IMG/VR virus record: IMGVR_UViG_2529293043_000022
From: a virus
Lineage: Duplodnaviria; Heunggongvirae; Uroviricota; Caudoviricetes
DNA length: 5,170 nucleotides
Reading direction: 5' to 3' (one strand)
Shown: piece after piece, positions 1-5,170 of the stretch
Layout of the letters: every line of letters starts with the position of its first letter
Numbering within the stretch: position 1 is the first letter of the stretch
Notes under the pieces: generated by a model
Database searches by the model: none
What the model was told of the DNA's origin: nothing
The model's input: only the letters and a program-made list of their open reading frames with translations
Translations under genes and position numbers: made by a program

Positions 1-623
<623 letters not shown>

Positions 624-626
<3 letters not shown>

Positions 627-1868
627 TTCTGCCATTGCGCAAGATGGTTGCGGTTTTTCTTCATCATTTTCTTCTTCTGTTTCCTGCTTAGCAGACAGTT
701 CGCGGTTAACTTCTTCCAGGATATCTTTTTCCGGTGTATGTCGTGCAGCAGTGAGAGTTTCCTTGCTGGGGTTCTCGTGATCAGTCTCCGTTAAGTAGGC
801 GTTGATATACCCCTGAAGGCGTCCCGGGTAGTGATAAAACTCAGGGTGAGCGCTCCGGATAAGTGCAAAAATAGCGGCGCGGGAATAGTCCAGAATACCC
901 GGGGTTGCGCGAAGTGCTGCGGACCATTCTTTGAACGGACTTTCTCTTTTCAGGACGATTTCTTTTGCGCGACGATAAACGCTGCCCGGAATTTCATAAA
1001 TATTAAAATCCATCGGAAGTGTGGCTGCTGCAATCTCCACATCCAGCGTATCGAAGGTGTGTACTAAATTCGGATTGCGATCGGTTTTGTTCCCGCCACC
1101 GGCATTTGCACCGGAAGCCGTACGGGTGATACGCGAAACACGATTTCCTTTCATCCACTCTTTTGTCAGCAGACCCCGATCAGTGTAGTCAGCGTCCAGG
1201 TATGCCTCGAAAAAAGCAGTTATCAGTCCCAGGTCTGAATTACCGGGATTAGGGAAAACTTTGTCAGTGTCGCGTACCAGTTTGTGAAGGTCGCGAATCT
1301 CCAGCGGGTCGAGCAGCTTTGTTTTGTGAGAAATGGCCAAGGCAGTAACAGCCGGCAGTTCTTCCGCCCGTGCTATATGTAATGCCTGAAGTTCTTCCCG
1401 TGCAACGTGCGTTACTGGTTTTTCGCTGCCGTGTTGCGCAAGCCAGCGAATGGGCAGCTCCTGACCAGAAACCGGCAGGAGCATATTCTCCTCAATCTCC
1501 GTCATGTCTTCGCCGTTGACGTTGGTATTGTCAGTACTGGCTGGTTTCTCCTGCACGGAGGGAGAGGGCGCGATAAATACCATTGTAATGCCATCTTCCC
1601 CGCCTTTTTCGTATCGGTTGCAGAATTCGGTATCAAACACGCCTTCAGGTGGAAGGTCATTCACAACGGGTAAATGGACGCGAACGGGTTTTTTAAAGTC
1701 GTCTTCATCATAATCGTTGTCATCCATTGCGGTAATGCAGCGGGAGATGGCAACAGATAATTTTTTTGCTGTAGTCCAGTAAAAACCACCTTTAATTCCC
1801 AGACGTTTTCTGACTTTGTCATTTTTTGCTTCGCAATATAGCGCAAATTCTTCTTTATCAGTGCTCAT
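624..1868 (-). CDS. Hypothetical protein, 414 aa, family not recognised; possibly 3'-truncated by the IS
   Basis: Long uninterrupted ORF with ATG at 1868..1866 preceded by GAGG with a 7-nt spacer (minus-strand sense TAATGAGGTTTATCAATG). Contains a glycine-rich segment SGANAGGGNKTDRN and an acidic C-terminal tail. No Walker A, RT (YxDD), Fic or HTH motif seen by eye. Confidence 0.8.
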
Positions 1869-1960
1869 TGATAAACCTCATTACAGATTTAAGGGTGAAC
1901 AAATCCCTGCCATTGCTGGCATTTTTAATCCGTTGGTATGGTGTTAATATGGCTGGAGGG

Positions 1961-2149
1961 TTATCCAGCCGGTGTTTCGTTATTCAGGTACAGCGATACT
2001 TTTTTTACCGGGAGGCATTCACCAGAAATTTTTTGCTCGTCTCTTGCCTGGAGGCAGGATTCTTTACTGGCATAAATTCCGGTAATCACATTCTGTGATT
2101 CACCCGTTATAAGAAAAACCGTCATCATCAGTGCAAATGCTGAAGTCAT
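1961..2149 (-). CDS. Small hypothetical protein, 62 aa, hydrophobic N-terminus and two Cys
   Basis: ATG at 2149..2147 preceded by GGAG with a 7-nt spacer; its ATG overlaps the stop of the upstream ORF as ATGA, indicating translational coupling. The N-terminus MTSAFALMMTVFLITG is hydrophobic, suggesting a membrane or secreted small protein. Confidence 0.5.
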   Translation of the reverse strand: MTSAFALMMTVFLITGESQNVITGIYASKESCLQARDEQKISGECLPVKKVSLYLNNETPAG

Positions 2150-2334
2150 TGACGTTCTCCGAAAATACCAAGTTCAAGAAGAGCAATTCGGGAAAGTATG
2201 GAATTATCATTGAGCAGATAAGGCTCATATTTCCTCATGTTAATGGCATCTTCAGTAAACTCCCGGTTACTGAGCAGAACACCAATATCAAAACAACCTT
2301 CAGACGTATTAACGTTTGGTAATAACGTTTCCAT
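2146..2334 (-). CDS. Small hypothetical protein, 62 aa (alternative GTG start at 2439 would give 97 aa)
   Basis: ATG at 2334..2332 preceded by GAGG with an 8-nt spacer (minus-strand sense GAGGACGCGATAATG). Its stop TGA at 2148..2146 overlaps the ATG of the next ORF. The GTG at 2439 used by the ORF track has no Shine-Dalgarno sequence. Confidence 0.45.
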   Translation of the reverse strand: METLLPNVNTSEGCFDIGVLLSNREFTEDAINMRKYEPYLLNDNSILSRIALLELGIFGERQ

Positions 2335-2349
2335 TATCGCGTCCTCAAC

Positions 2350-2370
2350 AATGAATTTTGTGATGCAGTG
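2350..2370. repeat. Left copy of a 21-bp imperfect inverted repeat (19/21 match to the reverse complement of 2481..2501)
   Basis: Plus strand aatgaattttgtgatgcagtg; the reverse complement of 2481..2501 is agtgaattttgtgatgcggtg. Lies 4 nt upstream of the Shine-Dalgarno of the 2334 ORF. Confidence 0.7.
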
Positions 2371-2389
2371 CCTGGTGCCTCCAGGTGAC

Positions 2390-2410
2390 GTTAACCAGTT
2401 AACAATTAAC
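2390..2410. repeat. Three tandem (G)TTAAC motifs at 8-bp period; possible protein-binding site
   Basis: GTTAACcaGTTAACaaTTAAC read directly from the sequence; lies inside the segment bounded by the inverted repeat and next to a CCTGG-tgcct-CCAGG hairpin at 2371..2385. Confidence 0.4.
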
Positions 2411-2480
2411 GCCGGATACAGAGAATCCACCCATAACACTGTTTTTGGTTTTAACTGTTCCGCGTGCGCTTAGCCGCATT

Positions 2481-2501
2481 CACCGCATCACAAAATTCAC
2501 T
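2481..2501. repeat. Right copy of the 21-bp inverted repeat
   Basis: Plus strand caccgcatcacaaaattcact. The pair encloses 110 bp (2371..2480). Confidence 0.7.
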
Positions 2502-2838
2502 TTAAAAAGGGCGGCAGAGCAGCCACGGAGTAAAACTGATACCGCCAAACGTCACCAGAAAATTGATAACAGAGGGCGTTGCAGCGGGGTTGTCACTTAA
2601 GCGTATGGTCAACCTGACAACCCGGTGTCCTCAATGGGGAAGGAATAACCCCGCCATACTTACCGCCGCGCCATTTCGCGGAGTGCCACAACCGGAAGCG
2701 CACGTTCGAAGAAATCTAACGACAAGCCTTCTAAGGGAAAGAGCTTCGCCGTACGCTTTCGCGTTATGCACTGACTTTTCAGGGAAATATCCTTTCAGTA
2801 AACTGTCAGTACCGGATTCTTATCCGTGTCCGGCGCAC

Positions 2839-2872
2839 GACCACACGTGACAGCGTGTTGGTCTCCATTTTT
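2839..2872 (+). terminator. Candidate weak intrinsic terminator or attenuator hairpin on the plus strand
   Basis: Stem gaccacacg / cgtgt(t)ggtc (9 bp with one bulge) and loop tgacag, followed by tccaTTTTT. The T-run is offset by 4 nt from the stem, so this is a weak call. Confidence 0.25.
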
Positions 2873-2898
2873 AACCCAGAACCTCAATGGAGGATAAA

Positions 2899-3108
2899 AT
2901 GCCAAACAAAAAAAGAAATCCGCTTATTGAAAAACAGATTGAATGCCTGGTAAATCAACTCAGGCAATCAGGGTTATTAAAAACTCATTCAGAGTTGAGG
3001 CTCACAGAATCAGCATTCGACGATAAATTAAATAATGTCCTTTATAATGGCATTATTGATTTTAATCGTTCTGTTGGTCGCCGCGGCCCTGCTGGTGTTT
3101 CCTTATAA
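2899..3108 (+). CDS. Small hypothetical protein, 69 aa as read; the C-terminal part looks off-frame (see the 3035..3145 feature)
   Basis: Strong RBS: GGAGG at 2889..2893, a 5-nt spacer, ATG at 2899. The ORF-track start at 2887 lacks a Shine-Dalgarno sequence. The last ~20 residues (GIIDFNRSVGRRGPAGVSL) look like a hydrophobic helix read out of frame. Confidence 0.5.
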   Translation: MPNKKRNPLIEKQIECLVNQLRQSGLLKTHSELRLTESAFDDKLNNVLYNGIIDFNRSVGRRGPAGVSL

Positions 3109-3145
3109 TTACCAGTCAATCCAGAGTGGACCGTGTTCAGCGTAA
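3035..3145 (+). CDS. Alternate-frame small hydrophobic ORF, 36 aa (32 aa from ATG 3047): MSFIMALLILIVLLVAAALLVFPYNYQSIQSGPCSA; either an independent membrane peptide or the displaced C-terminus of the 2899 gene
   Basis: In the +1 frame relative to the 2899 ORF the codons spell one clean transmembrane-like helix. No Shine-Dalgarno precedes ATG 3035 or 3047. It overlaps the 3' end of the convergent 216-aa gene by 37 bp. Confidence 0.3.
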   Translation: MSFIMALLILIVLLVAAALLVFPYNYQSIQSGPCSA

Positions 3146-3759
3146 ATATAACTGTACACATCCAGATTATATTTGTGGTCTGTTAAGAACAGGCCGCAAA
3201 TACATGCCGAAGCTTCCAGTGCAGCGGCTCTGTTACTGAATAACCATGTAGCAACATTCCAGCGTTTTTCTGCATCCCAGTCTTTCTCAAGGCCTGATAC
3301 CATGAAGAAACCGTTAGTGTTGCCATCAAATAATTCTGTTTCCAAATTTTTAAGCAATGCCTGATGGACTCTTGCCAGGTATTCCGCCGGAATTTCGCCA
3401 CGAATTCTGATGAGATTGTCATAAACAAACATGTTCCCCGCATATGGCGATTTTTCTTTCTTGTTTTTTAAACCAGCATCATGAGCAAACTGATCAATTT
3501 CTTCTTCCGTTGGTTTCGTATTGATGTTTTGCGCTGTCGTTTCTGCAATTTTATTTGCCACACTCTCTGAGTCGTGTTTATTTATAGACGCACAGAAATA
3601 CAATCCGGTAAACGCATCGCGCACATTACGAGCCATATTATCAGTGTCTTTTTTCGTTACCGATTCCAATTCAAGTTCGTTCAGACGATGACGAAGTGTG
3701 TGTGCTGCAATCTCCTGGATTGAAGGAGGTAAATCTTTAAATTCCATCGTCAACCTCAT
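3109..3759 (-). CDS. Hypothetical protein, 216 aa (212 aa if it starts at ATG 3747), family not recognised
   Basis: ATG at 3759..3757 overlaps the TGA of the upstream small ORF (minus-strand sense TGATG), indicating translational coupling. An alternative ATG at 3747..3745 is preceded by GAGG with a 6-nt spacer. Soluble-looking, with no motif recognised by eye. Confidence 0.75.
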   Translation of the reverse strand: MRLTMEFKDLPPSIQEIAAHTLRHRLNELELESVTKKDTDNMARNVRDAFTGLYFCASINKHDSESVANKIAETTAQNINTKPTEEEIDQFAHDAGLKNKKEKSPYAGNMFVYDNLIRIRGEIPAEYLARVHQALLKNLETELFDGNTNGFFMVSGLEKDWDAEKRWNVATWLFSNRAAALEASACICGLFLTDHKYNLDVYSYIYAEHGPLWIDW

Positions 3760-3992
3760 CAGTCAGTGTTTCTGGCTAACCAGCGACGCGCGCCAGCTTC
3801 AGTTTTAAACGTTTTGCTTTTGGTATACGTCATCGCGGTGAACGTACCGTCCTGGTTGGGGAACACGCCACATACCAGAGATTCGTTGTTGCCAAGATTG
3901 AGCGTATCCATGTTGACCTCATTTCCCCTTAACGCCGGGGTAGCGGAACAAAAACCTGCTGCATAGTTATTAAAGTTGAACCCTGCCGTCAT
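3759..3992 (-). CDS. Small protein, 77 aa from ATG 3992 or more likely 50 aa from ATG 3911; it has the size and position of the small ORFs found next to cI-like repressors in lambdoid prophages
   Basis: The internal ATG at 3911..3909 has the better RBS (minus-strand sense GAGGTCAACATG); ATG 3992 has GAGG with a 9-nt spacer. From memory only, the 50-aa form resembles Rac-prophage-type small proteins (YdaF/YdaG-like); this is unverified. Confidence 0.6.
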   Translation of the reverse strand: MTAGFNFNNYAAGFCSATPALRGNEVNMDTLNLGNNESLVCGVFPNQDGTFTAMTYTKSKTFKTEAGARRWLARNTD

Positions 3993-4090
3993 GTTCTTAC
4001 GCCTCGGGCTGGCTACTTAACCCCTGACCACTGCCTGGTAACTCGAAGTATTGCCCTGCATTCTGTGGGGCGGGGTGAGGGAATGAATGA

Positions 4091-4139
4091 AGTTTAGAAA
4101 AACGAACATTTAAGGTCAATGTTTTTTTATCAAAACATT
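4091..4139 (-). promoter_or_regulatory. Candidate sigma70 promoter for the 50/77-aa plus 216-aa operon, with an operator-like palindrome
   Basis: Minus-strand sense -35 TTGACC (4119..4114), 17-bp spacer, -10 TAAACT (4096..4091). The palindrome AATGTTTT-tttatc-AAAACATT (4118..4139) overlaps the -35 and shares the core GTTTT-N6-AAAAC with the site at 4843..4858 in the cI/cro intergenic region. Confidence 0.4.
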
Positions 4140-4203
4140 TTAAGCAGGCAGCTGTTACGCCATCACTACGATGGCATACAGTTAATCAAATAGATGAGGT
4201 TGG

Positions 4204-4842
4204 TTAAATATCTTGTTGAATTTTAAAGCATACTCCCAATATGCAAGATAGATCATCCAGCATAATTGAAGGGTAGCGAGGATTCGTGGGGACTAAAAGA
4301 ATATCCGGCCCTTCTATCTCCAGTTTGCGAATGACAGGCGTTGTGGTCCCTTTGGGTAAGGCAAGGACAATATTTCCTGGTTGTACGATTCGATCGGGAT
4401 CAACAAAAACTGTTGAACCATTTGGGATGGAAACTCCACCACCAGATGTCGACATACTGTCACTCTCTAGAACAACAGCAAAGGTATTGGCCGGGATTTC
4501 TCCGACAAGCTGCACACAAGAGGTTATTGAGGAATTTTTCATATAATCACTCCAGCTTGCTGCCTGCTGAAGTGATAGTAGCGGAACCGTTTTTATCGGC
4601 GGTAAAGATAGATCAAGCGAATCACCTGTATTTAACTCTCCTCCATTAAGAAGCCAATTTTCGTTTACTTTCAATATCTTTGCCAGTGAACTTATGTAAC
4701 GCGAGGACGGCGCTCCTCCACCGTTCATCCATTGACTTACGGAGCCTTTTGATGCGCCAGTGGCATTGACAAGGTCTTTGCCTTTCAAGTTTAGCGCATG
4801 CATACGTTGGGTTATGCGTTCAGATATTGTTTGCTTGTTCAT
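4204..4842 (-). CDS. cI: Phage CI-like repressor, 212 aa (N-terminal HTH_XRE plus C-terminal S24 LexA-type autopeptidase domain)
   Basis: The HTH region (...LVNATGASKGSVSQWMNGG...) and the S24 Ser/Lys dyad (Ser129 in ESDSM, Lys173 in VIRKL, 44 aa apart) match lambda CI and P22 C2 architecture. It is divergent from a Cro-like gene. No Shine-Dalgarno upstream; a -10-like TAAAAT sits 6 nt upstream of the ATG, so the transcript may be leaderless as with lambda PRM. Confidence 0.9.
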   Translation of the reverse strand: MNKQTISERITQRMHALNLKGKDLVNATGASKGSVSQWMNGGGAPSSRYISSLAKILKVNENWLLNGGELNTGDSLDLSLPPIKTVPLLSLQQAASWSDYMKNSSITSCVQLVGEIPANTFAVVLESDSMSTSGGGVSIPNGSTVFVDPDRIVQPGNIVLALPKGTTTPVIRKLEIEGPDILLVPTNPRYPSIMLDDLSCILGVCFKIQQDI

Positions 4843-4933
4843 GTTTTGATTTTAAAACACAGATGGTTTTGTTTCTTGACTTTCTTTGGTTTTGATTATT
4901 AAACTTTTGGCGTTCAGTTTTATGGAGCGACTC
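4843..4933. promoter_or_regulatory. Immunity-switch intergenic region: divergent promoters (PRM-like and pR-like) with two to three operator-like repeats
   Basis: Operator-like sites GTTTTGATTTTAAAAC (4843..4858) and GTTTTGATTATTAAAC (4889..4904), with a weaker GTTTTGTTTCTTGAC (4866..4880), at about 22-23 bp spacing. Plus strand: -35 TTGACT (4876..4881) with a poor -10 (TATTAA/ATTAAA, 4897..4903) and GGAG (4924..4927) before ATG 4934. Minus strand: -10 TAAAAT (reverse complement of 4849..4854) with a poor -35. Confidence 0.6.
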
Positions 4934-5170
4934 ATGAAAAAATCAGAAGTATTAGGCTATTTTGGCGGAGTTGTTAAAACAGCCGCCGCTCTAGGAACGT
5001 CAAAAACCACAGTCAGCATGTGGGGGGAAGACGTTCCGTGGAAATGGGCGTTGCTAATTCAGGCAGTCACTGCCGGGGCGCTCAAATATGAGTTACACAT
5101 ACCGACGGTTGTCATTCCCGATTCTGATCATAATCCGCCTTCTAACCAAGGGGGGATTCATGAAAAATCA
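4934..5170 (+). CDS. cro: Cro-like small regulator (P22 Cro family), 3'-partial or unusually long; runs to the window edge without a stop
   Basis: GGAG with a 6-nt spacer before ATG 4934. The N-terminal ~53 aa (MKKSEVLGYFGG...SMWGEDVP...AVTAGALKYE) resemble P22 Cro from memory (...IVTAGALKYQ...). At least 79 codons are open. A possible overlapping start for the next gene is GGGGGG-N4-ATG at 5160. Confidence 0.8.
   Translation, partial: MKKSEVLGYFGGVVKTAAALGTSKTTVSMWGEDVPWKWALLIQAVTAGALKYELHIPTVVIPDSDHNPPSNQGGIHEKS

Follow-up and report, generated by a model that had tools for sequence, protein, structure and literature searches.

Comparison of the window, the whole 5,170-nt stretch of DNA analysed here, with family models and sequenced genomes indicated that the three minus-strand genes at 624–2334 very probably form the promoter-distal part of a dicBF (early-left, pL-like) operon in the defective lambdoid prophage Sp11. 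The segment at 624–5166 was identical to prophage Sp11 of Escherichia coli O157:H7 Sakai, and a megablast search of complete E. coli genomes returned O157:H7 genomes, Sakai included, at 99.9% identity; by these matches, the element that carries the genes is a lambda-like E. coli O157:H7 prophage in decay. An earlier sequence-only reading had taken the block for an operon of unrecognised proteins and a candidate for accessory cargo, an interpretation that our results partly support.

The layout it had described was recovered from the ORF list and the sequence. There were three minus-strand ORFs of 414, 62 and 62 aa (Table 1), a translational-coupling ATGA overlap between the two small ones ('gtcaATGActtc'), Shine-Dalgarno-like GAGGA, GGAG and GAGG motifs, each 7 nt ahead of one of the three starts, and a 92-bp gap before the longest ORF. 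In the middle protein, the N-terminus is hydrophobic (AFALMMTVFLITG, Kyte-Doolittle 2.1) and there are two Cys residues, while both SGANAGGGNKTDRN and an acidic tail were found in the 414-aa protein. The block is indeed flanked by an immunity gene, encoding a cI-like repressor, and by an IS3-family element. Two features had been overlooked: the gene of the small RNA DicF, and the truncated state of the 414-aa ORF.

Table 1. Positions of the features in the window
Feature	Coordinates	Strand	Content or basis
IS629/IS1203 (IS3 family), right-hand part	1–626	+	orfB transposase 3′ end (ORF 66–584) and terminal inverted repeat
Truncated recE-like exonuclease pseudogene, ECs_2216	624–1868	−	Codons 1–413 of a ~820-aa protein, one junction codon and TGA
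ydfD-exonuclease spacer, 92 nt	1869–1960	−	GGCTGGA/TCCAGCC hairpin spanning the ydfD stop
ydfD-like gene	1961–2149	−	62-aa DUF1482 protein; WP_000199475.1; ECs_2215
dicB	2146–2334	−	62-aa cell-division inhibitor; WP_000449175.1; ECs_2214
dicF-dicB spacer	2335–2508	−	Nearly invariant in mosaic relatives (alignment)
dicF sRNA gene, terminator hairpin and U-run	2509–2560	−	Rfam RF00039
212/216-aa gene, function unknown	3109–3747/3759	−	phrog_2151
DUF1391 (ydfA/ydaF-like) gene	3759–3911/3992	−	PF07151, 1e-29; 88% identical to YdfA
Sigma-70-like promoter TTGACC-17-TAAACT, dicBp (pL-like) position	4091–4119	−	Promoter scan
Immunity repressor, 212 aa, HTH and S24 peptidase domains, lambda cI-like	4204–4842	−	PF00717 and PF01381

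Identity of the small genes and of the operon

The proteins called unrecognised matched curated models in all three cases, namely those of DicB, DUF1482/YdfD and Exonuc_VIII/RecE, and RefSeq names exist for them. PGAP labels them dicB, 'DUF1482 family protein' and 'RecE family exodeoxyribonuclease, incomplete, missing C-terminus', and in the Sakai annotation they appear as a 'cell division inhibition protein' (ECs_2214), a hypothetical protein (ECs_2215) and an 'exonuclease' pseudogene (ECs_2216). As judged from these matches, all three genes belong to described families and are already annotated in reference genomes, with nothing new among them.

The product of 2146–2334 matched Pfam PF05358 over positions 1–62 of 62 (6e-37, 125.5 bits against a cutoff of 27) and NCBIfam NF049927 with 114.2 bits, above the cutoff of 100; these models identify it as DicB. 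Its start was counted from the ATG at 2334, and the open frame reaches further, with a GTG at 2439. The protein was 63% identical to K-12 DicB, and alignment placed the divergence mainly in the C-terminal half, for which reason its target specificity could differ. DicB of K-12 binds MinC, blocks septation and inhibits ManYZ (PMC6832061, PMC10448788), and by analogy the window allele, at 63% identity, may be expected to act on MinC and ManYZ.

The second small product matched PF07358 over positions 1–57 of 57 (2.9e-15, 56.3 bits, cutoff 25) and phrog_1092 (7e-34), and a search of NCBIfam with it gave no match. These matches identify it as a DUF1482/YdfD-family protein. It shared 45% identity with YdfD of the K-12 Qin prophage, which is annotated as 'lysis protein', and the Kyte-Doolittle maximum fell at aa 4–16 in both proteins. 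As in K-12, the gene lies directly downstream of dicB and overlaps it via ATGA. YdfD of K-12 causes division-dependent lysis through inhibition of IspG (PMC8835842); a similar lysis activity would be predicted for the window allele from its 45% identity. BLASTP of the small ORFs against kilR, ydaE and racC of the Rac prophage gave no match; the small-gene module is of the Qin type and not of the Rac type.

Upstream of dicB, at a distance of 174 nt and in the same synteny as in Qin, the dicF gene matched Rfam RF00039 over model positions 1–52 of 52 (75 bits against a gathering score of 48, E 8e-16). It differed from K-12 dicF by 1 nt, and its predicted fold consisted of a stem followed by UUUUU. 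A sub-threshold match to Rfam STnc100 was also noticed at 2302–2511 (34.7 bits, gathering score 47). A region of about 290 nt that begins upstream of dicF and reaches the dicB start was nearly invariant across five prophages that are otherwise mosaic. A match to the dicF-dicB-ydfD stretch was present in 4,654 of 5,426 complete E. coli genomes (86%), at a median of 2 places per genome, and the three O157-type genomes listed had 6–7 places each, in agreement with the reported increase of dicF to four copies in EHEC (PMC7873438).

Residues 13–204 of the 212-aa repressor matched the lambda cI structure 3bdn (5e-10). Ala-Ala occupies the position of the Ala-Gly self-cleavage site of lambda cI, so that the inducing signal is uncertain; the repressor presumably keeps the operon off. 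It was also noticed that this ORF, although intact, is under-annotated in RefSeq. The predicted promoter (Table 1) aligned with TTGACC...TAATCT in the K-12 dicA-ydfA intergenic region, in which dicBp is located, and with corresponding motifs in two relatives. In the interval separating dicF from dicB, the promoter scan predicted no sigma-70-like promoter on the minus strand. At the other end of the small genes, the ydfD-exonuclease spacer was of similar size in intact relatives, and a terminator scan found no U-run after its hairpin on the minus strand.

The gene order, that is, repressor, DUF1391 gene, dicF, dicB, ydfD, exonuclease, xis and int, is that of K-12 Qin and was also found in intact relatives. 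The block had been read as a self-contained three-gene operon; its genes proved instead to be the tail of an early-left operon containing dicF, arranged in the same order in intact lambdoid phages. Both the identities of the genes and their synteny can be read directly from these comparisons.

The truncated exonuclease gene and its ends

Alignments of the 414-aa ORF identified it as the N-terminal remnant of a RecE-family phage exonuclease gene and not as cargo. It matched PF06630 (Exonuc_VIII; 1.6e-34, 120 bits), phrog_607 over positions 1–402 of 883, and NF007259 (exoVIII) over model positions 1–409 of 877 only, with 619.6 bits, below the equivalog cutoff of 1269. Its residues 58–413 were 57% identical to residues 50–397 of the 866-aa RecE of Rac. 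The 813-aa protein of phage vB_EcoS-640R1 was 92.7% identical over residues 1–413, and the first ~414 codons of the gene for an 820-aa '3′-5′ exonuclease' in the OkiPb01688 prophage differed from the ORF by one substitution and a one-Glu indel; this full-length gene adjoins genes for identical DicB and DUF1482 proteins (same WP accessions). The sequence-only reading had proposed the ORF as a cargo gene and had named a match to a known housekeeping or phage-morphogenesis family as speaking against this; the match to a known phage exonuclease family comes near to that case.

At the C-terminus, full-length relatives carry a DEDDh Rv2179c-like domain (PF16473 at aa 632–803 in the 813-aa relative), whereas Rac RecE carries a PD-(D/E)XK domain (PF12684 at aa 615–850). 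The RecE-type N-terminal module is therefore common to two unrelated nuclease classes. No nuclease domain was matched by Pfam in the 414-aa product, and since the DEDDh domain has been deleted, the product cannot be an exonuclease. A protein homologue search with the ORF gave, among the 120 matches listed, only E. coli entries of 95–100% identity, mostly partial and cut at contig ends, and a PDB sequence search with the 414-aa fragment returned nothing significant (best E 0.2). The ydfE gene was considered as a homologue of the ORF and rejected, as BLASTP gave no match.

By nucleotide comparison, the O157 sequence matches the exonuclease gene as far as 'GCAATGGCAGA' and from there runs on at int codon ~251 ('ATGATAATCAG'). 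A deletion of 2,313 bp has joined exonuclease codon 414 to int codon ~251, with loss of the nuclease domain, xis and the first ~250 int codons, and as a consequence the last sense codon and the stop come from the junction. The sequence 'TGATAATCAG...' is the rest of int′. In the window, the IS629 inverted repeat (TGAACCGCC...) begins right after codon 414, so that the TGA of the IS itself serves as the stop codon of the remnant. Truncation and junction are thus both visible at the nucleotide level.

The terminal inverted repeat of IS629 ends at 626 (TGAACCGCCCCGGG on the minus strand), its ORF at 66–584 matched NCBIfam transpos_IS3 (7e-62) and Pfam rve, and the IS part shared 99.7% identity with the repeat_region that the Sakai annotation lists as IS1203. 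The exact junction of IS629 with recE′ was found in one piece in none of the 5,426 complete E. coli genomes. The exact 414-aa protein is ubiquitous in O157 assemblies that have no IS beside it, and the ten O157 places shown by a look-up of the protein all lacked an adjacent IS. EDL933-like genomes are without the IS, and in Sakai, 7636 and MB41-1 it lies elsewhere. The IS arrived late and is peculiar to the strain; as the window starts inside it, a simple insertion and an IS-adjacent deletion are indistinguishable.

With its start and Shine-Dalgarno sequence intact, the truncated ORF could still give a protein. It is improbable that, on derepression of the operon, the remaining 413-aa N-terminal region is made and acts as a scaffold or dominant-negative partner of recombination or host proteins and that, separately, DicB and YdfD of O157 have other targets. 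Very improbable is the reading of the ORF as a functional, neo-functionalised protein, in which the RecE N-terminal region acts alone. The intact ATG and Shine-Dalgarno sequence and the absence of internal stops are consistent with it, as is the occurrence of the exact protein sequence in 3,529 blocks of the assembly collection; however, O157:H7 is a recent clone, so that identity across strains is uninformative on selection. The fusion of the N-terminal module to two unrelated nuclease domains suggests an independent unit, and the RecE N-terminal region, described as of unknown function, enhances linear-linear recombination (PMC11611040). On the other hand, the ORF terminates where the deletion happened to join it to other DNA, with the final codon and the stop supplied by int sequence or by the end of the IS; the same event destroyed xis and int, as is typical of prophage decay; and PGAP flags the gene as a pseudogene. 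Among the full-length relatives, none was seen with the 414-aa form as a natural stand-alone gene. The exonuclease remnant is most likely inert.

Related prophages and the cargo interpretation

The closest described counterpart is the dicBF operon of K-12 Qin (dicA / ydfA-ydfB-ydfC-dicF-dicB-ydfD-ydfE′, followed by IS2 and intQ′), which has the same gene order and orientation as the window. The two share a stretch of about 290 nt, which begins upstream of dicF and extends into dicB, at about 95–100% identity; in both, the DUF1391 gene comes first in the operon behind a dicBp-like promoter, dicB and ydfD overlap at ATGA, and the downstream pseudogene stands beside an IS and a broken int. They differ in the repressor, which is cI-like with HTH and S24 peptidase domains in the window and the short DicA in Qin, and in the genes standing in for ydfB and ydfC, which in the window are the 212-aa gene and a convergent 69-aa gene. 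The downstream pseudogene of the window is RecE-like, whereas similarity to ydfE of Qin was not detected by BLASTP. The C-terminal half of DicB and the whole of YdfD belong to an allele class other than that of Qin (63% and 45% identity, respectively), and two such classes of the dicB 3′ half and the whole ydfD were seen among the five prophages compared. By their C-terminal divergence, the DicB and YdfD of the O157 class could have targets unlike those of the K-12 proteins.

RecE (exonuclease VIII) of Rac has a homologous N-terminal region with the Pfam Exonuc_VIII domain and a conserved SGANAGGGN motif, and its gene occupies the same place as the remnant, downstream of cell-division-inhibitor genes in an early-left operon. 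Only the N-terminal half is left in the window, and the full-length close relatives differ from Rac RecE in ending in the DEDDh Rv2179c-like 3′-5′ exonuclease domain, with no recT after the gene. In the OkiPb01688 prophage, which lies next to rspB, the DicB, DUF1482, 212-aa and 69-aa proteins are identical to those of the window. This prophage, vB_EcoS-640R1 and the PPompW prophages have a dicB-ydfD-exonuclease-xis-int architecture; unlike the window, intact relatives keep an exonuclease ORF of 813–822 aa together with xis and int, and in PPompW_EH2201 the exonuclease ORF is frameshifted. Their immunity regions differ, being of the RacR, cI or DicA type, as would be expected of lambdoid mosaics.

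These comparisons bear on the proposal that the three genes constitute a moron, an accessory or defence cassette that is autonomous, has a promoter of its own and was acquired as cargo at a site flanked by the immunity region and the IS. The G+C content does fall to about 0.40 over 1650–2400, the genes are dispensable for phage growth, and DicB expression in K-12 gives ~25- to 100-fold resistance to lambda and ~10-fold resistance to phage 434 by blocking ManYZ-dependent DNA entry (PMC6832061). However, K-12 Qin and intact inducible phages share the genes, their order and their position in the early-left operon, the dicF-dicB interval held no promoter-like site on the minus strand, and the IS that would bound such a cassette arrived late in particular strains. 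A scan of six window proteins against PADLOC-DB (E ≤0.01) returned no match and so lends no support to a catalogued defence system. We therefore regard an autonomous cassette as very improbable. Of the proposed moron or defence cargo, what stands is that the genes are non-essential, conserved, host-directed prophage genes, with an anti-phage activity of DicB (PMC6832061); the designation as a moron does not. The block is conserved content of the early operon, neither a moron nor a new defence cassette, and the anti-phage effect of DicB was already published.

Conservation of the reading frames bears on the possibility, allowed for in the sequence-only reading, that the small ORFs are spurious if unconserved in related loci. 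A concatenated DicB and YdfD query recovered the adjacent DicB-DUF1482 pair, with a span of ~371 nt, in 20 phage records, e.g. mEp460, Tritos and HannyBb. Against homologues, dN/dS was 0.10–0.50 across all three ORFs; for the small genes, each compared with three homologues, it was 0.12–0.50 for dicB and 0.37–0.41 for the ydfD-like gene. Although the two 62-aa ORFs are short, and chance ORFs of such size are common (41 of at least 40 aa by six-frame listing in 5 kb), their being spurious calls in non-coding DNA is practically ruled out, refuted by full-length Pfam, NCBIfam or PHROG matches for both far over threshold, by the pair with the same overlap in the 20 phage records, by dN/dS of 0.12–0.50, and by the published phenotypes of both K-12 homologues.

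Proposed working of the operon and its significance

From homology with K-12 Qin, we infer how these alleles would be transcribed and regulated and what activities they would have. The cI-like repressor would silence the promoter at ~4091–4119, and upon loss of repression leftward transcription would cross the DUF1391 gene and the 212-aa gene. RNA processed or terminated at dicF would yield the DicF sRNA, which would repress ftsZ and other mRNAs; described targets of DicF are the ftsZ, pykA, xylR and manX mRNAs, and the regulation and processing of dicBF have been reported (PMC10448788). Read-through transcripts would give DicB, which would take MinC to the septum and thereby block Z-ring formation, and which would also inhibit ManYZ, so that DNA entry by lambda-like phages would be blocked. 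Because dicB is separated from the promoter by the DicF terminator, expression of dicB and ydfD would depend on such read-through. From the same transcripts, via the ATGA overlap, the small membrane protein of the YdfD type would be made, the K-12 counterpart of which gives division-dependent lysis by IspG inhibition. The exonuclease remnant would be what is left of the next gene downstream.

The result matters little beyond correct annotation: what had been a candidate for a novel cargo operon proves to be known biology. The truncation of the exonuclease gene is now mapped at the nucleotide level, and minor by-products are the under-annotated repressor ORF and the presence of a RecE-type N-terminal module in two nuclease classes. 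The locus is one of several described dicF/dicB copies in EHEC. DicF influences the expression of LEE and Stx2, and DicB and YdfD are toxic on derepression.

The RecE-type module and the IS629 junction

The N-terminal region of RecE type, composed of Exonuc_VIII and an SGANAGGGN stretch, is joined in this prophage lineage to a DEDDh Rv2179c-like 3'-5' exonuclease, whereas in Rac RecE the same region is joined to a PD-(D/E)XK 5'-3' exonuclease instead. According to the annotation of vB_EcoS-640R1, PPompW_EH2201 and OkiPb01688, xis and then int come directly after the exonuclease gene, and no recT is annotated there in these three.

At bp 586-629 of the window, the terminal repeat of IS629 abuts codon 414 of the exonuclease remnant, the truncated gene of this family, so close to the older deletion junction between exonuclease gene and int that only 2-5 nt separate the two. 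The original stop codon has been replaced, and the remnant now ends at a TGA supplied by IS629. Since the left edge of the window lies inside IS629, insertion and IS-adjacent deletion both fit the junction. The exact junction was found in none of 5,426 complete E. coli genomes; in other O157 strains, IS629 occupies three different positions within the adjacent int'/dinI stretch or is lacking.

Features of the window and of three comparison records (L006, L008 and L005)
Feature	Position	Strand	Remarks
Near-invariant stretch	2335-2620	-	from 60 nt upstream of dicF, via the 174-nt dicF-dicB spacer, to the first ~50 nt of dicB
Gene for 69/73 aa	2887-3108	+	phrog_4274
Gene for 212/216 aa	3109-3759	-	phrog_2151
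DUF1391 gene	3759-3992	-	ambiguous start
cI-like repressor gene	4204-4842	-	uninterrupted ORF for a complete repressor of 212 aa; HTH domain aa 17-64, S24 peptidase domain aa 113-197
RecE-type N-terminal region, gene in L006	6001-8442
RecE-type N-terminal region, gene in L008	3233-5695
RecE-type N-terminal region, gene in L005	4787-7387

The early-left region

Comparison of five mosaic prophages revealed that ~290 nt around dicF and the start of dicB are nearly unchanged, and that the coding DNA on both sides is split into two allele classes. This suggests either a constrained RNA element, with processing sites or a leader, for example, or a recombination hot spot. The match of the dicF-dicB spacer to Rfam STnc100 was below threshold (34.7 bits vs 47).

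The genes for the 69/73-aa and 212/216-aa proteins are convergent within the early-left operon region, the former standing where Rac has sieB, and neither product had a Pfam, NCBIfam or PADLOC match. Because its ~75 N-terminal residues are common to several other PHROGs, the 212-aa protein is suggested to be modular. The stop codon of the DUF1391 gene shares one base, position 3759, with the first ATG of the ORF that comes next. Read from its own first ATG, the DUF1391 ORF has 77 aa; its Pfam match starts at residue 28-29 (MDTLNLG...), as do YdfA and YdaF, its homologues in K-12, and RefSeq gives 50 aa.

Repressor and cro-like genes

Residues 13-204 of the repressor matched the lambda cI structure 3bdn (5e-10). 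Although its DNA is the same as that of Sakai, the gene annotated in Sakai and in RefSeq covers no more than the C-terminal 112 aa (339 nt); the product is 174 or 212 aa long according to other gene callers. Alignment to lambda cI showed that the positions of the catalytic Ser and Lys are kept (SDSM and IRKL) and that the self-cleavage site is Ala-Ala (QQAASW) rather than Ala-Gly (VQAGMF in lambda cI); this substitution may impair RecA-stimulated induction.

On the right-hand side of the IS, the window differs from Sakai only at 5163-5167, where it has a run of five A's rather than four, just past the cro-like gene's ATG (ATGAAAAATCA vs ATGAAAATCA). This one-base indel lies at the extreme edge of the window, and the cro-like gene would be frame-shifted in one of the two strains.

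Follow-up and report, generated by a model that had tools for sequence, protein, structure and literature searches.

The window, by which we mean the entire 5,170-nt stretch of viral DNA analysed here, covers the early-left (dicBF) operon of a Qin/PPompW-like lambdoid prophage of E. coli O157:H7, and its sequence is 100% identical to that of O157:H7 strains TR01 and Z1812. On the minus strand, a cI-like repressor gene (4204–4842) and a DUF1391/ydfA-like gene (3759–3992) are followed by a 216-aa ORF of the early-left operon that has no Pfam match (3109–3759), and then by ~550 nt without a minus-strand ORF that extend to DicF. The 53-nt form of this sRNA, which includes the intrinsic terminator hairpin, occupies 2509–2561 (placed by Rfam DicF and the K-12 annotation; the Rfam match at 2509–2560 scores 75 bits against a cut-off of 48), and the terminator U-tract lies at 2504–2508. 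The cell-division inhibitor gene dicB (2146–2334, start codon at 2334) was identified by a Pfam DicB match of 125 bits and by the RefSeq annotation of the identical sequence, and is preceded by the Shine–Dalgarno sequence GAGGA (2342–2346). After dicB in operon order come a DUF1482 gene and a truncated exonuclease VIII (recE-like) gene, both also on the minus strand. The truncated gene directly adjoins the transposase fragment (rve domains) of an IS3-family element (window 1–600, 624–1868), and at the corresponding place in K-12 Qin an IS element likewise sits beside a truncated exonuclease. A 73-aa ORF on the plus strand (2887–3108) has no Pfam match and a promoter-like site upstream of it (2871–2900).

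Between DicF and dicB the first-pass annotation had described a 21-bp inverted repeat with two mismatches, bracketing a 110-bp segment. The repeat is real: its two copies, at 2350–2370 and 2481–2501, face each other over 21 positions, two of which are non-Watson–Crick. A repeat search returned the core of this arrangement as arms of 19 nt (2352–2370 and 2481–2499) with 95% complementarity and a spacing of 110 nt. The left arm is separated from the Shine–Dalgarno sequence by 3 nt rather than the 4 nt given earlier. Inverted repeats of this quality (21-mers with at most two mismatches and a gap no longer than 200) number one in the window and none in 200 dinucleotide-preserving shuffles of it.

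The two supposed mismatches are informative about the strand on which the repeat acts. In the minus-strand RNA both are G·U wobbles (G2500·U2351 and G2484·U2367), such that the arms form 21 uninterrupted pairs, 19 Watson–Crick and two G·U, whereas the same two positions read as plus strand are A·C mismatches. Because they become G·U pairs only in the minus-strand sense, we conclude that the repeat acts as minus-strand RNA. Folding of the minus-strand RNA 2345–2506 predicted a structure of −63.4 kcal/mol (z = −6.6) in which a 21-bp closing helix surrounds four hairpins.

The repeat is thus the closing helix, here called P1, of a domain of ~150 nt that contains four inner hairpins and a pseudoknot. 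Both the repeat search and the fold place the 5′ arm of P1 in the right copy of the repeat (2481–2501, minus strand) and its 3′ arm in the left copy (2350–2370, minus strand). Read 5′→3′ on the minus strand, the 5′ arm is followed by an invariant AAU (2478–2480), by hairpin H1 (GCGGCUAAGCGCACGC; 2462–2477, seen in the fold and in alignment A1, described below) and by a segment, J, with the sequence CAGUUAA (2451–2457), which supplies the 5′ half of the pseudoknot. Next is a region, H2, that is hypervariable in length and sequence between lineages (2414–2450). Hairpin H3 (2387–2413, from the fold) has a 10-bp stem and the loop GUUAACU, with the 3′ half of the pseudoknot, UUAACUG, at 2396–2402. 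Hairpin H4 (2371–2385, from the fold) reads CCUGG AGGCA CCAGG with an invariant loop, and closes the interior just before the 3′ arm. The tandem TTAAC motifs and the CCTGG/CCAGG hairpin already recorded inside the segment are both present, the latter being H4; the motifs, at 2391–2410 and 2451–2457, are the stem and loop of H3 together with the single-stranded segment that follows H1.

The 5′ signature GGTGAATGCGGCTNNGCGCACG is carried by at least 120 IMG/VR contigs and by 32 stretches in a set of species-representative genomes; these 32 come from Escherichia, Shigella, Citrobacter, Klebsiella, Raoultella, Enterobacter and Pseudescherichia, plus a few metagenome bins that are apparently mis-assigned. 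An alignment of 36 non-redundant homologues (A1) was examined with the structure taken from the fold of the window. This structure left 89.7% of cells paired, compared with 35–39% when the partners were slid against one another, and 15 pairs carried changes on both sides. The inner 9 bp of P1 are paired in 36/36 sequences, with A-U/U-A, G-C/A-U and wobble exchanges; H3 contributes six covarying pairs; and in H4, a hairpin shared with canonical STnc100, a U-A pair is replaced by G-C in 10 of the 36 sequences. H1 is paired in 100% of cells and shows almost no variation, and its covariation is therefore uninformative. Several junctions and loops are invariant in A1, namely GGUGAAU, ACAGUUAAA, UUGUUAACUGG, GUCACC and AGGCA.

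The outer half of P1 is lineage-specific in sequence, and a long closing helix of 15–31 pairs is retained with unrelated outer sequence in other genera. The dicB type has 21 perfect pairs; the kilR (Rac) type has ~28–31 pairs with one bulge and extends to the terminator U-tract; Klebsiella phage types have 15–28 pairs of quite different sequence; and reading by eye gave ~19–21 pairs, again of different sequence, for Citrobacter, Enterobacter, Raoultella, Klebsiella and Pseudescherichia. In P1/P7/D6 and in the L013-type relatives the closing helix is only 9 bp. Pairing that survives the replacement of sequence, together with wobbles on one strand only, shows the repeat to be a helix of RNA rather than paired sites for protein binding. 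In one class of prophages (L013, 8010–8232; L032, 7135–7329) the element, with a 9-bp closing helix, lies upstream, not downstream, of a DicF-like sRNA, and C4 antisense RNA and isrK are ~3 kb away.

A GTG-initiated ORF on the minus strand (2146–2439) extends dicB in frame across the structured element. The title of a 1988 paper reportedly speaks of dicB translation 'from an in-phase internal start', which the GTG-initiated extension fits. The part of this ORF that lies upstream of dicB has a conservation pattern of the RNA type and not of the coding type.

The J segment (CAGUUAA, 2451–2457) is complementary to the loop sequence of H3 (UUAACUG, 2396–2402), and the two partners change together across the subfamily and the canonical STnc100 relatives (L004, L013, L206 and L318–L397). 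Observed J/H3-loop pairs include AAGGUUG/CAACCUU, UGGUUAU/AUAACCA (in P1 phage), AUCAGCA/UGCUGAU, CUGGUGU/ACACCGG and GCUAGGC/GUCUAGC, as well as an exchange of UAUCAGUAC/GUACUGAUA for UAUCAGCGC/GUGCUGAUA. Since the MAFFT columns were out of register in divergent classes, they were replaced for the pseudoknot by an alignment-free score that compares cognate with non-cognate partners, applied to 49 loop classes with one representative each. The longest helix averaged 7.16 for cognate partners and 5.54 ± 0.17 for permuted ones, and 0 of 5000 permutations reached the observed value. These sequence comparisons support a 7-nt pseudoknot joining the J segment after H1 to the loop of H3. No such interaction appears in the structure line that cmscan reports for STnc100, and the word does not occur in the one paper on the family that was searched for it.

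In total, ~112 elements were recovered together with their downstream genes. Here, 57 precede dicB, 23 precede kilR, seven precede the TerB-like gene tciA in the ban operon of P1/P7/D6, and six precede a Rha-like gene inserted before dicB, the remainder being varied. DicB and KilR are both inhibitors of FtsZ-dependent division. The element always has an sRNA or terminator on its upstream side and a ribosome-binding site downstream, and its 3′ arm lies 30–45 nt from the start codon in the leaders checked. It is carried by 77 of the 78 dicB loci with enough upstream sequence, and in the lone exception a Rha-like gene is joined inside the 3′ arm. A Rha-family regulator gene stands between element and dicB at L314 (IMG/VR) and at loci of the L017 type, with the junction within the 3′ arm. 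Because the Rha junction falls inside it, the 3′ arm acts as a boundary of mosaic modules.

K-12 offers two counterparts of the locus. The orthologue in Qin has the same order of DicF, terminator, element and dicB, and its dicF–dicB spacer, element included, differs from the window at only a few positions; further upstream, the O157 copy has the 216-aa ORF in place of K-12 ydfB/ydfC. The module in Rac is paralogous: the validated, DicF-like sRNA KilS (b4833) ends at a terminator, next to which come the same element and then kilR, with a closing helix of ~28–31 bp and one bulge that spans from the terminator U-tract to an A-run just before the ribosome-binding site. The E. coli dicF–dicB spacer also turned up in two phage records from non-enteric hosts, Aeromonas phage AP1 (MT713136.1, 249962–250142, 99.4% identity) and Actinobacillus phage vB_Apl-pPE4 (PP818812.1, 5840–6004, 87% identity), which may reflect contamination or chimeric assembly.

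The closest described RNA family is STnc100 (RF02076), which corresponds to the Hfq-bound sRNA EcOnc27 (PMC12711010, PMC4104026). The Rfam model aligned over positions 1–206 with the segment at 34.7 bits (E = 6e-5), below its cut-off of 47, and other variants tested gave 33–44 bits; canonical STnc100 from phage 933W, located downstream of stx2, scores 207.7 bits. The helices P1, H1, H3 and H4 and the conserved blocks are nevertheless shared. STnc100 of 933W has the same core of P1 (there GCAUGGUG/CACCAUGC), AAU, H1, J paired to the H3 loop, and H4, and has its own terminator; the GGUGAAU block and an H4 of the form ACC-GGAGGCAC-GGCACC closing onto P1 are common to STnc100 and the dicB element. 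The two differ in the length of P1 (21 bp in the dicB element, 8 in STnc100) and in location, the dicB element lying in the early-left operon, where a ribosome-binding site follows directly, and STnc100 at a moron site of the late region. They also differ in what follows. After the dicB stem no intrinsic terminator of its own was found; the ribosome-binding site follows 3 nt on, and then dicB. In the present subfamily a ribosome-binding site and an ORF come next in 80 of 89 unique variants; of the STnc100-type variants, 42 of 78 lead into a terminator. Because the coupling differs, we refer to the element as an STnc100-like domain and not as a member of RF02076.

A 2026 preprint reports that STnc100 and the PasD sRNAs of EPEC are structural homologues with many RIL-seq partners. 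Taken together, the elements form a large superfamily of pseudoknotted RNA domains in enterobacterial prophages that includes STnc100, and to which PasD probably belongs as well. On three IMG/VR contigs (L322, L339 and L375), two to three matches to a loose STnc100-type 5′ pattern lie within ~0.3–1.5 kb of each other, a spacing that suggests possible tandem arrays of the domain.

We consider it probable that P1 is the downstream RNase III processing stem of the dicBF transcript, which would free the end of DicF, the domain and the dicB mRNA. Helix, strand, conservation, covariation and fixed position come from the present analysis, and RNase III dependence from the literature on K-12. A stem for this enzyme should offer about two turns (at least ~20 bp) of near-uninterrupted dsRNA; P1 has 21 contiguous pairs, and both covariation and the strand-specific G·U pairs indicate that the helix is under selection in the transcribed strand. 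According to secondary citations of Faubladier 1990 (PMC5069750, PMC9438474), DicF has two 3′ ends, one of a 53-nt form made by the terminator and one of a 72-nt form made by RNase III from full-length dicBF RNA. Counting 19 nt on from 2509 puts the 3′ end of the 72-nt form at ~U2490, in the middle of the 5′ arm; this position is arithmetic on those secondary citations, whose passages on the two ends do not name the stem. U2490 lies 11 pairs from the base of the helix and 9–10 pairs from its top, a plausible place for a cut in a two-turn substrate. In an RNA-seq comparison of wild-type and Δrnc cells, position 1649470 ('dicF-dicB') appears as an rnc-dependent site that is flagged as known and has 26 reads; it maps ~8 nt inside the domain, not in the arm. 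A 2023 paper on the operon credits RNase III solely with generating, upstream, the 5′ end of a 190-nt DicF species and does not mention a downstream cut. Downstream RNase III processing has already been described for the K-12 orthologue, and because the repeat matches the site reported there it is in itself ordinary; the link between the K-12 cut and helix P1 is our own mapping.

Another hairpin, imperfect and ~22 bp long, is found on the upstream side of DicF at ~2686–2768 (minus strand) and contains 2698, the position expected for the 5′ end that RNase III gives the 190-nt DicF species. In Rac, the 5′ end of KilS is at the homologous sequence GUGCGC(C/U)UCCGGUUGU, 8 nt from an rnc-dependent RNA-seq site at 1418510.

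According to the proposed mechanism, transcription that reads through the DicF terminator would yield a minus-strand RNA in which the 21-bp helix closes the ~150-nt domain. RNase III, which leaves 2-nt 3′ overhangs, would then cut the two-turn helix near its middle, after ~U2490 on the 5′ arm and before ~A2359 on the 3′ arm; the overhang rule places the partner cut between 2360 and 2359. Such cleavage would give DicF its alternative 72-nt 3′ end, excise the inner domain and release a dicB mRNA with a 25-nt leader. It would probably also free the dicB ribosome-binding site: in the read-through RNA, GAGG (2343–2346) is predicted to pair with CCUU (2507–2510) as an outer extension of P1, and the predicted unpaired probability of the site is 0.04 in this RNA and 0.99 after the cut. 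Partial occlusion of the ribosome-binding site is likewise predicted for kilR leaders, and in several other lineages no occlusion was predicted. We have therefore dropped occlusion as a universal feature and regard this step as lineage-specific. The exact cut positions in the window and the effect on dicB translation are inferred.

The first-pass annotation had offered four readings without ranking them, namely an RNA stem for processing or attenuation, a pair of regulator-binding sites, an invertible promoter switch and a MITE-like insertion. The evidence favours the first, long-range pairing of RNA within the minus-strand operon's leader that serves processing by RNase III; attenuation is unlikely and the other readings are unsupported. 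That the repeat acts at the level of DNA, as an invertible promoter segment, a MITE or an operator pair, is highly improbable. A non-coding 110-bp segment bracketed by inverted repeats would suit such an element, the mosaic homology among phages begins exactly at the left arm, and one insertion junction falls within the 3′ arm; against this, the wobbles are G·U on one strand only, and no minus-strand promoter-like site was detected inside the segment. For a switch, both orientations should occur, and the inverted junction was found in 0 IMG/VR contigs compared with at least 120 for the native one. A megablast search with an artificially inverted middle segment did return 157 genomes at '100% coverage', which direct alignment identified as an artefact of gapped extension at native-orientation loci with a different H2. 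The window also lacks a site-specific recombinase gene, as had been stated at the outset; it holds only the IS3-family transposase fragment, exonuclease VIII, DUF1482, DicB, DUF1391 and the cI-like repressor. Unlike a MITE, the copies are always syntenic, keep one orientation relative to the downstream gene and have no target-site duplication. Paired regulator-binding sites would be expected to keep their sequence; the arms diverge between genera while their pairing persists, and an operator pair is therefore unsupported. Attenuation by an intrinsic terminator would call for an alternative pairing ahead of the termination decision and for a U-run, neither of which is seen here. It is unlikely because transcription reaches the 3′ arm ~130 nt beyond the DicF terminator and because the stem is followed by no U-run and, in our search, by no terminator-like site.

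Two further readings concern the inner domain as RNA. It may be a trans-acting, Hfq-associated sRNA like STnc100/EcOnc27 and PasD, released by RNase III where those RNAs would end at their own terminator, a possibility that we entertain with considerable doubt and that is compatible with P1 as an RNase III stem. All variants match the full length of the STnc100 model (33–44 bits), the P1–AAU–H1–J–H3–H4 core is that of the 933W RNA whose equivalent EcOnc27 is bound by Hfq, the reported homology of PasD and STnc100 comes with many RIL-seq partners, and the conserved loops and hypervariable H2 could serve as seed regions. However, none of the scores reaches the cut-off of 47, the subfamily lacks a terminator and leads in 80 of 89 cases directly to a ribosome-binding site and ORF, the literature searched yielded no transcript corresponding to the excised domain, and no minus-strand promoter-like site was detected near the domain. 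Alternatively, the domain could act in cis as a sensor, in the manner of a riboswitch or through a bound phage or host protein, and set the translation or stability of the toxic gene just downstream, with P1 as the switching helix. The fold is conserved, has several helices with covariation and keeps its junction nucleotides invariant, as a riboswitch would; the pseudoknot covaries to a degree matched by 0/5000 permutations, junctions and loops are invariant, the distance from 3′ arm to start codon is held at 30–45 nt, division inhibitors lie downstream (DicB 57, KilR 23 and TerB/TciA 7 of ~112), and relatives are coupled to either a ribosome-binding site or a terminator. We nevertheless think it distinctly unlikely: a P1 of 21–31 bp is far too stable for switching, no Rfam riboswitch or ribozyme family matched at E < 1, and the downstream genes are not a metabolic set. 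We know of no ligand or binding protein for the domain. RNase III cleavage of P1, the reading that we prefer, cannot be the function of the whole domain, because the closing helix of the P1/P7/D6 and L013-type relatives is only 9 bp. A broader formulation, which we put forward tentatively and as rather unlikely, would make the domain a dedicated control module that acts in cis and binds a protein or ligand, or else a scaffold on which RNases process the RNA, and that gates the toxic moron genes for DicB, KilR and TciA and has the pseudoknot of J and the H3 loop as its essential core.

Both DicF and DicB, made by prophages, halt division of the host cell, and DicF has a further input into virulence regulation in EHEC. 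The time at which a lysogen filaments is decided by how the toxic dicB message is parted from DicF and rendered translatable, and an RNase III cut placed in P1 provides a concrete model for the release of dicB in O157 prophages. The same folded domain precedes kilR, tciA and other genes across the Enterobacteriaceae and is kin to STnc100, an sRNA of Stx phages. With the repeat accounted for, the remaining interest lies in this STnc100-like pseudoknotted domain that stands consistently before division-inhibitor genes, and the supported pseudoknot and the clear boundary of the family make its role approachable.

The arrangement proposed for dicB has a parallel in the RNase III site of the lambda N leader, where an early phage transcript likewise forms a long helix shortly before a ribosome-binding site. 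There, cleavage activates translation of N, whereas the analogous effect on dicB is only predicted. The sites in T7 early mRNA and the stems flanking rRNA provide further comparisons, and none of these, lambda included, is related in sequence to the dicB helix; cleavage of the lambda, T7 and rRNA type separates cistrons, as is proposed here for P1. Unlike those stems, however, the dicB helix encloses a conserved pseudoknotted domain, and the cut assigned to it would also make the 3′ end of an sRNA.

Follow-up and report, generated by a model that had tools for sequence, protein, structure and literature searches.

Gene content of the window and the DicF small RNA

The window, i.e., the whole stretch of DNA that was analysed, comprises 5,170 nucleotides of a caudoviricete record (IMGVR_UViG_2529293043_000022). 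Its positions 2440..2890 very probably represent an untranslated intercistronic leader on the minus strand, in an early-left operon of the dicBF type carried by a lambdoid E. coli O157:H7 prophage. Gene tables of the RefSeq style leave a gap of 560 bp here, with nothing annotated, which actually holds one copy of DicF. Upstream of DicF are a DUF1391/ydfA-like gene and an S24-type repressor, downstream are dicB, which is named so by PGAP in an identical O157:H7 record, and a DUF1482/ydfD-like gene; the region is part of a minus-strand operon of the dicBF type (ydfA-like ... DicF, dicB, ydfD-like). The prophage is degraded, with an IS3-family transposase abutting a truncated exonuclease VIII gene. 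The main features are:

2146..2334, minus strand: dicB, 62 aa (Pfam DicB, 125.5 bits, profile positions 1-62 of 62), directly downstream of DicF
2352..2499, minus strand: structured, STnc100-like spacer between DicF and dicB, with a 19-bp closing duplex (2499-2481/2370-2352), ending just before the dicB ribosome binding site
2504..2546, minus strand: DicF terminator, hairpin GGCGGUA..UGCCGCC (2546..2510) followed by UUUUU (2508..2504), from the structure line of the Rfam alignment
2509..2561, minus strand: DicF, 53-nt form, starting with UUUCUGG (2561) and ending with CCC (2509)
2562..2577, minus strand: AU-rich linker GCCCUCUGUUAUCAAU, identical to K-12, with the presumed RNase E cleavage site that would give the DicF 5' end
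2570..2705, minus strand: conserved structured 5' domain of pre-DicF (covariance model R1, 157 bits), directly 5' of DicF
2688..2767, minus strand: Stem L, a predicted long-range duplex of 21 bp between 2767-2744 and 2711-2688, interrupted by small internal loops (helices of the minimum free energy fold)
2768..2838, minus strand: two leader hairpins, 2812-2768 (ACUGACAG..CUGAAAAGUCAGU) and 2826-2813 (CCGGA..UCCGG)
2899..3108, plus strand: gene for 69 aa (phrog_4274, E = 1e-51; annotated as a hypothetical protein)
4091..4119, minus strand: promoter-like site TTGACC-17-TAAACT, a consensus match only, between the repressor gene and the ydfA-like gene

Over positions 2230..2839, including the whole ydfC-dicF-dicB untranslated region, the window is 93.2% identical to the Qin prophage of K-12, and the published sequence of the 190-nt pre-DicF region (supplementary Fig. 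S1) is the sequence of this region. DicF itself is already known, and so is this stretch as the untranslated part of a cell-division operon carried by a prophage. Shared with the dicBF operon of Qin are the small RNA (52 of 53 positions identical), its terminator, dicB and the ydfD-like gene downstream, the ydfA-like gene upstream, an untranslated region of 93% identity, and duplexes at the places where RNase III-dependent ends are expected. In contrast to Qin, ydfB and ydfC are replaced by a gene for 216 aa (phrog_2151) and the opposite-strand gene for 69 aa, the repressor is an S24 (LexA/CI-like) protein instead of DicA, homology ends at 2839, and the C-terminal half of DicB diverges. The site at 4091..4119 is a candidate for the early-left (dicBp/PL-type) operon promoter, its position matching that of dicBp in K-12. 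The gene at 2899..3108, which gave no Pfam match and is overlapped by a hydrophobic frame of 36 aa (3035..3145), is inserted on the opposite strand, where it separates the DicF leader from the minus-strand genes upstream; being convergent, absent from K-12 and placed between promoter and DicF, it could reduce the transcription that reaches DicF.

Rfam family RF00039 (DicF) matched 2560..2509 on the minus strand over the full model (1-52 of 52) with 75 bits (gathering score, 48; E = 8e-16); the match lies upstream of dicB and is followed on the same strand by a terminator with U-tract. A terminator scan reported a minus-strand stem at 2526..2511, then CCTTTTTAAA. A preliminary description of this DNA had suggested a structured non-coding RNA on the plus strand; the region is indeed non-coding, contains a phage sRNA and is heavily structured, the listed stem-loops all being found in place, but DicF, its terminator and the covarying helices (see below) belong to the minus strand. 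The whole region folds better than shuffled sequences on both strands (z = -3.17 for minus, z = -2.08 for plus).

DicF is an sRNA acting on cell division and metabolism, which in EHEC affects expression of the type 3 secretion system via pchA. In K-12, the 190-nt species is RNase III-dependent (PMC10448788), the 5' end of the 53-nt form depends on RNase E (PMC10448788; PMC5069750), and a 72-nt species is known (PMC5069750). Cleavage sites in the window were placed by length arithmetic from the K-12 data (190, 72 and 53 nt). The expected 5' end of the 190-nt pre-DicF (about 2698) falls in a 9-bp segment (2704-2696) of Stem L, which is probably an RNase III substrate. This duplex was also predicted for the other members of a set of 11 lineages, whose sequences differ in a compensating way (AGCGCA/UGCGCU in one group, AGAGCA/UGCUCU in the other). 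For the 3' end of the 72-nt DicF (about 2490), the 19-bp duplex 2499-2481/2370-2352 is the probable RNase III site; it coincides with an inverted repeat (I1, 95% complementary), and the spacer which it closes folds with z = -4.82. Both ends are expected at positions within predicted duplexes, which supports the following model of processing.

Transcription would begin at a repressor-controlled, PL-like promoter near 4091-4119, cross the ydfA-like gene and the gene for 216 aa, run antisense through the small plus-strand gene and enter the leader. There the 21-bp duplex (2767-2744/2711-2688) would form and be cut by RNase III near 2698, giving a pre-DicF of about 190 nt, composed of the folded domain of about 135 nt, the short AU-rich linker and DicF. 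Cleavage of the linker by RNase E at 2562/2561, together with a 3' end set by the intrinsic terminator (2546-2510 plus U-tract), should yield the 53-nt DicF; read-through transcripts, cut by RNase III in 2499-2481/2370-2352, would give the 72-nt DicF and dicB mRNA. With Hfq, DicF would then repress ftsZ, xylR, pykA and manX and, in EHEC, activate pchA. Both the cleavage steps and the targets are inferred by homology to experiments with K-12.

In polycistronic early transcripts of phages, such as the lambda N leader and the T7 early region, imperfect long duplexes of about 20 bp separate functional units, and likewise here. The arrangement in the window differs in that the duplexes lie on either side of an sRNA and a folded domain, and that one strand of the domain's closing helix is provided by the upstream duplex, from its 3' strand (the 3' strand of Stem L overlaps the 5' strand of helix Pc). 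The leader hairpins upstream lie in a stretch near-identical to K-12, the one at 2826-2813 within the conserved motif GUGCGCCGGACACGG.UAAG.AUCCGG, which is common to phiP27, TL-2011c and K-12.

On the other side of DicF, the spacer (2511..2302, minus strand) resembles STnc100 (RF02076) and its relative PasD, since it aligns over the whole model, with the closing helix and the CCUGGAGGCACCAGG hairpin. With 34.7 bits it falls short of the gathering score (47) and is therefore not filed as a member; related loci score 31-44 bits. STnc100 is a stand-alone sRNA, whereas the element here is a domain of an mRNA leader. An STnc100-like element also precedes kilR, tciA and dicB in other phages. A preprint on Pas sRNAs, which deals with sRNAs of late regions, notes how widespread STnc100 is.

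Structure and distribution of the 5' domain

Between the 21-bp duplex, which contains the expected RNase III 5' end, and the RNase E site lies the domain of about 135 nt. The following pairings were obtained from pair counts in two alignments (A3 and A5):

2692-2686/2584-2578, minus strand: helix Pc
2681-2677/2670-2666, minus strand: helix P0
2665-2662/2626-2623, minus strand: helix P1b
2652-2649/2639-2636, minus strand: helix P2
2622-2615/2595-2588, minus strand: helix P3
2659-2654/2608-2603, minus strand: pseudoknot

The sequences of 79 copies, when compared, support a four-way junction that includes a pseudoknot. Paired combinations filled 96.7% of the cells in alignment A5, compared to 35-59% in slid controls, and changes on both sides were seen at 12 pairs, compared to 1-2; none of 500 shuffles reached the observed values. 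RNAalifold independently recovered P0, P1b, P2, P3 and part of Pc. In the minus-sense reading G-U pairs are frequent, e.g., UG:40 and GU:47 at two pairs of Pc. They would become A-C mismatches on the plus strand, and the covarying helices are therefore placed on the minus strand. Folding of the single sequence gave an energy no better than that of shuffles (z = +0.47) and a minimum free energy structure which differs from the comparative model; the structure of the domain thus rests on comparative evidence only.

Two of these helices had been read in the preliminary description, which also named covariation of homologous regions as a check; helices are indeed kept across lineages with compensatory changes, on the minus strand. 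Its stem at 2587..2623 is P3, which covaries; the arms GGGTTGTCA and TGACAACCC (2587-2595/2615-2623) form an exact 9-nt inverted repeat (I5). The pair G2623-C2587 would be an alternative ninth pair of P3, mutually exclusive with C2665-G2623 of P1b. Its stem CCGCG..CGCGG at 2666..2681, which can be read directly in the sequence, is P0 and is kept across lineages, with only one-sided or wobble changes and some breaks and without compensatory change, and is a probable part of the fold. An extension of the pseudoknot (UAAG/CUUA) was rejected, since it is lost in lineages with CCUG or CCUA. For UGCUCUYU, immediately 5' of the domain, a boxA-like reading was likewise given up as the main explanation, since these nucleotides form the 3' strand of Stem L and covary with the opposite strand. 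ARAGORN, a finder of tRNA and tmRNA genes, reported none in the window, nor was there an Rfam tRNA match in it, and the domain is cloverleaf-like in topology only.

Copies of the domain were obtained from prophages of E. coli, from P1/P7, and from Salmonella, Citrobacter, Serratia, Erwinia and others; the host genera are Escherichia, Shigella, Salmonella, Citrobacter, Serratia, Erwinia, Trabulsiella and Izhakiella. Eight pattern matches in genome contigs (Acidobacteriota, Moorella, Verrucomicrobiota and others) were regarded as due to chance and left out. From P1 to Serratia and Erwinia the loop nucleotides are invariant. All 77 copies with enough flanking sequence have a hairpin with a U-run within about 30-110 nt downstream, and the short, terminator-ended RNA which follows the domain varies in its seed between lineages. 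The flanks GUUGUGG..CCACAAC are kept, and between them there may be this domain, an STnc100-like core (Salmonella phage 118970_sal3), another core (Stx2a_1447), or no core (Rac-SA53, phiSTEC1589); in the "empty-site" relatives Rac-SA53 and phiSTEC1589-Stx1c a DicF-like sRNA still follows the same duplex. In P1/P7 the C1-controlled ban promoter immediately precedes the domain, which is followed by a terminator, tRNA genes and ban. In cdtI, Stx2c-type and F1055 phages, for which no N gene is annotated, the domain comes first after the repressor gene.

No Rfam family was found on the domain in searches of the window at E <= 1 and of ten related loci at E <= 0.1, and the conserved folded domain beside DicF appears to be uncatalogued. 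Faubladier and Bouche are said to have described dicF homologues in other genomes in 1994, and the label "dicF-like region" in P1 reportedly stems from the genome description by Lobocka (2004).

Possible roles of the 5' domain

A role of the domain can only be inferred. It may be the folded 5' body of the precursor, which would stabilise the latter and, after release of the closing helix by RNase III, offer the linker to RNase E for cleavage that depends on a 5' monophosphate; we give this proposal somewhat less than an even chance. Since Rac-SA53 and phiSTEC1589-Stx1c carry a DicF-like sRNA without the core, the domain is not required in principle for such an sRNA, and its role as a processing scaffold is weakened.

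Tentatively, the domain could also be seen as an undescribed family of phage structured RNAs, an exchangeable cassette of early operons (lambdoid, Stx2c, cdtI, ban leader of P1/P7), always coupled to a terminator-ended sRNA and with a function of its own beyond the precursor, be it control of read-through into toxic genes or a role in trans or as a decoy. DicF would then be, equally tentatively, one of at least ten sRNAs, differing between lineages, which are coupled to the domain, and the pseudoknot would consist of a junction strand and the P3 loop.

[quoted passage not shown] However, the sequence suggests no target or partner, the ARAGORN search points to nothing tRNA-like, and no such species has been reported; the published Northern blots used DicF probes, which would miss it (PMC10448788).

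The C4/IsrK antisense RNAs of P1/P7 and Gifsy prophages are comparable as regulatory phage RNAs excised from longer precursors, C4 being matured by RNase P, and P1 carries both kinds; no sequence or structure match to them was found in the window. In one locus of an Stx2c phage (L004), C4 and isrK were matched separately, at other places.

A function in cis appears rather unlikely. The domain would be an element which lets RNA polymerase read through the DicF-type and later terminators, similar to put of HK022, or an attenuator sensor choosing between "sRNA only" and "sRNA plus dicB/kil/ban". The positions of the domain speak in favour, namely ahead of a hairpin with U-run in all 77 copies with enough flank, between the ban promoter and the terminator, tRNA genes and ban in P1/P7, and first after the repressor gene in the cdtI, Stx2c-type and F1055 phages without annotated N; two relatives of the N type or Rac type are without the domain. 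This correlation with the absence of N rests, however, on a handful of annotated phages. Like put, a processive antiterminator which makes RNA polymerase terminator-resistant via the beta' zinc-binding domain, the domain belongs to early operons of temperate phages without N and is structured, promoter-proximal in several lineages and upstream of terminators, but put has about 70 nt in two stem-loops, with copies downstream of both PL and PR, and the domain is a multi-helix junction of about 135 nt. Model R1 had no match in the HK022 immunity region (22000..31000) at E <= 10, there was no similarity to putL or putR, and each locus had one R1 match, including the cro/PR-proximal loci (L159, L157 and L005), with no second copy on the PR side in loci including cro. 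By inspection, no upstream segment stays complementary across lineages to the variable 5' strands of the terminators, which makes a riboswitch-style antiterminator seem less likely.

The plus strand and the coding content of the region

Three further features bear on the readings of the region which do not involve the minus strand:

2839..2872, no strand assigned: bulged hairpin GACCACACG-TGACAG-CGTGTTGGTC (hairpin part 2839..2863), then TCCATTTTT; boundary of homology with K-12 Qin
2445..2600, plus strand: open reading frame, 51 aa, TTG start
2563..2850, plus strand: open reading frame, 95 aa, TTG start

The preliminary description had seen the hairpin and T-tract as terminator-like and the region as a possible plus-strand leader of the gene at 2899, with a ribosome binding site at 2889; the latter is present (GGAGG, 2889-2893, 5 nt before the ATG at 2899). 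A plus-strand non-coding RNA or attenuating leader of this kind would start within 2450..2830 and end, or be attenuated, at 2839..2872 before the ribosome binding site, which we regard as improbable. The hairpin exists, with a bulged stem of 9 bp. Its stability on the plus strand (-14.3 kcal/mol, z = -1.9) somewhat exceeds that on the minus strand (-12.2 kcal/mol, z = 0.13), but 12 of 200 shuffles fold as well, so that it is barely beyond chance, and the terminator scan did not call it. Nor is the T-run conserved: phiP27 has the same hairpin sequence with a shortened T-run, and K-12, phiSTEC1589 and TL-2011c have a different hairpin at the same place, without a T-run. Positions 2811..2901 are shared with phiP27, where they precede a different small plus-sense ORF, in the manner of a portable 5' region. 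No acceptable promoter was found upstream, however, the plus-strand matches being restricted to 2399..2426 and 2871..2900 (the -10 element of the latter overlaps the ATG); there was no Rfam match on the plus strand, and all covarying helices hold G-U pairs workable only on the minus strand. The region as a whole belongs to the minus-strand dicBF-type operon rather than being a leader of the gene at 2899, and only the last 90 bp or so (2811..2901) could be a plus-strand leader.

As to coding content, the earlier statement that 2440-2890 has no convincing ORF was borne out. Neither the plus-strand ORFs nor three minus-strand ORFs of 36-46 aa within 2440..2890 matched Pfam or PHROGs families, and no ORF on either strand is kept across the 14 lineages compared, in which length (22 to 190 aa), frame and strand differ. 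The suggestion that a decayed coding sequence, i.e., a frameshifted pseudogene, spans the region could point to the 95-aa ORF and its K-12 counterpart of 111 aa, but is most improbable, since the ORFs are without family matches, the 95-aa frame is lost in K-12 through indels which shift it after about 48 aa, RNA helices are kept with compensatory changes while the ORFs vary, and the equivalent stretch in K-12 is an experimentally studied untranslated region (PMC5069750).

For the finding as stated, the outcome is a corrected annotation of the region. Beyond this, DicF would belong, as the member known best, to a modular group of phage sRNAs that differ in their seeds and have in common a conserved 5' domain with pseudoknot and a pair of RNase III duplexes flanking it, and the domain could serve as an anchor, offering a route to new phage sRNAs. 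It may also explain the abundance and stability of the 190-nt species, and it is a candidate, open to experiment, for a level at which toxic early genes such as dicB, kil, tciA and ban are controlled.

DicF on the minus strand and its prophage setting

The preliminary description had proposed a candidate plus-strand ncRNA or leader for the gene at 2899 in positions 2440..2890. An sRNA locus is indeed present, but on the other strand: Rfam DicF matched in full length at 2560..2509 (-) with 75 bits (gathering score 48; E = 8e-16), and no plus-strand family was detected by Rfam in the window. The DicF terminator hairpin and its U-tract lie on the minus strand as well. The alignment with Qin, the E. 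coli K-12 prophage containing the dicBF operon, extends from 2230 to 2839 with 93.2% identity, and spans dicB, dicF and about 280 nt upstream, leaving some 60 nt to the ydfC stop codon. DicF differs from its K-12 counterpart at one of 53 positions and agrees with the family in every testable respect. From the Rfam match, the terminator on the same strand and the homology to Qin, the finding thus amounts at its core to a known sRNA locus, encoded opposite to the strand proposed.

The region 2440..2890 had been described as lacking a convincing ORF, which was borne out: its ORFs are short or TTG-started and not conserved, and none matched a Pfam or PHROG family. The 95-aa frame is altered in K-12 after about 48 residues through non-triplet indels; in 14 lineages, the homologous stretch contained longest ORFs of anywhere from 22 to 190 aa, in differing frames and strands.

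The window is 100% identical to chromosomes of E. coli O157:H7 (strains TR01 and Z1812), and parts of 2100..3200 are carried, mostly in several copies, by 4734 of 5426 complete E. coli genomes. Judged by sequence, the gene content, read on the minus strand, is that of the early-left region of a lambdoid prophage.

Genes and gene fragments of the window
4842..4204, minus strand: S24/HTH repressor
3992..3759, minus strand: DUF1391/ydfA-like gene
3759..3109, minus strand: 216-aa phrog_2151 gene
2899..3108, plus (opposite) strand: 69-aa gene of unknown function (phrog_4274)
2334..2146, minus strand: dicB (Pfam DicB, 125 bits)
2149..1961, minus strand: DUF1482/ydfD-like gene
624..1868, minus strand: 414-aa ORF with only part of exonuclease VIII/RecE, abutting the IS3-family fragment
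1..584, plus strand: IS3-family transposase fragment (rve domains)

Since the IS3-family fragment abuts the truncated exonuclease VIII/RecE ORF, the prophage is degraded on that side. The sole promoter-like minus-strand site in 1900..4200, TTGACC-17-TAAACT at 4119..4091, is situated between the repressor and ydfA-like genes, as is the operon promoter dicBp in K-12. The N-terminal 33 or so residues of DicB are common to K-12 DicB; the C-terminal half diverges (..MRKYEPYLLNDNSILSRIALLELGIFGERQ versus ..KRKQERELLNKICIVSMLARLRLMPKGCAQ in K-12), with the Pfam score still at 125 bits. At 3035..3145 (+), a strongly hydrophobic 36-aa ORF, MSFIMALLILIVLLVAAALLVFPYNYQSIQSGPCSA, overlaps two genes: in another frame the 69-aa gene at its odd-looking C-terminus (..GRRGPAGVSL), and the convergent 216-aa gene at its 3' end. 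Neither an SD nor a Pfam or PHROG match was found for this ORF, which may encode a small membrane peptide, reflect a frameshift, or be due to chance.

The distal end, 2811..2898

Beyond 2839 the homology to K-12 is lost, and 2811 to 2901 matches phiP27, with the same hairpins and RBS followed by a different small ORF. The reported hairpin, at 2839..2863 with its T-run after it, is present, but it is bulged and statistically marginal: its plus-strand energy of -14.3 kcal/mol (z = -1.9) is reached by 12 of 200 shuffles, and on the minus strand z = 0.13. At its site another hairpin (CUCCAC..GUGGAG) occurs in K-12 and phiSTEC1589 and a third in TL-2011c; the conserved motif GUGCGCCGGACACGG.UAAG.AUCCGG comes next in each, and the plus-strand T-run is absent in all three. 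These differences in the relatives make a plus-strand terminator at 2839..2872 less likely than a mosaic junction or a structural element within the minus-strand leader. A plus-strand role of 2811..2898 within the O157/phiP27 cassette is possible; a promoter scan for the 2899 gene found no acceptable sigma-70 promoter.

A structured domain 5' of DicF

BLAST and pattern scans showed that conservation of the segment of about 135 nt at 2705..2570 (-), situated between a predicted upstream duplex and DicF, is far wider than that of DicF itself.

Helices of the 5' domain (minus strand)
2692-2686 / 2584-2578: Pc
2681-2677 / 2670-2666: P0
2665-2662 / 2626-2623: P1b
2652-2649 / 2639-2636: P2
2622-2615 / 2595-2588: P3
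2659-2654 / 2608-2603, in the P3 loop: pseudoknot

A ninth P3 pair, G2623-C2587, is possible and mutually exclusive with C2665-G2623 of P1b. The two stems singled out earlier, an exact 9 bp at 2587-2595/2615-2623 and CCGCG/CGCGG at 2666..2681, are present and correspond to P3 and P0; the covariation analysis places both in a conserved, covariation-supported domain, P0 itself showing no compensatory change.

Two alignments of domain copies, A3 (MAFFT, n=29) and A5 (model-based, n=79), support five helices and the pseudoknot. Standard pairs occupied 96.7% of the cells in A5, compared to 35-59% when partners were slid by 1-3 columns, and both-side changes occurred in 12 pairs (1-2 in slid controls). 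None of 500 shuffles reached the observed values, a count which overstates significance due to related sequences among the copies; A3 gave similar results. The model behind A5 contained neither P1b nor the pseudoknot, and these paired in 100% and 99.3%, respectively, with one covarying pair in each (UA/CG/UG). From the unfitted A3, RNAalifold recovered P0, P1b, P2, P3 and part of Pc unaided. Folded as a single sequence, the domain has an unremarkable energy (z = +0.47). Frequent G-U pairs establish the minus strand as that of the domain.

In A3 (columns 26-28 and 57-58), two rows carry paired changes near GUGG(C/U)A and AUGGC: G->A at each site in L069, A->C plus G->A in L082. The L082 changes make GUCAU and AUGAC fully complementary, a hint of another pairing which may compete with the pseudoknot; these are single sequences and too few cases to judge.

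The domain was found in many E. coli prophages, Stx2c and cdtI phages, Salmonella phage F1055, and genomes of Citrobacter, Serratia symbiotica, Erwinia tracheiphila, Trabulsiella, Izhakiella, E. albertii and Shigella. In P1 and P7 it lies in the leader of the C1-controlled ban operon, where part of it is named in GenBank only as 'dicF-like region'. All 77 copies with enough flank have a hairpin and U-run about 30-110 nt after the domain; the seeds in between form 15 sequence clusters, canonical DicF being one. The closing-helix strands GUUGUGG and CCACAAC are kept in relatives without the core, namely Rac-SA53 (CGGUUGU-AAAUA-ACGAC) and phiSTEC1589-Stx1c (CGGUUGUG-AAUA-ACAAC). Between kept flanks, the core is STnc100-like in Salmonella phage 118970_sal3 and unrelated in Stx2a_1447; this polymorphism, empty sites included, is seen at loci L010 (~1648..1680), L007 (~1468..1500), L158 (2049..2190) and L160 (2095..2260). 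Since the flanks persist where the core is missing or replaced, the core behaves as an exchangeable cassette.

In non-Escherichia lineages (L154, L155, L152, L139, L157), the sRNA's long terminator hairpin, downstream of the domain, contains an SD-like AGGAG and, 8-10 nt on, AUG (or GUG) UUCUAC/UUCUGC in the loop, which suggests a candidate tiny ORF or translation-coupled element.

Probable processing of the precursor and possible roles of the domain

In K-12, DicF is excised from the polycistronic dicBp transcript; RNase III generates the 5' end of a 190-nt species and RNase E that of the 53-nt species, and the 3' end results from intrinsic termination or from RNase III acting on read-through RNA, which gives a 72-nt form (PMC10448788; PMC5069750; PMC9438474). 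The sequence in the published supplementary Fig. S1 corresponds to the DicF region described here. By homology, cleavage sites were placed through transfer of the K-12 lengths. The 190-nt 5' end would be at ~2698. That position lies in 2704-2696, one segment (9 bp) of a long-range duplex of 21 bp predicted between 2767-2744 and 2711-2688. All 11 lineages examined share the predicted duplex, and their sequences differ in a compensating manner: one group has AGCGCA/UGCGCU, the other AGAGCA/UGCUCU. The 72-nt 3' end would fall at ~2490, in the 5' arm of a duplex of 19 bp (2499-2481/2370-2352; 95% complementary) closing the DicF-dicB spacer (fold z = -4.82). In the upstream RNase III duplex, the 3' strand is predicted to end in the nucleotides that form the 5' strand of Pc; Pc would therefore form only after this duplex is opened or cut.

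Hairpins resembling a tRNA T-arm, CUGGUUCGAUUCCAG and GUCCGUUCAAUUCGGAC, occur in the insert within the RNase III duplex in the lineages from Salmonella, Erwinia and Izhakiella (L157 ~1990..2040; L154 ~4440..4520; L155 ~2280..2350). A portion of this insert matches a stretch that is annotated as tRNA-Arg in Salmonella phage SPC32H.

The spacer between DicF and dicB is similar to STnc100, but was not assigned to it since its 34.7 bits are below the threshold of 47. Similar domains (window 2302..2511 (-), closed by the 19-bp duplex; L007 1534..1723; L003 3842..3961; L011 1501..1621) score 31-44 bits in several phages, always under Rfam's 47, directly upstream of division-inhibitor genes of the dicB, kilR and tciA type. 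A 132-bp stretch of Aeromonas phage AP1 (MT713136.1, a 254-kb record; 249906..250037) is 98.5% identical to the E. coli dicF-dicB spacer, possibly due to assembly contamination or recent transfer.

As to its role, on the conservative reading preferred here, the domain may, tentatively, be the folded 5' body of the precursor, which would stabilise the 190-nt RNA and present the AU-rich linker to RNase E after RNase III has made a 5'-monophosphate end, although empty-site relatives make DicF-like sRNAs without it. That it is an autonomous RNA freed by the two cuts appears doubtful. A put-like or attenuator element controlling terminator read-through into dicB, kil, tciA or ban is improbable: the domain does precede a terminator and directly follows the early promoter in P1, cdtI, Stx2c-type and F1055 phages, but R1, its covariance model, has no match in the HK022 immunity region and a second copy on the PR side was not found.

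No Rfam family covers the 5' domain, and no description was found in the accessible literature, with some potentially relevant papers outside that scope. Besides the known DicF locus, the domain is thus possibly an undescribed structured RNA, a moderately interesting by-product.

Follow-up and report, generated by a model that had tools for sequence, protein, structure and literature searches.

The region between positions 3109 and 4139 is probably the promoter-proximal part of a CI-repressed early-left operon, the equivalent of lambda pL and Qin dicBp, and the operon belongs to an E. coli O157-type prophage. Throughout, the window means the whole 5,170-nt stretch of DNA that we analysed. Immediately 3′ of the repressor ORF (4842..4204), and co-directional with it, come two ORFs of the minus strand, of 77 aa (3992..3759) and 216 aa (3759..3109), which the original prediction had read as an unrecognised two-gene operon in the rexAB-equivalent position, a candidate exclusion or defence module. 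The map contradicts that placement: cI is separated from both genes by the operator and promoter (4091-4137), which puts the genes in the position of lambda N, downstream of a promoter that CI would control. Nor are they an unrecognised pair, since the first encodes YdfA (DUF1391) and the strand continues into DicF, DicB, DUF1482/YdfD and RecE. An early-left, pL-type function, which had been offered only as a fallback, is the reading that agrees with genes lying downstream of an operator-bearing pL/dicBp equivalent. The features are collected in Table 1.

Table 1. Features of the window, with positions, strand and the evidence for each
Feature	Positions	Strand	Evidence
RecE/exonuclease VIII, N-terminal part	624..1868	-	Pfam Exonuc_VIII 1.6e-34
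ydfD-like DUF1482 gene	1961..2149	-	Pfam DUF1482 2.9e-15; PGAP in identical record
dicB, cell-division inhibitor	2146..2334	-	Pfam DicB 2.7e-36; PGAP in identical record
DicF sRNA with terminator hairpin	2509..2560	-	Rfam RF00039, 75 bits (gathering score 48), E = 8e-16
Convergent p69 gene, 69 aa, phrog_4274	2899..3108	+	phrog_4274 1.4e-51
Ybl81-type orphan two-domain early gene, phrog_2151, 212 aa	3109..3747	-	phrog_2151 1.9e-147
ydfA orthologue (DUF1391), 50 aa, first operon gene	3759..3911	-	Pfam DUF1391 1.2e-29
5′ leader of predicted early-left transcript	3912..4084	-	Alignment of window, L004, L006
Candidate pL/dicBp-equivalent promoter, TTGACC-17-TAAACT	4091..4119	-	Promoter scan
Predicted CI operator, OL-type, exact palindrome TGTTTT-N6-AAAACA	4120..4137		Abuts -35 hexamer
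CI-type immunity repressor, 212 aa, N-terminal HTH and C-terminal Peptidase_S24	4204..4842	-	Pfam, PHROG, NCBIfam
cI/cro switch region: exact operator 4842-4859, weaker copy 4888-4905, pR, then cro	4842..4933		Promoter and repeat scans

The repressor matches Pfam Peptidase_S24 (8e-13) and HTH_3 (2e-4) as well as phrog_4, transcriptional repressor (5e-40), and NCBIfam DicA matches its N-terminus (1e-10). Touching the -35 hexamer of the promoter candidate is an exact 18-bp palindrome, TGTTTTTTTATCAAAACA, of which a second exact copy stands at the start of cI in the cI/cro intergenic region, the two copies flanking cI on both sides. Two exact copies in the window against none in 200 shuffles is far above chance. 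Among related loci the palindrome occurs in 12 of 12 with the same cI type and in 0 of 68 with other repressors, and because it is confined to loci with this cI type we predict that it is the CI operator. The operator-like palindrome of the original prediction is thereby strengthened, being exact, present on either side of cI and specific to the immunity type. Between the cI stop and the operator lie 66 nt (4138-4203) empty of genes.

The promoter that had been assigned to the gene pair is present as a motif, but the match alone is not above chance, the window holding 4 promoter-like sites compared with 5.1 ± 2.2 in shuffles; the credibility of the pL candidate rests on its context and not on the motif match. 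The candidate mirrors pR (TTGACT-18-TAAACT, 4876-4905, plus strand), which precedes cro (from 4934; Pfam P22_Cro, 1e-15). A weaker operator-like inverted repeat, TGTTCGTTTTTCTAAACT (minus strand, 4091-4108), covers the -10 hexamer and the spacer of the pL candidate; it departs from the exact operator at 4 of 12 half-site positions and may be a further operator. Its place over the -10 hexamer parallels that of the OR1-like site over the -10 of pR, an operator copy with 3 mismatches. Against the operon reading, the centre of the exact palindrome lies near -44.5, 5′ of the -35 hexamer, where a bound repressor might in principle activate instead, and the Ala-Gly or Cys-Gly bond that we sought in the CI sequence is absent.

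Beyond the promoter, the window has the known layout of a dicBF operon (PMC5069750; PMC10448788). In K-12, transcription from dicBp begins 5′ of ydfA and yields a polycistronic message that reaches through dicF/dicB/ydfD and is 22-fold up without DicA (PMC10448788; PMC5069750). The features by which we assign the operon to the dicBF type of Qin/Rac-type lambdoid prophages, namely an operator-bearing promoter by the repressor, a DUF1391 gene and the DicF-dicB-ydfD series, are all present. The order repressor, promoter, leader, ydfA, variable slot, dicF, dicB, DUF1482 gene and recE is common to the window, K-12 Qin and other E. coli loci, and in the sequenced phages Tritos and vB_EcoS-640R1 the same gene order continues to xis/int; across 80 IMG/VR loci, dicF is on the same strand in 51. 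The leader, with the pL candidate immediately upstream, is conserved across immunity types; phages Tritos and vB_EcoS-689R5 carry it at 93-94% identity. As the leader shows no unusual folding (z = +1.16), we rejected the idea of a structured RNA or a put/nut-like element there. A scan of the window placed a terminator-like site at DicF (2526..2511) and found no other on the minus strand from the promoter to DicF. At the distal end, residues 1-399 of the recE product align to positions 1-402 of the 883-position phrog_607 and the C-terminal part is absent; an rve-domain transposase fragment (3-584) adjoins the truncated gene, and the identical record lists the integrase as a pseudogene.

From this arrangement we infer actual CI repression and a polycistronic transcript in this prophage. 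In the lysogen, CI at the exact operator, and probably also at the weaker site over the -10 hexamer, would keep the promoter off. Once repression is lifted, one leftward transcript would encode YdfA (50 aa) and Ybl81 (212 aa), run antisense through the p69 gene, yield DicF by processing and then reach dicB, ydfD and recE. On this reading Ybl81 would be an accessory protein of the early lytic phase and not an exclusion protein expressed by the lysogen.

The translational coupling proposed for the two ORFs stands only in part: TGATG is seen at 3759, but the conserved starts give no overlap. For ydfA the conserved start is ATG 3911, with GAGG 6 nt 5′ of it, giving 50 aa. The 27-codon extension up to 3992 is not open in K-12 or in the related locus L004, DUF1391 covers only residues 29-75 of the 77-aa form, and PGAP annotates the 50-aa form in the identical record. 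Ybl81 starts at ATG 3747, 12 nt 3′ of the 216-aa start and again with GAGG 6 nt 5′, and begins MEFKDLP..., a motif common to all 19 aligned homologues, 18 of which start there while P0106 carries an MRLT extension; PGAP uses the same start in the identical record. With these conserved starts, the genes are therefore 11 nt apart and non-overlapping, though still tightly packed. The ydfA product is 88% identical to K-12 YdfA, with a dN/dS of 0.12.

Ybl81 consists of an N-terminal helical module (approximately residues 1-90) and a C-terminal alpha/beta domain (approximately residues 95-212) of beta-beta-alpha-beta-beta-alpha-beta topology in the AF2 models, whose mean pLDDT was 62 and 59 in two runs, with the C-domain at about 70-84 in the second. 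The protein is under purifying selection, with a dN/dS of 0.17-0.20 in the C-domain and 0.40-0.66 in the N-domain. The invariant residues of the C-domain are mostly hydrophobic or structural, and because few of them are polar, they suggest a binding domain rather than an enzyme. The faster-evolving N-module is common to many small early-left proteins, where it stays constant while joined to many alternative C-termini in the early-left regions of Stx and other phages. That the 216-aa protein had no recognisable family was borne out by profile and structure searches (Pfam, NCBIfam, PADLOC, PDB and a fold library). Ybl81 matched nothing in Pfam, NCBIfam or PADLOC, and its PHROG match, phrog_2151, is without known function; profiles of the full-length protein (best match Noc, E = 0.05) and of the N-domain (best match E = 0.08) gave nothing usable against the PDB, and fold-library searches with a moderately confident AF2 model returned generic matches only. 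A profile search of 1.84 billion representatives recovered nothing beyond fragments, proteins related through the N-module and two Salmonella-type relatives of the C-domain; no relative turned up in a scan of GTDB representative genomes, and Ybl81 shows no similarity to K-12 YdfB or YdfC. In the literature we found no paper treating Ybl81, DUF1391 or phrog_2151 in a functional sense.

The Ybl81 family is confined to Escherichia and Salmonella prophages. The full-length gene is present in 597 of 5426 complete E. coli genomes (~11%), carriers among the matches listed being mostly Shiga-toxin-producing lineages, and the identical protein occurs on ~1000 contigs; truncated or frameshifted copies of the gene exist. 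Other lineages carry the C-domain gene beside a P2-type int-repressor/cox switch, where it immediately follows cox as the second gene of the early operon.

The C-domain of Ybl81 and the convergent gene p69 form a conserved two-gene cassette whose members are almost always found together, a pairing newly found here. The stop of p69 (3108) abuts that of Ybl81 (3109), and p69 is the convergent neighbour of the Ybl81-type gene in 73 of 77 IMG/VR loci. The pairing is not obligatory: the other four loci (L004, L077, L087 and L091) keep an intact Ybl81-type gene (208-211 aa) without p69. Diverged Salmonella/enteric loci (L007, L010-L014 and L094) have the small gene as well, and in the diverged lineages, at identities of 33-39% for the C-domain and 46-54% for p69 and with a different N-terminal domain and switch type, it is still convergent and abutting. 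In frame, p69 has a dN/dS of 0.23, and all other frames contain stops. It belongs to no Pfam family even at E <= 10, and its profile found nothing in the PDB. A consensus scan found no promoter for p69, the sole match (2871-2900) overlapping its start codon. Locus L012 carries, after p69 and within the partner gene, a strong terminator-like hairpin, suggesting that p69 is an independent transcription unit. The whole cassette (2840-3758, 919 bp; the Ybl81 gene and p69) has a G+C content of 37-41% against 50-51% in its flanks. As a candidate type I toxin we weighed a hydrophobic 36-aa ORF on the plus strand (3035-3145) but dismissed it, its frame being without sign of selection and interrupted in L005.

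It is very unlikely that ydfA and Ybl81 are a self-contained, lysogen-expressed module that acts like rexAB to exclude superinfecting phages or abort their infection, perhaps through a toxin and its small neutraliser. Exclusion genes are known to cluster in the immunity region (rexAB and sieB in lambda, sieB in Rac), DicB, a product of this operon type, shields K-12 against some phages when it is expressed (bioRxiv 10.1101/708461; PMC6832061), and the low G+C of the cassette could be read in the same direction. Against this, the CI operator and promoter precede both genes, whereas in lambda rexAB are placed ahead of OL/pL, on the cI side, and the true cI-to-promoter interval holds RelBE in other loci. 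In a census of gene neighbourhoods, as suggested for the pair, ydfA is upstream on the same strand in 75 of 79 cases among 80 IMG/VR loci, beside several unrelated repressor types. It is the constant first gene also in prophages without Ybl81, so that the two are not a dedicated pair. The strand runs on to DicF/DicB with no terminator-like site before DicF. No sequence similarity to RexA or RexB was seen, Ybl81 lacking a Pfam, NCBIfam or PADLOC family and the small protein matching DUF1391 only, and PADLOC-DB v2 returned no defence-family matches for Ybl81, YdfA, p69 or the Salmonella protein P0153. (The one match in that database was of the inserted HTH of P0141 to generic HTH-containing models.) A prophage-expressed defence role for ydfA and Ybl81 is thus unlikely. 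Hardly credible is the view that both genes are mere remnants, decaying in a defective prophage and without current function. The truncated recE beside a transposase fragment, the integrase pseudogene and the broken copies of Ybl81 would fit it, yet ydfA, the C-domain and p69 are each under purifying selection, and full-length or identical copies of Ybl81 are as widespread as described above.

For the cassette itself, we tentatively adopt as a working model that p69, expressed in the lysogen from the opposite strand, and the C-domain protein, made only after derepression, may act on each other. A narrower form, which we regard as doubtful, would have p69, in the sieB slot of the lysogen, block superinfecting phages and the C-domain protein, from the CI-controlled promoter, neutralise p69 for lytic growth, the N-module being an exchangeable adaptor; this would be SieB/Esc logic built from two unrelated orphan proteins. 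It is also conceivable that Ybl81 is an early host-takeover or counter-defence factor acting alone on a host or rival-phage target, with a logic like that of ral, gam and kil among the early-left accessory genes of lambda, and that p69, a sieB-like lysogenic-conversion gene, has no relation to it beyond linkage. The place of Ybl81 in the variable promoter-proximal early slot and the loci that have the gene without p69 are consistent with this, as are the faster evolution of the N-domain and the joining of a constant N-module to alternative C-termini, the pattern expected under diversifying pressure. Mere linkage, however, poorly explains why p69 remains convergent and abutting in lineages so diverged and with a different N-domain and switch, and neither sequence, PDB profile nor fold searches revealed similarity to any known anti-defence protein. 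Convergent geometry, abutting stops and co-inheritance would equally suit a toxin-antitoxin-like safety device, in which a harmful Ybl81 is neutralised, when its expression leaks before induction, by constitutive p69 from the opposite strand together with antisense transcription; operons of this type carry toxic products under layered control (PMC5069750; PMC10448788), and the L012 hairpin points to p69 as an independent unit. We consider such a device unlikely, as four loci keep the intact gene without p69, which is unexpected for an essential antidote, the invariant residues of the C-domain are mostly hydrophobic or structural, and no resemblance to a known toxin or antitoxin was seen. The arrangement is not that of a type II toxin-antitoxin system either, Ybl81 and p69 being convergent rather than co-directional and matching no toxin or antitoxin family.

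The reassignment of these genes to a CI-repressed early-left operon has corrective value, in that what looks like a plausible defence module next to cI is in all probability the opening of an early operon of the well-studied dicBF kind; prophage screens for cI-adjacent defence cargo should locate the operators first. Some 11% of complete E. coli genomes have this orphan cassette of two genes within the predicted DicF precursor transcript, and if the cassette affects processing or readthrough, DicF and DicB output could change. That output is linked to EHEC physiology. Should p69 and its partner be an exclusion/antidote pair, a classic phage locus would gain a new family.

The comparison with P22 concerns logic and map position only. 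There the prophage makes an exclusion protein, SieB, and the phage's own early programme supplies the antidote Esc, which is internal to sieB (sieB/esc/sas; PMC12197685). The two systems share a lysogen-side gene and an early-lytic product at one spot with antisense overlap; they have no sequence relationship, and the antidote here would be a separate convergent gene. In K-12 Rac, racR, ydaG and ydaF (DUF1391) meet sieB on the opposite strand, followed by kilS, kilR and, further on, recE. Both prophages have a repressor, small early genes including a DUF1391 gene, and an opposite-strand gene meeting the 3′ ends, then an sRNA, a division inhibitor and recE. The opposite-strand gene of Rac is SieB (PF14163, 162 aa, 1.5e-31), whereas p69 shares its position at the 3′ end of an early-left gene and matches neither SieB nor another family. 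Lambda has the order cI, rexA, rexB, OL/pL and N, with sieB convergent, so that rexA and rexB lie between cI and OL and N lies beyond pL. As in lambda, operators stand on both sides of cI, and N (35037-35438) meets sieB (34482-35036) stop to stop as Ybl81 meets p69. Unlike lambda, the window has nothing of the rexAB type in the interval from cI to the operator; its early genes are ydfA and the orphan Ybl81, with no N or nutL homologue detected. Qin dicBF of K-12 runs dicA, dicBp, ydfA, ydfB, ydfC, dicF, dicB and ydfD, and the window follows it in order and strand through repressor, promoter, ydfA, variable slot, DicF, DicB and DUF1482, with a leader upstream of dicF ~92% identical to that of K-12. 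The two differ in the repressor, here a CI-type HTH and S24 protein with its own operator instead of DicA, and in the variable slot, where the lower-GC cassette of Ybl81 and convergent p69 replaces ydfB and ydfC.

The two leftward genes belong to a dicBF-type operon that carries a new accessory cassette. The Qin prophage of K-12 has the order dicA, ydfA, ydfB, ydfC, dicF, dicB, ydfD, in phages Tritos and vB_EcoS-640R1 cI is followed by small genes, dicF, dicB, ydfD, exonuclease VIII, xis and int, and other E. coli loci show an equal gene order with different repressors. Here a 212-aa gene stands in place of ydfB/ydfC, its product bearing no similarity to YdfB or YdfC. In a census of IMG/VR loci, 75 of 79 have ydfA upstream of this gene and co-directional with it, usually at a distance of 11 nt, dicB/ydfD lie downstream in most, and a DicF-like sequence is present on the same strand in 51. 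A minus-strand scan from promoter to dicB detected no terminator-like site except DicF's own. In K-12, transcription has been shown to begin ahead of ydfA and to yield a polycistronic RNA that runs through dicF, dicB and ydfD and increases 22-fold when DicA is absent (PMC10448788); the gene order of that operon has also been described elsewhere (PMC5069750). Because of this synteny, we infer the same transcript organization for the prophage in the window, where control would likewise be the same with CI replacing DicA.

Features of the window and their coordinates
Feature	Position	Strand	Remarks
rve-domain (DDE) transposase fragment	3-584	+	adjoins RecE fragment
RecE, N-terminal fragment	1868..624	-	
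DUF1482/ydfD gene	2149..1961	-	
dicB	2334..2146	-	
DicF	2560..2509	-	Rfam RF00039, 75 bits vs gathering score 48
69-aa ORF (p69)	2899-3108	+	phrog_4274
Large ORF (212-aa gene)	end at 3109	-	
Small ORF (ydfA)	end at 3759	-	
Gap between CI gene and small ORF	211 nt	-	
Weaker left site	4091-4108	-	TGTTCGTTTTTCTAAACT; overlaps -10 TAAACT
Leftward promoter	4119..4091	-	TTGACC-17-TAAACT
Exact palindrome, left	4120-4137		abuts -35 of leftward promoter
CI-type repressor, 212 aa	4842..4204	-	HTH + Peptidase_S24 (Pfam); phrog_4 match
Exact palindrome, right	4842-4859		at cI start, within cI/cro intergenic region
Third, weaker palindrome copy	4888-4905		overlaps -10 of rightward promoter TTGACT-18-TAAACT
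cro, P22_Cro-type	from 4934	+	Pfam

Positions 1900-5170 match complete E. coli chromosomes, those of O157:H7 and O121 among them, from end to end, in regions annotated as part of a prophage; E. coli strain TR01 differs by a single base only, in an A-run at 5167. Of about 880 residues, the recE remnant keeps approximately the first 400 and is cut short beside the transposase fragment, so this prophage copy has an early-left operon that is broken distally; the boundaries of the remnant differ in TR01. An Rfam match to STnc100 (2302-2511, minus strand; 34.7 bits, E = 6e-5) stays below the gathering score of 47 and spans the DicF-to-dicB spacer and the dicB start.

The original prediction placed a candidate defense module in the rexAB position. 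The order in lambda is cI, rexA, rexB, OL3-OL1/pL, nutL, N and then opposite-strand sieB, and its rexAB slot is the cI-to-OL interval; the counterpart in the window (4138-4203, 66 nt) is empty, whereas the two genes lie past operator and promoter, in the position of lambda N. The defense headline thus fails the positional test and lacks homology support, and the fallback reading, an early-left function, is right. The true rexAB-like interval, from repressor gene to early-left promoter, is filled in some relatives with another repressor type by a relB/relE pair, which occurs at 4564-5034 of the related prophage locus L004 and in about 11 IMG/VR loci (e.g., L022-L024, L043, L045, L047, L069, L090).

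The predicted anatomy itself (both ORFs, their TGATG overlap, the promoter and the palindrome) was found in the sequence. The promoter is present, but its 9/12 match alone is not significant: shuffles gave 5.1 +/- 2.2 promoter-like sites where the window has 4. Significance is reached by the palindrome, since two exact copies of TGTTTT-N6-AAAACA lie in the window, one on each side of cI, and none turned up in 200 shuffles. Of the 80 related loci in IMG/VR, 12/12 whose CI is of this type (98% identity or more) carry an exact copy of the palindrome, against 0/68 with other repressors. It is the predicted CI operator, and the leftward promoter the corresponding putative pL. The weaker left site mirrors the arrangement on the right and is probably also an operator. 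Since the promoter/operator stretch varies with the repressor while the 5′ leader and ydfA are kept among loci with unrelated repressors, the promoter is part of the immunity module and serves the leftward genes. The S24 Ser/Lys motifs (SDSM, IRK) can be recognized in the repressor, whose sequence lacks any Ala-Gly or Cys-Gly bond, so RecA-mediated self-cleavage at the canonical site is not to be assumed. On the identical TR01 record, PGAP annotates just its C-terminal 112 aa, as a 'LexA family protein'.

Both gene starts required revision. The small ORF had been read as 50 or 77 aa, and its real form is the 50-aa ydfA from ATG 3911: the Pfam DUF1391 alignment is limited to residues 29-75 of the 77-aa ORF, K-12 YdfA (51 aa) is 88% identical from the Met at ATG 3911 onward, the 27 upstream codons form no ORF in K-12 or L004, and GAGG-N6-ATG is invariant. 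For the large gene the start is ATG 3747 (212 aa) rather than the overlapping ATG 3759; MEFKDLP is common to 19/19 aligned homologues, 18 of which start there, GAGG lies 6 nt 5′ of this ATG, and PGAP calls the 212-aa form. One homologue, P0106, has an MRLT extension before MEFKDLP.

The 212-aa protein has no match in Pfam, NCBIfam or PADLOC, and its PHROG, phrog_2151, is annotated without function. Its relatives are limited to Escherichia and Salmonella and named just "hypothetical" or "Ybl81"; full-length copies are found in 597/5426 complete E. coli genomes, and the deposited-phage collection holds no complete copy. The protein has two parts, a helical module (residues 1 to ~55-90) and an alpha/beta domain (~95-212). 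This C-domain is conserved, its invariant residues are mostly hydrophobic, and its predicted structure has the topology beta-beta-alpha-beta-beta-alpha-beta (pLDDT about 70-84). With dN/dS of 0.17-0.20 in the C-domain and 0.40-0.66 in the N-module, the gene is functional, and its N-terminus evolves faster. The N-module also heads dozens of small early-left proteins whose C-termini are unrelated, Stx phages included. Its first ~55 residues read MEFKDLPxxIQxIAA...VRxAFxxLY (window 3478-3747, minus strand; proteins P0124-P0173); the carriers are short early-left ORFs, often with very short C-termini, and include Stx2a phages. This recurrent N-terminus may represent a protein module or else a recombination junction. 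In one C-domain family branch (P0141; L012-L014, 5001-5861), an XRE-type HTH is inserted between the N- and C-terminal domains, which hints that some family members may bind DNA.

The partner of the C-domain appears to be p69, the convergent gene whose stop codon touches that of the 212-aa gene, rather than ydfA. With dN/dS of 0.23 in its own frame and stops in all others, p69 is a real gene by its coding signature; profile searches, Pfam and PADLOC included, returned no family match. In 73/77 IMG/VR loci it converges on the 212-aa gene, almost always without a gap. In Salmonella and other enteric prophages, the C-domain (33-39% identical) is joined to another N-terminal domain and encoded after cox, beside a P2-type int/repressor switch, and a p69 homologue (46-54% identical) is again convergent and overlaps the 3′ end of the C-domain gene. 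Because the pairing persists in these diverged prophages, the conserved unit is the C-domain gene with p69, not ydfA with the 212-aa gene. One copy with a truncated N-terminus retains an intact C-domain and p69; the large gene is kept without p69 in four loci.

The cassette (2840-3758) has a G+C content of 37-41% against 50-51% in its flanks. The region upstream of p69 (2840-2904, plus strand), with a GGAGG ribosome-binding site, is common to L006 (3187-3381) and L004 (3367-3455), and precedes another plus-strand ORF, of 64 aa, in L006 and no ORF in L004; the opposite-strand slot seems to swap cargo behind a common 5′ region. In the diverged enteric prophage L012 (5776-5801, minus strand), the p69 homologue is followed by a 10-bp G+C-rich hairpin and T-run that fall within the 3′-terminal part of the C-domain gene convergent to it, suggesting that this homologue may be its own transcription unit; no equivalent site was found in the window. 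A very hydrophobic 36-aa ORF (3035-3145, plus strand; MSFIMALLILIVLLVAAALLVF...), which extends from within p69 into the end of the 212-aa gene and resembles a type I toxin, was rejected, as its frame shows no selection and the ORF is interrupted in L005.

Among the matches listed, the prophages with this orphan, well-conserved convergent pair are mainly in Shiga-toxin-producing E. coli; the pair, embedded in the predicted DicF precursor transcript, remains of interest. A lysogen-versus-lytic model is suggested by analogy with sieB: p69 would come from the lysogen side, and the C-domain protein would be its early-lytic counterpart. Its rivals are the reverse polarity, with a toxin made early and p69 as the safety, and simple linkage of p69 and the C-domain gene. 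The order in Rac is racR, ydaG, ydaF (DUF1391), opposite-strand sieB overlapping the ydaF end, kilS, kilR and recE, and in lambda sieB ends stop-to-stop against N; this shared convergent geometry places p69 in the classic sieB slot. SieB is an exclusion protein expressed by the prophage, and in P22 Esc counters its action on the phage's own development, under antisense control (PMC12197685).

Follow-up and report, generated by a model that had tools for sequence, protein, structure and literature searches.

In phage lambda, operators of one sequence family lie on either side of the repressor gene, with the left set overlapping the leftward early promoter and the right set lying in the cI-cro intergenic region, and operators, cI and cro make up one immunity module of which the repressor carries an HTH and an S24 domain. 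CI bound at lambda OR2, centred at about -42, activates PRM, and looping between OL and OR serves PRM autoregulation. Phage P22 displays the same repressor-operators-cro layout, with operators of a different sequence family. A third described system is the dicA-dicC/dicBp region of Qin in E. coli K-12, for which repression of dicBp by DicA has been shown experimentally (PMC10448788, PMC3441716). The K-12 dicBF transcript starts upstream of ydfA, and both DicB and DicF are toxic when overexpressed (PMC10448788).

Here we explore a window, by which we mean the whole analysed stretch of 5,170 nucleotides. It comes from a lambda-like prophage of E. coli O157:H7, Sakai Sp11, and comprises the early-left and immunity regions of this prophage. 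Positions 624-5170 show 100% identity over the aligned stretch to many O157:H7 chromosomes, EDL933 included, and the Sakai counterpart of the window is prophage Sp11, genes ECs_2207 to ECs_2216. Judging from sequence and from analogy with the systems above, we think it quite likely that a palindrome at 4118-4139 acts as the principal left operator (oL) in a lambdoid immunity region of the Sakai Sp11 type, and that it serves to repress the leftward early promoter pL. The gene content of the window is as follows.

66-584, plus strand: end of an IS629/IS1203 transposase, adjoining the truncated recE
624-1868, minus strand: recE (exonuclease VIII) fragment in the distal left operon, truncated beside the IS629/IS1203 end
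1961-2149, minus strand: ydfD-like gene (DUF1482; Pfam)
2146-2334, minus strand: dicB, cell-division inhibitor gene (Pfam DicB, 3e-36; RefSeq annotation)
2509-2560, minus strand: DicF small RNA (Rfam RF00039, 75 bits, E = 8e-16)
Between DicF and the 212-216-aa gene, plus strand: ORF of 73 aa
3109-3759, minus strand: second gene of the left operon, 212-216 aa, phrog_2151
3759-3911, minus strand: ydfA homologue (DUF1391, 50 aa), first gene of the left operon (Pfam DUF1391, 1e-29; RefSeq annotation)
3912-4077, minus strand: 5' leader of the left operon, 166 nt, common to prophages of other immunity types
Between ydfA and cI: non-coding stretch of 292 bp
4204-4842, minus strand: cI-type repressor, 212 aa, HTH at the N-terminus and S24 (LexA-like) peptidase domain at the C-terminus
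Between cI and cro: intergenic region of 91 bp
4934-5170, plus strand: cro, P22_Cro family (Pfam P22_Cro, 1e-15), running past the end of the window

The left operon reads leftward as ydfA-(212 aa)-dicF-dicB-ydfD-recE and is a dicBF-type early-left operon. An earlier, sequence-only reading had described an operon of a 50-aa and a 216-aa gene; the operon exists, but these genes are only the start of a longer one, and the second ORF, although present, probably encodes 212 rather than 216 residues. Neither this ORF nor the 73-aa ORF has a match in Pfam or PADLOC. The conserved leader was searched for a structured, put- or nut-like RNA (3905-4084), which gave no significant structure (fold z-score +0.96), and an Rfam scan of the same stretch gave nothing below E = 0.99. 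O157:H7 carries four prophage copies of dicF (PMC10448788), one of which sits in this window. Qin has the same type of left operon, with ydfA ... dicF, dicB and ydfD, as well as a P22_Cro-type protein (DicC), whereas its leader and second gene differ. In lambda the first gene of the left operon is N and in P22 it is gene 24, the N analogue; here it is ydfA, and the rex genes that lambda has between cI and oL are lacking.

The repressor contains Peptidase_S24 (8e-13) and HTH_3 (2e-4) domains according to Pfam and matches the structures of lambda cI, 434 and P22 C2, the lambda cI match being distant (E = 5e-10). Its identity to P22 C2 and phage 21 cI amounts to about 28-30%; C2 is among the closest characterised repressors (about 28% over the full length), and this low identity implies a different DNA specificity. 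Cro, ECs_2208 in Sakai, is likewise of the P22 type and matches the P22 Cro structure 1rzs at 3e-8. A search of genome contigs with the repressor for distant relatives yielded only three irrelevant S24 fragments (Mycobacterium, Alicyclobacillus). DicA, in contrast, has 135 aa, lacks S24 and is relieved by an antirepressor, whereas the present repressor has 212 aa and S24. Hence the Sp11 system is not DicA-type, though it appears to act alike at the promoter.

The sequence-only reading had pointed out two copies of a GTTTT-N6-AAAAC core. Both are found, GTTTTtttatcAAAAC at 4121-4136 within the 22-bp palindrome AATGTTTT-TTTATC-AAAACATT (4118-4139; 8-bp arms), and GTTTTgattttAAAAC at 4843-4858, which, as had been claimed, directly adjoins the cI ATG (4842-4840, minus strand). 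The two matches compare with 0.03 expected in the window, and none of 200 dinucleotide shuffles contained two. Both copies extend to a perfect 18-bp dyad, TGTTTT-N6-AAAACA, at 4120-4137 and 4842-4859, and when aligned in inverted orientation the two sites match at 16/19 positions. With shuffling restricted to the cI-ydfA intergenic region, which has a GC content of 34%, the probability of obtaining the 16-bp core is 0.002 and that of the 18-bp form 1e-4. No further perfect 18-bp dyad occurs in 20 kb of prophage context, and in vB_EcoS-640R1, a complete phage of 50 kb with the same immunity, the perfect dyad likewise occurs only at these two places. The sole other near-match in the 20 kb is a one-mismatch copy of the 18-bp dyad, TGTATTACAGAAAAAACA (1152-1169 of locus L001), about 9 kb from the immunity region and ending at the start codon of the effector gene nleG7, which is probably due to chance.

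Since the intergenic region is AT-rich, its low GC content could be taken to mean that the palindrome is a UP-like element of pL and resembles OR3 incidentally. Indeed, AAAAAAACA, directly upstream of the -35, resembles a proximal UP subsite as known from established work, and in the mEp460-type promoter an AAAAAAC occupies the corresponding position, lying outside the operator there. We nevertheless find this most improbable, given that the 18-bp dyad has a chance of about 1e-4 in this very AT-rich stretch, that the GTTTT arm, which is no A-tract, is equally conserved, and that the site is inherited with cI and not with the left operon (see below).

The control elements on both sides of cI are the following.

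4091-4119, minus strand: predicted leftward early promoter pL, the dicBp equivalent (consensus scan)
4092-4107: possible promoter-proximal operator oL1, inverted repeat I2
4118-4139: putative left operator oL2, 22-bp palindrome with the 18-bp dyad at 4120-4137 and the core at 4121-4136
4152-4181, minus strand: hairpin just past the cI stop (dG -15.9 kcal/mol, z -4.3)
4842-4859: OR3, perfect 18-bp dyad TGTTTTGATTTTAAAACA, which adjoins the cI ATG and overlaps it
4866-4881: OR2-like site GTTTTGTTTCTTGACT, direct repeat D6, overlapping the pR -35, 23 bp from OR3
4876-4905, plus strand: predicted rightward promoter pR, TTGACT, 18-bp spacer, TAAACT (consensus scan)
4889-4904: OR1-like site GTTTTGATTATTAAAC, repeat D4, overlapping the pR -10, 23 bp from OR2

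The layout is that of lambda: a repressor gene between operators of one sequence family, the left set overlapping the leftward early promoter and the right set situated in the cI-cro intergenic region, with operators, cI and cro as one immunity module and a repressor composed of HTH and S24. With P22 it has the repressor-operators-cro order in common, and with Qin the way in which operators related to those of the switch bracket the -35 of the promoter upstream of ydfA. It differs from lambda in the operator itself, which is an 18-bp TGTTTT-N6-AAAACA as opposed to the 17-bp TATCACCGC-type sites, in the composition of oL, which would consist of one strong and one degenerate site 29 bp apart as opposed to three sites, and in that the perfect sites are promoter-distal. 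The operators are also unrelated to those of Qin (Oc = TTGTTAGTCATAACTAACAA).

The palindrome lies downstream of cI (4204-4842) and before ydfA (3759-3911). The consensus scan detected a sole leftward promoter downstream of cI, consisting of -35 TTGACC (4119-4114), a 17-bp spacer and -10 TAAACT (4096-4091), and the palindrome reaches 2 bp into this -35, which bears out the overlap with a candidate promoter noted earlier. Transcription from pL is inferred to start near 4084, which places the centre of the oL2 dyad at about -44.5, with a start uncertainty of about 2 bp; in Qin the centre of the distal operator lies at about -51.5. The only strong pL site is thus found upstream of the -35 and outside the core promoter, which counts against the repressor-operator reading.

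That geometry is what one would look for in a positive-control site, at which repressor bound around -44 activates pL and the ydfA-dicB operon is expressed in the lysogen: the dyad centre is near the roughly -42 of lambda OR2 and PRM, only a few bases off the class II position, the overlap with the -35 is restricted to 2 bp, and no strong site other than this upstream one is present. The sequence-only reading had left activation and PL-like repression as alternatives; repression has gained comparative support, and activation now seems very unlikely. The promoter is not weak, with a -35 that fits consensus at 5/6 positions, an optimal spacer of 17 bp and a -10 identical to that of pR, and the near-consensus -35 together with the spacing argues that pL is not activator-dependent. 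Moreover, the operon drives dicF and dicB, which are toxic when overexpressed, a second operator-like sequence covers the -10, and the homologous Qin promoter is repressed rather than activated by its repressor (PMC10448788).

This second sequence is oL1, the minus strand of which reads GTTCGTTTTTCTAAAC, a degenerate dyad of which the TAAAC half belongs to the pL -10. It is centred at about -15.5 and holds the same position with respect to the -10 as OR1 does at pR. It is possibly a second operator; it matches the core at 7/10 positions only, and such matches are common by chance, while its conservation could stem from the -10 alone. The centres of oL2 and oL1 lie 29 bp apart (30 bp in the diverged locus L090) and not 23 bp as at oR, hence cooperative binding is not assured. 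A third oL site, either in a 23-bp register or upstream of 4139, was found neither by eye nor by mismatch scans.

On the transcribed strand the palindrome also follows the cI stop at a distance of 68-86 nt, and as RNA it folds better than shuffles (dG -5.7 kcal/mol, z -4.9). A role as an RNA hairpin in terminating or stabilising the cI transcript is nonetheless scarcely credible, as its stem is weak (seven A-U pairs and one G-C pair) and not followed by a U-run, the terminator scan did not report it, and a far stronger hairpin, that at 4152-4181 (-15.9 kcal/mol), is nearer to the stop codon. As an intrinsic terminator it was rejected on account of its A-U stem, the lack of a U-run and its absence from the terminator scan. 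The hairpin at 4152-4181 has a conserved stem and a variable loop among relatives. It could be a candidate 3' end or terminator of cI transcripts, or a barrier to read-through into pL, although it lacks a U-tract.

On the right side the operators of pR cover both its -35 and its -10, the latter being TAAACT as in pL, and OR1 has a single mismatch to the 16-bp core. The cI ATG has no Shine-Dalgarno sequence upstream, because OR3 abuts it. Within OR3 there is a -10-like TAAAAT (4854-4849, minus strand), the end of which is 6 nt from the A of the ATG, an arrangement which suggests that the cI mRNA is leaderless, as at lambda PRM. A leaderless start would place the centre of OR2 near -31.5, unlike the activation geometry of lambda.

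Three further immunity types that share the ydfA operon were compared: strain 2011C-4315, Qin of K-12 and phage mEp460_ev081. Each has its own dyad in the repressor-cro region, and two copies of this dyad surround the -35 of the leftward promoter that precedes ydfA. In 2011C-4315 these are TACC-N4-GGTA-type sites, in mEp460_ev081 the word common to both regions is GAGAAAACTCAA and in K-12 it is ATGACTAACA. The K-12 dyad was recovered blind, TTGTTAGTTATGACTAACAA being the reverse complement of the published DicA operator Oc, which is experimentally supported (PMC3441716), and deletion of dicA derepresses dicBp 22-fold (PMC10448788). The recovery of Oc and the dicBp data from K-12 lend support to the comparative method as well as to the functional reading. 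Two matrices relating oR to oL across the four immunity types were less telling. The best ungapped 18-mer identity did not discriminate: the window scored 14/18, which was equalled by 55/300 shuffles. This can be ascribed to the fact that operator spacers are not conserved and that the oR region used lacked base 4842. A matrix of longest shared words was more informative, albeit only modestly diagonal.

Conservation was studied in an alignment of 85 sequences of this immunity type, comprising the window, 79 of 80 loci from viral contigs and five metagenome contigs. These correspond to 46 unique haplotypes and span from cro to 130 bp past the cI stop. None of the columns of OR1 and OR2 is variable, against 1/16 in OR3 and 3/16 in the oL2 core, all of them rare variants. 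Taken together, operator columns vary at 4/64 positions and other non-coding columns at 65/129 (Fisher 1.5e-10), and oL2 compares favourably with the rest of its own intergenic region (3/16 versus 49/87, p = 0.0066), where it should be noted that most of the 46 haplotypes are close relatives, hence these statistics reflect shared ancestry as well as constraint. The most diverged relatives available are the loci L086-L090, with repressors that are 83-89% identical, and the chromosome of UC4316, which is 81% identical in DNA. All keep ATGTTT[T/A]GATAAAAAAACAT, TTGAC, CTAAACTT and all three OR sites, whereas the sequences in between differ and the pL spacer varies. In both sets, the 46 haplotypes and the 81-89% relatives, those that keep oR do not lose oL2.

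Changes within the sites hit the innermost base of a half-site, as in GTTTA (oL2 of L086), GAAAC (OR3 of L086 and L090) and TAAAC (OR1), and the constrained operator core is therefore probably TGTTT-N8-AAACA. In two loci of this immunity type the oL2 spacer counts six A instead of seven, so that the dyad arms are separated by N5 and no longer by N6; one locus has GATAAGAAAAC and two have CTGACC instead of the -35 TTGACC. These variants are either homopolymer errors or the decay of control elements in cryptic copies.

The 856-bp segment from oL through cI to oR (4078-4933) was found in 1042/5426 complete E. coli genomes, all matches covering at least 80% of it. In viral loci with this repressor the left-hand similarity to the window stops at a varying point, at or beyond about 3920, the commonest endpoints being about 3760, after ydfA (41 loci), and about 3920, inside ydfA (six loci). 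The breakpoints of the left arm never fall between cI and the operator. Prophages with other repressors have only 3768-4077 in common, i.e. ydfA and the leader, which defines a sharp mosaic junction at about 4077-4078, some 7 nt downstream of the predicted pL start. Breakpoints and junction together indicate that promoter and operator belong to the immunity module and that the transcribed leader belongs to the left operon. Such co-inheritance of operator, cI, cro and oR is the behaviour expected of oL/pL.

The proposal that one recognition sequence shared by the cI/cro switch and the downstream operon's promoter points to direct control by the immunity system is thus supported, by position, promoter overlap, footprinting, inheritance as a module and the parallels in three immunity types. 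What the sequence-only reading did not contain is that the site would be a standard lambdoid oL/pL. In mechanistic terms, a dimer of the 212-aa cI-like repressor would bind TGTTTT-N6-AAAACA, and the P22-type Cro would bind the same sites after induction. A dimer at oL2, beside the -35 of pL, would probably act jointly with a second dimer on the degenerate -10 site, and the bound dimers would deny RNA polymerase access to pL, so that the ydfA-(212 aa)-dicF-dicB-ydfD-recE operon stays off in the lysogen. At the cI/cro switch the repressor would also occupy the three related sites with their 23-bp spacing. Upon its loss pL and pR would fire together.

Both perfect 18-bp copies are promoter-distal and bracket cI, which is also how a pair of looping sites would be placed. 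Repressor bound at oL2 and OR3, 722 bp apart, could loop out cI for the sake of autoregulation, much as the lambda loop serves PRM, with any effect on pL being secondary. As an additional function such looping is conceivable, but as the main role of the site we grant it little chance, since the adjoining conserved promoter alone explains the site and since a loop would add to the repression of pL rather than replace it. A bolder variant, in which the loop between oL2 and OR3 shuts pL, occludes the apparent leaderless cI promoter in OR3 and thereby sets the level of an Ala-Ala repressor, we hold to be unlikely. If true, it would represent a compact version, with two plus three sites, of the lambda OL-OR octamer loop, and the Ala-Ala bond in the place of the canonical Ala-Gly might lead to unusual induction behaviour. 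Repression of pL from oL2, as a lambdoid left operator, remains the reading we prefer.

The Ala-Ala pair concerns repressor codons 94-95 (4558-4563; LSLQQAASW), which align to the cleavage bond Ala111-Gly112 of lambda cI. The catalytic Ser (SDSM) and Lys (IRKL) are present, and Ala-Ala is kept in every homologue that covers the cleavage site; RecA-dependent cleavage may as a result be altered or absent.

Conceptually this is nothing new, being another instance of the oL-oR arrangement of lambda and Qin. A text search for the operator sequences found no paper in the library searched that prints them, and we deal with a textbook architecture that has an apparently uncharacterised immunity specificity and an apparently undescribed operator sequence. 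The analysis provides the likely operator sequence and promoter layout for an immunity type present in about one fifth of complete E. coli genomes, the O157:H7 reference strains included. In O157:H7 strains the operator should control one of the four dicF/dicB copies, and DicF has been linked to virulence regulation in EHEC. The value lies mainly in annotation, that is in the operator consensus, the promoter positions and the true length of the repressor, and further in the design of reporters and of curing.

Existing annotations of the repressor gene are too short. Both RefSeq/PGAP and the Sakai record (ECs_2209) call only the C-terminal 112 aa, as a 'LexA family protein', which corresponds to 4204-4542 as compared with 4204-4842 for the full gene (10205-10543 in L001). 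The DNA in those records does not differ from that of the window and contains the intact 212-aa ORF, HTH included. A GGAG precedes the internal ATG (4542) by 8 nt while none precedes the true start, and this probably misleads gene callers, although an internally started C-terminal repressor fragment is also conceivable.

Two further observations concern the ends of the window. At the left end, where Sp12 borders on Sp11 in Sakai, that strain has about 855 bp between the IS629 end and the recE fragment (1087-1983 of locus L096), with a dinI-like gene and an integrase remnant, whereas the window has hardly anything between the IS end and recE (585-623), which suggests an IS-associated deletion in the source strain. 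At the right end, where cro and ydaT overlap, the window reads ATGAAAAATCA at the ydaT start (5163-5167), with five A, whereas the same position has four A in 81/81 occurrences among the related loci that were fetched; the run of five is either a ydaT frameshift at codon 2-3 or a homopolymer sequencing error.
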